The notes: generated by a model not told the origin, from the letters alone. A DNA stretch of 64,000 bases from Desulfobacterales bacterium (GCA_963662235.1 OY759308.1:1398109-1462108); one strand, 5' to 3'. Shown: positions 1 to 64,000, numbered from the stretch's first letter. Made by a program: numbers and translations.

Positions 1-571
1 CAAAAGATTCATTATTACGGATAATGTGGTCATAAAAACGAGATTGCCATGCAAAATCATCACAAATTTGTCGGACACGTTTTGTCACACCAGTTTTTAA
101 ACCACGAATTATAGATGCAAGGTTTTTTGATTGTGAACCAAATTTGTTTTTGATTTGTGATATAGTTTCACGACCATTATTTTTTTCCCCCTGTAGAGAC
201 GCAAGATTTTGCGTCTCTATAAGATTTTGCGTCTCTGCAATATTTTGTATCTTTACGGTGTCATTGTATTGATCAATCGTTTTGTAATTATCATTCGATT
301 TATTAATTATAATTATTCCATGCAAATGGTTTGGCATCACTACAAATTCATCCAATTCTACAAACGGAAAATGCTTGGGTATTTTCATCCAACATTTGTT
401 TGCAATTTCTCCAATTTCCGATAATTGCATTTTCCCATCTACGATATCGCCAAAATAACATTTCCTGTTTTGTGTGCAGATGGTTACAAAGTAGGTGGCG
501 TTCCATCCATAATCCCAATTTTGTAATCGAACAGATGATATGCGGTATCTATTTTGAAATTTGTCTGCCAT
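1..571 (-). CDS. REP-associated tyrosine transposase (RAYT; IS200/IS605-type Y1 HUH TnpA), 3' end cut by window edge
   Basis: Not in the ORF track because it has no in-window stop. My translation from the ATG at 571..569 reads MADKFQNRYRISSVRLQNWDYGWNATYFVTICTQNRKCYFGDIVDGKMQLSEIGEIANKCW...FVVMPNHLHGIIII (HUH motif) ...DDFAWQSRFYDHIIRNNESF (WQxRFYDHxIR Tyr region). REP hairpins lie on its 5' flank and inside it. Confidence 0.85.
   Translation of the reverse strand, partial: MADKFQNRYRISSVRLQNWDYGWNATYFVTICTQNRKCYFGDIVDGKMQLSEIGEIANKCWMKIPKHFPFVELDEFVVMPNHLHGIIIINKSNDNYKTIDQYNDTVKIQNIAETQNLIETQNLASLQGEKNNGRETISQIKNKFGSQSKNLASIIRGLKTGVTKRVRQICDDFAWQSRFYDHIIRNNESF
195..237. repeat. REP palindrome (full unit 195..220 TAGAGACGCAAGATTTTGCGTCTCTA plus half unit 221..237), located inside the RAYT CDS
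   Basis: Perfect hairpin preceded by GTAG. It is read in frame on the minus strand as ...AETQNLIETQNLASLQ... Confidence 0.9.
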
Positions 572-627
572 TGTTTTTTATTTTTCGTTGATACACAATG
601 TAAATACACAATATTGAAATGCAATAC

Positions 628-651
628 AGAGACGCAAAATCTTGCGTCTCT
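628..651. repeat. REP palindrome AGAGACGCAAAATCTTGCGTCTCT
   Basis: Same family as the other REP loci. It lies about 57 bp upstream of the RAYT start inside a conserved flank (caatgtaaata..aatattgaaatgcaata) that recurs at 5620-5652. Confidence 0.9.
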
Positions 652-1189
652 ACGATATCATAATTGTATTCCTTAATGGTTTTATTGCCATTGTATTTGG
701 AATTATGTCCATAGCGTAAATATCTTTGATTTTTTGATAAAAGAATTTTTCGGAAATACGAATTTCTCGAATGCGGTCTTGCAATTCGTTGAAATAGTTC
801 ATTGACGAACCCGATTTGAAACGCTCGTCATTCAATGCAAATCCCTTAATGATATATTCTTTTAAACGCTGTGTTGCCCAAATTCTAAATTGTGTACCTT
901 GTTTAGATTTTACGCGATAACCAACCGAAATTATAACATCGAGGTTGTAATAATTTGGAGCTTTTTGCTGAAATTCGGAATTTCCGAATTTTTGTAAAGT
1001 TGTTGATTCTGCAAGTTCTCCCTCATCATAAATGTTTTTGATATGTTCGTTTATAGTTGATTTTGCCTTACCAAACAATTGCCCCATTTGTGCCTGTGTT
1101 AACCAAACGGTTTCATCTTCAAAACGAACATCAACTTTTATTGTGCCGTCCTGACTTTGATATATGATTATTTCGCCGTTGTTGTTCAT
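650..1189 (-). pseudogene. RhuM-family protein, C-terminally truncated
   Basis: The N-terminal about 160 aa match the RhuM pattern (IIIYQSQDGTIKVDVRFEDETVWLTQAQMGQLFG...YNLDVIISVGYRVKS..GTQFRIWATQRLKEYIIKGFALNDERFK..FYQKIKDIYA). The ORF is about half the usual length and its stop (650..652) overlaps the end of a REP. Confidence 0.6.
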
Positions 1190-1307
1190 TTTTTTTGTGT
1201 TTTAATATTTTTTAATAACTTACTTGCAGGCTTATAATCTGCAACTTAGAAGATAGGTTTAAGATAACTTAATTAAGTGAATTGGCTATATTTTTCTAAT
1301 AATCCAA

Positions 1308-2024
1308 TTATCCTTCACTTACTGGTAATCTGTTAAGTTCTTCTTTAAAAAATTTCCATTGAGGAAGAAATTTATCCATTAAAGCCACAAATCTGTCATT
1401 ATGATAGCGTTCTATTAAATGAACCATTTCGTGAACAATAATGTATTCCAAGCAATGAATTGGTTTTTTTGCTAATTCCAAATTTATCCAAATTCGTTTT
1501 TTCTGAATATTGCATGTCCCCCATCTGGTTTTCATTTGTTTTACCTGCCATTCCGCGACATTCACACCAATTTTCTTTTCCCATTTTACAATGATTTCAG
1601 GAATCAGTTTTTTTAATTCTTTCCGATACCATTCCTTTAAAATTGCTTGTCTTTGTTTAACTGTAGAATTTGGACGAACAGATAAATCAATATATGCTTT
1701 TGTTTTTATTTCAACATTTGCAGGAGCTTTATGTTCTGTTATTCTCAGTAAAAATCTTTTACCTTGAAAATAATGACTTTCCCTATTTTTAAATTCTCTT
1801 GGTGATTGCCTGTCTTGTGCTTTAAAGTGTCTTTGATGTTTTCGTATCCAAGCAATTTTTGAAATGGCAAAAAGTCTTACGGTTTCATCATCAATCCATA
1901 AAGGTGTAGCAATGCGTACCCTACCTGTTGGAGGATAAACAGCCAAATGCATATTTTTGATGTTTTTTCGAACTACATCAATTGAAAGATTTGAAGTAAT
2001 ATGTAAAACTTTAACTTCTTCCAC
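1308..2024 (-). CDS. DUF45/YgjP-like (M48/SprT-type) zinc metallopeptidase
   Basis: WGTCNIQKKRIWINLELAKKP...YIIVHEMVHLIERYHNDRFVALMDKFLPQW carries the HExxH motif. GTG start sits 3 nt after the upstream small ORF stop. This family commonly follows hsdR in type I RM loci. Confidence 0.8.
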   Translation of the reverse strand: MEEVKVLHITSNLSIDVVRKNIKNMHLAVYPPTGRVRIATPLWIDDETVRLFAISKIAWIRKHQRHFKAQDRQSPREFKNRESHYFQGKRFLLRITEHKAPANVEIKTKAYIDLSVRPNSTVKQRQAILKEWYRKELKKLIPEIIVKWEKKIGVNVAEWQVKQMKTRWGTCNIQKKRIWINLELAKKPIHCLEYIIVHEMVHLIERYHNDRFVALMDKFLPQWKFFKEELNRLPVSEG

Positions 2025-2026
2025 GG

Positions 2027-2200
2027 CTATTTATATCCTCGTTGTTGCTTAATAACCTCAAAAATTGGTTCTAAAATTTCCACTTTGTTGTAATCTTCTA
2101 AAACAGGTTTGATTAGAGACGCAAAATTTTGCGTCTCTACAAATTCATCTGCCTTATCTTGTTCTAAATCGTCAATATTTCTAAATGTTTGTTCGGACAT
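2027..2200 (-). CDS. 57-aa small ORF of unknown function carrying an in-frame REP
   Basis: Below the ORF-track size cutoff. My translation is MSEQTFRNIDDLEQDKADEFVETQNFASLIKPVLEDYNKVEILEPIFEVIKQQRGYK. It is tightly coupled to the DUF45 gene and may be a gene remnant. Confidence 0.3.
   Translation of the reverse strand: MSEQTFRNIDDLEQDKADEFVETQNFASLIKPVLEDYNKVEILEPIFEVIKQQRGYK
2113..2138. repeat. REP palindrome TAGAGACGCAAAATTTTGCGTCTCTA
   Basis: Perfect 26-bp palindrome, in frame within the small ORF (VETQNFASL). Confidence 0.9.
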
Positions 2201-2427
2201 ATTTTTAATCTAATTTTATCAATTTGTTTTTTAAATAATCCAAAAAGGTATTGTATTATCAATTGTTTTTTAGCCTTGGGTTTAACGTTGAGTGTATGAT
2301 TTTTATAAGAAATTGCAGGCTTGAAAACTATTAAACTACTACCCCAAAAAGATGCGGGTTATAATACCGATAGAAAACCTATGAAATTTTTATCCATTAA
2401 TAAACATTATCGGCATTTCTTGCTTGT

Positions 2428-4305
2428 TTATTTTATCTCAATTAAAGTTTCTAAATAGTCTTTGTTTTCTTTTCTGCTTCTTTTTGTATATCCAAGTATG
2501 TCACATACATTTTCAATTTTTTGACAGAAAATATCTTGACTTAGTCTAGACATCCATAAATCGTCAGAGGTTGGGTTTGTTCTATTGGTCGAATGCCATT
2601 GAGATGCATCATCTAATGGGTGCTCAGGTCTAAAAGGAGAAATGTTGAATATTTTATGGTCTATTTGTGTTATCCAAGAAGCACCAACTTCTGTAATTGC
2701 TCCCCAAGATTGTTTTGTATTTTCACTTGTTATAAATAGAACAAATATTTTTTTGGTAGAATATGATTCAACAAAAAAATTTCTTAAATATTCATAAACC
2801 CCCATATTTTCAGGGACTCTGCAAACTTCATCATCGCAATTGGTGTATAGAATATCTTCTGATGGAACATTATTATAAACTAAAAATCTATAAACAATAT
2901 CAGCCAATGGTTTGTCTGGATAGGTTTGGCTGATTAATATTTTTTTCTTTTGGTCGTCAATGATACTCTTTATGCCTAAATCAGGAGAGTTACTATTAAT
3001 AGATTCTGATATTATTCTTTCAATTGTATCGGTAGGTACTTTTACGCCCAATTCGCTTATTTTCTGGGCTGCATTTGTACTTGCCTTTTTTCTAAATTCT
3101 TCAATTAATTGTTTTAATTGTTCTTCATTTTGTTTTTGATTCTTAATAGCTTTTTGTTTTTTTTTTGCTTTTGAAAAATCTGCATATTTTTTTCTTTTCT
3201 CTATAATTTTAGGTAAAAGAGTATTCTTAACATAATCAATTACCATTTCATATCGTGGGTCGTCTGATTTATAACCTTGCCTATTACTCAATGCCATATC
3301 TGCTAAATCAGAATGTTCAAATAAATCAACGTGTAACTGACCAACAATGAAGACTTCAATTAGTTTATTTTGACCAACAATAGGAAGTATGTTAAATTCT
3401 CCAAGTTTCTTATTTGCAAATAGTGAAATAAAATTATCAGGGAAGTCTGTCATTTCTGTTTTTCGGCCTCTTGTAGTTGTGTATGCTCCAATCCAACCCT
3501 TAATTTCTAAAATGTGTTCAGCATCTTCATTGTTTTTCTTCTTTAGAGTTATTGGAGAAGAGAAGATTTCTTTTTTTTCTACTAATTCAGCACGTCTTGG
3601 TGGATAATAATTTGGCACTAAATTAATTAAATGTGAGAACTCATCTCCTAAAGTTATAAGACAACATAATTCTCTCATAATATTTCTATCAAAATCTTCA
3701 ATAATTTCCTCTTCTTTTCCTCTTATTATGTGAATTTTAAAATCATTATTTACCAACGGAAATATCTTTAATAGATTTCTCTTAACTGCGGTTAATGTTT
3801 TGTGAAGACGATATTGAGGATTTCTCATTACAATGGCAGTTCCTTGATTGTCTGTGATTTTCAAAAATGTTATTTTATCTTCTTCTATTGGTTTTAATTT
3901 ATTTCCTTCTTTGGGTAATCTTGATAAAATAAAACCTGATTTTTCCCCATTTGCCATTGTCTTAATATCAACAAATTCAGAAACAGATAACGCAGCTAGT
4001 TTTCCAACACCTTTTCTTCCCATTTTTCTACGTTGTTTTGAACGAGTAAGGGATTCGCTTTCGTTAGAGCGAGAAACTCCTGCAACATTAAGATATTTTT
4101 CAATTTCTTTATTTTCATAAGACATTCCGTGTCCGTCATCTTCTACTGTAATGTCTGTTGAATTGGAAATGATGTAAACATTTTTAGCATCAGCATCATA
4201 GGCATTTGCTATTAATTCAGCTAAAACGTAATAAATATTTGTGTATAAATTTGGTCCAAGTAATTCTAAAATTCGCGGGTCAACATTTAATAAATATTCT
4301 TTCAT
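2428..4305 (-). CDS. MORC/paraMORC-like GHKL (HATPase_c_3) ATPase with coiled-coil linker and TIR-like C-terminal domain
   Basis: Bergerat motifs are present: ELIANAYDA (ExxxNxxD), DDGHGMS (DxGxG) and GRKGVGKLAA (GxxGxG). A K/Q-rich linker covers about aa 375-440. The C-terminus reads KKKILISQTYPDKPLADIVYRFL...IFVLFITSENTKQSWGAITEVGASW. Its start overlaps the dcm stop (ATGA). Confidence 0.75.
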   Translation of the reverse strand: MKEYLLNVDPRILELLGPNLYTNIYYVLAELIANAYDADAKNVYIISNSTDITVEDDGHGMSYENKEIEKYLNVAGVSRSNESESLTRSKQRRKMGRKGVGKLAALSVSEFVDIKTMANGEKSGFILSRLPKEGNKLKPIEEDKITFLKITDNQGTAIVMRNPQYRLHKTLTAVKRNLLKIFPLVNNDFKIHIIRGKEEEIIEDFDRNIMRELCCLITLGDEFSHLINLVPNYYPPRRAELVEKKEIFSSPITLKKKNNEDAEHILEIKGWIGAYTTTRGRKTEMTDFPDNFISLFANKKLGEFNILPIVGQNKLIEVFIVGQLHVDLFEHSDLADMALSNRQGYKSDDPRYEMVIDYVKNTLLPKIIEKRKKYADFSKAKKKQKAIKNQKQNEEQLKQLIEEFRKKASTNAAQKISELGVKVPTDTIERIISESINSNSPDLGIKSIIDDQKKKILISQTYPDKPLADIVYRFLVYNNVPSEDILYTNCDDEVCRVPENMGVYEYLRNFFVESYSTKKIFVLFITSENTKQSWGAITEVGASWITQIDHKIFNISPFRPEHPLDDASQWHSTNRTNPTSDDLWMSRLSQDIFCQKIENVCDILGYTKRSRKENKDYLETLIEIK

Positions 4306-5360
4306 AAGCCGTTGTTTTCAAGGTGTTTTATTATACTTTTCCCAATAGCGTAACCTAAATCAACTGGAACCGCATTTCCAATATGTACTCCAAGTTTTGT
4401 TATTAAAATATCTTTTTCGTCTTTATAGAATGCGTATTTTTGAGGGAATGTTTGAAATAATGCCGCTTCACGTATCGTTATAGCTCTGTCTTGTTCGGGG
4501 TGTCCAAATCTACCTGTTCCATAATTGAAAAATTGAGTTGTAATAGTCGGAGAAGGTTGTTCCCAACTCATTCTGCCATAAACAGATTTATAAGTATTTC
4601 CTGTCTCTTTTTTGTGGCATTTTAATCTTAAGTTTTCATCCCAATCAAGCCAAGTTCCATTGGGTTTTGAGGCTCTGATTCTTGCGATGTTTTTTTGAGA
4701 CATACTTGTTGTAAAATGGAGTGGGTCTTCTTTTATTTTCTCGCCTGCTTTAACTTTGGGTAAAGAGCCAATAACATCGTTTGTTGTCTTGTAGTTTTGA
4801 GGAGAGTGAGTTTTTTCTATAATTTTTATTTTGCCAAGTTTTGAAGCTAATAAAACCAATCGTCGCCTTTTCTGCGGAATTCCATAATCAGGACAATATA
4901 CATTTGAGTATGACACAAAATACTTATGTTCTTTTAGAAAGTCTACAAATTGTCTGAATATATCTTTGTTCGCTAAATTTGGGACATTTTCCATTGATAC
5001 TACAATTGGAGAAGTTTCTTCTATTAATCTTTTAAATTGGTTTAATAAATTCCACTTGTCTCCATTCTCTTTGTCCTTAACTTTATTAGAATGAGTTGAA
5101 AAAGGCTGACACGGAGCACAGCCGACAAGAATTCGATTCTCGTTATTTCTCCAATATTTAGCAATTAAATCTTTGCCTTTAATAGAAGATATGTCATCTC
5201 CAATAAATTTGGCTTTATTATTTGTTTTGTATGCGTATTCGCAAGATAAATCTTGGTCTATTCCTGCTATAACTTTTATACCTGCTTTTCTTAGTCCGTA
5301 AGAAAGTCCTCCAATTCCGCAGAACAGGTCAATAGCTGATATATTTTCTTTGAATTTCAT
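4302..5360 (-). CDS. dcm: DNA (cytosine-5)-methyltransferase
   Basis: Motif I is DLFCGIGG, motif IV is GCAPCQPFS, motif VI is ENV and motif VIII is QKRRR. The C-terminus carries GNAVPV. Confidence 0.93.
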   Translation of the reverse strand: MKFKENISAIDLFCGIGGLSYGLRKAGIKVIAGIDQDLSCEYAYKTNNKAKFIGDDISSIKGKDLIAKYWRNNENRILVGCAPCQPFSTHSNKVKDKENGDKWNLLNQFKRLIEETSPIVVSMENVPNLANKDIFRQFVDFLKEHKYFVSYSNVYCPDYGIPQKRRRLVLLASKLGKIKIIEKTHSPQNYKTTNDVIGSLPKVKAGEKIKEDPLHFTTSMSQKNIARIRASKPNGTWLDWDENLRLKCHKKETGNTYKSVYGRMSWEQPSPTITTQFFNYGTGRFGHPEQDRAITIREAALFQTFPQKYAFYKDEKDILITKLGVHIGNAVPVDLGYAIGKSIIKHLENNGL

Positions 5361-5652
5361 TGATTTTTTTGAGTTTAAAAAACTAACAAGATTAAGATTA
5401 TTTATTTGTTTTCTATAATGCCCGAAACACCAGTTGCAATGGCCAACAAGTACCTACTAAACATAAATTAGGTTTAGTATTCCAAATAGTCATTCTAAAT
5501 GCAATTATTTTTATTTTCCTTAGTGTCAATTATAAACTAAAATAAGGGCAGGGAAGGGTTGAAATGAATTTTAAATGGATTGTTTTTGTGTATTAAGATA
5601 CAAATGCGTAATGTAAATAAACAATGTAAATATGTAATATTGAAATGCAATA

Positions 5653-5678
5653 TAGAGACGCAAAATCTTGCGTCTCTA
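5653..5678. repeat. REP palindrome TAGAGACGCAAAATCTTGCGTCTCTA with the conserved RAYT-5'-flank sequence to its left
   Basis: 5620-5680 is near-identical to 596-655. Confidence 0.9.
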
Positions 5679-5750
5679 CGGCAACAACAACTACGACGAT
5701 AAAATATCAATATCGCATTCATCATGGTAATATATCAATATTGTATTAAT

Positions 5751-5888
5751 CAACGATTGCGACCATTATTCCCACCACCCCCCTGTAGAGACGCAAGATT
5801 TTGCGTCTCTGTAAGATTTTGCGTCTCTATAAGATTTTGTATTTTTGCGACATTTTGCTTTTTGCAGTATTGCATCTATCAATGGTAT
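5751..5888 (-). pseudogene. Internal fragment of a second RAYT copy
   Basis: Nucleotide-level homology to 150-290. The minus strand reads ...KIQNLIETQNLTETQNLASLQGGGGNNGRNR* compared with KIQNIAETQNLIETQNLASLQGEKNNGRETIS in the 1..571 copy. The frame is broken upstream and no HUH or Tyr regions are present. Confidence 0.6.
5786..5846. repeat. REP cluster (one full palindrome, one half unit and one degenerate half unit)
   Basis: The sequence is tagagacgcaagattttgcgtctct gtaagattttgcgtctcta taagattttgtattttt. Confidence 0.85.
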
Positions 5889-6054
5889 TTAATTTTAAAA
5901 TCTCTTGACATTTTATCCTTTTCTAATGCTTGCTATTAAAATACTAATTTTATTAAAATTTTTAAGGTGAGTAGATGAGCTATAATTCTTCTGATACTAA
6001 ACAAATAGATATTTTTTTGATAAGTGCTATTCGTATAAATATTGGTAAAACCAA

Positions 6055-7320
6055 ATGATACCACTTTCTGAAAAGCTTCGGCCGACTAAAATAGATGAGA
6101 TAGTTGGTCAAAAAAAACTTTTGCAAGATTCCCCCGTTCTTGGCGATTTTATGGCAGGCAAATATCTGTCGTCTTTTATTATGTGGGGACCACCCGGTTG
6201 CGGAAAAACTACGATTGCAAAAATTGTTTTGCAAAATTGTAAGCTTTCTTGGAAGCAGTTTTCTGCTGTTCATTCGAGCATAACGCAGATTAAGGCTTTT
6301 ATGTTGGAAGCGGAGAAACTTTTTAAGTTGAACGGTCAAGCGACGGTATTTTTTGTTGACGAAATTCATCGCTTTAACAAAGCTCAACAGGACGCCTTTT
6401 TGCCATATATTGAGTCTGGAGCGATAATTTTAATTGGGGCGACTACCGAAAACCCATCTTTTGAAGTGATTTCCGCTCTGCTTTCAAGATGTCATCTTTT
6501 TGTTTTAGAAAGTTTAAGCGAGGATGAAATTTTTGAGATTACCTGCAAAGTTGATTTAGATGGCAAAAACATTGAAGAAGAGGTTTTGCGGTATCTTGCA
6601 AGAATTAGTGAGGGCGATGCCAGAGTTGCTTTAAGAGATATGGAATTGCTTTTAAACAGCAATGAAAAGCAAATCGATTTTAAAAAAGCGAAAAAGATTT
6701 TGCAGTCTAAAGCAGCATTTTATGACAAAAACGGCGAGGAGCATTACAATTTGATTTCTGCTTTTCATAAATCTGTGAGAGGCAGTGACCCACAGGCATC
6801 TTTGTATTGGCTTGCAAGGATGTTGGAAGGCGGAGAAGACCCCAAATTTATAGCAAGAAGAATGATAAGAATTGCAAGTGAAGATATTGGGCTTGCTGAC
6901 CCACAAGCTTTGGTGCAAGCGGTGAGTGCGAAGCAGGCTTTAGATTGTGTTGGAATGCCAGAGGCAAGTCTTTGTTTGGCTCAGGCGGTGATTTATTTGG
7001 CGACTGCTCCCAAAAGCAACAAGCTTGAAGTTGCTTGGATAGAAGCAAAAGCAGATGCAAATGCGACAAAAAATAAAAAAGTGCCTTTTCACATTCGCAA
7101 TGCACCAACAAAATTGATGAAAGATTTGGGATATAACGATGGCTACAAGTATGCCCACGATTTTCCTAATGCCTATACTTATCAGAGATATTTTCCTGAT
7201 GAGATGAAAGAAAAACAATATTACACCCCTTCCAAATTCGGTTTTGAAAGCGAAATTAAAAAGAGACTCGATTGGTGGGAAAATTTAAAAAAGAAAGAAA
7301 CCAAAAAAAATGAAAATTAA
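6055..7320 (+). CDS. rarA: Replication-associated recombination protein A (MgsA/RarA AAA+ ATPase)
   Basis: Walker [10 protein letters not shown] and [11 protein letters not shown] are present. The RarA C-terminal lid reads [35 protein letters not shown]. Confidence 0.92.
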
Positions 7321-9106
7321 AAACATTGCGATTATTGCTCATGTTGACCATGGAAAAACGACTTTGATGGACTCTATTTTGAGAGCCACAGGAACTTTTG
7401 ATGAAAGAGAAGAGTTGGTGGATAGAGTTATGGATTCTGATTCTCAAGAGAAAGAAAGAGGCATCACTATTTATGCCAAAAATGCGGCGGTTAATTATAA
7501 AGATTACAAGATAAACATTATCGACACTCCCGGACATGCGGACTTTGGTAGTGAGGTTGAACGGGTTTTAAAAAGTATTGATGCTACCGTTTTGGTGGTG
7601 GATGCTCAAGAAGGACCGATGCCACAAACGAAATTTGTACTGCAAAAATCGATTGAGCAGGGCAAAAAAATTTTGGTGGTTATTAATAAAATTGACAAAC
7701 CGACTGCGAGAGCCGATTGGGTTGTGGACAAGCTTTTTGACCTTTTTGTAACTTTGGGAGCCAGCGACGAGCAGCTCGATTTTCCTTACATTTATGCTAT
7801 CGCGAGAGAATCTATCGCCATCAAAAATTTAGACGATAAAAGAGAAAATATTTTTCCACTTATGGATTTTATTTTGGAATACGCTCCCGATGCTCCGTGT
7901 GACGAAAAAGCTCCTTTTAGAATGCAACCTTCTACTTTGGATTATGACAATTTTTTGGGAAGAATAGCTGTCGGTAGGGTGTTTGAGGGAACTATAAAGA
8001 CTAAAGATGAAGTTTGGATAAACACTCCAAATGGCAAGAAGAGGGGAAAAATTGATAAACTTTTTACTCATCAAGGGCTTAAAAGAGTTGAAGTGAAATC
8101 GGTAAGTGCTGGAGATATTGTGGCGATTGCTGGAATTAGCGATATTTATGTTGGACAAACCATTGCTCAATTTGAAGATACACCAGCGATTACTGCTACT
8201 AAAATTGATCCTCCCACTTTGGCGATGAATTTTATGGTAAACACTTCGCCTTTTGCTGGAACGGAAGGAAAGTTTATTACAGGCAACCAAATCAAAGAGA
8301 GGCTTTTTAGGGAACTGCAAACGAATGTTGGTTTAAAATTGGAAGTTTCGGAAGATTCCGAAAGCATAAAAGTTTTGGGTAGAGGTGAGATGCATTTGGC
8401 AGTTTTAATTGAAAAGATGCGAAGGGAAGGCTACGAGTTGCAAGTTTCTCAAGCGGAAGTAATTATGCAGGGAAAAGAGGGGCAAATTTGGGAACCAGTG
8501 GAAAATGTGGTGATAAATCTTCCTGAAAATTACTCGGGGGCGATTATCAATTTCTTGTCCCAAAGAAAAGGCGAACTCTTGAATATGAGCAATAAAACCG
8601 GCAATACAACTTTAGAGTTTGAAATTCCATCGAGAGGGCTTTTGGGTTTTCGTTCCACTTTTGTTGTTGTTACCAAAGGCGAGGGGACTTTATATAGTAG
8701 TTTTAGTAAATTGGCACCCTATTATGGTGAAATCAAAAAAAGACAAGCAGGTTCTCTTATTGCTGGGGAAACAGGCAAAGCTACCGCTTATGCTTTATGG
8801 AAATTGCAAGAAAGAGGTCCTTTGTTCATTAATGCCAATACTCAAATTTACGAAGGAATGATTTTGGGCGAATCTACCAAAGGGAACGATTTAACCGTTA
8901 ATGCTACAAGAGAGAAAAAGCTGACCAATGTCCGTTCTTCTTCTGCTGACGAAGCTATAGTGTTAATTCCGCCAATTAAAATGACTTTGGAAAAGGCTTT
9001 GGAATATATCAAAGACGATGAGTATGTCGAAATCACCCCAAAAAATATTCGCCTTAGAAAGAAATATTTGACGGAACACGAAAGACGAAGGCATTATAAG
9101 AAGTAG
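7310..9106 (+). CDS. typA: Translational GTPase TypA/BipA
   Basis: G motifs AHVDHGKTT, DTPGHADF and NKID are present, with an EF-G-like domain layout. The stop TAG (9104..9106) is the first triplet of a degenerate REP. Confidence 0.95.
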   Translation: MKIKNIAIIAHVDHGKTTLMDSILRATGTFDEREELVDRVMDSDSQEKERGITIYAKNAAVNYKDYKINIIDTPGHADFGSEVERVLKSIDATVLVVDAQEGPMPQTKFVLQKSIEQGKKILVVINKIDKPTARADWVVDKLFDLFVTLGASDEQLDFPYIYAIARESIAIKNLDDKRENIFPLMDFILEYAPDAPCDEKAPFRMQPSTLDYDNFLGRIAVGRVFEGTIKTKDEVWINTPNGKKRGKIDKLFTHQGLKRVEVKSVSAGDIVAIAGISDIYVGQTIAQFEDTPAITATKIDPPTLAMNFMVNTSPFAGTEGKFITGNQIKERLFRELQTNVGLKLEVSEDSESIKVLGRGEMHLAVLIEKMRREGYELQVSQAEVIMQGKEGQIWEPVENVVINLPENYSGAIINFLSQRKGELLNMSNKTGNTTLEFEIPSRGLLGFRSTFVVVTKGEGTLYSSFSKLAPYYGEIKKRQAGSLIAGETGKATAYALWKLQERGPLFINANTQIYEGMILGESTKGNDLTVNATREKKLTNVRSSSADEAIVLIPPIKMTLEKALEYIKDDEYVEITPKNIRLRKKYLTEHERRRHYKK

Positions 9107-9125
9107 AGACACAAAATCTTGTAAA
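9104..9125. repeat. Degenerate REP (tagagacacaaaatcttgtaaaat)
   Basis: The left arm is intact apart from one change and the right arm is decayed. Confidence 0.6.
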
Positions 9126-9144
9126 ATTTGAGGATAAAATATAA

Positions 9145-9606
9145 ATGATATTCGATAAAATTGAAAACTATCAACTTTACACTAATCTTAGTAAAAAAAT
9201 AAGCAAAGCTTTTGATTTCATTTTGAATAACGATTTGAATAAAATGGAGTTAGGAAAGCATATTATAGATGGCGATGAAATATTTGCTCTCTTGCAAGAA
9301 TATGAAACCAAAAGCCAAGATGAAGGTAAGTTAGAAAAACATTTTAAATATATAGATTTGCAATATATTATAAAAGGCACAGAATTAATTGGTGTTGCTC
9401 CATTTGCAAACCAAACTTTATTAGAAGAGAACCTAAAAGAAGATTACGCTTTTTATTCTGGCGAAAGCTCGCTAATAAAAATAGAAGAAGGAGAGTTTTG
9501 TATTTTCTTTTTAGATGACTTGCATATGCCTTGTATTGACTATAAACAAACTGCAAAAGTTAGAAAAGTAGTTGTTAAAATCGGCGATTATAATTTTCCC
9601 TTGTAA
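9145..9606 (+). CDS. YhcH/YjgK/YiaL (DUF386) family protein
   Basis: MIFDKIENYQLY...GKHIIDGDEIFALLQEYETK...KHFKYIDLQYIIKGTELIG matches the family pattern. Confidence 0.7.
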   Translation: MIFDKIENYQLYTNLSKKISKAFDFILNNDLNKMELGKHIIDGDEIFALLQEYETKSQDEGKLEKHFKYIDLQYIIKGTELIGVAPFANQTLLEENLKEDYAFYSGESSLIKIEEGEFCIFFLDDLHMPCIDYKQTAKVRKVVVKIGDYNFPL

Positions 9607-9647
9607 AAACGCAAAATTTTGCAGAGACGCAAAATCTTGCGTCTCTA
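9606..9647. repeat. REP (degenerate half unit plus full palindrome AGAGACGCAAAATCTTGCGTCTCT at 9623..9646)
   Basis: The sequence is aaaacgcaaaattttgc agagacgcaaaatcttgcgtctcta. Confidence 0.85.
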
Positions 9648-9674
9648 CAAATTTTATATTAAATAAAAAAAATT

Positions 9675-10067
9675 ATGAGAAACAAAAGAGAAAAATATTC
9701 TGTTCAAATGCCCCTCACTTCGCTTATTGATATTGTATTCCTGCTTTTGATTTACTTCCTTTTAACGACAAACTTTTTGGTTGATGAGGGCATAAATATA
9801 AAATTGCCTAAAGCTAAAGCGACTAAACCTCAAGTAGAAGAAGATATAACCGTATATGTTAGTAAAGTAGGAAAAATATTTGTAGGCAAAAAAGAGTTTC
9901 AAGAAGGGGAGCTCTATAATTTTCTTAAAGACAAAATAAGTAAAAACAAAAATAAGTTCGTTGTCGTAAAATCAGACAGAAATGCAATTGTACAAAGAGC
10001 TGTAAAGGTTATGGATATAGCGAAAGCTGCAGGTGCGGAAAAACTTTGTCTTGCAACTGAAAAGTAA
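9675..10067 (+). CDS. exbD: Biopolymer transport protein ExbD/TolR
   Basis: N-terminal TM segment PLTSLIDIVFLLLIYFLL, size of 130 aa, and position directly upstream of tonB. Confidence 0.85.
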   Translation: MRNKREKYSVQMPLTSLIDIVFLLLIYFLLTTNFLVDEGINIKLPKAKATKPQVEEDITVYVSKVGKIFVGKKEFQEGELYNFLKDKISKNKNKFVVVKSDRNAIVQRAVKVMDIAKAAGAEKLCLATEK

Positions 10068-10081
10068 TTTTTTATTGTACA

Positions 10082-10756
10082 ATGTATGGTTATATTAAAT
10101 CTTCTAACACTCTTTTAAAAAAAATCTTTCTTTTCTCTTTTTTAGTTCATCTTGTCGTCTTTATTGGTTTCCTTAATATCTATAAAGGTAAAAACTTAAA
10201 CTATATAGAGCTTACGATTAAAGATTTTGCTGAAAATTTAAAAAGAAAAATACCAAGACCCAAAATAATCAAAAAACGTGATAACTTACCTAAAGAGATA
10301 AAGAAAAAGATAGTAAAACCTTTTTTTTATCCTGAAGAGCAAAATTTTACAGCAGATAGATTTGATAATAATCTTAATGAAATAGATAGCAAAGACTTTG
10401 TTCCTATTTCAGGTGAAACTATAGAAAGCAATTCAGGGAGCTTTTTGGATAAAGATGGTATTTATACTAACAAGAAAGATTACTACGATATTATAAAGTT
10501 AAAAATAGAAGCCAACAAGGTCTATCCTAAACTTGCAAAGGATAACTTTATTGAAGGACAGGTCACACTATATTTTATATTGCTAAAAGATGGTAATATC
10601 AGAAATTTAAAAATTGTTAAAAGCTCAAACAACTCTTTGTTAGATGAAGAGGCTTTAAATGCTATAAAAAACTCCATACCTTTTCCAGCCTTGCCCGATA
10701 AATTTTTCAAAAAAAGCACAGAAATAACAATCTCTATAATGTTTGAACTCAATTAA
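10082..10756 (+). CDS. tonB: TonB-family energy transducer
   Basis: N-terminal TM segment, K/P-rich spacer (RKIPRPKIIKKRDNLPKEIKKKIVKP), and TonB_C domain YPKLAKDNFIEGQVTLYFILLKDGNIRNLKIVKSSNNSLLDEEALNAIK. Confidence 0.85.
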   Translation: MYGYIKSSNTLLKKIFLFSFLVHLVVFIGFLNIYKGKNLNYIELTIKDFAENLKRKIPRPKIIKKRDNLPKEIKKKIVKPFFYPEEQNFTADRFDNNLNEIDSKDFVPISGETIESNSGSFLDKDGIYTNKKDYYDIIKLKIEANKVYPKLAKDNFIEGQVTLYFILLKDGNIRNLKIVKSSNNSLLDEEALNAIKNSIPFPALPDKFFKKSTEITISIMFELN

Positions 10757-10844
10757 ACTAAGTGGTTTTTTCTTTTGTTGAAATGCAACGTGAATACTCA
10801 ATATATATAATGTAATGTTGATATAGAATGTACATAATACAATG

Positions 10845-10884
10845 TAGAGACGCAAAATCTTGTGTCTCTACGGCGTCTCTACGG
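10845..10884. repeat. REP palindrome (TAGAGACGCAAAATCTTGTGTCTCTA) plus an extra right half (cggcgtctctacgg)
   Basis: Last copy of this family in the window. Confidence 0.85.
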
Positions 10885-10922
10885 CAAACAACAATTATTT
10901 ATTGTTATTAACAAAACGGCAA

Positions 10923-11234
10923 TTATTTATTGTCATTTACAAAGCCTAAGAAAACTCTATAGGGACCCGGTGTGCCGTAAGGAACAAAAGCGACTCTGTC
11001 GTTGTCTTGGATAGTTGTGCTGAAAGGCATAACCTTGCCATTAATAAAAACAGCTTCAACATCTTTATCTTCAAGTTCAAGTTGTTTTATTAGGTCATAA
11101 GCAGTGGCTCCTTTAGGCACATTTATATTAGATGGCAGTTGTAGATTGTTTTTTAATTTTTTTCTCAAAAAAGAAAAAGCGTTAAACAGTATGGTATTCA
11201 TATTCTCTAAGTTATTCTGGTGTGTGTGTTTCAT
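10923..11234 (-). CDS. Small hypothetical protein, possibly beta-grasp (MoaD/ThiS-like) but without C-terminal GG
   Basis: NVPKGATAYDLIKQLELEDKDVEAVFINGKVMPFSTTIQDNDRVAFVP resembles ThiS/MoaD. An alternative start at 11201 (MNTILF) would remove the 23-nt overlap with the upstream gene. Confidence 0.4.
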   Translation of the reverse strand: MKHTHQNNLENMNTILFNAFSFLRKKLKNNLQLPSNINVPKGATAYDLIKQLELEDKDVEAVFINGKVMPFSTTIQDNDRVAFVPYGTPGPYRVFLGFVNDNK

Positions 11235-12054
11235 CTTTGCTTATAGCCGATTTTATTTCCTCATAAATATCCATAGGGCTACGGTTATTAGTTTTTCCTA
11301 TCTCTTTTATTGTCATATCGGCTTTTGATTCAATGTTTAATTTTTTTAACGATTCTATAATTGTTGTTAAATTGAGATTATATTGAGTGCAAAAATCTAA
11401 TAAAGTTAAATTCCCAGTATTTTGGGGTGGCGTTTTAGGCAGTACAGTTGTTTTATCTGATACTCTATGCATAGGCATTGATAGATATATTGTATGAGGA
11501 GAGACTCTATTTTTGCTTGCTATATCTTGTAGAGTTTGAGTTTCGCTATCTACCTTAAACCCTGCTTCTTGTAATGAATTGATTGCTTTTTTTAAATCGA
11601 TATCCATTCTTTTTGTAAAAATTTTTAGCGATGACAATTCTGCATGACCGTATGGAGGATCGCCATATTTTTTTGTTGCAGCTTCTTTAATGGTCCCACT
11701 TATATTCAGAATAGTTGAAAAGGGTGGTATTTCGGCATAAGTTCCAACTATAAATAACGCTGTTAGTATCAAGGCGATATTAAACTCTTTTGTAAATATC
11801 GTTAATTTTTTAGCTCTGTTTTTGAGATACGAAATAATGAGTCTCCAGTTATAATAAATATGGAGCAGAAGTGCTAATAGAAATAAAAAACCGACGTTTA
11901 TATGAATAGCTCCCCATTGATCTTTTGAAAGTGCCCACAATTTCCAATCTGACCAATATGCAACACGTCCGTGAGGAACGATATATAAAATAATGCTGGT
12001 AAGTAGCGTAATCAAAAATGATAAAAATGCGGTAAGAGATGTTATTTTTTTCAT
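11212..12054 (-). CDS. DUF4405-type membrane protein with two C-terminal helix-rich repeats
   Basis: Four predicted TM helices, with HGRVAYWSDWKLW...WGAIHINVGFLFLLALLLHIYYNWR. Confidence 0.55.
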   Translation of the reverse strand: MKKITSLTAFLSFLITLLTSIILYIVPHGRVAYWSDWKLWALSKDQWGAIHINVGFLFLLALLLHIYYNWRLIISYLKNRAKKLTIFTKEFNIALILTALFIVGTYAEIPPFSTILNISGTIKEAATKKYGDPPYGHAELSSLKIFTKRMDIDLKKAINSLQEAGFKVDSETQTLQDIASKNRVSPHTIYLSMPMHRVSDKTTVLPKTPPQNTGNLTLLDFCTQYNLNLTTIIESLKKLNIESKADMTIKEIGKTNNRSPMDIYEEIKSAISKDETHTPE

Positions 12055-12083
12055 ACTTATTAAAATATCCTATTATTTGTTGT

Positions 12084-12458
12084 TTAATTGCTTACAATCT
12101 TAATTTTTCCCTCTTTATCTAAAGAGTAGGTGTTTTTTCCTTTGGGATGTTTGAATGTTATTGTGCTTTCAACATCTCCACTTTCTGCTTTGTAAATAAA
12201 AGAACCCTGTATAGTTGTAGAGACAGTTAAATCTGCAGGTAAGTTACTTGCGTTATATGTTATATCTTTCTCGCCCTCTGCACTCGAAATTGCCATAAGG
12301 TAGAAGTTTTTAGCATCTGCCATAGCCACAGCATCGTAACCTTTTTTTTTGTAGGAAATGTAGTTAGGTATGGCAACGAGAGATAGAATACCTATTATAG
12401 CAACAACAATCATAAGCTCTATTAATGTAAACCCTGAATTTTGTTTGCTTCTTATCAT
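12084..12458 (-). CDS. Type IV pilin-like protein (prepilin N-terminal methylation domain)
   Basis: MIRSKQNSG|FTLIELMIVVAIIGILSLVAIPNY with GGAG located 8 nt upstream. The track start at 12497 is a GTG inside the repeat terminus, so I trimmed it. Confidence 0.85.
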   Translation of the reverse strand: MIRSKQNSGFTLIELMIVVAIIGILSLVAIPNYISYKKKGYDAVAMADAKNFYLMAISSAEGEKDITYNASNLPADLTVSTTIQGSFIYKAESGDVESTITFKHPKGKNTYSLDKEGKIKIVSN

Positions 12459-12486
12459 TTTTTTATCTCCATAAAAACTTGTTAAA

Positions 12487-12688
12487 GAGCTTTGCACATA
12501 GCCCTATTTTTGCTTTGGTTTTATGGTGAAGTAGTATGTTTAATACGTCGAACCCAAAACAAAAGAGAGCGTAAGTCTTTATAAGGGTTTTCTTAGGTTT
12601 TTCGCCTTTCGGCGAACCCCCTTAGTCCCCCTTAAAAGGGGGAAAAGGTAAAAAAATCTCACGAAAAAACATTATGAGCAAAGGTCTC
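12487..12688 (-). mobile_element. MITE-like element, copy 1 (variant with two GC-rich hairpins replacing the usual AT hairpin module)
   Basis: Termini are gagctttgcacatagc...cattatgagcaaaggtctc and the core is acgtcgaacccaaaacaaaag..agagcgtaagtctttataa. Unique hairpins are ttcgcctttcggcgaa (12601..12616) and cccccttaaaaggggg (12627..12642). Confidence 0.85.
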
Positions 12689-12758
12689 AAATGTATAAAC
12701 CTTAAACATTATAGTTTATATTGAGTGCTTATATAAGCTATTTTTTAAGAGAATATAA

Positions 12759-14054
<1,296 letters not shown>

Positions 14055-14095
14055 TCATTTTTTAATGTTTAAAGAATCAAAACATCTTCTAACTC

Positions 14096-15106
14096 TTAAA
14101 GATGACTTGCAACTATTTTACTAAGCTCCATTAATCTATAAACGTAGCCTTTTTCATTATCGTGCCATATTCCTATTTTTAAAATATCTTTCCCAACCTT
14201 TTTTGTAAAAAAAGCATCAAAAATAGCGGAAAATTTAGAGCCTTTATAGTCTACAGATACAAGCTCTTTGTCATTATAATCTAAAATATAATTTTTTTCC
14301 GCTTCTTTTTTAAAAAGTTCATTAACATCATCAATAGTTACATTCTTTTTTTTTATTTTTAAAACAATATCTATTAATGAAACATTAGGAGTAGGAACTC
14401 TTAGCGAGTATCCTGTTATTTTATTTTTTAATTCGGGCATAATGTCTGAAACAGTTTTAATAATTCCTGTAGTTGTAGGAATGATTGACGGAATAGCAGA
14501 ACGACCAAGCCTTAAGTCGCTATCGTTGCCTCCATCTAATAATTTTTGGTCAATATTATAGGGATGTATATTTGTTATAGTAAAACAATCTATACCATAA
14601 TTTTTGATTAAGATAGATAAAACAGGTATTAGGCAATTTGCAGTACAAGAAGAGGCTGAAATTATATTATCTTTTTTAGTGTTATAACTTTTTTCATTAA
14701 AACCTATAACTATTGTATTGTCTGCATTTGTACAAGGAGAAGAAACGATAACTTTTTTTACTCCTTTATCCAAATAATAAGACAAAGTATCTTTGCTTAA
14801 AAACTTTCCTGTGCAATCAATAACTATATCTGTTTTATTCTTTTGCCACTCTATTTTTTTAAGGGTAGCCTCTTTTGAGAAAGAAATTTTTTCATCGTTT
14901 ATAATTATGTTTTTTTTATCGTAAGTTATATCAAGGTCGCTTGTACCATATGTAGAATCGTACTTTAAAAGGTAAGCGATTGTTTCTATAGAGTTTAAAT
15001 CGTTTATGTGAACTACTTTAAGGGAGGTTTCTTTGTATATTGTTTTGAGTAGACTTCTGCCGATTCTACCAAGACCGTTTATACCTATATTAATAGATTG
15101 TGACAT
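14096..15106 (-). CDS. gap: Glyceraldehyde-3-phosphate dehydrogenase (type I family)
   Basis: INGLGRIGRSL NAD-binding motif and active-site SSCTANCL. Confidence 0.88.
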   Translation of the reverse strand: MSQSINIGINGLGRIGRSLLKTIYKETSLKVVHINDLNSIETIAYLLKYDSTYGTSDLDITYDKKNIIINDEKISFSKEATLKKIEWQKNKTDIVIDCTGKFLSKDTLSYYLDKGVKKVIVSSPCTNADNTIVIGFNEKSYNTKKDNIISASSCTANCLIPVLSILIKNYGIDCFTITNIHPYNIDQKLLDGGNDSDLRLGRSAIPSIIPTTTGIIKTVSDIMPELKNKITGYSLRVPTPNVSLIDIVLKIKKKNVTIDDVNELFKKEAEKNYILDYNDKELVSVDYKGSKFSAIFDAFFTKKVGKDILKIGIWHDNEKGYVYRLMELSKIVASHL

Positions 15107-15116
15107 AATTACATAA

Positions 15117-15542
15117 CTATTTTATCTGTCTTGTTTTGCCTGCAAGAATTGAACTTACCATAGAAATACTTTGTCTACCGAAATTTTCTATAGTTTTTAC
15201 AATCTCTTCTATACTCTTATCTTTATCTTCTCTTATAGATATTGTTTTCATAAGTATAGGAAGATTTACACCAGAAAGAATTTCTATTTCATTCTTTTTT
15301 AGAAAAGAGCAACTAATAGAAGAAGGAGTGCCACCATACATATCAGTTAAAATTATAATGCCTCTTGTATTTTCTAAACTTTTTATAGCACTTTCAATCT
15401 TATCTCTTATGCTATTTACATCTTCAACTGGATTAATAGAAATATGTTCAAACGCTTCAAGATTTTTGCCTGTTATCGATTTCGCAGTTTTTATAAGGTT
15501 TTTACCAAGATCGTAATGAGTTACTACTAATACACCTATCAT
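15117..15542 (-). CDS. PTS EIIA component, mannose/fructose family
   Basis: MIGVLVVTHYDLG (His-10 region) ...ILTDMYGGTP. The gene overlaps the rapZ stop. Confidence 0.8.
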   Translation of the reverse strand: MIGVLVVTHYDLGKNLIKTAKSITGKNLEAFEHISINPVEDVNSIRDKIESAIKSLENTRGIIILTDMYGGTPSSISCSFLKKNEIEILSGVNLPILMKTISIREDKDKSIEEIVKTIENFGRQSISMVSSILAGKTRQIK

Positions 15543-16402
15543 TTATCTATATCCCTATGTTTTATTTCTATATTTTTATGATTTTTTTTTATATCATCAT
15601 AAATATTTTCTGCGATTGCAACGCTTCTATGTACTCCTCCTGTGCATCCTATTGCTATTTTTAAGTACGATTTTCCTTCTTTTTTATATTCTGGAATCAA
15701 AAAATTTAAAAGAGTTTTATATTGCTTTAAAAACAGTTCAGTTCGTTTATCTTCTAATATGTAAGAGACAACTTTTTCATCTTTGCCAGTTAAGTTTTTA
15801 AGCTCTGGTATAAAAAAGGGATTTGTAATAAAACGAACATCAACGATATTATTTACGTCATACGGAATGCCATATTTAAACCCGAAAGATGCTATAGTTA
15901 TTTTCATCTTTTTATCTATATCATCTTTTTCAGACACTATTTCTGCTACGCGAGATTTTAATTGGTGTGTTGTAAGATTAGATGTGTCTATAACCTCATC
16001 GGCCATTTTTTGTAATTTTAAAAGAGCTTTCTTCTCTTTTTTTAAGGCGTCTAAAAGGTTGGTTTTGTGCAGTGGATGTTTTCTTCTCGTTTCGCTATAT
16101 CTTTTTATTAAAACCTCTTCTTTTGCCGTAAAGAATAAAATTTTAAATTGATAATCATTTTTGCCTAAATCGTTAAAAATTTTTTCATATTTATTTAAAA
16201 ACTCTTGTGTCCTTAAATCCATTACAAAAGCGTATTTTGTTTTGATATTTATTTCATTAGAGATGATTTCAAAGAAATGAGGTAAAAGGTCTATAGGCAT
16301 ATTATCTACACAATAAAAGTTTGAGTCTTCAAAAACTTTAATCGCAGTAGTTTTGCCAGAACCAGCAAGCCCTGTTATTATGAATATTTCTTTTTTTTTC
16401 AT
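15539..16402 (-). CDS. rapZ: RNase adapter protein RapZ (YhbJ)
   Basis: P-loop GLAGSGKTTA, with IAIGCTGGVHRSVAIAE near the C-terminus. Confidence 0.92.
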   Translation of the reverse strand: MKKKEIFIITGLAGSGKTTAIKVFEDSNFYCVDNMPIDLLPHFFEIISNEINIKTKYAFVMDLRTQEFLNKYEKIFNDLGKNDYQFKILFFTAKEEVLIKRYSETRRKHPLHKTNLLDALKKEKKALLKLQKMADEVIDTSNLTTHQLKSRVAEIVSEKDDIDKKMKITIASFGFKYGIPYDVNNIVDVRFITNPFFIPELKNLTGKDEKVVSYILEDKRTELFLKQYKTLLNFLIPEYKKEGKSYLKIAIGCTGGVHRSVAIAENIYDDIKKNHKNIEIKHRDIDK

Positions 16403-16426
16403 TTCTATAAAAATAAGTTTAAAACA

Positions 16427-16720
16427 TTAACTATTCTTTTGTTTTTCTTTTGTTTTTAAAATTTGATTTTTTATATTGTCTACTGCTTTATCTATCACGG
16501 AGTTCATATTCTTCTCTTTTTGTTCTTCCGTTGTATTTATATGAAGTTTCCCTGCATCAAGCTTTATTTCTACAATATATCTTATGTCTTCTTTTATTAG
16601 TACTACGTTTGCAAGTCCTTTATCTTCAAGCAGTTTCTCTATTTTACTTAATCTTTTATTTACATAACTTTTTAGTTCATCTGTTGGTTTAATATTTTTA
16701 AAAGTTATAGTTGTTTGCAT
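16427..16720 (-). CDS. hpf: Ribosome hibernation promoting factor (short HPF/RaiA)
   Basis: 97-aa sigma-54 modulation protein pattern, immediately downstream of rpoN. Confidence 0.85.
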   Translation of the reverse strand: MQTTITFKNIKPTDELKSYVNKRLSKIEKLLEDKGLANVVLIKEDIRYIVEIKLDAGKLHINTTEEQKEKNMNSVIDKAVDNIKNQILKTKEKQKNS

Positions 16721-16731
16721 ATCTCTCCTCC

Positions 16732-18138
16732 TTAATATTGTTTTCTCTTACTCGCAGGCAATATTTTTAATATATTTCGATATTTGGCTATAGTTCTTCT
16801 TGCTATACTTACGTTTGACTTTTTTAATATCTCCATAATTTTTTCGTCGCTGTAAGGTTTATTTTTTGGCTCGTTTTTTATTATTTGTTTTATTTGTTCT
16901 TGTACGCTTGCTGATGCTATAGTTTCACCAAAAGTTCTTTTTATTGAGCTGTTAAAAAAGAATTTTAATTCAAACATTCCCTGTGAAGTGTGAATATATT
17001 TATTTGTTGTAACCCTGCTGATAGTAGATTCATGCATTTCAATATCGTCTGCAACATCTTTTAATACCATAGGTTTAAGATGAGTTATTCCTTTTTCAAA
17101 AAAAGTGTGTTGAAATTTCAATATGCTCTTTACAACATTATAAATAGTTCTTTTTCTTTGGTTTATACTTTTTATTAACCATAATGCCGATTTCTTTTTC
17201 TCTTGAATATACTCTTTTGTTTTCTCAGGTATATTTGTTTGATTTTCATACAAATCACTTATTTTAAGATTTGGCATATTTTCATCATTTAAAGTTATTG
17301 TATATTCATCTCCTACTTTATGTACAAAAATATCGGGTCTTATATAAACCGATTTTTCTTCATTAAAAATTCTTCCGGGTTTCGGTTCTAATTTTTTTAT
17401 GACATCAACAACTCTAATAACAGTATCAATTTTTATCTTTAACTCTTTTGTTATGATTTTATAGTTTTTATTTTCGAGCTCTTTTAAATAGTTTGTTACT
17501 ATCTCTACCAAGAAGGGTTCTTGAATATTATAATGCTTAATTTGAAGCATTAAACACTCTTTTAAATCTCTTGCGGCAACTCCTATAGGGTCGAAAGTTT
17601 GAACAAGAAATAGAACTTTTTCGGCTGTTTTGATGCTTATACTATTTTTTTGAGCAAATTCATTCAAAGAGTAGTTAAAATAGCCATCTTTATTAAGATT
17701 ACCTATAATTAAATTGCCTATATTTTTTTCTTTGTCCGATATATTGCTCATAGTAAGTTGCCATAAAAGATGTCCTCTTAATGTGGTCTCTTCTTTGGTA
17801 AAATTTTCATATTCAATGTGTTCTTTTTTTTCAGTCTCGTAGCTTGCTTTATCTATTGAGCTATATTCATTTAAATACTCTTCCCAGTCGGAGCTTTTTA
17901 TTATCTTTTCATCAAAATTAACTTCATCTGTTTTATTTTTATTTTCTTGCGATTCATCGTCTTTTAAGTCTGGTTTTTCTGGTTCGTCTTCTAAAAGAGG
18001 GTTTTGTGCGATTTCGTCATTTATGAGCTCGATTAGTTCTGTATGGGACAATTGCAAAAGTTTAATAGCTTGTTGCAACTGGGGAGTCATAACAAGCTGT
18101 TGTCCAATTTTAAGTTGTTGTTTAATATCGGTACTCAT
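16732..18138 (-). CDS. rpoN: RNA polymerase sigma-54 factor
   Basis: N-terminal Q/L-rich region LKIGQQLVMTPQLQQAIKLLQLS, and the RpoN box ARRTIAKYR near the C-terminus. Confidence 0.96.
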   Translation of the reverse strand: MSTDIKQQLKIGQQLVMTPQLQQAIKLLQLSHTELIELINDEIAQNPLLEDEPEKPDLKDDESQENKNKTDEVNFDEKIIKSSDWEEYLNEYSSIDKASYETEKKEHIEYENFTKEETTLRGHLLWQLTMSNISDKEKNIGNLIIGNLNKDGYFNYSLNEFAQKNSISIKTAEKVLFLVQTFDPIGVAARDLKECLMLQIKHYNIQEPFLVEIVTNYLKELENKNYKIITKELKIKIDTVIRVVDVIKKLEPKPGRIFNEEKSVYIRPDIFVHKVGDEYTITLNDENMPNLKISDLYENQTNIPEKTKEYIQEKKKSALWLIKSINQRKRTIYNVVKSILKFQHTFFEKGITHLKPMVLKDVADDIEMHESTISRVTTNKYIHTSQGMFELKFFFNSSIKRTFGETIASASVQEQIKQIIKNEPKNKPYSDEKIMEILKKSNVSIARRTIAKYRNILKILPASKRKQY

Positions 18139-18153
18139 TTAAAGCCTTAACAC

Positions 18154-18873
18154 TTATAATTTAAAATTATCACCAAGATAAGTTTTTTTTGACATTTCAC
18201 TATTTATTATTTTTTCTGGAGAACCGCTCTCAAGAACACTACCATTACTTACAATATATGCTTTATCGCAAACGCCAAGTGTTTCGCGGACATTGTGGTC
18301 TGAAATTAAAACACCTATATTCTTTTGGGCGAGTTCTTTTATTATGTTTTGAATATCTTTTATCGATATTGGATCTATACCCGCAAAAGGTTCGTCTAAA
18401 AGCATAAACGCTGGATTAGAGGCAAGGATTCTTGCGATTTCAAGCCTTCTTCTTTCGCCTCCCGATAAAACGAAAGCTTTTTCTTTGGCGAGGTGTTTTA
18501 TTTTTAGTTCGTCCAAAAGTTTGTAACACCTCTCTTTTATCTGTTTTTTTTTATATATAATTTCCAAAATAGCAATAATGTTCTCTTCAACAGTAAGCTT
18601 TTTAAATACAGAAGATTCTTGTGGCAAATAGCTTATCCCTTTCCGTGCTTTTTTAAAAATAGGGAGATTTGTTATATCTTCATCATCAAAAAATATTTTA
18701 CCACTGCTTGGTTTTACCATACCTATTGTCATATAAAATGTAGTTGTTTTGCCAGCTCCATTTGGACCTAACAACCCTACAATTTCACCTTGTTTAATAG
18801 ATAGATTGATACCTGTTACAACTTTTTTTTTACCATAAGTTTTAACAAGATTTTTTAAATATAAAATAGACAT
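18154..18873 (-). CDS. lptB: LPS export ABC transporter ATPase LptB
   Basis: Walker A GPNGAGKTT, signature LSGGERRRLEIAR and Walker B LLDEPFAGIDP. Sits in lptC-lptA-lptB context. Confidence 0.93.
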   Translation of the reverse strand: MSILYLKNLVKTYGKKKVVTGINLSIKQGEIVGLLGPNGAGKTTTFYMTIGMVKPSSGKIFFDDEDITNLPIFKKARKGISYLPQESSVFKKLTVEENIIAILEIIYKKKQIKERCYKLLDELKIKHLAKEKAFVLSGGERRRLEIARILASNPAFMLLDEPFAGIDPISIKDIQNIIKELAQKNIGVLISDHNVRETLGVCDKAYIVSNGSVLESGSPEKIINSEMSKKTYLGDNFKL

Positions 18874-18954
18874 TTATTTTTTACTTTAACTTATTTAGCA
18901 TAACTATTTAATTTGTTTAATAATTTCAAAAATTACAAATTTATTCGAAGTTCT

Positions 18955-19443
18955 CTACTGCTTTATTGTTATCTCCATAGGTTTATTGTTACTATCACTC
19001 TTATTCTCTGCAATTATTTCATCTCTTTCCTGATAATATTTTATTTTATCTGCTATAATTTGATTGTTTTTTTCATCAATAATTTTTGAGTTTGGTCCTG
19101 TTAAAATAAATAGTTTTTTGCTGCCTATATATTCTAAATTGTCTGACCACGCTTTTTTACTATTTTCTATATTTATATCTACATTTTGTATAGCAATAAT
19201 TTTTTCTATTCCATCTTCATCTTTAAAGCTTTTATCTTTGTTTTTATAAACTAAAACTTTTTCAGCCTTAATAATATTTTTATTATATATAACTTTCACA
19301 TTGCCTGTAAATTCCATATAATTTTGATTCTTAGACATAAAAAGCTTGTTTGATGTTATATTAAGATTGGTCTCTTTAGCAAAAGTTAAAGAGAATATTA
19401 ATAGTATAAAAAAATTAATTGATAGATTTAACTTCAACATCAC
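18955..19443 (-). CDS. lptA: LPS transport periplasmic protein LptA (OstA-like)
   Basis: Signal peptide, OstA-type repeat pattern, and position between lptC and lptB. Confidence 0.7.
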   Translation of the reverse strand: MMLKLNLSINFFILLIFSLTFAKETNLNITSNKLFMSKNQNYMEFTGNVKVIYNKNIIKAEKVLVYKNKDKSFKDEDGIEKIIAIQNVDINIENSKKAWSDNLEYIGSKKLFILTGPNSKIIDEKNNQIIADKIKYYQERDEIIAENKSDSNNKPMEITIKQ

Positions 19444-19966
19444 CTTCCATTTCTACTGTCTCTTTATTTATATCTATTTTAATCTTTTTGGAAACTATTT
19501 TGAAATTGTCATAAAAAAGAACAGGAGATTGATCTGAGAATATCTCTTTTTTATTAGGATTATAAGAGACTTTTTCACTTTGAAATTTTTTATCGTTAAA
19601 TTCTATATCAACATTGCCGAGAGCATAAAAATCTTTTGTTTGAGTATCCATAAAGCCCTCGTTACAAACTAAAAAAATTTTTTCATTATTTTTATTAAAA
19701 AAAGTGGCTTTAACATCATTTAGCTTTATATTGTTTTTTTTATTAAAATAAGCAGCCGTTTTAGAAAGAAGTATAAGCTCTTTTTTGTTATTTTTATAAA
19801 ATGTTTGTTTCATATCTTTAATGTAAATTTTAGTGCTATGATTGATTTTTACTTTCTCATCTTTTTTAGATGATGACTTTTTGTTTTGCTTTAAGTAAAA
19901 AAATATAGAGCATAAAATAAGTAAAATTAAGATATTGAGTGCTATTTTGGATATTGTTTTTGTCAT
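19415..19966 (-). CDS. lptC: LPS export protein LptC
   Basis: Single N-terminal TM anchor, size and position consistent with LptC. Overlaps the lptA start by 29 nt. Confidence 0.65.
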   Translation of the reverse strand: MTKTISKIALNILILLILCSIFFYLKQNKKSSSKKDEKVKINHSTKIYIKDMKQTFYKNNKKELILLSKTAAYFNKKNNIKLNDVKATFFNKNNEKIFLVCNEGFMDTQTKDFYALGNVDIEFNDKKFQSEKVSYNPNKKEIFSDQSPVLFYDNFKIVSKKIKIDINKETVEMEGDVEVKSIN

Positions 19967-19974
19967 TTAAGAAT

Positions 19975-20469
19975 TTATAAAGTTTTTAAAATCATATCAC
20001 AAACTTCACGGACTGCACCTTCGCCACCTTTTTTAGTACACACAAAGTCTGCCATATCTTTAATATCATTAATTGCATCAGCAACAGCAAACGACAAGCC
20101 TACATTTTTCATAATAGGAATGTCTGGCAGGTCGTCTCCAACATAAGCGACATTAGAAATTTTAAGATTACTCTTTTTTAAAATGTCTTTTAATGCGGGT
20201 ATCTTTTTTGATCCTAATCCTTGATACACATACTCTTCATCTATACCAAGCTCTTTATATCTTTTAGTAAGTGCTTTCGATTTTCTACCAGTAATTATAC
20301 CAACTTTGATGCCTTTTTCTAATAAAAGCCTTATACCTAAGCCATCTTTTACGTTAAATTTTTTTGTCTCACTTCCTTCGCTGTTATAGTAGATAGAGCC
20401 ATCAGTTAAAACACCGTCTACATCAAGCAAGAGAATTCTTATTTTTTTAATTTTTTCAGTTATAGTCAT
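19975..20469 (-). CDS. kdsC: KDO 8-phosphate phosphatase (HAD family)
   Basis: LLLDVDGVLTDG...YVGDDLPDIP. Confidence 0.9.
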   Translation of the reverse strand: MTITEKIKKIRILLLDVDGVLTDGSIYYNSEGSETKKFNVKDGLGIRLLLEKGIKVGIITGRKSKALTKRYKELGIDEEYVYQGLGSKKIPALKDILKKSNLKISNVAYVGDDLPDIPIMKNVGLSFAVADAINDIKDMADFVCTKKGGEGAVREVCDMILKTL

Positions 20470-20494
20470 TTTTAATATTCCTAATAGCTAAGCT

Positions 20495-21319
20495 CTATTT
20501 TAAAATGGCTTTTATTTTTTTTAATTTTTTAAGAAGCTCTTTAAAATCATCATTTAATTTAAGGGAGTTAGCACCATCACAAAGGGCTTTTTCTGGCTCT
20601 GGGTGAACTTCAAAAAAAACACCGTCACATCCTGCTGCAACTGCTGACTTTGCAAGTATAGGTGCATACTCGCTTTCTCCAGTTGACTCTAAACCTGCTC
20701 CACCTGGAAGTTGTACGCTATGTGTTGCATCAAATATAACAGGGCAGTTAGCTGTTTTATGCATTATCTCTATCCCTCTAAAGTCTACAACAAGATTGTT
20801 ATACCCAAAACTTGAGCCTCTTTCTGTAAGAAATATGTTGTTATTTCCTGTGCTTCTCGCTTTTTCTACGGAGTTTTTTATATCTTTAGGGGACATAAAC
20901 TGTCCTTTTTTTATATTAATCGTTTTGTTTGTTTCGGCTGCACGTATAATTAAGTCTGTTTGTCTGCATAAAAAAGCAGGAATTTGTATAACATCTAAAA
21001 CGTCTTTTGCTGCTTCAATTTGACCTATCTCGTGCACATCAGATATAATATTTAAATCTAATTTTGTTTTTATATTGTTTAAAATTTCAAGACCTGTTGC
21101 AACTCCTAAACCTCTAAAAGAGTCAATAGAAGTTCTGTTTGCTTTGTCAAAAGAGGCTTTGAAGATAAAAGGCATTTCAAGTTTACTTGTTATTTTTTTC
21201 AAAAAAGAGGCTATCTCATAAGTTGTTTCATAATTTTCAATTACGCAAGGACCTGCAATAACTATTAAAGGGTTTTCCCCTCCTACTTTGATATCGTTAA
21301 TTCTTATTTCATTTACCAT
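20495..21319 (-). CDS. kdsA: 3-deoxy-8-phosphooctulonate (KDO8P) synthase
   Basis: GPCVIE...FKASFDKANRTS...IQIPAFLCRQTDL...DATHSVQLPGG. Confidence 0.95.
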   Translation of the reverse strand: MVNEIRINDIKVGGENPLIVIAGPCVIENYETTYEIASFLKKITSKLEMPFIFKASFDKANRTSIDSFRGLGVATGLEILNNIKTKLDLNIISDVHEIGQIEAAKDVLDVIQIPAFLCRQTDLIIRAAETNKTINIKKGQFMSPKDIKNSVEKARSTGNNNIFLTERGSSFGYNNLVVDFRGIEIMHKTANCPVIFDATHSVQLPGGAGLESTGESEYAPILAKSAVAAGCDGVFFEVHPEPEKALCDGANSLKLNDDFKELLKKLKKIKAILK

Positions 21320-21321
21320 TT

Positions 21322-23502
21322 TTAAATAACACCTGAATCTTTAAGGGCATAAACAACCACTTTTTGTAAAATTTTTTCTTTAACCGATTGCGGAGAGGAG
21401 AGCTTCATTCTCTCTAAATATTGTTTTGAAGAATTAGGAGTTTTTGTACAAAATTCTTTTAAAATATTTGCTATAAGTTTGATAACACTTTCAGAAGCTT
21501 TTACTTTTAAGTTTTTAAGAGATTTGCCTATAGCCTTTTCCTCTTCCGTTAAGTCTGAACCAAAAGGGAAGGGGGAGAAAAAGCCTGCTTTCCTAAATGT
21601 TTCAATTTTTTTATTTATTACTTCTGGAAAGTTATTTTTAAATTGTTCTGGGATTTTATAATCTTGTGGTATTTTTTTAAACTTTTTACATTTTTGAAGA
21701 AGCTCTTCTTGAAATCTTGAGTCTGTAATATTTAAAAGTTCTGCGATAACGTCCTTGTCTTGTTTACCTCTTAAGTCTGCTATTCCATACTCTGTTATTA
21801 TTATATCTCTTAAATGTCTTGGTATAGTAGTGTGCCCATATTGCCATACTATGTTTGATTTCGCTTTTTTTCCTACACCGCGAGAGCTTTTAATCATTGT
21901 GATAGCTCTTCCATCCTCTAAAGCATGAGCCATAGATACAAAATTATATTGTCCTCCAGGCCCGCTTATTATTCTGTGGTCTTCTAATGCATCCGCTGTT
22001 ATTGCACCCATAATGTTAGATTTAAGAGCTGCATTTATAAATCTTCCATATTTTCTTTGAGCTCTTTTTAATTCTTCATCTCCATATATTTGATTAACGT
22101 AATCTACGCCTCGCATATCAATAAGGTTTCTCTCTTCTTCTGTAAGATTTCTTAAACCTTCATAAAAACTGTCTTGTCCGATAAAAAAAGAGGCGTATGC
22201 CACAACTCCTTTTTTAAGGGAGTCTCCAAGACACTCTTTTATAATTAATTCTAAACTATTAGCATCAGATAAATTAGTATCATACTCTTTTGAATCTTTA
22301 TAAATTTTACCATCTTTGTAAGTTAAACTGCTTTTTAAAATTCCGAACTCTTGTAAAACCAAAAAATCTTTTTCTCTTATTTTTGTATGTATTACTTTAT
22401 TCTCACTCAAAACAGTTAAGATGTTATTATCAAATTTTTCAGCTATTTTTTTTTCGTTTATAAGTGTTTGAAGTCCTAAGTGTTCATAAACCTTTTTCTT
22501 AATAATTCCTGCTTTGAAAAGGTCTAAAAAGGAGTCTATAAACATTTCAGAGGAGCATAAAAGTCCTTCTTCAAATGTTCCTGTTTCTCCTACCTCTTTT
22601 ATTATCTCGTTATATTTAGTTTCAATATCCGCTTCTTTTAAAAAATTTTTATACTCTTTATTATTTTTATGTCTCATCATAATAGAAGCAGATACAGCAT
22701 CGCCAAGAGAACCTATACCTACTTGGATTGTTCCACCGTCTTTAATTAATGTACTTGCATAAATTCCAATCATCCAATCGACAGGGCTTACAGATGTTTT
22801 TGGAGCACAAAAGATTTTTTTATCGTATTCTGGGTTTTCTACAATTATATCGTAATGGGAGGGTTTAACAACTGCTTTGCCATACATAAAAGGCATTTTA
22901 CTATGAACTTGACCTACTATAACGCATTTAAAATTTTCATCTTGTGCTCTTTTTTTTTGTACCAATTCCGCTGCTTCTAAATGTGTATCAGGATTTGAAG
23001 CCATACTGTACATTGTTTCGCCATTCATATCTTTTTTTGAAATAAGCTGTGCTAAGACATTACACTCATTTATAAAAGCGTCTCTAACTGCATGGGTATA
23101 GTTAGAGCCCATATAGTTCATTTGGACATAAGGACAATGTAAAAATGCAGCTGTTTTGTTATAAAATTCTACATACTTAAAATTTTTCGGTATTGTGTTA
23201 CGTCTTAAATCTTTTATGTATTCAAACTCTTCAAAATCTTCCCAAACCCTTTCTACAAAAGGCTCTAAAAATCGTTTTTCAAGTTCACTTTTACCATCAG
23301 GTTTTTCAAGGGAAACACCAGAAAAGAGTTTTAAATATAAGGTGTCATCGTTTTTAATTCTATTGTATATGGCATTAACAAGTCTATTCGGCTTTGCAAG
23401 AGCAAGTGGAATTGCCATAACTATTTTCTTACCGACCTTTTCTATAATTTCGTCTACACATTTTTCAATGTCTTGATAGTAAAGGGTATTTGTTTTTGTC
23501 AT
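21322..23502 (-). CDS. Acetyl-CoA hydrolase/transferase family protein (long form)
   Basis: IQVGIGSLGDAV, ISGPGGQYNFV and IITEYGIADLRGKQDKDVIAELLNITDSRFQEEL match the AcetylCoA_hyd_C pattern. Confidence 0.65.
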   Translation of the reverse strand: MTKTNTLYYQDIEKCVDEIIEKVGKKIVMAIPLALAKPNRLVNAIYNRIKNDDTLYLKLFSGVSLEKPDGKSELEKRFLEPFVERVWEDFEEFEYIKDLRRNTIPKNFKYVEFYNKTAAFLHCPYVQMNYMGSNYTHAVRDAFINECNVLAQLISKKDMNGETMYSMASNPDTHLEAAELVQKKRAQDENFKCVIVGQVHSKMPFMYGKAVVKPSHYDIIVENPEYDKKIFCAPKTSVSPVDWMIGIYASTLIKDGGTIQVGIGSLGDAVSASIMMRHKNNKEYKNFLKEADIETKYNEIIKEVGETGTFEEGLLCSSEMFIDSFLDLFKAGIIKKKVYEHLGLQTLINEKKIAEKFDNNILTVLSENKVIHTKIREKDFLVLQEFGILKSSLTYKDGKIYKDSKEYDTNLSDANSLELIIKECLGDSLKKGVVAYASFFIGQDSFYEGLRNLTEEERNLIDMRGVDYVNQIYGDEELKRAQRKYGRFINAALKSNIMGAITADALEDHRIISGPGGQYNFVSMAHALEDGRAITMIKSSRGVGKKAKSNIVWQYGHTTIPRHLRDIIITEYGIADLRGKQDKDVIAELLNITDSRFQEELLQKCKKFKKIPQDYKIPEQFKNNFPEVINKKIETFRKAGFFSPFPFGSDLTEEEKAIGKSLKNLKVKASESVIKLIANILKEFCTKTPNSSKQYLERMKLSSPQSVKEKILQKVVVYALKDSGVI

Positions 23503-23523
23503 AGTGTCTCTCTCTTTTTAATT

Positions 23524-25194
23524 TTATATTTTTATTTTATCTATTGTATCAAAAAGTAAAGGAACTTCATTTCTTAATTCAGAGCAATTTTCTTTAAGAG
23601 TTTTTAACGCAATTGGAATATATTCTTCAAAGTATATTTTCTTTTTTACCTTAGACAAAAAAGAAAAAGCTCCAAGCATTTGTAAGTTTCTTGTTATAGT
23701 GCAATATTTATAACACTCTTTGAACTCTTTTTCTTCTACTTTGAAAAGTTTGATAAACTTATTCGTGCAATAGTCCGAGAGTGTGTTTTGTGTGTTTTTG
23801 CTAAGATTAACATAAGGGTCTATTAAAAGAGATGCTAAGTCGTATTGAATAAGCCCTTTCATTCCACCTTGAAAATCGATAAAGTAGAATTTTATGTTTT
23901 TATCCTTTTTTATAACCATAATATTCCGAGATTGCATATCTCTATGCATAAAACCCGAAATAGAAAAGTTTAGTGCTTTTTTAGCTATATAATTAAACTC
24001 TTTTTTTAAACTATAAAATGATATATTTTTTTTTAGATAATTGTTTAAAAAAGATTCTGTAAAATATTTACATTCATCTTCAATTATAACCTTTTTATTA
24101 TATTCACTATTTTTAAAACACCACTTTAAGTCAAACTCTTCAATTCCTTTATAAAAACCTTCTATCATCCAATCTATTATCTGTTTATAAATTTTTATAG
24201 TTTTATCTTGAGTAATTGTCTTTATATAGCTTTGGAGTTTTATGTCTCCTAAATCTTGAAGAAGTACAATTCCTGAAAATCTATCCTTAGAATAGATTTT
24301 AGGGTAGGGTAGGTTTTTATTAAAAAGATGATTTCCAATATCGGAAAAAGAGTCTACTTCTAAAGTTTTTTTGCTGGTTGCAATGCTATGCATACTTGCT
24401 ATACAAGATTTTTTTTTATTATATAGCCTGTACCATCTTCTATCAGAGCCATCACCTTGAAGCTCTTGTTTTTTTAATTTTTCTAATTTTTTAAGTGAAA
24501 AAAAATTTTGTCCTATATTATCTAAAACAGTCTCTTCATAGTCTTGAATATTTCCTATATCTTGCCAGTAGTGATTTTTAAAAGTTAAGCTATTAATCTC
24601 AATGTTTTTTTTTATTAACGCTTTGTAAATATCAATAATTCCAATGAATTTATCTTCAGGAATAAAGTCTAAAATTTTAGGCTCAAGAATATGGATGCCC
24701 ATAAATGCAAAAAGCTCTTTTGCCTTATCATCATAATCAAAACTTTTTATGATGCCATTTTTTACACTTATTTTATTAAATTTATTGTGATTATGAAGAG
24801 CAAGAGTCGCTATCTTATTATTTTTTTTATGAAATTCATACAGTTTTTTTAAATCGATATTTGTCAAAATATCCCCGTTAATTACAAGAAACGGTTCGTC
24901 ATTCCAAAAATCTTCTAAATTTTTTATTCCGCCTGCTGTTTCAAGTGGTTTTTTTTCATAATATATATGAACAGGAACTCTATATTTTTGTTTTTTTATA
25001 AAAGTTTCTATTTTTGAAGATAAATGGTGGGTGTTTATAGCTATACTTTCAAAGCCTGCTTTAATAAGTTGATTGATTATAATATCTATAATAGGACGTT
25101 CTTTTGCAATCGGAAATAAAACTTTTGGTAAATTTTTTGAAAAAGGTTCAAGTCTTTTACCAAAGCCTGCTGCGAGAATTAATGCTTTTTTCAT
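23524..25194 (-). CDS. Fusion protein: sugar-1-P nucleotidyltransferase (MurU-like) N-terminus plus APH-type kinase (AmgK-like) C-terminus
   Basis: The N-terminus has KALILAAGFGKRLEPFSKNLPKVLFPI. The C-terminus has HRDMQSRNIMV...FIDFQGG (kinase catalytic and DFG-like motifs). Confidence 0.7.
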   Translation of the reverse strand: MKKALILAAGFGKRLEPFSKNLPKVLFPIAKERPIIDIIINQLIKAGFESIAINTHHLSSKIETFIKKQKYRVPVHIYYEKKPLETAGGIKNLEDFWNDEPFLVINGDILTNIDLKKLYEFHKKNNKIATLALHNHNKFNKISVKNGIIKSFDYDDKAKELFAFMGIHILEPKILDFIPEDKFIGIIDIYKALIKKNIEINSLTFKNHYWQDIGNIQDYEETVLDNIGQNFFSLKKLEKLKKQELQGDGSDRRWYRLYNKKKSCIASMHSIATSKKTLEVDSFSDIGNHLFNKNLPYPKIYSKDRFSGIVLLQDLGDIKLQSYIKTITQDKTIKIYKQIIDWMIEGFYKGIEEFDLKWCFKNSEYNKKVIIEDECKYFTESFLNNYLKKNISFYSLKKEFNYIAKKALNFSISGFMHRDMQSRNIMVIKKDKNIKFYFIDFQGGMKGLIQYDLASLLIDPYVNLSKNTQNTLSDYCTNKFIKLFKVEEKEFKECYKYCTITRNLQMLGAFSFLSKVKKKIYFEEYIPIALKTLKENCSELRNEVPLLFDTIDKIKI

Positions 25195-25232
25195 ATTTAA
25201 TCAAAATAGTAACTTAAAGTTAAAAATAAAAA

Positions 25233-25568
25233 GAAGACTTTTGCATATAATGTTTTGAGACCTTTGCACATAGCTTTATTTTGCTTTTGTTTTGTGGTTC
25301 ACCCTGTGAAATATTTTTAAATTTTTCAAATTTAAAAATAATATTTGAGCTATAAAGCATCAAATATTATTTCACTGGGGTAAAGTAGTATTTTTATACG
25401 TCGAACCCAAAACAAAAATGAAAGAGAGCGTAAGTCTTTATAAGAGTTTTAGAAGTTTTTGTAAAAACTACCAAAAGTTAATGTTTTACTAAAAACCACT
25501 ATTTTTTTCATAAAAAACATTATGTGCAAAGGTCTCTGTTTTTTATAAAAAATATGTGTAGAGGTCTT
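25233..25568 (+). mobile_element. Composite: short-form MITE (outer, + orientation) interrupted by a long-form copy
   Basis: The outer ends are gaagacttttgcatataatgtttt (left) and ttataaaaaatatgtgtagaggtctt (right). Joining them reconstitutes a short-form element. Confidence 0.75.
25257..25536 (-). mobile_element. MITE-like element, copy 2 (long form, 280 bp) nested in the outer short form
   Basis: Full terminal inverted repeats, flanked by TGTTTT on both sides (25251..25256 and 25537..25542). Carries the 84-bp sub-insertion at 25299..25382. Confidence 0.9.
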
Positions 25569-25620
25569 TATTATAAAAAGATATATATTATCAGAAAATA
25601 TTTTTTTTAAAATAGATATT

Positions 25621-26496
25621 ATGCTCAAATTTTTTAAATACTTTATATTAGTGTTTTTCTTTTTTTCAAACTCTTATGCTACTAAAGTTTTTGTCGATCA
25701 GGAAAATAGAACAATAGAACTTACAAAAACTCCTGAGAGAATTGTATCTTTTGCTCCAAGTATAACTGAAATAGTATTTGCTCTTAAAAAAGGAGATCTT
25801 TTAAAGGGTGTTACTGTCTTTAGTAATTATCCTAAAGAAGCTTCAAAAATAGAGAGAATAGGTTCTTATATAAACCTTAGTATAGAAAAAATATTAATGC
25901 TTAAACCAGACTTATGTATTGCTGTAAAAGATGGAAATCCCAAAAAACAAGTAATGGCGTTAGAAAAATTGGGTGTAAAAATATATGTTAGCTCTTCATT
26001 TTCTGTTAGCTCTATTAAAAATACAATTTATGAGCTTGGTAATATTCTTGATGCTAAAAAAAGAGCTAAAGAGCTTGTAGACACTATAGACAAAAAGATT
26101 GATGAAGTAAGTAGTAAAGTCACAAAAGTTAAAGTAAAACCTAAAGTTTTTTTTCAACTTGGGACAAAGCCTATGGTATCGGTTGGCAAAAACACTTATA
26201 TAAATGAGCTTATTGAAATTGCAGGTGGAGACAATATCGCAAAAAATTTAAGTGGATACCCTGTTTTATCTACGGAAAAAGTAATAGAAGCAAATCCCGA
26301 TATAATTATAATATTAACTATGAGTACAAGTTCAAATAACAACACAACTTTTTGGAATAATTTTAATACTATAAAAGCAGTTAAAAATAGAAATATAGTT
26401 TTTATAGATAGCGATGTCTTTGTAAAGCCTTCGGTAAGAATTGTTGAAGCTTTAGAATGCCTTAATGACATAATAATGAAACAAGCAAAAAAATAA
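25621..26496 (+). CDS. ABC transporter periplasmic substrate-binding protein (BtuF/FepB-type, Peripla_BP_2)
   Basis: Signal peptide, then RIVSFAPSITEIVFAL...KPDLCIA...ANPDIIIIL. Confidence 0.8.
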   Translation: MLKFFKYFILVFFFFSNSYATKVFVDQENRTIELTKTPERIVSFAPSITEIVFALKKGDLLKGVTVFSNYPKEASKIERIGSYINLSIEKILMLKPDLCIAVKDGNPKKQVMALEKLGVKIYVSSSFSVSSIKNTIYELGNILDAKKRAKELVDTIDKKIDEVSSKVTKVKVKPKVFFQLGTKPMVSVGKNTYINELIEIAGGDNIAKNLSGYPVLSTEKVIEANPDIIIILTMSTSSNNNTTFWNNFNTIKAVKNRNIVFIDSDVFVKPSVRIVEALECLNDIIMKQAKK

Positions 26497-26693
26497 GTAA
26501 TTTATCCCTATTCCCCATCACTTTTCTATAATTTATTTTTTTGTGATGGCGTGTGCTGTGCCCTTTTAGATAAACCCAGAGATAGAAATTTGCCTTATTT
26601 AACCAAATTAATTATTAAAATTGTTTAATTGAAAAAATGAAATTTTACCAATAAGATAAAAGATTTTAATTTTAAGAAGTAAGGAAGAAAAAA

Positions 26694-28367
26694 ATGCAAA
26701 GGATAGCACTTGGAATAAGCGATTTTAAAGATTTAAGAGATAACAAAGCATATTTTATAGATAAATCTTTTTTCATCAAAGAAATCATAGATGAAAATTT
26801 TCAAACAATCCTGCTTCCTCGTCCTCGTCGTTTTGGAAAAACCTTAAATCTTTCAATGCTTAAATGTTTTTTTGAGAAAGAAAAACAAGACAAATCTTAT
26901 CTATTTAATAATCTAAGCATTACAAAAGAGGCAGAATTTAAAGACCATTTCAATAGATATCCTGTTATATTTTTAAGTTTTAAGGATGTTAAAGCTCAAA
27001 GTTTTAACAAGGCTTATGAGGATATTTGCTTTTTAATAAGTGAAGAATTTAGAAGGCACAAATATCTTCTTTCTTCTGATTTTTTAGATGAAACAGAAAA
27101 GCAAGAATTTAATAAAATTTTAAAAAGAGAAGCCCCCGAAACATTATATACCAACGGTTTAAGAAATCTTTCCAAATGGCTTTATGAATATACAGGTGAA
27201 AAAGTTGTAATTTTAATAGATGAATATGACACACCAATTCAGTCTGCATTTTTTAGTGGCTTTTATGATGAGATGATAAACTTTTTTAGAAATTTTCTAA
27301 GTGCAGGATTGAAAGACAACTCTTATCTTTTCAAAGCTGTTTTAACAGGAATTTTAAGAGTTGCAAGAGAGTCTATTTTTTCAGGTTTAAATAATATCGG
27401 AACATATACAATTTTAGATAAAAGATTTGAAAGAAGTTTCGGATTTACAGAAGATGAAGTTTTTAAAATGCTCGATGATTATAATTTGTCTCAATTTAAA
27501 GAGGGCGTAAAAAAGTGGTATGACGGTTATATTTTTGGAAGTGATACAACAATTTATAATCCTTGGTCTATCTTAAATTTTGTGTCCAGTCCAAATAGAG
27601 AATTTGAACCATTTTGGGTAAATACTTCATCAAATGATATAATCCGAGATTTAGTGATAAATTCTTCAATGTCTATCAAAAAAGAATTTGAATATCTTTT
27701 AGAAGATGAGCCAGTAACTAAACAGATTGATTCTGCTATTGTCTTTCGCGATATAGAAAAAAATGAGACTTCGCTTTACTCTTTTCTTCTATTTTGTGGT
27801 TATTTGAAACCTTTTGAAAAACAAGTGATTGCAGGTGAAAATATTTGTAAACTCCTTATTCCAAATTGTGAGGTTAAAACAATTTTTAGAAAAGCTTTTT
27901 TGATTTGGTTTAATCAAAGTTTTGTAAACGACAAATTGAAGATTATGCTTCAAGCTTTATTGGAAGGAGACTTAGAGCTTTTTGAAGAGATACTCTCGGA
28001 GTTTGTTTTAGAAACACTTTCATATTTTGACACCGCAGGCAAGAATGTTGAGGCGGTCTATCAAGCATTTGTTTTAGGGCTTCTTGTAAGCCTTCCATCT
28101 TCTTCATATGAAGTTAATTCCAATAAAGAGTCTGGTTATGGCAGATACGATATTTCAATCGTTCCAAAAGATTTGAGCAAAAAAGCAATTATAATGGAGT
28201 TTAAAACGATACGAGTTAAAGAAACCAAAGATACAGCTCTTGATTCTGCTATTAAACAGTTAGTTGAGAAAAAATATGAGACAGAGATTTTAAAAAGAGG
28301 GATTAAAGATATTTTAAGATTTGGAGTTGTTTTTGATGGCAAAAGAGTTTGGATAAGAGAAGTCTAA
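26694..28367 (+). CDS. AAA-ATPase-like (PF09820-type) protein with C-terminal PD-(D/E)XK nuclease domain (PDDEXK_9 type)
   Basis: N-terminus reads LGISDFKDLRDNKAYFIDKSFFIKEII...LLPRPRRFGKTLNLSMLKCFF. C-terminus reads ESGYGRYDISIVP...AIIMEFKT (D...E-x-K). Confidence 0.8.
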   Translation: MQRIALGISDFKDLRDNKAYFIDKSFFIKEIIDENFQTILLPRPRRFGKTLNLSMLKCFFEKEKQDKSYLFNNLSITKEAEFKDHFNRYPVIFLSFKDVKAQSFNKAYEDICFLISEEFRRHKYLLSSDFLDETEKQEFNKILKREAPETLYTNGLRNLSKWLYEYTGEKVVILIDEYDTPIQSAFFSGFYDEMINFFRNFLSAGLKDNSYLFKAVLTGILRVARESIFSGLNNIGTYTILDKRFERSFGFTEDEVFKMLDDYNLSQFKEGVKKWYDGYIFGSDTTIYNPWSILNFVSSPNREFEPFWVNTSSNDIIRDLVINSSMSIKKEFEYLLEDEPVTKQIDSAIVFRDIEKNETSLYSFLLFCGYLKPFEKQVIAGENICKLLIPNCEVKTIFRKAFLIWFNQSFVNDKLKIMLQALLEGDLELFEEILSEFVLETLSYFDTAGKNVEAVYQAFVLGLLVSLPSSSYEVNSNKESGYGRYDISIVPKDLSKKAIIMEFKTIRVKETKDTALDSAIKQLVEKKYETEILKRGIKDILRFGVVFDGKRVWIREV

Positions 28368-28374
28368 TTATTAT

Positions 28375-28430
28375 GAGACTTTTGTTCATAATGTCTTTTT
28401 AAAAATAATAGAGCTATGTGAAAAGTTCTC
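28375..28430 (+). repeat. Short-form MITE (termini only, 56-bp hairpin)
   Basis: The sequence is gagacttttgttcataatg...agctatgtgaaaagttctc. Confidence 0.7.
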
Positions 28431-28446
28431 GAAAACAAGAAAAACT

Positions 28447-29112
28447 ATGATAAAAAAATATAAAAAAATAGCGTTAATATTAATTGCTCTTATGTTAATG
28501 CTCTATACCTATTTTGCTATTCATTCTAATTATCTTATAAAAGTTGGAAAAACTAAATTTACTACTGCCGATTTTTATGAATATTTAGAAATTAAAAAGA
28601 TAGCATATGATTATAAAGATATAGAAGAAGATGAAAATGTTTTAAAAATTATAAAATTTAGTGTTCTTGAAGAACTTAAAAATGATGCTCTGTTTTTAGA
28701 GTTTGCAAGAGAAAATAGTATTAAAGTAGATAAAGAAGAGCTGGCTAATTATATTGATGAAATTAAAAGTAGTTATCCTAAAGATACGTTTAGTGAAGTT
28801 TTTACGGAGAACGCTATAAACTATAACGCATGGGAAAGACAATTAAAAAACGATATTATTATTGAAAAGGTTATAAAACTTAAGATTACAGATAATATTG
28901 AGATAGAAAAAAAAGAATTTCTTAAATATTATGCAACATATATTAAAGAGAATAATTTTGAAAAAACTAAAGAAAATGAAAATACAATTTTAAATTTGTT
29001 TAAAAACGATAAAAAAGAAAAAGAGATAAAACTATTTTTAAAAGAGCTTCAAAAAAATATGGTTTTAGAAATAAACGAGAAGAATTGGAAAAGAATAATA
29101 AATGAAAAGTAA
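28447..29112 (+). CDS. SurA-N/PpiD-like periplasmic chaperone domain protein
   Basis: N-terminal anchor, helical chaperone-like sequence, and overlap with the downstream parvulin gene. Confidence 0.45.
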   Translation: MIKKYKKIALILIALMLMLYTYFAIHSNYLIKVGKTKFTTADFYEYLEIKKIAYDYKDIEEDENVLKIIKFSVLEELKNDALFLEFARENSIKVDKEELANYIDEIKSSYPKDTFSEVFTENAINYNAWERQLKNDIIIEKVIKLKITDNIEIEKKEFLKYYATYIKENNFEKTKENENTILNLFKNDKKEKEIKLFLKELQKNMVLEINEKNWKRIINEK

Positions 29113-30100
29113 AAATATATTATCTATTAAATTTATCGTACTACTATCGTTTTTTTCTCTTTTGTTATTTGGAGAGGGAAGAGCAAAAACCATTATTAAT
29201 GGTATAGTAGCAGTCGTTAATGAAGATATAATTACTTATAGAGATTTAGAAAGCAGTTTAAAACCATACATTCCTTATATTAAAGAAAAATATCGTACAG
29301 AAAAAGACAGGGAAAAAGCTTTTTTATTACTTAAGCAAAAGACGATAGAAAAACTTATAAATAATCAATTGATAGTTCAAAGAGCTAAGCTTTTAGGGAT
29401 TGAAGCAAGCAGCGAGCAGATTGATAGTGCTATAGAAGATATAAAAAAAAACAATTCGCTTGATGAAAAACAATTTGAAGCAAACCTTATAAAAGAGGGT
29501 TTGTCTCTTGAAATGTTAAGAAAAAAAATACAAGAACAGATTTTATATTCAAGAATTGCAAATTATAGGATAAAATCTAAGGTTGTAATTACAGAAAAAG
29601 ATATCGAAAACTATTATAGAGATAATATAGAAAAGTTTGGTGGTACCAAGATGTATCATCTTAGAAATATTGTCATAAAAACCCCTAAGTTTATGGACGA
29701 CTATCAACAAGCTGAAGTTACTCTTAAAATTACCGATGTAGAAAAAAAATTAAAAATGGGTATACCTTTTGAAAATGTAGCGAGAACATTTTCAGAAATT
29801 AGTAATAAAGACAAAGGTGGCGATTTAGGATTTATAAAGAAGGAAGATATAGCAAAAAACATAAGAGAAGAGATAGAAAAAACAGGTATTGGAAACTATA
29901 CAAAAACTTTAGAGATACAAAATTCTTATCAAATTTTTTATATAGAAGGAATTAAAGAGGGAAGGGCAGAGCCTCTTGAAAATGTACGAGATGAAATCGA
30001 AAAAAAACTATATGAAAAAGCCCTTGATACTAAATTTCAGGAATGGCTAAAAGAGTTAAGAGAAACAGCTTATATAAAAGTGATGGATAAAGATGATTAA
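29102..30100 (+). CDS. SurA-like peptidyl-prolyl isomerase (parvulin domain)
   Basis: Signal peptide, IVAVVNEDIITYRDLE (SurA-N) and GGDLGFIKKEDI (PpiC-type rotamase). Confidence 0.75.
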   Translation: MKSKNILSIKFIVLLSFFSLLLFGEGRAKTIINGIVAVVNEDIITYRDLESSLKPYIPYIKEKYRTEKDREKAFLLLKQKTIEKLINNQLIVQRAKLLGIEASSEQIDSAIEDIKKNNSLDEKQFEANLIKEGLSLEMLRKKIQEQILYSRIANYRIKSKVVITEKDIENYYRDNIEKFGGTKMYHLRNIVIKTPKFMDDYQQAEVTLKITDVEKKLKMGIPFENVARTFSEISNKDKGGDLGFIKKEDIAKNIREEIEKTGIGNYTKTLEIQNSYQIFYIEGIKEGRAEPLENVRDEIEKKLYEKALDTKFQEWLKELRETAYIKVMDKDD

Positions 30101-31457
30101 AGATAGAAATAGAATATTGCTTGATAGTATTAAAAGGCTTTTAAGACGGAAATCAAACAAACATCTGTGTAAAATCATAAACAAAATACATATAGCCGAT
30201 TTATCTACGCTATTCCCAGAATTGTCTACTATAGAACAAAAAACAGTTTTTGGTATGATTGATTCGCTTGAAAAACAAGGTGCTTTCCTTAGTGAACTCG
30301 ATAGGAAAAAATTTATAGAATTTATTGAAAATTTAAAAATAGAACGACTTGTAAAAATATTTGAAGCTATTCCTGCAGACGATGCAGCAGATTTAATAGC
30401 AAAATTGCCCGAAGACCAATCTGACAGCATTTTAAACTCTATGAGAAAAGAGGGTTCAGAAGAAGTCGAAAATCTTCTTCTTTATAAGGATGATAGTGCG
30501 GGCGGTATTATGAGTACAGATTTCATCTCGATATCTGAAGAAATTACCACAAAAGAAGCTATTGAACTTATACAGTCTAAATACTCCGATGTCGATGTCG
30601 CTTTTTATGTTTATGTTATTAATAAACACGAGAACCTTGTAGGAGTGGTTTCCTTAAGACAACTTGTTATAGAAAAACCGAGTGCTCAAATTAAAGACTT
30701 TATGACAACAGATGTGTTTTCTGTAAAAACTGATGTGGACCAAGAAGAGGTAGCAAAAATAGTTACTCGTTACGATTTGTTAGCTGTTCCTGTTATCGAT
30801 AATGAGCAGAAACTTGTAGGGGTCGTTACAGTAGACGATATTATAGATATTATAAAACAAGAAGCTACAGAAGATATCTTAAAAATGGGTGGTATTGGAG
30901 TTGACGAATTTATTGAAACTCAACCTATCTTTAAAAGTACTCAAAAAAGGTTTCCTTGGCTTTTAGCAAGTTGTCTTGGAGGTATAATATCTTTTTTTAT
31001 AATAGAATATTTTGAAAAAAGCCTTTATCAATATGCGTTTTTAGCTGCATTTATCCCAATTATTATGGGTATGGGAGGAAATATTGGGATACAATCTTCA
31101 ACAATAGTTATAAGGGGATTGGCTACAGGCAGTTTGAATATAAACAATATTTTTTCGGTTGTGTTAAAAGAGGTAATAATAGGTTCTCTGCTTGGTATTA
31201 TCTATGGGACTATTATTGCGTCTGTTGCAAGGTTTAATTTTCCTATACAATATTTTTCTATAGCTGTTGGTTTGTCTGTTGTAGTTTCTATGGGAGTTGC
31301 TGCTTTTGTAGGTTCTCTTTTACCTATGATATTTGCGAAACTTGATATAGACCCTGCAATTGCAACAGGACCTTTTGTAACAACTGCTATAGATATCATA
31401 AGTGTCTTTTTCTACTTTTTTATAGCTCTTCGTTTTCTCAGTATGGCAGCAATGTAA
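30093..31457 (+). CDS. mgtE: Magnesium transporter MgtE
   Basis: MgtE N-domain, a tandem CBS pair (LLAVPVIDNEQKLVGVVTVDDIIDI), and five C-terminal TM helices with GMGGNIGIQSSTI. Confidence 0.93.
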   Translation: MIKDRNRILLDSIKRLLRRKSNKHLCKIINKIHIADLSTLFPELSTIEQKTVFGMIDSLEKQGAFLSELDRKKFIEFIENLKIERLVKIFEAIPADDAADLIAKLPEDQSDSILNSMRKEGSEEVENLLLYKDDSAGGIMSTDFISISEEITTKEAIELIQSKYSDVDVAFYVYVINKHENLVGVVSLRQLVIEKPSAQIKDFMTTDVFSVKTDVDQEEVAKIVTRYDLLAVPVIDNEQKLVGVVTVDDIIDIIKQEATEDILKMGGIGVDEFIETQPIFKSTQKRFPWLLASCLGGIISFFIIEYFEKSLYQYAFLAAFIPIIMGMGGNIGIQSSTIVIRGLATGSLNINNIFSVVLKEVIIGSLLGIIYGTIIASVARFNFPIQYFSIAVGLSVVVSMGVAAFVGSLLPMIFAKLDIDPAIATGPFVTTAIDIISVFFYFFIALRFLSMAAM

Positions 31458-31461
31458 TAAA

Positions 31462-32229
31462 ATGGCAGAAATTTCTGATGAAGCTATTTTGCTTAAAAAA
31501 ACAGAGCATAAAGATCAAAACTATATTCTTCTTCTTTTTACCAAGAACAATGGTAAAGTCTCTGTAATAGCAAAAAACGCTAAAAAAAGTATAATAAGAT
31601 TTCAAGGTACTTTAGACCTTTTCAATGAAATTAACGTTATTTATGAAGACAAAAAACCTCTATCTTTTCTAAAAGAAGCATCTCTTCAAACTCCATTTAT
31701 GAATATAAGAAAAAATGTAAAAAAAATAGCTTATGTAAGTTATTTTGCAGAAATATTGATACATTGGTTTGAAATGTGCAAAAGCGAGAGAAAGATATAT
31801 GACCTCTTACGCTATATTTTATTAGCAATAGATGAAGATAAAATTTCTACTGATGTCTTAAGTGTTTTTTTTCAAATTCGCTTTCTTAATCTTATAGGAA
31901 TAACACCTAATTTTACACATTGCTTAAAGTGCAATAAGAATCTATTTAAAGATACTAAAAGCAACACTTTTATGTTTAATATAGGAAAGGGCGGAATGGT
32001 TTGCAGTGATTGTTATAAAGAAAATAACAATAAAAACACGACATCGCTTTCAAAGGGAGCAATAAAACAGCTTAGTTTAATCAATAGTGTAAGTATCGAA
32101 AAAGCAGAAAGGATAAAGTTTACAAAAGATACATTAAGCGAAAGCCTTAGTTTTCTCGAAAACTTTTTACTGTTTTATTTGGATGTTAAGCCCAAATCGT
32201 TAGAATTTATTTATAAAGTTTGCAGATAA
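31462..32229 (+). CDS. recO: DNA repair protein RecO
   Basis: OB-fold N-terminus and Zn finger CLKCNK...CSDCY. Confidence 0.85.
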   Translation: MAEISDEAILLKKTEHKDQNYILLLFTKNNGKVSVIAKNAKKSIIRFQGTLDLFNEINVIYEDKKPLSFLKEASLQTPFMNIRKNVKKIAYVSYFAEILIHWFEMCKSERKIYDLLRYILLAIDEDKISTDVLSVFFQIRFLNLIGITPNFTHCLKCNKNLFKDTKSNTFMFNIGKGGMVCSDCYKENNNKNTTSLSKGAIKQLSLINSVSIEKAERIKFTKDTLSESLSFLENFLLFYLDVKPKSLEFIYKVCR

Positions 32230-33257
32230 TGAAACTTAAAAAACCTATTATATTTTCTTATACAATTTTAATTATATCACTTTTTGTTTTTACAAAAGCT
32301 TGTTTAGATATGGTAACTTTTGTTCAAACTCCTGCCGTATTAACAAAAACAGAGTATATTATAGAAAAAAATATAGATATACCTGCTGGTGCAACTTTAA
32401 ACGATATTGCAAAGCAACTTTATCAAGAAAAAATCATAACAAATATACGAAAATTCAAACTACTTGCATACCTTAGAAATAAAACAAAAAAAATTCAGGC
32501 GGGGGAATATAGAGTAAGCTCTTATATGACACCAAATCAAATTTTAGATGTTATTATATCTAAAGAAACAGTTTTGTATAAAATTACAATCCCAGAAGGT
32601 TACAATTTAAGGCAAATTGCAACTACACTAACAAACAACAATATAGTTGATGAAAATAAGTTTATGTATTGGGCAACCAATAAGCAGTTTATAAAGGAAA
32701 AAAAAATTAATGCCGATTCGTTAGAAGGTTATCTTTTCCCTGAAACATATTTTCTGACAAAAAATATGAATGAAAAGACAGTAATCAATATAATGGTTAG
32801 CTGTCTTAAAAGTAAAATTAAACCAGAATGGCAAAAAAGAGCAAAAGAGTTAAATTTAAGTTTTCATCAAATTCTTACACTTGCTTCTATAATCGAAAAA
32901 GAGACTTATATAAATGACGAAAAAAAAATTATATCTTCTGTTTTTCATAATAGATTAAAAAAAAAGATGAGACTTAGAGCCGACCCTACAGTTATATACG
33001 GGATAGAAAATTTTAATGGTAATATAACAAAAAAAAATTTAAGGAAAAGACATCCATATAACACCTATGTAATCAAAGGTCTTCCTCCAGGTCCTATTGC
33101 AAGTCCCGGATTTTATTCAATTCAAGCAGCACTTTATCCTTCAAAAACTAAATATCTGTATTTTGTAGCAAAAAAAAACGGTCGCCATAAATTTTCTACA
33201 AATATAAAAGACCACAATAGAGCTGTCTATAAATATCAAATAAGAAAAAGAAGATGA
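32220..33257 (+). CDS. mltG: Endolytic murein transglycosylase MltG (YceG-like)
   Basis: N-terminal TM, with LEGYLFPETYF, LTLASIIEKE and PYNTYVIKGLPPGPIASPG. Confidence 0.92.
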   Translation: MQIMKLKKPIIFSYTILIISLFVFTKACLDMVTFVQTPAVLTKTEYIIEKNIDIPAGATLNDIAKQLYQEKIITNIRKFKLLAYLRNKTKKIQAGEYRVSSYMTPNQILDVIISKETVLYKITIPEGYNLRQIATTLTNNNIVDENKFMYWATNKQFIKEKKINADSLEGYLFPETYFLTKNMNEKTVINIMVSCLKSKIKPEWQKRAKELNLSFHQILTLASIIEKETYINDEKKIISSVFHNRLKKKMRLRADPTVIYGIENFNGNITKKNLRKRHPYNTYVIKGLPPGPIASPGFYSIQAALYPSKTKYLYFVAKKNGRHKFSTNIKDHNRAVYKYQIRKRR

Positions 33258-34234
33258 CACTCAAATTATCAAATAAAAAAAAAGCGGGATTAAGATTTAT
33301 TTTTGGATTCAATGGCACATCTTTAAATGATGATTTAAAATATATAATAAAAGAGTTGCAATGTTCTGGAATTATACTTTTTTCAAGGAATATTGAAAAT
33401 CCCGAACAGTTAAGAAAAATGTGCTTTGACGCTCAAAATTATGCAAAAAAATGTGGCAACTATCCTCTTTTTATAGCAATCGATCAAGAAGGCGGTATTG
33501 TAGCAAGACTTAAAGAGCCAGAATTTAAGGTGCTTAAAGGATTACCTTTTTTAAAAACAACTTCTGATGTCAAAAAGGAGACCTTGATTTGTGCAGATGA
33601 ACTTAATAAATTGGGTATAAATTTTAATATGGTACCAGTTTTAGATATAAACTCTGGTTCTGATAGTATAATGAAAGACAGGAGCTTTTCGAGCAATCCT
33701 AATAAAGTTGCAGAGCTTGGTGCTAAAATGATAAAATATTTTACAAAAAATGGGATTTTTACATCGGCAAAACATTTTCCAGGAATAGGGCGGACGACTT
33801 TAGATTCTCATTTTCATTTGCCAATAGTAGATGTAGATATAGATGAATTACATAAGGTTGAGTTAGTTCCATTTAAAGAAGCAATAAAATCGGATGTTCC
33901 TTTTATTATGTTGTCGCACATTATTTATAATAAGTTAGATAAATATCCTGCAAGCCTTTCAAAAAAAATTGCAAAAAAACTTCTTAGAGAGAATTTAGGT
34001 TATAATGGAATTGTTATTACAGACGACCTTGATATGAAAGCTTTAGATGAATTTAGTATGAGTACTATTATTAAAAACATAATTGAAGCTGATATAGATA
34101 TAATCCTTATTTGCCATAAAGGGAAGAGAACAGAGGCTTTTTATGAAACCTTAAAATATATTGAAAAAGATGAAAAATATTATTTAGATTCTATTAGACG
34201 AATAAATAAAAAAAAACGAGACCTTTGCACATAA
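33254..34234 (+). CDS. nagZ: Beta-N-acetylhexosaminidase (GH3, NagZ)
   Basis: IDQEGGIVARL, KHFPGIGRTTLDSH and GIVITDDLDM. The last 5 codons plus the stop (RDLCT*) lie in a MITE terminus. Confidence 0.9.
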   Translation: MTLKLSNKKKAGLRFIFGFNGTSLNDDLKYIIKELQCSGIILFSRNIENPEQLRKMCFDAQNYAKKCGNYPLFIAIDQEGGIVARLKEPEFKVLKGLPFLKTTSDVKKETLICADELNKLGINFNMVPVLDINSGSDSIMKDRSFSSNPNKVAELGAKMIKYFTKNGIFTSAKHFPGIGRTTLDSHFHLPIVDVDIDELHKVELVPFKEAIKSDVPFIMLSHIIYNKLDKYPASLSKKIAKKLLRENLGYNGIVITDDLDMKALDEFSMSTIIKNIIEADIDIILICHKGKRTEAFYETLKYIEKDEKYYLDSIRRINKKKRDLCT

Positions 34235-34260
34235 TAAATAGAGCTATGTACAAAGGTCAC
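34218..34260 (+). repeat. Short-form MITE (termini only, 43 bp) with AAAAAC flanking direct repeats
   Basis: The sequence is gagacctttgcacataataaatagagctatgtacaaaggtcac. AAAAAC occurs at 34212..34217 and 34261..34266. Confidence 0.8.
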
Positions 34261-34290
34261 AAAAACTTTATTTTGAAAAGATATTAAAAA

Positions 34291-36954
34291 ATGAAGCAAC
34301 CACCTATATTTAAAAAATTTTTAAATGACACATATCACCATTATAACTTTGAATTACCAGAAACAAAGAATAGATTTTTGGATATTCTATTAAAATTCTT
34401 TTTTTCTAAAATAAATGTTTATGGGAAAGATGTATTCAAAAATATTCCAGACGACTCAATCGTCGTTTATGTGGGTAAATATAAAAGTGTGTTTGAATTT
34501 TTATTTTACAATAAAACAGGCAGGAAAAACGATCTTCCTGTTCCTGAAATAGCTTTTGATAACTCTTTTTCCCTTTTTAAATCAGTTTCGTCATTCTCGA
34601 AGGTAATAGTTGCTAAATCGCTTTATTTTATAACTCATTTTAGATTTATTAATCCGTATAAAAATGGTTATCTAAAAGAAAAACTTTTAAGTGGGAAAAC
34701 AGGTTTTTTACATCTGTTTGGTAAAAACTCTTTTTATAATAGATTTGTAAAATCTAAAACAGACCCTATAGCATACTTACTAAAAACTCAAAAAGAGACA
34801 GGAAAAGATATATACTTAGTAACGCAAATTATGTTTTTTAGTATATTTCCTGAAAAAGAAAAAAAAAATATTTCACAAACTATATTGGGAACACAAGAAA
34901 GACCCAGTAAGATAAAGAGATTTTTTAAATTTTTTAAAAAAGGCAATATATTCGTAGAGTTTGGAGCAGTTATACGTCTTAAAGATTTTATTGCTGCTGA
35001 GGAAAACACAAATGAATCTTTAGAAAATTCTTCACAAAAACTCAGAAATTTACTCATAGAAAATTTTAATAGACACAGACAAAATGTAGCAGGTCCAATA
35101 CTAAAATCGAGGCAAGAAGTTATAGAAAGTATTTTAACATCACAAAATGTTAAAAACTTTATAAATGAGTATGCTATCGATAAAAAAAAACCTACTCAGG
35201 CAGTTTATAAAAAAGCCAATAATTATCTTAAAGAAATAGCTTCAGATTATAATCCTAACTATTTGATATTGTATAAGTTTATTTTAAACAAAGTTTTCAA
35301 TTCTCTTTTTGATGGGATTGTAACAAATATAGATGAGCTTAAAAAACTTAAGCTTAAATCTTCTATGTCGCCTATCGTTTTCGTCCCTTGTCACAAGAGC
35401 CATTTGGATTATTTATTAATATCGTATCTTTTGCATTACAATAATATGCCTTGTCCTTGTATAGCAGCAGGTAAAAACCTCTCTTTTTGGCCACTTGGTT
35501 CAATCTTTAGAAAAGGGGGGGCGTTTTTTTTAAGAAGAACTTTTAAAGGAGCAAACTTATATACAAAGGTTTTTTCTGAATATGTAGAAAAAATATTAAA
35601 AGAGGGTTTTAATATCGAACTTTTTATTGAAGGAGGCAGAAGCAGAACAGGTAAGCTTTTATCTCCAAAATTAGGTCTTTTGTCTTTTCTTTTAAAAGCT
35701 TACAAGAACAAAGCTTGTGAGGATTTAATTTTTGTACCTATTTATGTAGGCTACGATAGGATACTCGAAGAAAAGTCTTATATAAAAGAGGTTAGGGGCG
35801 GTTCTAAAGATAATGAAAATTTAAAGCAAGTTTTAAAATCTAGTAAGTTTTTGAGAAAAAGAAAACATAGTAAAAAATATGGAAAAATATATATAAATTG
35901 CAATGAACCTATCTCTCTTAAAAAATATCTTATCAACACAAAGACTGATATAAATAGTATTGATGATTCTGGTTTTAAAAGTTTTTGTAAAAAATTTGGA
36001 CATAAATTAACAAGAGGCATAGATGCTAAAACGATAATAACGCCATATTCTATATTTGCAGCGACAATCTTAAATCAATCTAAAACTTACTTTAATCGCG
36101 AAGAGATGTTTGATTCATTTAATTTTTATTTAAGATTGATTAAGTCAAAATATGAAAATTTTTCAGATACATTAAAAGAAGATATAAATTTAGCTTTTGA
36201 AAATATCTTGTTTGTTTATGAAAAAAGAGGATTTATAAAAAAGTATAAAGATAAAGATACCGAAATTGAACTTGATACTGTGTATAAACTAAATGAGACA
36301 AGCAGAACGAGAGTTGAATATTATAAAAACAATTCTGTAACTTTTTTTGTTCCTCTTGCTTTTACAGCTTTTGCAATACTTAATAAAACAAAGGATGCAA
36401 AGGACACGGATAATGCAAAAAACGCAAATAACGCAAATAACGTAAAAAAATTTGATGCAGATAGTTTGATAGAAATTTATGACAAACTAAGTTTTATATT
36501 ATCAAATGAATTTTTCTATCATCGAAAAAATAAAGCTTCCAAGAATTTTATAAAAGATAGCTTAGACGTTTTGGTAGATGAAAATATAGTTATAAAGAAA
36601 GAAGATGAACTTTATCTAATACAAGAAGAAACAGGATGTAATAGTTTAAAAACTATAGCTTTTTTATTAAAAAGCTATTTAGAGTCTTATAGTGTTGTTT
36701 TTGAATATATGTACAAACTTCCCGAAAAAAAAAGTATTAAACTATCTGATAAAGAAAAAATAAAAAATATTACTTTATTGGGCGAAAGAATGCTCGAAAG
36801 AAATATTATAGGACTTAGAGAATCTATATCAAAAATGAATTATAAAAATGCATTGTCTCTCTTAAAAAACAACGAGTTAATCTCTAAAAACAAAGAAGAG
36901 CTTAGGGTTTTAGAAGAGTTTATTCGTAAACACCTAAAGCTTATTGAATACTAA
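34291..36954 (+). CDS. plsB: Glycerol-3-phosphate acyltransferase PlsB
   Basis: HX4D motif PCHKSHLDYLL, plus FFLRRTF and EGGRSRTGKLL. Size of 887 aa fits the family. Confidence 0.9.
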   Translation: MKQPPIFKKFLNDTYHHYNFELPETKNRFLDILLKFFFSKINVYGKDVFKNIPDDSIVVYVGKYKSVFEFLFYNKTGRKNDLPVPEIAFDNSFSLFKSVSSFSKVIVAKSLYFITHFRFINPYKNGYLKEKLLSGKTGFLHLFGKNSFYNRFVKSKTDPIAYLLKTQKETGKDIYLVTQIMFFSIFPEKEKKNISQTILGTQERPSKIKRFFKFFKKGNIFVEFGAVIRLKDFIAAEENTNESLENSSQKLRNLLIENFNRHRQNVAGPILKSRQEVIESILTSQNVKNFINEYAIDKKKPTQAVYKKANNYLKEIASDYNPNYLILYKFILNKVFNSLFDGIVTNIDELKKLKLKSSMSPIVFVPCHKSHLDYLLISYLLHYNNMPCPCIAAGKNLSFWPLGSIFRKGGAFFLRRTFKGANLYTKVFSEYVEKILKEGFNIELFIEGGRSRTGKLLSPKLGLLSFLLKAYKNKACEDLIFVPIYVGYDRILEEKSYIKEVRGGSKDNENLKQVLKSSKFLRKRKHSKKYGKIYINCNEPISLKKYLINTKTDINSIDDSGFKSFCKKFGHKLTRGIDAKTIITPYSIFAATILNQSKTYFNREEMFDSFNFYLRLIKSKYENFSDTLKEDINLAFENILFVYEKRGFIKKYKDKDTEIELDTVYKLNETSRTRVEYYKNNSVTFFVPLAFTAFAILNKTKDAKDTDNAKNANNANNVKKFDADSLIEIYDKLSFILSNEFFYHRKNKASKNFIKDSLDVLVDENIVIKKEDELYLIQEETGCNSLKTIAFLLKSYLESYSVVFEYMYKLPEKKSIKLSDKEKIKNITLLGERMLERNIIGLRESISKMNYKNALSLLKNNELISKNKEELRVLEEFIRKHLKLIEY

Positions 36955-36970
36955 ATTAAAGGTTTATTTG

Positions 36971-37801
36971 ATGGATAAGAACAAAGTAAAACTATCTGTT
37001 TTTATAATTGCAAAAAATGAAGAAAACAGAATTGCAAGAGCAATCAATTCGGTTAAAAATATAGCAGAGGAAGTCATTGTTGTCGAATATGGAAGTGATG
37101 ACAAAACAGTTGAAGTGGCAAAAGAGTGTGGTGCAACTGTTGTTCATAATAAATGGGAAGGTTTTGGGCAGCAAAAACGTTTTGGTGAAGATCAATGTAA
37201 AAATGACTGGGTTTTAAATATCGATGCCGATGAAGAGGTTTCACCTAAACTTGCTGAAGAGATAGTAGGTATGTTTAAAAATGGTACTATAGATAATTAT
37301 GTCGGCTATAAAAGCAGGTCTGTGATGATGTTTGCTTATGAGAAAAAACCTAGACCTTTTTCGCACTCAAGATGGTGGATAAGGCTTTATAATAAAAAAA
37401 AAGCTCGTTTCCAAAATCATTCGACATATGATGTTGTGGTTATTAATGGAGAGGGCCCTGGTAGTAAAAAAGAGAAGAAATTAATGAGAAAATTAAAAGG
37501 GGTTATGTATCATCGTTCTATATTATCCTCAACATTTAGCGTTGTAAAGTTTAATAGATATACGAGTATGCTTGCAGAGGATGCTTTGAGTAAAAACAAA
37601 AAATACTCTACAATAGACCTGCTTTTTGTTTTTCCAATCGCTTTTATGAAAAGATTTTTCATTAGTCGCTTCTTTATTTATGGAATTGATGGTTTTTTTT
37701 ATAGTATGATGAATGCTTTTAGCAGAACTTTAAAATACTATAAAATAAGAGAGATTCATATGCTTGAAGAGTTAAAGAAAGAAAAAGAGAAGGAGCTTTA
37801 A
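36971..37801 (+). CDS. Family 2 glycosyltransferase
   Basis: LSVFIIAKNEENRIARAINSV...GSDDKTVEVA...NIDADEE. I prefer the ATG at 36971 over the TTG at 36944, which overlaps plsB. Confidence 0.8.
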   Translation: MDKNKVKLSVFIIAKNEENRIARAINSVKNIAEEVIVVEYGSDDKTVEVAKECGATVVHNKWEGFGQQKRFGEDQCKNDWVLNIDADEEVSPKLAEEIVGMFKNGTIDNYVGYKSRSVMMFAYEKKPRPFSHSRWWIRLYNKKKARFQNHSTYDVVVINGEGPGSKKEKKLMRKLKGVMYHRSILSSTFSVVKFNRYTSMLAEDALSKNKKYSTIDLLFVFPIAFMKRFFISRFFIYGIDGFFYSMMNAFSRTLKYYKIREIHMLEELKKEKEKEL

Positions 37802-37805
37802 AGGG

Positions 37806-38498
37806 ATGCTAATATCTTCAAATAAAAACAAAAATAATAATATTTTAGCAATTGGAGCTCATCCTGATGATATAGAGTTTGGCACAGCGGGCTTTTTATT
37901 AAAATCTATTAGTGAGTTTGATGCTAATATACATATAGCCATTATGACATACGGAACATATGGCAAAGAAGAAAGTGACAGGTTTGAAATAGGTGATAGA
38001 GCAAAAGAGGCTCTTGATTCTACTCAAAGACTTTTAAATGTTTCTAAAAATATTGCTCAAAAGAAACTTCATTTTGGAGAATTTCAAGATTGTCAGTTAT
38101 CTAATTCAGGGCATAGTTTAATTCGTTATATTGAAAAATTAATACATAAAATAAAACCAAATATAGTTTTAACACATTCCTATGGGGATTTTCATGACGA
38201 CCATAGACAAGTTAATAGGGCAACTGTTTCTGCGGCAAGAAATTTTCAAGGCTCTCTTTTATTTTATCAATCTCCATCAACAATTCCTAATGAATTCGCT
38301 CCAAATTTTTTTGTTCAACTCACAAAAGAAGAGTTTAATAAAAAAATGTCATTATTAAAAATCCATTCCAGTCAAAAAGACAAAAGATATATGTCATCAA
38401 AACACAACACAAAAATTGCAGAAGCTTGGGCAGAGTTCCACAGAATGCCAGAAGAAACGAAGTTAGAAGCTTTCATAGTTTATAAGTCTTTTTTTTAA
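37806..38498 (+). CDS. PIG-L/LmbE family deacetylase
   Basis: ILAIGAHPDDIEFGTAG...HDDHRQV. Confidence 0.85.
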   Translation: MLISSNKNKNNNILAIGAHPDDIEFGTAGFLLKSISEFDANIHIAIMTYGTYGKEESDRFEIGDRAKEALDSTQRLLNVSKNIAQKKLHFGEFQDCQLSNSGHSLIRYIEKLIHKIKPNIVLTHSYGDFHDDHRQVNRATVSAARNFQGSLLFYQSPSTIPNEFAPNFFVQLTKEEFNKKMSLLKIHSSQKDKRYMSSKHNTKIAEAWAEFHRMPEETKLEAFIVYKSFF

Positions 38499-38800
38499 TC
38501 AATTATAAAAGTCATTAAAAATTAATCAAAATTAATAGCAGGGTGAATTATAAAACCAATCTTTTTTGATAATTAAAAAAGTTTACATAATATATCTTAT
38601 CAGACGTTTTAAAAATATACATACAATATGTTGTGGTTTAGACTCATTGTAGAACACAAGATATTTTTGAAGAATATCTTTAATATCTTTTAAGTAAATT
38701 TTCTTATCATCAATTGGTTGTTTGATTTATGGGATATCTGTCTAAAAGAACCTTTTGTGTTGTTGTGCAGTTAACAATTGTTGGCTATACTTCAAACATA

Positions 38801-38838
38801 AAAAAAGGGAGACTTTTTGGAAAAGCCTCCCTTTTTTA
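38801..38838. terminator. Bidirectional rho-independent terminator
   Basis: AAAAAAA-GGGAGAC-tttttggaaaa-GCCTCCC-TTTTTT between convergent genes. A second small hairpin, aacgaatatttgttcgtt, follows. Confidence 0.6.
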
Positions 38839-39157
38839 GAAAAACGAATATTTGTTCGTTACTTTGTTATAAAACTTTTTTTACAATTTCCTTATTTTTT
38901 TTATTGATAATGTTTAGTGTTAAAGCTTTTTTTATTATTTAAAAGGAATCTTACAAAAGCTTTTTTCTAAAACAAATCTAAATTGGCTTATAGCAAACAT
39001 AGGCCTCTATACTTAATTGATAACAATATTAAAAAAGAAATTGAAACAAACTGTTGAAAAAACAACCCTTCGATATCCATTATTGAATAATAACTTTAAA
39101 AGTAACACTTTAAGTATTTTATTATTGTTTTTGTGAGCTTTAATGCTTTACTTTAAC

Positions 39158-39580
39158 CTAAATGTTGCTTTTGGTAACATTGGCATCTGGTTTAGGTGAA
39201 GCTGTTATTTTGTTAAGTTGGTTTGATTTTTCAATAATATCACCTTTTTCTACAACGCGAACTTCTGAATTTACTACCCCACCCTCTTCAATGCTTATTT
39301 GTCTACATATAACTTTACCAGAGCAAGAGCCTTCGGATAAAATTTTAAACAAATTATCAGCTTTAATAGAGCCTTCAAATTGTCCATTTATAAGTATAGT
39401 TTCAGTTTCTATGTCAGCAAAAACTTTACCTTCTTTAGCGATAGTAATTTTTTTAGCTTTGATATCTCCCTTAACATTGCCTCTTATTAAAAGATTAGAT
39501 TCTTTCCCTAAAATATTTCCTTCAATGCTGACATTTTCATTGATGATTGATAGATTTTCTTCCTGATTGTTTGTTGCCAT
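39158..39580 (-). CDS. Bactofilin (DUF583 polymer-forming cytoskeletal protein)
   Basis: Beta-helical repeat pattern IEGNILGKESNLLIRGNVKGDIKAKKITIAKEGKVFADIETETILINGQFEGSIKA. The ATG at 39580 has GAGG located 13 nt upstream. The track start at 39622 lies in a repeat hairpin. Confidence 0.85.
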   Translation of the reverse strand: MATNNQEENLSIINENVSIEGNILGKESNLLIRGNVKGDIKAKKITIAKEGKVFADIETETILINGQFEGSIKADNLFKILSEGSCSGKVICRQISIEEGGVVNSEVRVVEKGDIIEKSNQLNKITASPKPDANVTKSNI

Positions 39581-39600
39581 AATATAAAAAACCTCATTTA

Positions 39601-39629
39601 AGACTTTTACATATTTATGCAAATGTCTC
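39601..39629. repeat. Mini hairpin resembling the joined MITE termini
   Basis: agacttttacatat/ttatgcaaatgtct has arms related to gagacctttgcacat. Confidence 0.4.
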
Positions 39630-39630
39630 T

Positions 39631-40380
39631 TTATCTAATTTTAATTAATGTAGAAAAAAGATTTCTTTTATAATAATCTTTTCCCGTTAAAACCTTATTG
39701 CCTACTACATATTTATAAGAAATTTGTTTTTTACTTTTTTTAGGTAGAATAGAAAGAATAAAAACTTTTACTGCAATAATATTTTTTATACTTATGGGTT
39801 TAAAAAGAGACGAAGTGTTTGATGAGTTATACTCATTTGCTATATTTTCATCAATATTAATGATTTCTATATCAAGCATTCCATCATTATCAGAATCGTA
39901 TGCCCAAATAATTTTGTTGCTACTACCTTTTTCTATATAAGCATATGCAAAAGATATAGATTGAATATTTTCTGCAATAGGCATTAAGTTTCCTTTGCCT
40001 TTTTTTCTTCCTATTACTCCTAAATTTTCATCCGCTATTCCATCTTGATTGGCATCATATTTTTTAGCAAAACCATAGCCAACCATCTCATCAGACGATA
40101 TTTTTCCATCTTCATCTAAATCATAGGAAATTTCTAATGAGGAGTGGCAAGCTTTTGTTATACCAATGTTTTCTCTTTCAAGAGGATTACAATTTGCTCT
40201 TTTGATGTCTCGTTCTATTGTATGGAAAAAAATGCGTACACCACTGCGTTCTTTAATTTTTAAATTGATATTTTTTTCTACATTTCTTTGAACAAAAAAA
40301 AACGAATAACTTAAAGATATAATTATAAAACCAATACTTAAGCTAACTAAAACTTCTATTATTGTGTAACCTTTGCACAT
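39631..40380 (-). CDS. PilW-like minor (pseudo)pilin with three EF-hand-like Ca-binding loops
   Basis: Prepilin N-terminus MCKG|YTIIEVLVSLSIGFIII. Loops are DLDEDGKISSDE (canonical 12-residue EF loop), DANQDGIAD and DSDNDGMLD. Confidence 0.75.
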   Translation of the reverse strand: MCKGYTIIEVLVSLSIGFIIISLSYSFFFVQRNVEKNINLKIKERSGVRIFFHTIERDIKRANCNPLERENIGITKACHSSLEISYDLDEDGKISSDEMVGYGFAKKYDANQDGIADENLGVIGRKKGKGNLMPIAENIQSISFAYAYIEKGSSNKIIWAYDSDNDGMLDIEIINIDENIANEYNSSNTSSLFKPISIKNIIAVKVFILSILPKKSKKQISYKYVVGNKVLTGKDYYKRNLFSTLIKIR

Positions 40381-40410
40381 AATATTGTTTATGAAAAAAT
40401 AGTATTTTTA
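40368..40410 (+). repeat. Solo left end of the MITE family
   Basis: aacctttgcacataatattgtttatgaaaaaatagtattttt matches the consensus gagacctttgcacataatgttttttatgaaaaaatagtggttttt. It supplies the ATG-TGC-AAA-GG start of the PilW-like gene. Confidence 0.75.
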
Positions 40411-40413
40411 AAA

Positions 40414-40911
40414 TTATTCCCATATACCGGCAGTATTGTTCCATTTTCTTAAAACAATATTACCATTTATAGAGTTTGTGCCTACTGAATAGGTTGAGCC
40501 TATACGATTGCTTAAATAGACGTAACCTAAATTTTTTGCAGTTCCATAAGAGGTAAAAGTTGCGGTATTATTTGAATAACTTACATAATCGTCTGGGAAA
40601 TTTTTACTGTTTGTAACAGAAACAGTTGCTTTACCATATCCAAAGAAGACATAAAAATCTTTTAAATTTATCGTTTTATTTAGAATTTCGTACTGATTTT
40701 TTTTTACATTAAAAACAACAGAAATTGTTTTGTTATTTTTTATCGCTTCTGCTCTTGCTTTGTGAAGATTAAAAAACAGCTCTTTCGCTGCTGAACTTAA
40801 TTTGTAATTTAAAGAGATTGTTTTAAAGAAAGGGAAGGAGATGTGTAAAAATATAGAAAGTATAGATACTACAATTATGAGCTCAAAGATAGAGAACGCT
40901 TTTGTTATTAT
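40414..40911 (-). CDS. GspH/FimT-like pseudopilin ORF lacking any ATG, GTG or TTG
   Basis: Not in the ORF track. The frame is open for 180 codons from the TGA at 40956..40954 to the TAA at 40416..40414. It reads ...KKEKIITKA|FSIFELIIVVSILSIFL...YKLSSAAKELFFNLHKARAEAIKNNKTISVVF... The 5' limit shown assumes an ATA start (40911..40909). Confidence 0.6.
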   Translation of the reverse strand: MITKAFSIFELIIVVSILSIFLHISFPFFKTISLNYKLSSAAKELFFNLHKARAEAIKNNKTISVVFNVKKNQYEILNKTINLKDFYVFFGYGKATVSVTNSKNFPDDYVSYSNNTATFTSYGTAKNLGYVYLSNRIGSTYSVGTNSINGNIVLRKWNNTAGIWE

Positions 40912-43274
40912 TTTTTCTTTTTTGAATATTCGTAATCTCCATAAAGAGGTTTGTCATTTTTATAGGTTCCTTTATATAAGGTACCATCTGCCCAAAAAAA
41001 AGTACCCTTCCCCTCTTTTTTACCGTTTTTAAAATAACCTTCGTATCTATTTCTATTAGACCAAGTATATATTCCAAAACCATCAATTGCGTTTTGTGAA
41101 AAATCGCCATCATATTTATCGCCATTTTTAAAAAGCATTGTTCCTTTTCCATGACGTTTGAAATTTTTAAACGTACCTTGATACTCAATGCCGTTTGTAT
41201 ATTTCATTAAACCAAAACCTTCTAATATCCCATTTTTAAAAGAACCTTGATATTTATCTCCATTAGAAAAGATTAAAATAGCGTTACGATCTTCTTTTTT
41301 ATTATTTACGAAAATACCTTTATAATATTTGAAAATGCTATTTTCGTATTTACAAAAACCCTCTCCGTCTAAAAGTCCATTCTTAAAATAGCCCTTGCAA
41401 AAATAAGAACCTGATAGAGACATTGAACCTTGTCCCATAATCTTATCATTACTAAAGTTTCCTTTATAAAGTTTACCATTTTTGAATTTTAATTCTCCAT
41501 ATCCTTCTTTTTTACCTTTTTTAAAAGAACCTTCATAGACACTACCATTTTGTGTTTTGTAAACACCTTGTCCATCCATATATCCATTTTCCCAGTGTCC
41601 GCTATATGTTTCGCCTGTAGAAGTTGTTAAAAGACCTTCTCCATGCCTTTTGCCATTTCTAAAGTCCCCTTCATATTTTGCCCCATTGATATATAGATAG
41701 GTTCCTACACCATTTGGTAGGTCATTTTTCCAGTGACCATTATATTTAGAACCATTATTGTAAATTATTACACCTAAACCATCTCGCTTATCGTTTTTCC
41801 ACTTACCTTTATATAAACTGCCGTCAGGATAGAAATATGAACCTTCTCCCTCTTTTTTATTATTTTTATACTCTCCTGTATATTTACTACCATCTACATA
41901 AACATATGTTCCAGCACCTGTTAGTTTACCAGCTTCATATCCACCTTTATAATAGCTACCATCTGCAAAGAAAAACTCTCCTTTGCCATCGTGTAAGCCT
42001 TTTTTAAATGTACCTTTATATTTACTACCATCGGCATAATTATATACTCCAGCACCTGTTAGTTTCCCAGCCTTATATCCACCTTTATAATAGCTACCAT
42101 CTGCAAAGAAAAACTCTCCTTTACCATCTTGTACACCTTGTTTAAATGAGCCTTTATATTTACTACCATCAGGAAAATAAAAAGTTCCAAGTCCATCAAA
42201 TTTATCATCTTTGAATGTGCCTTCATATTTACACCCATTTCCAAGAATCAAGGTGCCATAACCATTTTTTTTATCATAAATATAGTTGCCTACATATTTA
42301 CTTCCATTTGACCATATATAAGTTCCTTGTCCAGATTTTTGACCGTTTTTATAGTTTCCTTCAAAAGAGTTACCATTGCCAAAATTCATCTTCCAAATTC
42401 CAGCTCTTTTATCGCTTACATAATCTCCTTCATAATGTTTATCACTTGAATCGCTTTTTAAAACCCAGAACCCCTCTTTTAAACCATTTTTGTATTTGCC
42501 TTTTTCAGTACTGTTGTCATAATTTTTTATAGTCCACTTACCTTCTCTTTTATCGTTTTTATAATGGCCTTTATGCACAGAGCTATTTTTAGGGTAAAAA
42601 ACTACAAATTCGCCATGCTTTTTACCATCTACATATTCACCCTTATAAGTTGTCTTTTGACTATCAATAAAAACACCAGGACCATTTCTAAAACCATTTT
42701 CAAATTGTCCTGTAAACTTTGAGCCATTTTTAAACGTTATTATTCCTTTACCATGTTTTAAATCGTTGCTCCATTCGCCTTCATATGTACTTTTATCTTG
42801 CTTAATATATTTTCCAAAACCCTCTCGTTTATTGTCTTTCCAGTCGCCACTATATTTGCTTCCATCACTCCAAGTATATGTTCCTTTCCCATTCCTTAAA
42901 TCGTTTTTCCATTCTCCGTCATATTTACTACCATCTGGCCAAGTGCATTCCCCTTTCCCATCTCTTAAATTGTATTTCCAATTACCAGAATATTTAAAAC
43001 CATCTTTTTTTGAATAGACTCCAAATCCTTCCTTTTTATTATATTTCCAATTGCCTTTATATTTGCTTCCATCTGGCCAAACACAAAGACCTTCGCCATG
43101 TTTGTCCCCAATTTTTAAATTACCTTTATATCTCCCTTTTCCATTAAAGGTATAAACACTATAGCCATTCTTGCAATCTCCAGTTATGCACCTGTCCATT
43201 AACTCTGGTTGCAAACAGGAATTTAAAAAAAATAAAGTGCTAAAAAGTAGTAATATAGAAAGTTTTTTTGTCAT
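40908..43274 (-). CDS. MORN-repeat lipoprotein (about 33 MORN units)
   Basis: Lipoprotein signal MTKKLSILLLFSTLFFLNSC, followed by continuous YxGxWxxxxxxGxG repeats. Start trimmed to the ATG at 43274. Confidence 0.85.
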   Translation of the reverse strand: MTKKLSILLLFSTLFFLNSCLQPELMDRCITGDCKNGYSVYTFNGKGRYKGNLKIGDKHGEGLCVWPDGSKYKGNWKYNKKEGFGVYSKKDGFKYSGNWKYNLRDGKGECTWPDGSKYDGEWKNDLRNGKGTYTWSDGSKYSGDWKDNKREGFGKYIKQDKSTYEGEWSNDLKHGKGIITFKNGSKFTGQFENGFRNGPGVFIDSQKTTYKGEYVDGKKHGEFVVFYPKNSSVHKGHYKNDKREGKWTIKNYDNSTEKGKYKNGLKEGFWVLKSDSSDKHYEGDYVSDKRAGIWKMNFGNGNSFEGNYKNGQKSGQGTYIWSNGSKYVGNYIYDKKNGYGTLILGNGCKYEGTFKDDKFDGLGTFYFPDGSKYKGSFKQGVQDGKGEFFFADGSYYKGGYKAGKLTGAGVYNYADGSKYKGTFKKGLHDGKGEFFFADGSYYKGGYEAGKLTGAGTYVYVDGSKYTGEYKNNKKEGEGSYFYPDGSLYKGKWKNDKRDGLGVIIYNNGSKYNGHWKNDLPNGVGTYLYINGAKYEGDFRNGKRHGEGLLTTSTGETYSGHWENGYMDGQGVYKTQNGSVYEGSFKKGKKEGYGELKFKNGKLYKGNFSNDKIMGQGSMSLSGSYFCKGYFKNGLLDGEGFCKYENSIFKYYKGIFVNNKKEDRNAILIFSNGDKYQGSFKNGILEGFGLMKYTNGIEYQGTFKNFKRHGKGTMLFKNGDKYDGDFSQNAIDGFGIYTWSNRNRYEGYFKNGKKEGKGTFFWADGTLYKGTYKNDKPLYGDYEYSKKKK
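40917..40923 (-). promoter_or_regulatory. Candidate -1 frameshift heptamer A_AAA_AAG (dnaX type)
   Basis: In the MORN frame the sequence is TCA AAA AAG AAA AAA TAA. A -1 slip enters the pseudopilin frame (AAA AAA GAA AAA ATA ATA ACA AAA GCG TTC). Confidence 0.25.
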
Positions 43275-43308
43275 AATTTTTTCACTAAAAATTAAGTGTT
43301 TTAATGTT

Positions 43309-45114
43309 TTAACTGTTTTGTTTTCTCTTATTATAAATAAAAAAACCAATAAAAAACAGTATAATTGGAATAAATGTCATATTTACTATTGTTAATATTT
43401 TACCTAATAAATCTATATCTTGTCTCAATTTTTTTCTGATTTCACGTCTTTGACGTTTGAAATTTATCTCTTTTTCTTTAAATTCTAAAATCTTTTTTTC
43501 TTGTTCTGGTGATAATATTGTTGTTTTGCCGTCTTTCTCTTTTCTTGTCGCTTCAAGTTTATTTAGCTCTTCATTAAGTCTCGATATTTTTGTTGTAAGT
43601 TCTCTATCCAAAACCAACCATTTTTCTTGAGCTTTTTTTTCAAGTTCGACTACTTTATCAAAAGGTCTTAAATATTTTCCTCGCATTCTGATTTTAATTA
43701 AATCTGTATCACCATCTAAGAATTTTAAACAGTTTATAAGAAAAGTAATATTTTGATTAACTTGTCTTACAATTCTATTACCTAAAAAATCAAATACTCT
43801 TATGGCATAAAGGTTATTTAAAAAATCTATATCTCCCATAATAAAAACAGAATTATTTTTTTTAGATTCTTTAATGTGTTTTTTCATATATAAAGAGTCT
43901 TTAGGTTTTTGCTCAAAAGCGGACTTGAATTGCCCTGTTACAATTCCTGCAAGTGAATAAGTTTTATTTTCCTTATTAAAGTTTTCAATCTCTGTAAAAG
44001 GCATAAAGTTCATCTTTTTGCTGTCGATAAAACCTGCTTTATTTTTTGTGTTTATTAAAGATATATAGTCGTTTTTAGCTACGTTCTCAAAATAACTGCT
44101 CTCTATTAATAGCATATCTTGAAAGTTTTTAGAGATGAAGTTGTTTTGGTTAAAATTTTTTTCATCTAATGATAACCAAAAAGGGTATCTAACAGTAAAT
44201 CCATCTCTTGTAGAAACACTTGCTGCAGAATTCATATCAGCTACTACTTTATCATTGTGATATTTAATGCCTATCGTTTTAAAAACAGATTCAGGGTTAG
44301 ATGATGTGGCTATCGCAAGCTGTCTCGCCATATTTTTTTCTATAGATGTTCTTGCCGAAGAATCGACAAGAATTGCAGTCTTTCCGCCGTTTAAAATGTA
44401 TTGATCTATAGCATATTCTGTCTCTTCAATAAGTTCAGGAGGATGTAAAAGCATAAGTAACGAAATGTTTTGTGGAATCTCTTCTATATCTTCTGCAAGA
44501 AACTCGATATCAAATAGTTTTTCTATTTCGCTTATAAAAAGCCATTCATTTTGAACTTCACGAATATTTTTTAATGGAAGAGATGTTATTATGCCAATTT
44601 TACTTTTTTCCTTAGACCTTTGGACTTGAGTAAGCATATTGGTAATTTCAAATTCAAGAGAGTTCTCATCTCTAATATCAAAAAAAGGTATTGAAAAAGT
44701 CTTGTCCCCACAAATAGCAACTGCACCAATATAAAAAGGGGTAGAGACCCCTGCTGAAATTTGCTTTATTCCGTATCTTGTAGCATTAAGCTCTTCTTCT
44801 GTATCTGGAAGAGGATCGTGTATTTCAAAACTGATAAGATTATTGTATTCAAGATACTCTTTTAAAAACTCTTCTACCCTCTTCCCATAATTTTTTATAA
44901 CTGTAGATAAAGTATCATTAGAAGCTGAAAAGTAATATTTTATAGTTATTTTCTTATCTATTTTTTTTATAATGTTTTTGGATTCATTAGATAAAGTAAA
45001 GAGGTTATCTTTTGTAAGGTCTATTTTAAAAAAAATCTTACCTGCAATAAAATTAACTATAAATAAAAAGAGAAATAGAAATAAAACTTTTAGTGGCAAC
45101 TTAATTGATTTCAT
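43309..45114 (-). CDS. GldG-like ABC-transporter auxiliary protein (ABC_transp_aux)
   Basis: N- and C-terminal TM anchors, a large periplasmic domain, a coiled-coil segment, and position after an ABC-2 permease. Confidence 0.7.
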   Translation of the reverse strand: MKSIKLPLKVLFLFLFLFIVNFIAGKIFFKIDLTKDNLFTLSNESKNIIKKIDKKITIKYYFSASNDTLSTVIKNYGKRVEEFLKEYLEYNNLISFEIHDPLPDTEEELNATRYGIKQISAGVSTPFYIGAVAICGDKTFSIPFFDIRDENSLEFEITNMLTQVQRSKEKSKIGIITSLPLKNIREVQNEWLFISEIEKLFDIEFLAEDIEEIPQNISLLMLLHPPELIEETEYAIDQYILNGGKTAILVDSSARTSIEKNMARQLAIATSSNPESVFKTIGIKYHNDKVVADMNSAASVSTRDGFTVRYPFWLSLDEKNFNQNNFISKNFQDMLLIESSYFENVAKNDYISLINTKNKAGFIDSKKMNFMPFTEIENFNKENKTYSLAGIVTGQFKSAFEQKPKDSLYMKKHIKESKKNNSVFIMGDIDFLNNLYAIRVFDFLGNRIVRQVNQNITFLINCLKFLDGDTDLIKIRMRGKYLRPFDKVVELEKKAQEKWLVLDRELTTKISRLNEELNKLEATRKEKDGKTTILSPEQEKKILEFKEKEINFKRQRREIRKKLRQDIDLLGKILTIVNMTFIPIILFFIGFFIYNKRKQNS

Positions 45115-45156
45115 AATTTTTAAAATTTATTTTTATAAGAACTTTTCTCAAAATTC

Positions 45157-45894
45157 TCATTTTTCTTTATTTAGTGTTAATATATTTAAACTTAAAAATA
45201 GAACTATTATAGAAAAAAAGTATATTAAGTCTCTTGAATCTATTATACCTTTTATTCCTCTTTGAAAATGCGTTACAAAAGATAAGTTTGCGATAAACTC
45301 ATAAAAATTAATGGGTAAAAAAGTAAAGTAGTGTTTAAATGTATCAAACCCTAAAAAAACGAAAATAAAACATATTAAAATAGAAAAGACAAAGCTTACA
45401 ATTTGATTTTGTGTAACAGAGCTTGCAAACAAACTTATAGACAAATATGCCCCTGCCATAATCCAAGACATAAGATATCCGCTAAATATAGGACCAAAAT
45501 CTGGATTGCCAAGATAATAGAGTGTAAGAACAACAGGGAAGGTTAAAAAAATAGCTATTAAGACAAAGCACCAAAGAGCAAAAAATTTACCAAGTGTAAT
45601 CTCATAAAGCGAAACAGGAAGAGTTCTTAATATTTCGTATGTGCCACTTCTTTTTTCTTCTGCCCAAACTTTCATACCTAAAGCTGGAAGTAAAAAAAGA
45701 TATAACCAAGGATGAAAATAAAAAAACAAATCTAAACTCGATTGACCAGTTGAATAGAATTTACCTATCACAAAAGTAAAAATGGCTTGAAGGATTAAAA
45801 AAATAATTAGGAAAATTAAAGAGGAGAGTGAAAAAATATAACCTTTAAATTCTTTCTTAAAAATCACAAATACTGAAGTTAAAAAACTATTCAT
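45157..45894 (-). CDS. ABC-2 type transporter permease (GldF-like)
   Basis: Six predicted TM helices in the typical ABC-2 layout. No ATPase gene is adjacent. Confidence 0.75.
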   Translation of the reverse strand: MNSFLTSVFVIFKKEFKGYIFSLSSLIFLIIFLILQAIFTFVIGKFYSTGQSSLDLFFYFHPWLYLFLLPALGMKVWAEEKRSGTYEILRTLPVSLYEITLGKFFALWCFVLIAIFLTFPVVLTLYYLGNPDFGPIFSGYLMSWIMAGAYLSISLFASSVTQNQIVSFVFSILICFIFVFLGFDTFKHYFTFLPINFYEFIANLSFVTHFQRGIKGIIDSRDLIYFFSIIVLFLSLNILTLNKEK

Positions 45895-45920
45895 TTCAAT
45901 ACCTTAAAATATTAATCTTT

Positions 45921-46101
45921 GAGACCTTTACACATAGCTTAATTTTGCTTTTGTATTTTTATACTTCGAACCCAAAACAAAAGTAAAAGAAAGCGTAAGT
46001 CTTTATAATGGTTGTACAAGTTTTTGTAAAATTATCAAAAGTTAGTATTTTACAAAAAAAATCACTATTTTTTAATAAAAAACATTATGTGTAGAGGTCT
46101 C
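45921..46101 (-). mobile_element. MITE-like element, copy 5
   Basis: Termini gagacctttacacatagc...cattatgtgtagaggtctc. It overlaps the last 9 codons of thiE. Confidence 0.85.
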
Positions 46102-47145
46102 ATTTAGTAAATTATAGATTTTGTTTATTTTACTTTGTATATCTTTTGCACCTACAATTTCGGTTATCATAGCAAAACATTTTGCACCTCTTTTCTTTGT
46201 CTCCAAAATGTTATGCTCTTTTATCCCACCTATTGCAACAAAAGGTATTTTTATGTTTTTTACTACATAATCTAAATATTTTAGCCCAACAGGATCTATA
46301 ACATCCTTTTTTGTTTTGGTTTTAAATATAGGTCCAACACCTATATAATCGGCTCCTTCTTTCACTGCTCTATCTGCTTCTTTCGGAGAATGGGTGGAAA
46401 CACCAATAATCATATTATCGCCAACAAGTTTTCTAACTTCTTTTATAGGTATATCTTCTTGACCTATATGAACTCCATCAGCACCAACTAAAATTGCAAG
46501 GTCAATATCGTCATTCATAATAAAAAGAGCGTCATATTTATTACAAAGAGCTTTTATTTTTTTCGCTTGTTCATATTTATAAAGCATCTTTTTTTCTTTT
46601 TCTCGGTATTGAAAAACTTTTACACCAGCTTTTAATATCTCTTCTGCAACATAAACATTATCTCTCATACAAGAAAACTCTTCACCTGATATAGCATAAA
46701 TACCTGTTATTTTTTTCTTTTTTGCATCAAGAGACTTAAAAATAGTAACTTCCTTTTCGATATTATAAACATCAAATCTAAGCTCTTCGTACAATTTAGA
46801 AAGTTTATGAAGTTTTTCAATTTTTAAATTTTCTTCTATACACCTTAAAGCTTCCTCAACTCTTTTGAAGTTTGCATAGATAAGCTCATTAATATTGTTC
46901 TTTTTGTCTAAACCCTCTTTTTTATTAGAATTTTTCAAGCCTACATCAAAAAGAGATGAGCGTTTTGTTAAAAATTTTTCATTAAAATTCTTTAGACTTT
47001 TTCTTATTTTATGCCTTAGAAGACGCAGTTCATTACTGATATTTTCATCTTCATAAATAAAACGGAAAATATCTTCTATAACTCTTATACCTTCAGATGC
47101 TCTGTTGAGATTAGCATCTAAAATTCTAAAACTATCGTTTAACAT
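46072..47145 (-). CDS. thiE: Thiamine-phosphate synthase with about 150-aa N-terminal extra domain
   Basis: The C-terminal TMP-TENI domain has FQYREK, ALFIMNDDIDLA, GADGVHIGQED and VAIGGI. The alternative start at 47175 (MCKGLK) lies inside the MITE. Confidence 0.85.
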   Translation of the reverse strand: MLNDSFRILDANLNRASEGIRVIEDIFRFIYEDENISNELRLLRHKIRKSLKNFNEKFLTKRSSLFDVGLKNSNKKEGLDKKNNINELIYANFKRVEEALRCIEENLKIEKLHKLSKLYEELRFDVYNIEKEVTIFKSLDAKKKKITGIYAISGEEFSCMRDNVYVAEEILKAGVKVFQYREKEKKMLYKYEQAKKIKALCNKYDALFIMNDDIDLAILVGADGVHIGQEDIPIKEVRKLVGDNMIIGVSTHSPKEADRAVKEGADYIGVGPIFKTKTKKDVIDPVGLKYLDYVVKNIKIPFVAIGGIKEHNILETKKRGAKCFAMITEIVGAKDIQSKINKIYNLLNETSTHNVFY

Positions 47146-47160
47146 ATTATATATTATTTT

Positions 47161-47440
47161 GAGACCTTTGCACATAGCTTAAATTTTGCTTTTGTTTTGT
47201 GGTTCACCCTGTGAAATATTTTTAAATTTTTCAAATTTAAAAATAATATTTGAGCTGTAAAGCATCAAATATTATTTCACTGGGGTAAAGTAGTATTCTT
47301 ATACGTCGAACCCAAAACAAAAGTGAAAGAGAGCGTAAGTCTTTATAGGGGTTTTAGAGGTTTTTTTAAAAATTACCAAAAGTTAATATTTTTTCAAAAC
47401 CACTATTTTTTTCATAAAAAATATTATGTGCAAAGGTCTC
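47161..47440 (-). mobile_element. MITE-like element, copy 6 (long form, 280 bp)
   Basis: Near-identical to copy 2 and includes the 84-bp sub-insertion (47204..47287). TATTTT occurs on both flanks (47155..47160 and 47441..47446). Confidence 0.9.
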
Positions 47441-47446
47441 TATTTT

Positions 47447-48259
47447 TTATACCGTTCCATAACTATGAAGACTCGGTAAATAGTTAACGCCAAAATATGT
47501 GAAAAGAACTGCTAAAAAGCCAATGATAGAGATATAAGCAAGCTTTCTACCACGCCAACTTTTTACAAGTCTTGCATGGATTAAAATTGCATAAATAAAC
47601 CAAGTTATAAGAGACCATGTCTCTTTTGGATCCCATGACCAATAACTGCCCCAAGCAGAATTTGCCCAAACAGAGCCTGTCATAATTCCTATAGTCAAAA
47701 ATAAAAAACCCAAAACTACCATTTGATAGTTAATTTCATCCAGTTCATTTAATTTAAGGTTTAAATAGTTAATTCGAACCAAATAGATAATACTAATTAC
47801 AAAGGATAGTGCAAAACCAGCATAACCTAAAAAACAAGTTATAACATGTATTGTAAGCCAATTGCTTTTTAAAGCTGGAATTAGAGGAGTTATTTTAGTG
47901 TTGATGTCAGGAGATAGAGAAGAATAAGCTATAGTTATAAAAGCTATTATACTAGCAAAAGCACTTATAAAATAGTTTTTATATTTAATTTCTAAAAAAA
48001 TATATACTAAAGCTATACATAAAGTAAAAAAGACTAAAGATTCGTATAAATTTGTAAGAGGGATTCTACCTATTCCTAATTTATATGAAACTATCCATCT
48101 TACAGCAAAACCTGCAAGATTTAGGAATATAGCAAAAATAGTTATATATTTTCCTACTAAACCCAATCTCTCTTTATTAAAAATAACAGATAATATATAA
48201 AAAACAGAAGCAAAAAAATATACAAATGTAGATATTGAAATTAAAATTGAATAACTCAT
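47447..48259 (-). CDS. ccsA: Cytochrome c biogenesis protein CcsA (system II heme handling)
   Basis: W-rich motif WANSAWGSYWSWDPKETWSLITW. Confidence 0.92.
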   Translation of the reverse strand: MSYSILISISTFVYFFASVFYILSVIFNKERLGLVGKYITIFAIFLNLAGFAVRWIVSYKLGIGRIPLTNLYESLVFFTLCIALVYIFLEIKYKNYFISAFASIIAFITIAYSSLSPDINTKITPLIPALKSNWLTIHVITCFLGYAGFALSFVISIIYLVRINYLNLKLNELDEINYQMVVLGFLFLTIGIMTGSVWANSAWGSYWSWDPKETWSLITWFIYAILIHARLVKSWRGRKLAYISIIGFLAVLFTYFGVNYLPSLHSYGTV

Positions 48260-49614
48260 ATTACTTCCCCTGATTTTAAAATCTCATATTTTATCTTATC
48301 AAGTTTTAAACCCATACTAATTTTATTTTTATTACTCTTTCCGCAAAGCAGAACATTTGTTTTATCGCCATCTTCAGTTAATATAATACAAAAAGAGTTA
48401 TGAGTTATAAAAAAAGATATAAAAAGCCCTATTATAACCAAGATGAAACCAAAATAGATACAAAATACACCCGGCTCTTTAGTTACTTGTAAGCCTGTTA
48501 TATAAGTTTTGTCATAATTTATTACAGATATAATAGTATCTCTTTTTCTCATTGAATCAAATTTTGGGAAACTTATAGGAAGAACTATTTCATACTGTTT
48601 CTCTTTTTTTGTAAGTCTTGCAAAAAAAGTAGGACCTAAGGAGTGCCCTGCAAATTTATAAGATTGTGTAAACCCCAAAATTTCTAATTTGCCCAAATCT
48701 GCTGGCAATTTTTCTTCTTCATTAATTTTAAGGGTTTTATTATATGTCATACCTGTATCTCTATTTTGTATATTCAAAGTAACTGATTTAGGCTCTGCTA
48801 TATCGTAACTTGATTGAAATATATTTATTCCTTTATATCTTAAGGGGGAGTTAACTATTATATCTTTTTCAATAAGTATTTTATCATCCTTTTTAAGTGC
48901 TAAACTTGATCTATACTCTTTTGGCGTTCCATCATTTTCATAAAAACTTAAATCAAAATCTTTACAAAAAATATAAAAATCGAGTTTTCGTTTTTCCTTA
49001 CTCTTTTTAAGATGAACTACATTAGTGCCCTTACCTTCTTTAATCTCTACAAAAGCTTCAAAGCCAAAAATAGAGTCGATAAGAACTCCTATAATAACTA
49101 ATAAAATACCGAAATGGACAATATAGACACCCAAATATGATATTCTTCCCTTGTCGCCAAAAAAATAAGAGCTCTTTCCTATATCTGTTTGAAATATCTC
49201 TTTTACTTTAAAAAATTTATTAAAAACTTCTTTTGATACTTTTTTTAAATTTTCCGTTTTTTCTTTTGCACTAAACTCAACTTTAATAGGATAGTTTTTA
49301 ACTTTATCTGCTCTAAAACTAACGGTTTTAAATGCTAATTTAAAAGAGGCTTTTATTTTATCGAGTGAGCATACAATAAGGTTAAGGGCAAGCAGTGCTA
49401 CCAAGCTTATGAACACATAGGAGTGATAAATGTCGAAAATATTGATAAATTTAAAAAACGAGTAAAGTGTATCTCCATATTTTAATAGATAGAATCGCTC
49501 TTTTTCTAATTGTGGAACAAGCGTTCCAACCATACAAAGAATAGAAATAGCAATAAATATTACTATCGATAGTTTAACGGATTTAAAAAACTTCCAAAAA
49601 ATTGTATTTTTCAT
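48256..49614 (-). CDS. resB: Cytochrome c biogenesis protein ResB/Ccs1
   Basis: ResB topology (N-terminal TMs, a large soluble loop, a C-terminal TM). Overlaps the ccsA start. Confidence 0.85.
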   Translation of the reverse strand: MKNTIFWKFFKSVKLSIVIFIAISILCMVGTLVPQLEKERFYLLKYGDTLYSFFKFINIFDIYHSYVFISLVALLALNLIVCSLDKIKASFKLAFKTVSFRADKVKNYPIKVEFSAKEKTENLKKVSKEVFNKFFKVKEIFQTDIGKSSYFFGDKGRISYLGVYIVHFGILLVIIGVLIDSIFGFEAFVEIKEGKGTNVVHLKKSKEKRKLDFYIFCKDFDLSFYENDGTPKEYRSSLALKKDDKILIEKDIIVNSPLRYKGINIFQSSYDIAEPKSVTLNIQNRDTGMTYNKTLKINEEEKLPADLGKLEILGFTQSYKFAGHSLGPTFFARLTKKEKQYEIVLPISFPKFDSMRKRDTIISVINYDKTYITGLQVTKEPGVFCIYFGFILVIIGLFISFFITHNSFCIILTEDGDKTNVLLCGKSNKNKISMGLKLDKIKYEILKSGEVI

Positions 49615-49764
49615 CTTTATAACTTCTTTTATATAAAACTATTTTATTTTAATAAACTTAATATGAATCTTGATTACAACAATTTGACTTTTAAATTATA
49701 TGCATATTTAAAAACACATAAGTTTTTTTAAAAAATTGTCAATAATAACATTAAGGAGATTGTT

Positions 49765-50028
49765 ATGCCTGATAAAACAAAATTACCAAAAATATCATTT
49801 TCCACCTTTATAATGTCCTTGCATTCTTCCGCTCTATTGGCACTTGGGCTAATAGAAGACCCAGTAACTAAACAAAGAACAAAAAATATTGCAATGGCAA
49901 AACAAACAATAGATGTTATAGGTATCATTGAAGAAAAAACAAAAGGTAATTTAACTAAAGAAGAGAACGAACTTATACAAAATGCCCTACAAAATTTAAG
50001 AATGGAGTATGTAAAAGAGACAAATTAA
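49765..50028 (+). CDS. DUF1844 domain protein
   Basis: FSTFIMSLHSSALLALGLIEDP...MAKQTIDVIGIIEEKTKGNLTKEE...LRMEY, with AGGAG located 8 nt upstream. Confidence 0.6.
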   Translation: MPDKTKLPKISFSTFIMSLHSSALLALGLIEDPVTKQRTKNIAMAKQTIDVIGIIEEKTKGNLTKEENELIQNALQNLRMEYVKETN

Positions 50029-50100
50029 GTTTTTAACTAACCTTATTAACATCAACTCAAAATTATAAAATAAACATATAAATATACTTTTTTTAATACG

Positions 50101-50937
50101 ATGCAGATTCTTTCATATGCAAAAATAAACCTCTTTTTCTATATAAAAAACAGAAGAGAAGATGGCTTCCATAATATTTTGTCTCTTATGTGCCAAATCG
50201 GGATTTATGACGAAATTTTAGTAGATTTTATAAATAGGGAAAAAATAGAGATTGATTGTGATGACAAAAGTGTACCGGATAATGAAGGAAATATAGTATA
50301 TAAAGCTATAACTCTTTTTGCAGAAAAAAACAAAAAAGATATTTCTTGTAAGGTTCAAATTAAAAAAAATATTCCTATAGGTGCAGGACTTGGAGGCGGT
50401 AGCTCAAACGCAGCCGCTATTCTTCTGCTCCTTAATGACTATTATAAAAAACCTTTCTCTACAAAAGAACTTATGGAGATTGGCAAACAAATAGGTGCCG
50501 ATGTGCCATTTTTTATATTTAAAAAAAACGCAATTGCTGAAGGGATAGGAGATAAACTTAAAAGATACAAAGTCAAACCTTACAATATAATAGTCGCTTA
50601 TCCAAACATCAATATATCTACAAAAACAATTTATAAAAAGGTCAATTTGGAATTGACAAACAATAAAAAAAAACTTAGTGGAGAAAGTTTTTATAAAGAC
50701 AGATGTGTTTTAGATTTAGTTTCAAATGACTTTGAATCTATAGTTTTTAAAATGCATCCTGAAGTTCAGGAATTGAAAAAATATTTTTTAAAAAAAGAGG
50801 CAGATGCCTCTCTTATGTCTGGAAGTGGCTCTTCAGTTTTTGCTATTTTCAATGATATAAAAAAAGCACAAAACACATTGTCAGATTTAAAAAACAAAAC
50901 TAATTATAAGGTTTTTTTAACTACTATATTAGATTGA
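50101..50937 (+). CDS. ispE: 4-diphosphocytidyl-2-C-methyl-D-erythritol kinase
   Basis: GHMP kinase motif PIGAGLGGGSSNAAA, with AKINLFF at the N-terminus. The stop TGA overlaps the first bases of a MITE. Confidence 0.92.
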   Translation: MQILSYAKINLFFYIKNRREDGFHNILSLMCQIGIYDEILVDFINREKIEIDCDDKSVPDNEGNIVYKAITLFAEKNKKDISCKVQIKKNIPIGAGLGGGSSNAAAILLLLNDYYKKPFSTKELMEIGKQIGADVPFFIFKKNAIAEGIGDKLKRYKVKPYNIIVAYPNINISTKTIYKKVNLELTNNKKKLSGESFYKDRCVLDLVSNDFESIVFKMHPEVQELKKYFLKKEADASLMSGSGSSVFAIFNDIKKAQNTLSDLKNKTNYKVFLTTILD

Positions 50938-51129
50938 GACCTTTGCACATAATGCTTTTTATAAAAAAATAGTGGTTTTTAGTAAAATATTAACTTTTGA
51001 TAATTTTACAAAAACTTCTAAAACCCTTATAAAGATTACGCTCTCTTTTACTTTTGTTTTGGGTTCGACGTATAAAAATACTACTTCACCACAAAACAAA
51101 AGCAAAATAAAGCTATGCACAAAGGTCTC
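50936..51129 (+). mobile_element. MITE-like element, copy 7
   Basis: gagacctttgcacataatg...aaagctatgcacaaaggtctc, with both internal hairpins present. Confidence 0.9.
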
Positions 51130-51165
51130 AAAAGTTTTACTATAACACAAAAAAAAATAAATTGC

Positions 51166-51237
51166 TGGGGCGTCGTCAAGCGGTAAGACACAGGATTTTG
51201 GTTCCTGCATTCAGAGGTTCGAATCCTCTCGCCCCAG
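51166..51237 (+). tRNA. tRNA-Gln (anticodon TTG)
   Basis: Manual fold: acceptor TGGGGCG/CGCCCCA, D arm GTCA-AGCGGTAA-GACA, anticodon arm CAGGA-TTTTGGT-TCCTG, T arm AGAGG-TTCGAAT-CCTCT, discriminator G. No encoded CCA. Confidence 0.93.
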
Positions 51238-51260
51238 CCTTTTTTTTATTATGCAAGAAA

Positions 51261-52208
51261 ATGCAACAAAAAGATTTTAAAATTTTCAAAGGTAATTCCA
51301 ACGACGAATTGGTTAAAAAGATAGCCAAAAGTCTAAATAAAAAAATCAGCAAAGCAAATATATCAAAGTTTAGTGATGGTGAAGTGCGTGTTGAAATAGA
51401 TGAAAATGTAAGACTGAAAGAAGTTTTTATAATTCAATCTATTTGTTCTCCTGTAAATACGAACTTAATGGAACTTCTTATTATGGCAGATGCTCTTAAA
51501 AGATCAGCCCCTGCAAGTATAACAGCAGTAATTCCATATTTTGGATATGCAAGACAAGACAAAAAAGTAAGACCTCGAGTACCTATAACAGCAAAACTTG
51601 TTGCTGATATTATAACAAAAGCAGGTGTTTCAAAAGTTATTACAGTCGATTTGCATGCAGGACAAATTCAAGGTTTTTTTGATATACCAGTAGATAATAT
51701 ATTTGCAGCTCCTATATTGCTTCCTTTTTTAAAAAAAAGTTTTGATATGGAAAATACCGTATTGATATCGCCAGATGCTGGCGGAGTTGAAAGAACAAGA
51801 GCTATAGCTAAAAGACTTAATGCAAAACTCGCTATAGTGAATAAAAGACGTTCTGCTCCTAATCAAGCTACCGCTATGGAAATAATAGGCGATGTTAAAA
51901 ATAAAACAACTATCTTGCTTGATGATATGGTAGATACAGCAGGAACTTTAACAAGTGCAGCAAATATTATCAAAAAAGAGGGTGCAAAGGAAGTATATGC
52001 TTGTTGTACCCATGGCGTATTGTCAGGAGATGCAATAAAAAAAATAGAAAAATCTCACATAAAATCTTTAATTGTAACTGACACAGTACCTTTAAGGGAA
52101 GAAGCAAAAAAATCGGGTAAAGTAAAAGTTTTAACAATTAGTTCTCTAATTGGGAAAGCAATAAAATATAGTAGGTTAGGTAAATCTGTACATAAACTGT
52201 TTGTTTAA
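51261..52208 (+). CDS. prs: Ribose-phosphate pyrophosphokinase
   Basis: FSDGEVRVEI, GYARQDKK, DLHAGQIQGFF and DDMVDTAGT. The track ORF start (51162) overlaps the tRNA, so I trimmed to the in-frame ATG at 51261. Confidence 0.93.
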   Translation: MQQKDFKIFKGNSNDELVKKIAKSLNKKISKANISKFSDGEVRVEIDENVRLKEVFIIQSICSPVNTNLMELLIMADALKRSAPASITAVIPYFGYARQDKKVRPRVPITAKLVADIITKAGVSKVITVDLHAGQIQGFFDIPVDNIFAAPILLPFLKKSFDMENTVLISPDAGGVERTRAIAKRLNAKLAIVNKRRSAPNQATAMEIIGDVKNKTTILLDDMVDTAGTLTSAANIIKKEGAKEVYACCTHGVLSGDAIKKIEKSHIKSLIVTDTVPLREEAKKSGKVKVLTISSLIGKAIKYSRLGKSVHKLFV

Positions 52209-52212
52209 AAAC

Positions 52213-52409
52213 GAGACCTTTGCACATAATGTTTTTTATGAAAAAATAGCGGTTTTTTTGTAAAATATTAACTTTTAAGAATTTCTCAAAAACTTGCAAA
52301 ACACTTATAAAGACTTACGCTCTCTTTTACTTTTGTTTTGGGTTTGACGTATAAAAATACTACTGCACCACAAAACAAAAGCAAAATTTGAGCTATGTGC
52401 AAAGGTCTT
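52213..52409 (+). mobile_element. MITE-like element, copy 8
   Basis: Full termini, with AAAAAC on both flanks (52207..52212 and 52410..52415). Confidence 0.9.
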
Positions 52410-52457
52410 AAAAACGATAAATTTTTATATTTTTTTTAAAAAAAATTAGGAGGCATT

Positions 52458-53117
52458 TTGAAATTATTTACATTGAAAGCCCAATCAAGAGAAAAAACGG
52501 GAAAAGGCTATACAAAAACTTTAAGGAGAGAAAATCTTATTCCTGCTGTAATATATGGTCCAAATAGCAAAAGTGAAAGTATAATAATACCAGTAAAAGA
52601 ACTAATACAGGCTTTGAAAAATAAAAAAACTTTAGAACTTATCGTTGACATAACAATTGATGATAAAGACAAGAAGATGACTATTTTAAAAGAGTTACAA
52701 AAAAATCAGGTAACAGATGAATATTTGCATGCAGACTTCCAAATAATAGCTGAAAATCAAGAGCTTAGTGTAAGTATCCCTATTGAAGTAATTGGGAATC
52801 CAGTAGGCGTTGATAATGGAGGTTTACTTCAAATAATAAGAAGACAACTTGATGCAAAATGTTTTCCTTTAAAAATTCCTGCAAAAATTGAAATAGATAT
52901 TTCAAATTTAGACGTTGGCGATTCTATACATATAGAAGACATCGTAAAAGATAATAATGATATTAATTTTATATATGATGTTAACTTTACTGTAATAACC
53001 TGTACTGCACCTAAGGCAGAAAAAGAAGAGTCAGAAGAAACAGAAGATGAAGAAGTAGAGGGTGAAGGAACAGAAGACAAAAAAGAAGAACAAGCTACAG
53101 AAGGGAAAGCAGAGTAA
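52458..53117 (+). CDS. rplY: 50S ribosomal protein L25/general stress protein Ctc
   Basis: TTG start with AGGAGG upstream, LRRENLIPAVIYG, and an acidic C-terminal tail. Confidence 0.9.
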   Translation: MKLFTLKAQSREKTGKGYTKTLRRENLIPAVIYGPNSKSESIIIPVKELIQALKNKKTLELIVDITIDDKDKKMTILKELQKNQVTDEYLHADFQIIAENQELSVSIPIEVIGNPVGVDNGGLLQIIRRQLDAKCFPLKIPAKIEIDISNLDVGDSIHIEDIVKDNNDINFIYDVNFTVITCTAPKAEKEESEETEDEEVEGEGTEDKKEEQATEGKAE

Positions 53118-53181
53118 TTTTTTGTCTATTTATATCAATTACTCAAATTCAAAAGAATTTAAAAAACAATTATCATTTAAA

Positions 53182-53217
53182 ATGAGAGCTTACTAAAAAA
53201 AGCTCTCATTATTTTTT
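53182..53217 (+). terminator. Rho-independent terminator after rplY
   Basis: Perfect 9-bp stem ATGAGAGCT/AGCTCTCAT followed by a T run. Confidence 0.7.
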
Positions 53218-53379
53218 AGGTCTTTGTTCATAGCTCTCATTAATACGTCAAATCCAAAACAAAAGCAAAAGAGAGCGTAAATCTTTATAATGGTTTTTGA
53301 AGTTTTTGTAAAATTACCAAAAGTTAATATTTTTTCAAAACACTATTTTTTTATAAAAAACATTATGTGCAAAGGTCTT
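53218..53379 (-). mobile_element. MITE-like element, copy 9 (shorter, left terminus degenerate)
   Basis: aggtctttgttcatagc...acgtcaaatccaaaacaaaag...cattatgtgcaaaggtctt. Confidence 0.8.
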
Positions 53380-53390
53380 ACTTTTATCTA

Positions 53391-53957
53391 ATGCATCCTT
53401 TCATAATAGCAGGTCTTGGTAATCCAGGAAATCAATATGAAAAAACTCGCCACAATATAGGTTTTCAATCAATAGACTTTATAGCCTCTTTTTTATCTGT
53501 TGAGTTTTCAAATAGTAAATTCAAAAGCAATTATGCCAAAGCACAAATAGAGGGGGAAAAAGTAATATTAGTAAAACCTATGTCGTATATGAACAATAGC
53601 GGGGAACCTATACAAAAATTTATTAATTTTTTTTCCGTCAATATAGAAAACTTAATAATAATACACGACGACCTTGATCTACCATTCGGTACTATAAAAA
53701 TTAAAAAAGGTGGTGGTAGTGCAGGACATAACGGTATAAAATCGATTATCAATCATCTAAATAATAACAATTTTATAAGAGTTCGTTTTGGGATAGGAAA
53801 ACCTGATAATATTAACTTTGAAACAAGTAATTATGTCCTTTCTAAATTTAGCAACGAAGAGAATAAAAGCTTAGAAAACGAGATAGATAAAATCAGAAGA
53901 ATTGTCTTTACTATAATAGATAAAGGAGCTGATTTTGCTATGAATGAGTTTAACTAA
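53391..53957 (+). CDS. pth: Peptidyl-tRNA hydrolase
   Basis: IIAGLGNPGNQYEKTRHNIGF...HDDLDLPFGTIKIKKGGGSAGHNG. The track GTG start at 53367 is inside the MITE terminus. Confidence 0.93.
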   Translation: MHPFIIAGLGNPGNQYEKTRHNIGFQSIDFIASFLSVEFSNSKFKSNYAKAQIEGEKVILVKPMSYMNNSGEPIQKFINFFSVNIENLIIIHDDLDLPFGTIKIKKGGGSAGHNGIKSIINHLNNNNFIRVRFGIGKPDNINFETSNYVLSKFSNEENKSLENEIDKIRRIVFTIIDKGADFAMNEFN

Positions 53958-54051
53958 ATAAATCAAAAATTCTTAAAGTATATAATTCAAACGAGGCATT
54001 AAATATAATGCTGTTTTTCTAATCCAGTTTTTTACCCAACAATATAAAAAA

Positions 54052-54927
54052 CTATCTCACTTCAGCTTCTATGTTTTTTATTACTAAAGGTTCTTTGTCT
54101 GGAAGGTTTTTTTTTATAAAGAAATTTTTATGAAGAGACTTAGTTGCCCTATCTATATTCTCTACACCTCTTCTTATTTCCTCTATTCCTTTTTCAGTTG
54201 AAGTTGTTATCTCTGGAATATTGTAACTTCCCTTCTCTATATTTTTAAGTGTTTTTTTTAATGTAGTAATACTTTCAAGTATCTCTTTTTGTATTTCATC
54301 TTTTTTTATTAACTGCCCTAAACTTCCTTCTGCCATATTTATAGAGTGCACTATTTTTTCTATATTGTCGGTTGTTTTATGGAGGCTATTTGTAAATTTC
54401 CAAAAATTATTATTAGGATCGTTTAACGCAGTTACAATATCTGTTACGGTTTGAATTGAATCTTTAATCTTTTTTGCTGTTTTTTCAACTTCAAACTCTT
54501 CCATAACATCCATTATGGTTTTTTTAGGGACAGATTTAATTAAAGATTTTGGAGGAAGTATTTTACTATCTTTAGAACCTGGCTTTATAGCAACAAACTC
54601 TTCTCCAATAAAAGTAGGACTTTCAATAGTTAAAAGTGTATCTTCTCTTATTCTATCTGCCTGCTCTTCAAATATCGTAATAATTACTTTTACGTTATTT
54701 TTAAAAGGTAATATACTGTAAACTTTACCGACATCAGCATTAAAAAGCTTTACAGGAGCACCCTCTTTTAAGTTATAACTTTCTTGAAATATGGCATAAT
54801 ATTCAACAGTGTCTTTAAACCAGTTCTTACCTTTCACAACTGTAATAAAAGAGACTATAAAACAGATTGTTATAGCTATAACAAAAATACCGACTATTCT
54901 TTCTCTTCTTTTTATATTTAGCTTCAT
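54052..54927 (-). CDS. MlaD/MCE-family protein
   Basis: N-terminal TM, MCE domain (GAPVKLFNADVGKVYSI) and a long helical C-terminus. Confidence 0.75.
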   Translation of the reverse strand: MKLNIKRRERIVGIFVIAITICFIVSFITVVKGKNWFKDTVEYYAIFQESYNLKEGAPVKLFNADVGKVYSILPFKNNVKVIITIFEEQADRIREDTLLTIESPTFIGEEFVAIKPGSKDSKILPPKSLIKSVPKKTIMDVMEEFEVEKTAKKIKDSIQTVTDIVTALNDPNNNFWKFTNSLHKTTDNIEKIVHSINMAEGSLGQLIKKDEIQKEILESITTLKKTLKNIEKGSYNIPEITTSTEKGIEEIRRGVENIDRATKSLHKNFFIKKNLPDKEPLVIKNIEAEVR

Positions 54928-54965
54928 TTACAATACTTTAGATTTCAATTTAAACTCATAATTTT

Positions 54966-55601
54966 TTAATTGATAAATAGTGTTTTGGAATTAAAAATTT
55001 TCAAAACCTCTTTATCGTACGATATAAAAACTATAATTTTATCATCTCCTATAAAATTCTTAATATAAGATATCTCTTCATAACTAAGAAAATTTTCAGG
55101 GCAATCAAGCAAAACTATTTCAAATTGTTTAATTAATTCTCTTATTAATATTACAATTTTATTTTTTCTTAAATTAATATCTTTAGGAAATTTATCTAAC
55201 TTTTCAGAAATATTAAAAAAATTGCAAAGAGTTTTACTTTTTTCATCAAGTTCTTGTACTATTATATTTTTTTCATATTCTGTCATTAAGAAGATGTTCT
55301 CTTTTAACGTTTTTCTACTTACAAGATTGGAGTCTATACCGACATAAGCTATTTTTTTTTTGTATTTCAAAAAATATCTATAGTCTGGAAAATTAAGCTC
55401 TTCATTAAAAAATATATATTTACCATTTAACGGATATTTTACTGTGGCAAGCCCTTTTAAAAAAAGAGAAGATTTGTCGTGAGAATCCGATTCTATTTGA
55501 ACAGTTTCTCCCTTTTTAATAGAAAAATTTATAAATTCAATTTTTTGTCCTTTTAAATCATCTTCAAAGGAGCAGTTTATTAGTTCTATCTCATCAATCA
55601 C
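54966..55601 (-). CDS. ABC-ATPase-like protein with degenerate catalytic motifs
   Basis: It aligns to the ABC NBD layout, but Walker A reads ESDSHDKSS, no LSGGQ is present (INLRKNK), Walker B reads VLLDCP (catalytic Glu replaced by Cys), and the H-loop reads SYD. Confidence 0.6.
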   Translation of the reverse strand: MIDEIELINCSFEDDLKGQKIEFINFSIKKGETVQIESDSHDKSSLFLKGLATVKYPLNGKYIFFNEELNFPDYRYFLKYKKKIAYVGIDSNLVSRKTLKENIFLMTEYEKNIIVQELDEKSKTLCNFFNISEKLDKFPKDINLRKNKIVILIRELIKQFEIVLLDCPENFLSYEEISYIKNFIGDDKIIVFISYDKEVLKIFNSKTLFIN

Positions 55602-55603
55602 AG

Positions 55604-57085
55604 TTAAAATTCCAACTTTTTTGCAATTTTTAAAGTTACATCATTTATATATTTTTTATATTCAACCTCTTTAAAACTGTTTAAATCGGTTGCTGACTTT
55701 ACATTCTTAATGTTTATAATTTCTGGCTTATTTATCATTTCCTTTTTAGAAGTTATATCAAAATCTTGAAGCTTTTCTTTAAAATATAAGTTCTGAAAAT
55801 TAGCAAATTTTAAGGTATGTGCAGTAGAATCGACTATTGCCGTTTCATCTTTTTTTACAAAACCTTTTTTTATAGCTTGAAAAAGACCCGCTAAGCTTTC
55901 TCCTCCTTGTGTGCAAGCAATATGCCCATTTCTATTTGCAAGTAAATTAAAGTCCATAATTTCTTGCTCTTTTACTTCAACAAAAAATACATTTTCTCTA
56001 TTAGATGTTTTATTATAGAGGTCTACAAGATGAATAACTCTTGGCATAGAAACAGGGTTTCCTATCATTGCTGCTTGTGCCACACTTGGTTTTACAGTAA
56101 CAGGTTTAAACACTCTTTTTCTATCTATTTTTTCTAAGTAGTATTTAAAAACAGGGTTAGCATGCTCTGACTGAACCCCTACTATTTTGGGCAAACTCTC
56201 TATTACTCCCGCTTCATAAAATTTCAAAAAACCGCTTAATATAGCAGTTATATTTCCAGCATTTCCAATTGGAACAACAATCACTTTCTTTTCCATATCG
56301 TACTCAAAATCTTGAGCTATTTCATAAGAGAAAGTTTCTTGGCCAAGAATTCTCCAAGCATTTTTTGAGTTTAAAAGAGCAATATTATAATTTTCTGATA
56401 AGCTTTCCACAACTTTCATACAATCATCAAAAACACCTACTATTTCAAACACCTTTGCCCCACTTCCAAGAACTTGTGAAAGCTGTTCTGTTGTAACTTT
56501 TTTATGAGGTAAGAGGACAGCAGATTTAATATTTTCAAGATACGAAGAGTAAAGAGCGGCAGCCGCTGAAGTGTCACCTGTTGATGCACAAATTGTAATA
56601 ATATCCTTCTTTTTTTCTTTAACTAAAAAATTTATATAACTTAAAGCTGATGCCATACCTCTATCTTTAAAAGAAGCACTGGGATTTTGCCCATCATTTT
56701 TAAAATAAAAAGGAATTCCTATTTTACTTTGTAAAAAATCGTTTGCAGCCACTATTGGAGTTCCGCCTTCACCAAGGTAGACTATTGAATTAAGAGGAAT
56801 AAAAGGAGCTATAAACTCATAATAACGAAAAATTCCTTTTAATGCAGGGACATTAACCATTTTACGATAATCAAAAATTTTTCTCCAAAGCTTTCCGTCT
56901 GCTGTTTTTAAATATGTTTTTGCTCTGTCGTATAAAAGTAAAACTCCACTGCAGGAAGGACACGTATAAAAAAGATTTTCTGCATCAAACTCTTTTTGAC
57001 ACGAAAGACATCTATAAAAAAGTTTACCTTTTTGTTGAGGGATTATGTAATCTTTTATAAAGTCAGGAAAATCATTGAGTTGCAT
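55604..57085 (-). CDS. thrC: Threonine synthase (long form with N-terminal zinc ribbon)
   Basis: CLSCQKEF...CPSCSG zinc ribbon and PLP lysine motif NPSASFKDRG. Confidence 0.85.
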   Translation of the reverse strand: MQLNDFPDFIKDYIIPQQKGKLFYRCLSCQKEFDAENLFYTCPSCSGVLLLYDRAKTYLKTADGKLWRKIFDYRKMVNVPALKGIFRYYEFIAPFIPLNSIVYLGEGGTPIVAANDFLQSKIGIPFYFKNDGQNPSASFKDRGMASALSYINFLVKEKKKDIITICASTGDTSAAAALYSSYLENIKSAVLLPHKKVTTEQLSQVLGSGAKVFEIVGVFDDCMKVVESLSENYNIALLNSKNAWRILGQETFSYEIAQDFEYDMEKKVIVVPIGNAGNITAILSGFLKFYEAGVIESLPKIVGVQSEHANPVFKYYLEKIDRKRVFKPVTVKPSVAQAAMIGNPVSMPRVIHLVDLYNKTSNRENVFFVEVKEQEIMDFNLLANRNGHIACTQGGESLAGLFQAIKKGFVKKDETAIVDSTAHTLKFANFQNLYFKEKLQDFDITSKKEMINKPEIINIKNVKSATDLNSFKEVEYKKYINDVTLKIAKKLEF

Positions 57086-57101
57086 ATTAATATTTCACCT
57101 T

Positions 57102-57641
57102 TTAGAATATAATTAGTTTATTAATTTTTATTTTATTTTTTCTTTCTTTTTTTGATAGCTTTCTACTGGAGCCCTTTTTTTTTGTGTGCCCTTGCCAAAA
57201 TTTTTCATCACTATCAAAATCTTGCTCTTTAAAAGAGTTTAAACTCATTTCAAAATTAGTTACACTAATTTTTTTAGTAAACTCTTCTGATGTTATAGTG
57301 CTTGCCCCTTGCATAGCAGAATATTCTATTATTTCATTGTCAGAAGAGACGATAATTGCCTTTTCTTTCTCTTTTTTTGCTATTTTTTTTATAAGTGAAT
57401 CTGCAAGCTCACCTCTTTTAGAAAATTTAATAGTAATTCCTTTTGTCAAAATAGGATCTAAAAATGGTGGGGAGTTTGTTCCATCAAAAACCAATGTAAT
57501 TTTATGGCGTTTTATTTTTTTATATGAGGTAAGGAGTTCTATTAATTTATTTCTTTGTTCCTCAAGAGATATTTTTTGAGATATTAAATTTCCTGCTTGA
57601 TATAATAAGTTATAACCATCTATTACTAAATGAACGGACAT
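57102..57641 (-). CDS. YacP-like NYN-domain (predicted RNase) protein
   Basis: HLVIDGYNLLYQ...VFDG, with a basic C-terminal tail. Confidence 0.7.
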   Translation of the reverse strand: MSVHLVIDGYNLLYQAGNLISQKISLEEQRNKLIELLTSYKKIKRHKITLVFDGTNSPPFLDPILTKGITIKFSKRGELADSLIKKIAKKEKEKAIIVSSDNEIIEYSAMQGASTITSEEFTKKISVTNFEMSLNSFKEQDFDSDEKFWQGHTKKKGSSRKLSKKERKNKIKINKLIIF

Positions 57642-57660
57642 AAAAAAGCCTTAATAGTTT

Positions 57661-58536
57661 TTATAAAAGTAAATCGGCTATACGATATAGCTCTTCTTTA
57701 CTGCTAAACTTTATCTTTAGTTTCCCTTCTTCATCTTCTTTTATATCTATATCAACCTTGCTACCAAGCTTTTTTGAAATATTGTAAGATAACTCTAAAA
57801 TTTCTTCTGGAATCTCTTTTTTTACAGGTTTGTTTTTTTTCTTAACCGAACCAGTTAAAATCTCTTTTATAAAATTTTCTGTGGCTCTTACAGATAAGCC
57901 TCCTTTGACTATCTCGTCTGTAATATCAACTTGAGCTTTTTTATCAGTAATAGATAAAATAGCTTTTGCATGCCCCATCGTAATTTTGTTGTTTTGAAGA
58001 GCTTCTCGAACATATTCATCAAGATTTTCAAGTCTTAAAAAATTAGCTATAGTAGAACGATTTTTGCCAAGTATTTTTGAAAGCTCATCTTGAGTAAGAT
58101 TAAACTTTTTAATTAAAAGAGCATAAGCTTTATACTCTTCAATAGGGTTTAAATTTTCTCTTTGAATATTCTCTATTAAAGCTAATTCAAGCTGATTTTC
58201 ATCGTCAGTTTTTTTTAATATTGCAGGAATTTGAGTAAGACCTGCAAGTTTAGATGCTTTAAGTCTTCTCTCACCAGCAATAAGTTCATACCCGCCTTCT
58301 GTTTTTTTTATTATTATTGGCTGCAATACTCCAAACTTTTGAATAGAGATAGAAAGTTCTTTTAAAGCATCATCATTAAAAACTAATCTGGGTTGGTACT
58401 TGTTTGATACAATTTTATCTATATCACACAAAAAGTAATCTTTTGTAACTATATTATCATTGACACTTGAAGAGAGTAAAGACGCAAGCCCTCTTCCAAG
58501 TGCTGCTCTTTTATTTTCACTCTTTTTCTTTTGCAT
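57661..58536 (-). CDS. parB: Chromosome partitioning protein ParB/Spo0J
   Basis: LGRGLASLL, QPRLVFND, IAGERRLKAS and an HTH region. Confidence 0.93.
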   Translation of the reverse strand: MQKKKSENKRAALGRGLASLLSSSVNDNIVTKDYFLCDIDKIVSNKYQPRLVFNDDALKELSISIQKFGVLQPIIIKKTEGGYELIAGERRLKASKLAGLTQIPAILKKTDDENQLELALIENIQRENLNPIEEYKAYALLIKKFNLTQDELSKILGKNRSTIANFLRLENLDEYVREALQNNKITMGHAKAILSITDKKAQVDITDEIVKGGLSVRATENFIKEILTGSVKKKNKPVKKEIPEEILELSYNISKKLGSKVDIDIKEDEEGKLKIKFSSKEELYRIADLLL

Positions 58537-59302
58537 TGATTCTCCTCAAAAATTCTTTTGAAAAATTTAAATATGCATTAGCACCTAAAGAAGTAGGTGC
58601 ATAGCTGAATATACTTTCTGAAAAACTTGGAGCTTCACTCAAGCGTACATTTCTTGGAATTTTAGTTTTGAATACCAAATCTTTAAAATGTTTAGTAGCT
58701 TCATTCATTACCTGTTCGGAAAGATTTGTCCTATTATCAAACATAGTAAGTAAAATTCCTAAAATTTTTAAATCTTTATTCATCCCTTTTTTTATAAGCT
58801 GCATAGTTTTCAAAAGCTGAGTTAAGCCTTCAAGAGCATAAAATTCACTTTGCAGAGGTATTAAAACATAACGCGAGGCAACCATAGAATTAATAGTTAA
58901 AAAACCTAAAGCGGGGGGGCAATCGATTATAATGTATTGATATTTGTCGATACAAGACTCAAGCAGTTTTTTTAGTATCTCTTCCCTACCTTGAACATCA
59001 ACAACTTCAATCTCAAAACCAGCAAGATCCATTTCAGAAGAAATTATATCCAAATTAGGAACATTAGAAGAAAGAATAACATCTTTAATGTCTGCTTGCC
59101 CAGACATAGCATGATATAGATTGTTTTCTACACTGCTTTTATCTATACCTATCCCTGTAGTAGTATTAGCTTGTGGGTCACAATCTATAAGTAGTACTTT
59201 TGTCTTAGGCGAAGCTAAAGCTACAGATAAATTAATAGCCGTTGTTGTTTTCCCAACCCCACCCTTTTGATTGGCTACAGATACTGTTATTGCTTTTTCC
59301 AA
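58517..59302 (-). CDS. parA: Chromosome partitioning ATPase ParA/Soj
   Basis: Deviant Walker A NQKGGVGKTTTAINL, with DCPP. Confidence 0.95.
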   Translation of the reverse strand: MEKAITVSVANQKGGVGKTTTAINLSVALASPKTKVLLIDCDPQANTTTGIGIDKSSVENNLYHAMSGQADIKDVILSSNVPNLDIISSEMDLAGFEIEVVDVQGREEILKKLLESCIDKYQYIIIDCPPALGFLTINSMVASRYVLIPLQSEFYALEGLTQLLKTMQLIKKGMNKDLKILGILLTMFDNRTNLSEQVMNEATKHFKDLVFKTKIPRNVRLSEAPSFSESIFSYAPTSLGANAYLNFSKEFLRRINAKEKE

Positions 59303-59325
59303 TATAGATTTTCCTTATAAAAAAT

Positions 59326-59994
59326 TTAAAGCGACATTTTACAATGTTTACAAATTTTAGCTCTCTGTTTTATTATTTCAGCACAAAAAGGACATTCTCT
59401 TGTAAAATGTCTTTTATGTAACTTTTCAACAGCCTTATCTACTTCTTTTTGTATTAACTCATTCGGAAATTTTTTATTTAAAAGATAAGGTAAAGCTTCC
59501 TCTCCTCCTATATCGCCTACCATTTCAGCAGCTTTAAGACGAACTCTTCCTGGTTTTTGAGGGTCTAATAAAAACTTTAATATCTCATCCCATGCTTTTT
59601 GGATATAAAAGTCTGTAAGTGCCGAAAAACTAAATTTAAGCTCTTCTTTGAAACTTTCTTCCAACTTTTTTGCTTCATCATCATAAATTTGACCTTTTCC
59701 GCCTTCTTCACTAAAAACAGACATAAAATCAAAATTTTGAGTTCCAGGGTAGTTAATACATCTATAAGAAGCTTTAAAAGCATAATTTTGTTCTATATTG
59801 TCCCAGCCACTTTTAAAAGGTGGACACTCATCATTAAAGCAAACAAAAAGAAATGGAACTCCCCAACCAAGACCGTCACTAACTGCTACTTGAGGTACTT
59901 CCCATAACGACATCTCTTTCCCGCAATGAGGGCATTTGGGCTTCTCTCCTGACATAACCTCATTAAAAACCTGTTCTTTACTTTGAATTGTCAT
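59326..59994 (-). CDS. Hypothetical protein with N- and C-terminal zinc ribbons and a HEAT-like segment
   Basis: CPHCGKEM...CFNDECPPF, then RLKAAEMVGDIGGEEALPYLL, then CPFCAEIIKQRAKICKHCK. Confidence 0.4.
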   Translation of the reverse strand: MTIQSKEQVFNEVMSGEKPKCPHCGKEMSLWEVPQVAVSDGLGWGVPFLFVCFNDECPPFKSGWDNIEQNYAFKASYRCINYPGTQNFDFMSVFSEEGGKGQIYDDEAKKLEESFKEELKFSFSALTDFYIQKAWDEILKFLLDPQKPGRVRLKAAEMVGDIGGEEALPYLLNKKFPNELIQKEVDKAVEKLHKRHFTRECPFCAEIIKQRAKICKHCKMSL

Positions 59995-60065
59995 AAATAA
60001 AATCCATTTAGAGCTTGATAATATAGTTACCTAAAAAGCTCTATCCTCTCTATTAATAAGTTTTT

Positions 60066-60261
60066 GAGACCTTTGCACATAATATTTTTTATGAAAAAAA
60101 TAGTGGTTTTTTGTAAATTATCAACTTTTGGCAATTTCACAAAAACAGCTAAAACCCTTATGAAGACTAACGCTCTCTTTTGCTTTTGTTTTGGGTTCGA
60201 CGTATAAAAATACTACTTCACCACAAAACAAAAGCAAAATAAAGCTATGTGCAAAGGTCTC
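60066..60261 (+). mobile_element. MITE-like element, copy 10
   Basis: Perfect termini gagacctttgcacataat...agctatgtgcaaaggtctc. GTTTTT occurs on both flanks (60060..60065 and 60262..60267). Confidence 0.92.
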
Positions 60262-60439
60262 GTTTTTTTATATATAAAATTTTCTAAACATAATGCAACA
60301 TTGTAGAATCAAGTGTGTAGTATCCACAATAAAAAATAATATTGCTTTTAAAAAGCTACGAAGTGTAAATTATAATTAATTTTAGTACAAGACAAAATCT
60401 ATACTCACTTTATAAAAGTTTTAATAAGGGAAAAAAATA

Positions 60440-62182
60440 ATGAAAGAACTTATGTCTGGCAACGAAGCTTTTGCAAGAGGAGCATACGAAGCAGGTGTCC
60501 AAATAGCAGCAGCATATCCTGGGACACCAAGCACAGAAATTTTAGAAAACATTCTTAAATATGAAAATATATACGCAGAATGGTCTCCAAATGAAAAAAC
60601 GGCTCTTGAAGTTTCAATAGGCGGAGCTATTGCAGGGGCAAGAAGTCTTGCAATTATGAAACATGTTGGGGTGAATGTAGCAGCAGACCCTCTATTTTCT
60701 TTTTCGTATACAGGGCTTAAAAAAGGGCTTGTAATAATCACTGCTGATGACCCTGGAATGCATAGTTCTCAAAATGAACAAGATAATAGATATTATGCTA
60801 AGTTTGCAAAAATTCCTATGTTAGAGCCATCAGATAGCCAAGAAGCATTAGACTTTTTAAAGATAGCTTTTGAAATAAGCGAAACTTACGACACACCTGT
60901 TTTTGTAAGGAGTACGACAAGAATATCTCATGCAAAATCTATAGTTAATACTTTTAAACCAAAACAGTTTAAAAAACCTAAAAAAATCGAAAAAAATCCG
61001 CAAAAGTTTGTTATGCTTCCTGCCAATGCAAGAAAAAGACATATAATAATTGAAGAAGAACTTAAAAAAGTAACCGAGTTTTTTAACGATTTTAAATTTA
61101 ATGAAGAGATTATAAAAAGCAAAGAGTTTGGCATTATAGCAAGCGGTATAGCATATCAATATGCTAAAGAAACTTTCCCAGAATACTCTTTTCTTAAAAT
61201 AGCAACCCCCTACCCTTTCCCTTATAAAAAGGTGCAAGAGTTTTCTAAAAAAGTAAAAAAGCTCTTTGTAATTGAAGAGCTTGAACCATTTATGGAAGAA
61301 GAGATTAAAGCGTTAGGTATAAAAGTTTTAGGTAAAGAACTTATGCCAAGATGTGGTGAATTATCTCCTGAAATAGTTGAAAATGGCATTAAAAAGAAAC
61401 AAGCAAAAGAGAAACAAATATTTGATAATATCCCTGTAAGACCACCTAATATGTGTGCAGGATGTCCACATAGAGGAGTTTTTTACACTTTAAAAAAATT
61501 AAAACTATTCGTTACAGGAGATATCGGTTGTTATACACTGTCTGCTATACCTCCTCTTGCCGCTATGGATACTTGTATCTGTATGGGTGCAAGTATAGGG
61601 AATGCCATCGGCATGGAAAAATCTCTTGATGTAGAATCGAAAGAAAAAATTGTAGCTGTTATTGGAGAGTCTACCTTTATGCATTCTGGAATTACAGGTT
61701 TGCTCGATATGGTTTACAACAAAAGCAAAAGCACTGTAATAATTTTAGATAATAGAATTACAGCAATGACAGGAAGACAGGAAAATCCTGCAAGTGGATA
61801 TACTGCAAAAAAAGAAGAAACAAAAATATTAGACTTTAAAAAACTTGGCATAGCACTTGGCGTAAACAAAAATAATGTAAAAGAGGTAAATCCGTACGAT
61901 TTAAAAGCATTAAAAAAGATAATAAAAACAGAAGTAGATAAAGATGAGGTTTCTCTTATAATAACAAAAGCTCCTTGCATATTATTAAAAAGAGCAAATC
62001 CTATAAACAATACGCCGATGAAAATAGATGAAGAGAAATGTATAGGATGTAAAATGTGTCTGCAAATTTCTTGTCCTGCAATTATGTGGAAAGAAGATGT
62101 AAAAAAAGCGAGCATAGATTCTACTCTTTGTGTAGGGTGCAACGTTTGCAGTCAAATTTGTAAATCACTTGCCATATGTTAA
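60440..62182 (+). CDS. iorA: Indolepyruvate:ferredoxin oxidoreductase alpha subunit
   Basis: TPP-enzyme N-terminus (GNEAFARGAYEAGV..AAAYPGTPSTEI) and two C-terminal 4Fe-4S motifs, CIGCKMCLQISCP and CVGCNVCSQICK. Confidence 0.85.
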   Translation: MKELMSGNEAFARGAYEAGVQIAAAYPGTPSTEILENILKYENIYAEWSPNEKTALEVSIGGAIAGARSLAIMKHVGVNVAADPLFSFSYTGLKKGLVIITADDPGMHSSQNEQDNRYYAKFAKIPMLEPSDSQEALDFLKIAFEISETYDTPVFVRSTTRISHAKSIVNTFKPKQFKKPKKIEKNPQKFVMLPANARKRHIIIEEELKKVTEFFNDFKFNEEIIKSKEFGIIASGIAYQYAKETFPEYSFLKIATPYPFPYKKVQEFSKKVKKLFVIEELEPFMEEEIKALGIKVLGKELMPRCGELSPEIVENGIKKKQAKEKQIFDNIPVRPPNMCAGCPHRGVFYTLKKLKLFVTGDIGCYTLSAIPPLAAMDTCICMGASIGNAIGMEKSLDVESKEKIVAVIGESTFMHSGITGLLDMVYNKSKSTVIILDNRITAMTGRQENPASGYTAKKEETKILDFKKLGIALGVNKNNVKEVNPYDLKALKKIIKTEVDKDEVSLIITKAPCILLKRANPINNTPMKIDEEKCIGCKMCLQISCPAIMWKEDVKKASIDSTLCVGCNVCSQICKSLAIC

Positions 62183-62553
62183 TTTTTCAAAGAATAGCAG
62201 AGCAAAAAATTTTAGAAGCTCAAAAACAGGGTGTTTTTAACAATTTAAAAGGCGAGTTTGAACCTCTGCCTTGTGATGAAAATTATAACAAAATTCCGTG
62301 CGATCTTAGAGTCTCTTATAAAATTCTTAAAAATGCAGGCTTTCTTCCACCAGAACTTGAAATAAAAAAAGAGATACAAAGAGAAGAAGAGTTATTAGAA
62401 CTTATTTATGATGAAGAAGAAAAAAGCAAAAAAGTTAAGAGACTAAATAAACTAATAATGAAGTTAAATATTGTTTCTAAAAAAAAGGTCGATATGGAGT
62501 TGCCTCAAAAATATTATGACAAAATTGAAACAAAGTTTATAAAAAAAACGTAA
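62176..62553 (+). CDS. DUF1992 (DnaJC28-like) domain protein
   Basis: IAEQKILEAQKQGVFNNLKGEFEPLP...YKILKNAGFLPPELEIKKEI. Confidence 0.65.
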   Translation: MLIFQRIAEQKILEAQKQGVFNNLKGEFEPLPCDENYNKIPCDLRVSYKILKNAGFLPPELEIKKEIQREEELLELIYDEEEKSKKVKRLNKLIMKLNIVSKKKVDMELPQKYYDKIETKFIKKT

Positions 62554-62583
62554 AAAAATTTTTTTTAAGTAAGATTAAGTAAT

Positions 62584-62784
62584 ATGATTGTAAAAATAAA
62601 CGGTAAAAAAAAAGATATAGAATCAGAAATTTCTATTTTAAACTTTTTAAAAAGCAAAGAAGTTGATCCTAAAAAGGTAGTTATAGAGTTAAACAAAGAG
62701 ATAATTAAAACTGAAAACTATAACAATATTGTATTAAAACCTAATGATGAAATGGAAATTTTAAGTTTTGTTGGAGGAGGATAA
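62584..62784 (+). CDS. thiS: Sulfur carrier protein ThiS
   Basis: 66 aa ending in VGGG, immediately upstream of thiG. Confidence 0.85.
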   Translation: MIVKINGKKKDIESEISILNFLKSKEVDPKKVVIELNKEIIKTENYNNIVLKPNDEMEILSFVGGG

Positions 62785-62790
62785 AAATAG

Positions 62791-63558
62791 TTGAACGATA
62801 TATTTGAAATAGGTGGTAAGAAATTAACAAGCCGTATCTTCATAGGTACAGGTAAATATTATTCAGATACAATTATTCCTGAAATAATTAAAGAATCAAA
62901 AGCGGAAGTGATAACAGTAGCACTTAGAAGAATAGATTTTAACGCAGAAACGGATAATGTAATGAAACATATTCCTTCTAATATTCAATTGATGCCAAAT
63001 ACTTCAGGAGCAAGAAACAGCGAAGAAGCAATTAGAATAGCAAAACTTGCAAGAGCTATGGGGTGTGGGAATTGGATAAAAATAGAAGTTATACCTGATA
63101 ATAAATATCTTTTACCTGATAATTATGAAACTTTAAAAGCGACAGAAATTCTTGTAAAAGATGGATTTGCTGTTTTCCCATACGTTATGCCAGACCTTAT
63201 AATAGCCAAAGCGTTAGAAAATGCAGGTGCAGAGGCGGTTATGCCTCTTGCAGCACCAATAGGAAGCAACAAAGGTCTTACAACAAAAGACACAATAAAA
63301 ATCTTAATAGATGAAATTAAAATACCAATAATAGTAGATGCAGGTATAGGCAAACCTTCTCAAGCCGTCCAAGCAATGGAGATGGGAGCAGCAGCCTGCC
63401 TTGTAAATACTGCAATAGCAACGTCCGACAACCCTATCTTAATGGCAAAAGCTTTTAAAAAAGGTATCAAAGCAGGTAGATACGCTTATCTGTCTGGAAT
63501 GGGAAGAGTTAAAGAAAAAGCAGAAGCCTCATCTCCACTGACAAGCTTTTTAGATTAA
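62791..63558 (+). CDS. thiG: Thiazole synthase ThiG
   Basis: TTG start, with [31 protein letters not shown] and IVDAGIG. Confidence 0.93.
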
Positions 63559-63572
63559 AAACTTCATAACTT

Positions 63573-63998
63573 ATGAAAAATATAAAATTAGAACGTAACG
63601 ATTACGCTTTTGCTTCAGGGCTTAAAAATGAGCATGGTTTAAAAATGGTTTTTGATGAAGTAAATGGCGAAATTGTTTCAAAATTAAAAATCAAAAAACA
63701 TATGGAAGGTTGGAAGAACATAACGCACGGCGGAATTATTTCAACCATACTCGATGAAGCTATGGGCAGAAGAGTTTTAACTAAATTTCAAAGACTTAGT
63801 CTTACAAAAGAGCTTACAATCAAATTTGTAAGAACCATTCCAATAGAAGAAGAGATAACAGTAAAAGCAAAAATTAAAAGCGAAAATAAGGAAACTAACA
63901 AAGTTAAAACTGAAGCTATTATATACGATAAACAAGAGAAAATTTGTGCTAAAGGGTATGCAACATTTAAAGTTTTTCCTGAAACTTTTTATACATAA
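63573..63998 (+). CDS. PaaI/hotdog-fold thioesterase
   Basis: HGGIISTILDEAMG motif and size of 141 aa. Confidence 0.7.
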   Translation: MKNIKLERNDYAFASGLKNEHGLKMVFDEVNGEIVSKLKIKKHMEGWKNITHGGIISTILDEAMGRRVLTKFQRLSLTKELTIKFVRTIPIEEEITVKAKIKSENKETNKVKTEAIIYDKQEKICAKGYATFKVFPETFYT

Positions 63999-64000
63999 AG

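What the first reader, a model, noticed from the sequence alone, without database searches (positions are those of the whole stretch)
40414..40956. Pseudopilin ORF with no ATG/GTG/TTG, reachable from the MORN gene by a dnaX-type -1 frameshift
Seen in sequence:
- A 180-codon open frame on the minus strand encodes a clear GspH/FimT-like pseudopilin (KA|FSIFELIIVVSILSIF...AAKELFFNLHKARAEAIKNNKTISVVF).
- The frame contains no ATG, GTG or TTG codon anywhere, which is why the ORF track misses it.
- Its 5' end overlaps the last codons of the MORN gene.
- The MORN gene ends TAT TCA AAA AAG AAA AAA TAA, and the pseudopilin is in its -1 frame.

Established knowledge: A_AAA_AAG is the E. coli dnaX -1 slippery heptamer.

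There are three possible explanations:
- A programmed -1 frameshift gives a MORN-pseudopilin fusion.
- Initiation occurs at ATA (40911..40909 or 40908..40906), giving a conventional 4-5 residue leader (MITKA|F or MTKA|F) with Ala rather than Gly at -1.
- The gene recently lost its start, or the A-run was miscalled in assembly.
Basis: partly seen in the sequence, partly recalled or inferred. Interest (0 to 1): 0.6.

Follow-up and report, generated by a model that had tools for sequence, protein, structure and literature searches.

The report
Minor pilin gene lacking normal start
This is a real, conserved FimU/GspH-type minor pilin gene with no ATG, GTG or TTG start; it is most likely translated weakly from an ATA codon, and not by a programmed frameshift from the upstream MORN gene.

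Summary
On the minus strand, 40953..40417 is a 179-codon open frame with no ATG/GTG/TTG. It lies in the -1 frame of the MORN gene, whose last codons contain an in-frame A_AAA_AAG.

The frame encodes a FimU/GspH-class minor pilin: 1007 relatives, AlphaFold pLDDT 95, and best PDB matches FimU and EpsH.

A second genome, 97.3% identical, has the same junction base for base. Its frame is also intact and startless. Nonsynonymous change is about half the neutral expectation, and indels fall only in flanking spacers. Miscalled A-runs are therefore excluded, and a drifting pseudogene is unlikely.

A programmed -1 frameshift is not supported:
- There is no downstream stem-loop.
- The heptamer occurs 27 times in 18,258 codons here.
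- Two orthologues place the pilin in frame 0 (own ATG, leader MNKKA|F) and frame +1.
- A fusion to the exported MORN protein would give the pilin the wrong membrane topology.

The best explanation is near-cognate initiation at one of three in-frame ATA codons. ATA 40929 has GGAG 7 nt upstream. ATA 40911 and 40908 overlap the MORN stop as ATAA and TAATA. None of this has been shown directly. It is a modest curiosity and an annotation gap.

The parts
40414..40953 (-). Open frame of the FimU/GspH-like minor pilin: 179 sense codons plus stop TAA 40416..40414. It contains no ATG, GTG or TTG.
   Evidence: family assignment
40417..40896 (-). Predicted mature pilin. It starts FSIFELIIVV (Phe+1, Glu+5) and ends ...AGIWE.
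   Evidence: Motif read. AlphaFold gives a long N-terminal helix (residues 8-58 of the 165-aa query) plus a beta-sheet, pLDDT 95.1. Best PDB matches are FimU 4IPU and EpsH 2QV8.
40927..40929 (-). Candidate near-cognate start ATA number 1. It would give an 11-residue leader, MFKKEKIITKA.
   Evidence: In frame. GGAG lies 7 nt upstream; the anti-SD duplex of -6.4 kcal/mol is stronger than for 89% of window genes.
40937..40940 (-). GGAG, Shine-Dalgarno-like. It lies 7 nt before ATA 40929 and 13 nt before the heptamer. It is encoded by the conserved MORN residues Tyr-Gly-Asp.
   Evidence: also present in L001 and L002
40909..40911 (-). Candidate near-cognate start ATA number 2. It overlaps the MORN stop as ATAA, the geometry of an ATGA -4 overlap. 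The leader would be MITKA, the same length as MNKKA in L001.
40906..40908 (-). Candidate near-cognate start ATA number 3. It overlaps the MORN stop as TAATA, the geometry of a TAATG -1 overlap. The leader would be MTKA.
40917..40923 (-). A_AAA_AAG heptamer in the MORN zero frame, three codons before the MORN stop.
   Evidence: No stable downstream structure.
40908..43274 (-). MORN-repeat protein gene. The likely start is ATG 43274, giving MTKKLSILLLFSTLFFLNSC, a signal peptide with a lipobox-like motif. Stop TAA 40910..40908 is followed by a second TAA.
   Evidence: (24 MORN repeats, E 1e-129)
39631..40380 (-). PilW-like minor pilin, MCKG|YTIIEV, with EF-hand-like loops. It lies 33 nt downstream of the FimU-like frame.
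39158..39580 (-). Bactofilin gene, the last gene of the co-directional string.
38801..38837 (-). Strong terminator-like hairpin (17-bp stem followed by a T run) after the bactofilin gene.
43309..45894 (-). Upstream co-directional genes: an ABC-2 permease (45157..45894) and a GldG-like ABC auxiliary protein (43309..45114). Their synteny with the MORN, FimU-like and PilW-like genes is kept in L001 and L010.

Best explanation
The frame is a functional FimU/GspH-class minor type IV pilin gene that lost, or never had, a canonical start codon in this lineage. It sits in a co-directional gene string: ABC-2 permease, GldG-like, MORN lipoprotein, FimU-like, PilW-like, bactofilin.

I infer that it is translated as a separate small prepilin by low-efficiency initiation with initiator tRNA at a near-cognate ATA codon. 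There are two candidate routes:
- ATA 40929, using the GGAG 7 nt upstream as a Shine-Dalgarno site.
- ATA 40911 or 40908, which overlap the MORN stop codon (ATAA and TAATA) and would be reached by ribosomes terminating on the MORN gene, in an A-rich, unstructured context typical of start sites in this genome.

The product would carry a short basic leader of 11, 5 or 4 residues ending in Ala. A prepilin peptidase would cleave before Phe+1. A weak start would fit a minor pilin needed in small amounts.

Shown here: the frame, its family and fold, its conservation and constraint in a second genome, and the absence of dnaX-like frameshift stimulators. Inferred: the use of ATA, which ATA is used, the coupling to MORN translation, and the cleavage after Ala.
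For: 1. It is a real pilin.
- 1007 relatives at E<=1e-3.
- 26 of 30 aligned members hit PF12019 GspH and 28 of 30 hit N_methyl.
- AlphaFold pLDDT is 95.1.
- The best PDB matches are FimU, EpsH and XcpH.

2. It is not an error. The Logan assembly L006 is 100% identical. The independent genome L010, at 97.3% identity with 151 mismatches, has an identical junction and again no canonical start.

3. It is under constraint.
- Between the two genomes there are 8 synonymous, 9 nonsynonymous and 0 nonsense changes; NG86 omega is 0.30.
- With the neighbours' synonymous spectrum as the neutral rate, 7.8 synonymous changes are expected (8 seen) and 19.6 nonsynonymous plus nonsense (9 seen), P=0.006.
- All 5 indels between the genomes lie in non-coding spacers, none in the frame. 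Non-coding DNA downstream diverges 6.1% against 3.3% in the frame.

4. A stand-alone pilin is the ancestral design. L001 has a MORN stop, a 6-nt spacer, then an ATG and the leader MNKKA|F. That leader has the same length as one starting at ATA 40911.

5. Start context.
- Most of the 55 starts in the window are A-rich with little SD, like caaaaaagaaaaaATA.
- GGAG lies 7 nt before ATA 40929, with a duplex of -6.4 kcal/mol.
- The strongest SD duplexes in the window belong to TTG-start genes; TTG starts average -4.8 kcal/mol against -1.6 for ATG.
- The region is unstructured: MFE -4.9 kcal/mol, z 0.12.

6. Literature.
- AUA, AUU, AUC and CUG initiate at about 1-2% (range 0.02-3%) of AUG in E. coli (10.1101/063800).
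- An AUA mRNA with an optimised initiation region performs like the AUG mRNA in vitro (PMC5499595).
- infC uses AUU next to the upstream stop, and A/U-rich enhancers raise such starts (PMC3592434).
Against: - There is no direct evidence of translation or of the N-terminus.
- AUA is a poor start in E. coli.
- All other genes examined in the window use ATG, GTG or TTG, so this organism shows no general use of ATA.
- GGAG is forced by the MORN Tyr-Gly-Asp codons. By my rough estimate, an in-frame ATH codon 5-9 nt after it has a chance probability of 0.15-0.2.
- ATA overlapping the stop is automatic for a -1 frame after AAA TAA.
- L002 has an in-frame ATG and a longer leader, so leader architecture is not conserved.
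- The selection test rests on 17 substitutions. The synonymous/nonsynonymous ratio test alone gives P=0.09 once transition bias is allowed for.
- Ala at -1 is unusual for prepilin peptidase substrates, and cleavage is untested.
Confidence: 0.6

Rival explanations
1. Programmed -1 ribosomal frameshifting. Ribosomes translating the MORN gene slip on A_AAA_AAG (40923..40917), or on the last AAA before the TAA stop, and read on into the pilin frame. The product would be a MORN-pilin fusion, ...YEYSKKEKIITKAFS....
For: - The heptamer is in the correct zero frame, three codons before the stop.
- GGAG lies 13 nt upstream, within the 10-14 nt range that I recall (not re-checked here) for the dnaX SD-like stimulator.
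- The -1 frame stays open for 167 codons.
- The junction is identical in a second genome.
- A_AAA_AAG is the most shift-prone heptamer in E. coli (PMC5009743).
- Some unprogrammed slippage at a few percent is plausible.
Against: - There is no downstream stem-loop: MFE -4.9 kcal/mol, z 0.12, and 100 of 200 shuffles fold as well.
- The heptamer occurs 27 times in 18,258 codons. Another copy 4 codons before a stop also opens into the next gene, which has its own GTG.
- The arrangement is not conserved. In L001 the pilin is in frame 0 behind a stop, a 6-nt spacer and its own ATG, and there is no heptamer. In L002 it is in frame +1.
- The MORN protein has an N-terminal signal peptide with a lipobox-like motif. 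By inference, a C-terminal pilin helix would act as a stop-transfer anchor with its N-terminus outside, leaving the pilin domain in the cytoplasm and the cleavage site on the wrong face for prepilin peptidase.
- GGAG is explained by conserved Tyr-Gly-Asp codons.
Confidence: 0.06
2. The gene is no longer translated. The start codon was lost before the two sequenced strains diverged, either by an ATG-to-ATA point change or by an indel in the A-runs. The frame is then an intact but silent young pseudogene.
For: - The frame has no canonical start, and no gene caller reports it.
- Omega of 0.30 is higher than in the neighbours, which range from 0 to 0.13.
- The ratio test alone is not significant, P=0.09.
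- The minor-pilin set here is reduced to FimU-like plus PilW-like, whereas distant relatives have a five-gene set.
Against: - The startless state is shared by two genomes at dS of about 0.07-0.10.
- Over that span the frame took 9 nonsynonymous or nonsense changes where 19.6 are expected under neutrality, P=0.006.
- It took no indel, although all 5 indels in 6.5 kb lie in adjacent spacers.
- Synonymous change in the frame matches the neutral expectation.
- Elevated omega is usual for pilins.
Confidence: 0.2
3. Translation starts at ATG 40942..40940, inside the MORN gene in the third frame, as in L002. It reaches the pilin frame by a +1 shift, by loss of one A during transcription, or by slipped-strand phase variation in the A6/A6/A4 runs.
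For: - In L002 the homologous tATGgag is in frame with the pilin and gives the leader MENINIQKKQKKNSPA|F.
- In the window that ATG frame needs only a 1-nt change in an A-run to join the pilin frame.
- A-run lengths differ among orthologues: A7 and A10 in L002.
Against: - The two strains have identical A-run lengths, both out of frame. That argues against an active phase switch and would leave both strains OFF despite the constraint on the frame.
- A6 is short for polymerase slippage (my own knowledge).
- ATG 40942 has no SD and a C/T-rich context, weaker than 80% of window starts.
- The ATG is incidental to the Tyr-Gly codons of the MORN gene and is absent in L001, which has TAC GGA.
Confidence: 0.06
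4. Sequencing or assembly error in the homopolymer runs hides a normal start.
For: The junction is rich in A-runs, and the only evidence for this rival is the anomaly itself.
Against: An independent assembler gives an identical sequence over 6,336 nt. A separate genome with 151 differences elsewhere has a junction identical base for base.
Confidence: 0.01

Closest known systems
Pseudomonas aeruginosa FimU (PDB 4IPU/4IPV) and the type II secretion pseudopilin GspH (EpsH 2QV8, XcpH)
   Same: - The predicted fold is the same: a long N-terminal helix plus a beta-sheet, with top Foldseek hits at probability 1.00.
- There is a PF12019 match, and 26 of 30 relatives match the same family.
- The hydrophobic N-terminus has Phe+1 and Glu+5.
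- The gene lies next to a PilW-like minor pilin gene, as in fimU-pilVWXY1E-type operons (my knowledge for the operon; for distant relatives).
   Different: - Position -1 is Ala, not Gly. This is conserved in the small clade, whereas Gly is seen in 36 more distant relatives.
- There is no canonical start codon.
- The operon partners are a MORN lipoprotein, a GldG-like ABC system and a bactofilin, with no PilV, PilX or PilY1.
- Sequence identity to FimU is only about 20%.
Natural near-cognate start genes: E. coli infC and pcnB (AUU)
   Same: - Translation would depend on an AUH codon with no canonical alternative.
- infC's AUU lies 3 nt after the upstream gene's stop and is helped by SD and A/U-rich elements (PMC3592434). 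The ATA codons here likewise abut or overlap the MORN stop, or follow a GGAG.
   Different: - The codon here is AUA, not AUU.
- No autoregulatory logic through IF3 is known or expected.
- Use of the codon is inferred, not shown.
IS911 (IS3 family) orfA/orfB junction
   Same: The linear arrangement is the same: an SD-like element, a near-cognate start in the -1 frame just upstream of an A_AAA_AAG heptamer, then the end of the upstream ORF. IS911 both frameshifts and initiates OrfB at AUU (Polard et al. 1991, title cited in PMC6211511). In IS911 one stimulator also serves a second role (PMC5009743).
   Different: - IS911 has an elaborate downstream three-way-junction stimulator (PMC5009743), and none is present here.
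- The IS911 fusion is the functional transposase, whereas a fusion here is topologically implausible.
- The arrangement is not conserved in orthologues.
E. coli dnaX -1 frameshift
   Same: The heptamer A_AAA_AAG is identical, and an upstream GGAG lies at a compatible distance (13 nt).
   Different: - There is no downstream stem-loop.
- The shift would extend the protein by 167 codons rather than truncate it.
- It is not conserved.
- The heptamer is a frequent by-product of 10% AAA codon usage.

Membership tests
Type IV pilin-like proteins (class III signal peptide, prepilin peptidase substrates) | Short basic leader ending in Gly at -1 | tested here: not met
   Position -1 is Ala (KA|F). This is conserved in the window, L010, L001 (KA|F) and L002 (PA|F). 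Distant relatives have G|F. A basic leader of 4-11 residues is available from any of the three ATA codons. Tolerance of Ala at -1 rests on my own knowledge and was not tested.
Type IV pilin-like proteins (class III signal peptide, prepilin peptidase substrates) | Phe (or another hydrophobic residue) at +1, Glu at +5, and about 20 hydrophobic residues forming the N-terminal helix | tested here: met
   The sequence is FSIFELIIVVSILSIFLHISF. The predicted helix spans residues 8-58.
Type IV pilin-like proteins (class III signal peptide, prepilin peptidase substrates) | Match to the N-terminal methylation motif models (PF07963, TIGR02532) | tested here: inconclusive
   PF07963 scores 14.9 bits against a cut-off of 21.2. 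TIGR02532 scores 14.0 against 16.3. 28 of 30 aligned relatives match PF07963.
Type IV pilin-like proteins (class III signal peptide, prepilin peptidase substrates) | Cleavage and N-methylation by a PilD-type peptidase | not testable with these tools
   No peptidase gene was identified in the window. A canonical major pilin, MIRSKQNSG|FTLIEL at 12084..12458, implies the machinery exists.
GspH/FimU/FimT minor (pseudo)pilins (PF12019) | Sequence match to the family model | tested here: inconclusive
   PF12019 gives E 7e-4 and 20.5 bits against a cut-off of 21, covering model positions 1-98 of 108. 26 of 30 relatives match, best E 2e-10.
GspH/FimU/FimT minor (pseudo)pilins (PF12019) | Fold of the globular domain | tested here: met
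   The AlphaFold model has pLDDT 95.1 and pTM 0.85. The top 11 Foldseek PDB hits are all FimU, EpsH or XcpH: E 3.7e-4 to 0.16, probability 1.00 for the top eight and 0.69-0.96 for the rest, TM-score normalised to the target 0.44-0.64.
dnaX-type programmed -1 ribosomal frameshift | X_XXY_YYZ slippery heptamer in the zero frame | tested here: met
   A_AAA_AAG at 40923..40917 in the MORN frame. It is one of 27 such sites in 18,258 codons.
dnaX-type programmed -1 ribosomal frameshift | Upstream SD-like stimulator about 10-14 nt from the heptamer | tested here: inconclusive
   GGAG 40940..40937 lies 13 nt upstream. It is encoded by the conserved MORN Tyr-Gly-Asp and is also present where no frameshift is possible, in L001 and L002.
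dnaX-type programmed -1 ribosomal frameshift | Downstream stimulatory stem-loop or pseudoknot | tested here: not met
   The 96 nt from the heptamer onward give MFE -4.9 kcal/mol; shuffles average -5.2, z 0.12.
dnaX-type programmed -1 ribosomal frameshift | Conservation of the shift site and frame relation among orthologues | tested here: not met
   They are identical only in the 97%-identical strain. In L001 the pilin is in frame 0 with its own ATG and there is no heptamer. In L002 it is in frame +1.
dnaX-type programmed -1 ribosomal frameshift | A single tRNA-Lys (UUU) decoding both AAA and AAG | not testable with these tools
   The only tRNA in the window is tRNA-Gln.
Near-cognate (AUH) initiated bacterial genes | In-frame AUA, AUU or AUC upstream of the first essential residue, with no canonical alternative | tested here: met
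   ATA is present at 40929, 40911 and 40908. There is no ATG, GTG or TTG anywhere in the frame.
Near-cognate (AUH) initiated bacterial genes | Favourable initiation region (SD and/or an A/U-rich unstructured leader) | tested here: met
   GGAG lies 7 nt before ATA 40929, with a duplex of -6.4 kcal/mol. The context before ATA 40911 is A-rich, like typical starts in this genome. The region is unstructured.
Near-cognate (AUH) initiated bacterial genes | Experimental N-terminus or initiation footprint | not testable with these tools
   No expression data are available.

The most novel reading that the evidence does not exclude
The junction works as an IS911-like dual device in a cellular operon. 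The same GGAG both drives initiation at a -1-frame ATA and stimulates slippage on A_AAA_AAG. The cell would then make a free minor pilin and also a functional MORN-pilin fusion, for example a pilus-associated or membrane-tethered MORN protein.
Probability: 0.05. Interest if true: 0.7.

Novelty: new member of a known kind. Interest (0 to 1): 0.33.

Why it matters
- Annotation: standard gene finders accept only ATG, GTG and TTG. This conserved minor pilin is therefore missing from every gene call I could find: not called at this position in three assemblies, and no exact-sequence match for the ATA/ATC/ATT-initiated variants tried. A pilus operon would be read as incomplete.
- Biology: if the ATA start is confirmed, this would be a naturally maintained chromosomal gene that depends entirely on a near-cognate AUA start. 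Few such cases are documented.
- Caution: in genomes where AAA makes up 10% of codons, an in-frame A_AAA_AAG occurs about once per 680 codons. A dnaX-like heptamer next to an open -1 frame is not evidence of programmed frameshifting.

Tried and rejected
- Genome-contig scans. Two scans found no orthologue and only one unrelated Bacteroidetes locus. The organism's taxonomy stays unknown and no further junctions came from GTDB species representatives.
- Metagenome-contig scan. It gave only distant relatives at 27-41% identity (L003-L005).
- Protein searches with the pilin, the PilW-like protein and the MORN C-terminus. They gave only two orthologous loci (L001, L002), two distant operons (L008, L009) and paralogous MORN proteins.
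- Exact-sequence look-ups of six possible ATA/ATC/ATT-initiated products. None is in the collection, so no annotator has called this gene.
- Look-up by the invariant bactofilin sequence. It returned only the two genomes already known.
- Rfam and tRNA scans of the window. They found nothing near the locus and no tRNA-Lys.
- Literature searches for Ala at -1 in prepilins and for non-canonical starts in coupled genes. Neither gave a direct statement, so those points are marked as my own knowledge.
- Protein alignment placed ATA 40911 opposite the ATG of L001. The DNA alignment of this low-complexity junction is ambiguous, so I do not claim a specific ATG-to-ATA substitution.
- A dN/dS comparison with L001 or L002 was rejected. 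At about 55% amino-acid identity, synonymous sites are saturated.


Full report
**Observation**

Reading the minus strand, the frame is closed upstream by TGA 40956..40954. It is open for 179 codons (40953..40417) and ends at TAA 40416..40414. It contains no ATG, GTG or TTG.

The MORN-repeat gene (24 MORN repeats, E 1e-129) ends TAT TCA AAA AAG AAA AAA TAA, with the stop at 40910..40908 followed by a second TAA. A_AAA_AAG sits at 40923..40917 in the MORN zero frame, and the open frame is its -1 frame.

Three ATA codons lie in frame upstream of the pilin motif, at 40929, 40911 and 40908.

From the window's own codon usage, a 179-codon stretch without a canonical start codon has P of about 0.0025. 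This is the only gene-like frame of 90 codons or more in the window without a canonical start.

**What the frame encodes**

- The Pfam GspH match is just under threshold (20.5 against 21 bits), and there are weak N_methyl, ComGD and XpsH matches.
- An exhaustive HMMER scan of 1.84 billion cluster representatives finds 1007 relatives at E<=1e-3 and 149 at E<=1e-10.
- In an alignment of 30 relatives, 26 match PF12019 and 28 match PF07963.
- AlphaFold2 on that alignment gives pLDDT 95.1 and pTM 0.85, with a helix over residues 8-58 followed by a beta-sheet.
- The top eleven Foldseek PDB matches are all FimU (4IPU, 4IPV), EpsH (2QV8, 4DQ9) or XcpH.

The mature protein would begin FSIFEL, with Phe+1 and Glu+5. 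The next gene, 39631..40380, is a PilW-like minor pilin (MCKG|YTIIEV). A canonical major pilin (MIRSKQNSG|FTLIEL) lies at 12084..12458. The frame is therefore a FimU/GspH-class minor pilin in an organism that has type IV pilins.

**Is the sequence right, and is the gene alive?**

A Logan assembly of run SRR34447573 (L006) is 100% identical over 6,336 nt, including all A-runs. It may come from the same reads as the window's genome, so it excludes only an assembler artefact.

A second genome is decisive. ENA ERZ21862600 contig_2 (1.6 Mb; L010) is 97.3% identical over 6.5 kb, with 151 mismatches. Its junction, TATTCAAAAAAGAAAAAATAATAACAAAAGCG, is identical, and its pilin frame is intact and again lacks ATG, GTG and TTG. 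The startless state therefore predates the split of the two strains.

Evidence for constraint since that split:
- The frame took 8 synonymous and 9 nonsynonymous changes, with no nonsense change and no indel. NG86 omega is 0.30, against 0-0.13 in the four neighbouring genes.
- Taking the neighbours' synonymous substitution spectrum as the neutral rate, 7.8 synonymous changes are expected (8 observed) and 19.6 nonsynonymous plus nonsense (9 observed), Poisson P=0.006.
- The synonymous/nonsynonymous ratio alone gives P=0.09 once the strong transition bias is included.
- All five indels between the genomes lie in non-coding spacers. Non-coding DNA downstream of the bactofilin gene differs by 6.1%, against 3.3% in the frame.

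I read this as moderate but consistent evidence that the frame is translated and under purifying selection, relaxed as is usual for pilins.

**Comparative anatomy of the junction**

Only two other orthologous loci exist in the collections searched.

- L001 keeps the synteny GldG-like, MORN, pilin, PilW-like. There the MORN gene stops, six bases follow, and the pilin starts with ATG and the leader MNKKA|FSFIEL. It is in the same frame as the MORN gene, and there is no heptamer.
- In L002 the pilin is in the +1 frame of the MORN gene. An ATG formed by the MORN codons TAT GGA is in frame, giving MENINIQKKQKKNSPA|F. An ATT nine bases after the same GGAG would give an 11-residue leader.

The pilin thus sits in frame 0, +1 and -1 relative to the MORN gene in three lineages. 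Ala at -1 is shared by all four loci. By contrast, 36 more distant relatives, and the GspH-like genes of two distant operons, have Gly.

**Frameshift hypothesis**

The heptamer is genuine and correctly phased, and GGAG lies 13 nt upstream. Against a programmed event:

1. The 96 nt from the heptamer onward fold no better than shuffles (-4.9 kcal/mol, z 0.12).
2. In-frame A_AAA_AAG occurs 27 times in 18,258 codons of this window, because AAA is 10% of codons. Another copy four codons before the stop of 55604..57085 also opens into the next gene, which has its own GTG.
3. The frame relation and the heptamer are not conserved in L001 or L002.
4. GGAG is dictated by the conserved MORN residues Tyr-Gly-Asp and is present in loci where no -1 shift could reach the pilin.
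5. The MORN protein begins MTKKLSILLLFSTLFFLNSC, a signal peptide with a lipobox-like motif.

From point 5 and established knowledge of Sec export and prepilin processing, I infer a topology problem. A pilin helix at the C-terminus of an exported protein would insert with its N-terminus outside. The pilin domain would stay in the cytoplasm, and the cleavage site would be on the wrong face for the peptidase.

Unprogrammed slippage of a few percent may well occur, but its product is unlikely to be the functional pilin.

**Best explanation**

The gene is translated on its own from a near-cognate ATA.

- ATA 40929..40927 has GGAG 7 nt upstream. Its anti-SD duplex of -6.4 kcal/mol is stronger than for 89% of the 55 window genes. 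In this window the two strongest SD duplexes belong to TTG-start genes, so a weak start codon paired with a strong SD has local precedent. The leader would be MFKKEKIITKA.
- ATA 40911..40909 and ATA 40908..40906 overlap the MORN stop as ATAA and TAATA. These are the geometries of the common ATGA and TAATG overlaps used in translational coupling (PMC6728339, PMC3592434). They sit behind an A-rich stretch that resembles most start contexts in this genome. The leaders would be MITKA, the same length as MNKKA in L001, or MTKA.

The literature supports feasibility:
- AUA, AUU, AUC and CUG initiate at about 1-2% of AUG in vivo in E. coli, within a range of 0.02-3% (10.1101/063800).
- An AUA mRNA with an optimised initiation region behaves like the AUG mRNA in vitro (PMC5499595).
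- infC's AUU start sits 3 nt after the upstream stop and is boosted by A/U-rich sequence (PMC3592434).

Which ATA is used, whether MORN translation is required, and whether Ala at -1 is cleaved are all inferences.

**Rivals**

- A silent young pseudogene remains possible, at about 0.2, because the selection test rests on 17 substitutions.
- Initiation at ATG 40942 in the third frame, followed by a +1 shift, transcript slippage or phase variation, is unlikely. Both strains carry the same out-of-frame A6/A6/A4 runs, and that ATG has no SD and a poor context.
- Sequencing error is excluded for practical purposes.

**Comparison with known systems**

The protein is a new member of the FimU/GspH family, with a clade-specific Ala at -1.

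The expression problem resembles infC and pcnB, which use near-cognate starts. In linear layout it also resembles the IS911 orfA/orfB junction, where an SD, an AUU start in the -1 frame and A_AAA_AAG coexist (Polard et al. 1991, cited in PMC6211511; PMC5009743). However, it lacks IS911's downstream structure, and a fusion here has no sensible function. It shares only the heptamer and an upstream GGAG with dnaX.

**Verdict**

The headline mechanism is not supported. The finding is a modest curiosity and an annotation gap, and I score its interest at 0.33.

Noticed in passing
window 39631..40380 (-): The PilW-like minor pilin carries three EF-hand-like calcium-binding loops: DLDEDGKISSDE, DANQDGIADE and DSDNDGMLD. 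Pfam EF-hand_1 gives E 1e-4, below its cut-off. The loops are also present in the L001 orthologue. Calcium sites are known in PilY1 (my knowledge) but are unusual in a PilW-like protein.
   Followed up: partly
window 40897..40899 (-); L001 3129..3131; L002 413..415: Ala replaces the near-universal Gly at position -1 of the prepilin cleavage site. This holds in all four orthologous loci of this small clade. The neighbouring PilW-like pilin and the major pilin of the same genome keep Gly.
   Followed up: partly
window 55604..57085 (-) and 54966..55601 (-): A second in-frame A_AAA_AAG lies four codons before a stop. Its -1 frame runs 216 codons into the next gene, which has its own GTG start. This shows that such geometry arises by chance in this genome.
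   Followed up: partly
window 39158..45894 (-); L001; L010: The co-directional string ABC-2 permease, GldG-like, MORN lipoprotein, FimU-like pilin, PilW-like pilin, (bactofilin) is conserved. It appears in a 97% strain and, in part, in a roughly 57%-identical metagenomic relative. This is an unexplained association of MORN and ABC genes with minor pilins.
   Followed up: partly
L010 6535..10792 versus window 38591..38880: Downstream of the bactofilin gene the second genome carries about 2.6 kb absent from the window, with genes of 130, 68 and 456 aa. A short homologous patch follows, then a phage-type integrase and an HTH_17 gene. This is probably an integrated mobile element.
   Followed up: no
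window 12084..12458 (-): A canonical type IV major pilin gene, MIRSKQNSG|FTLIELMIVVAIIGIL. The listed ORF starts at an upstream GTG, but the ATG at 12458 gives a normal 9-residue leader.
   Followed up: partly
L002 386..406: The orthologous junction in L002 contains A7 and A10 runs. Homopolymer lengths at this junction change between lineages and reset the pilin's frame relative to the MORN gene.
   Followed up: partly
window 38801..38837 (-): A very strong terminator-like hairpin (17-bp stem followed by a T run) lies in the 660-nt gene-free stretch after the bactofilin gene. It probably marks the end of the operon.
   Followed up: no
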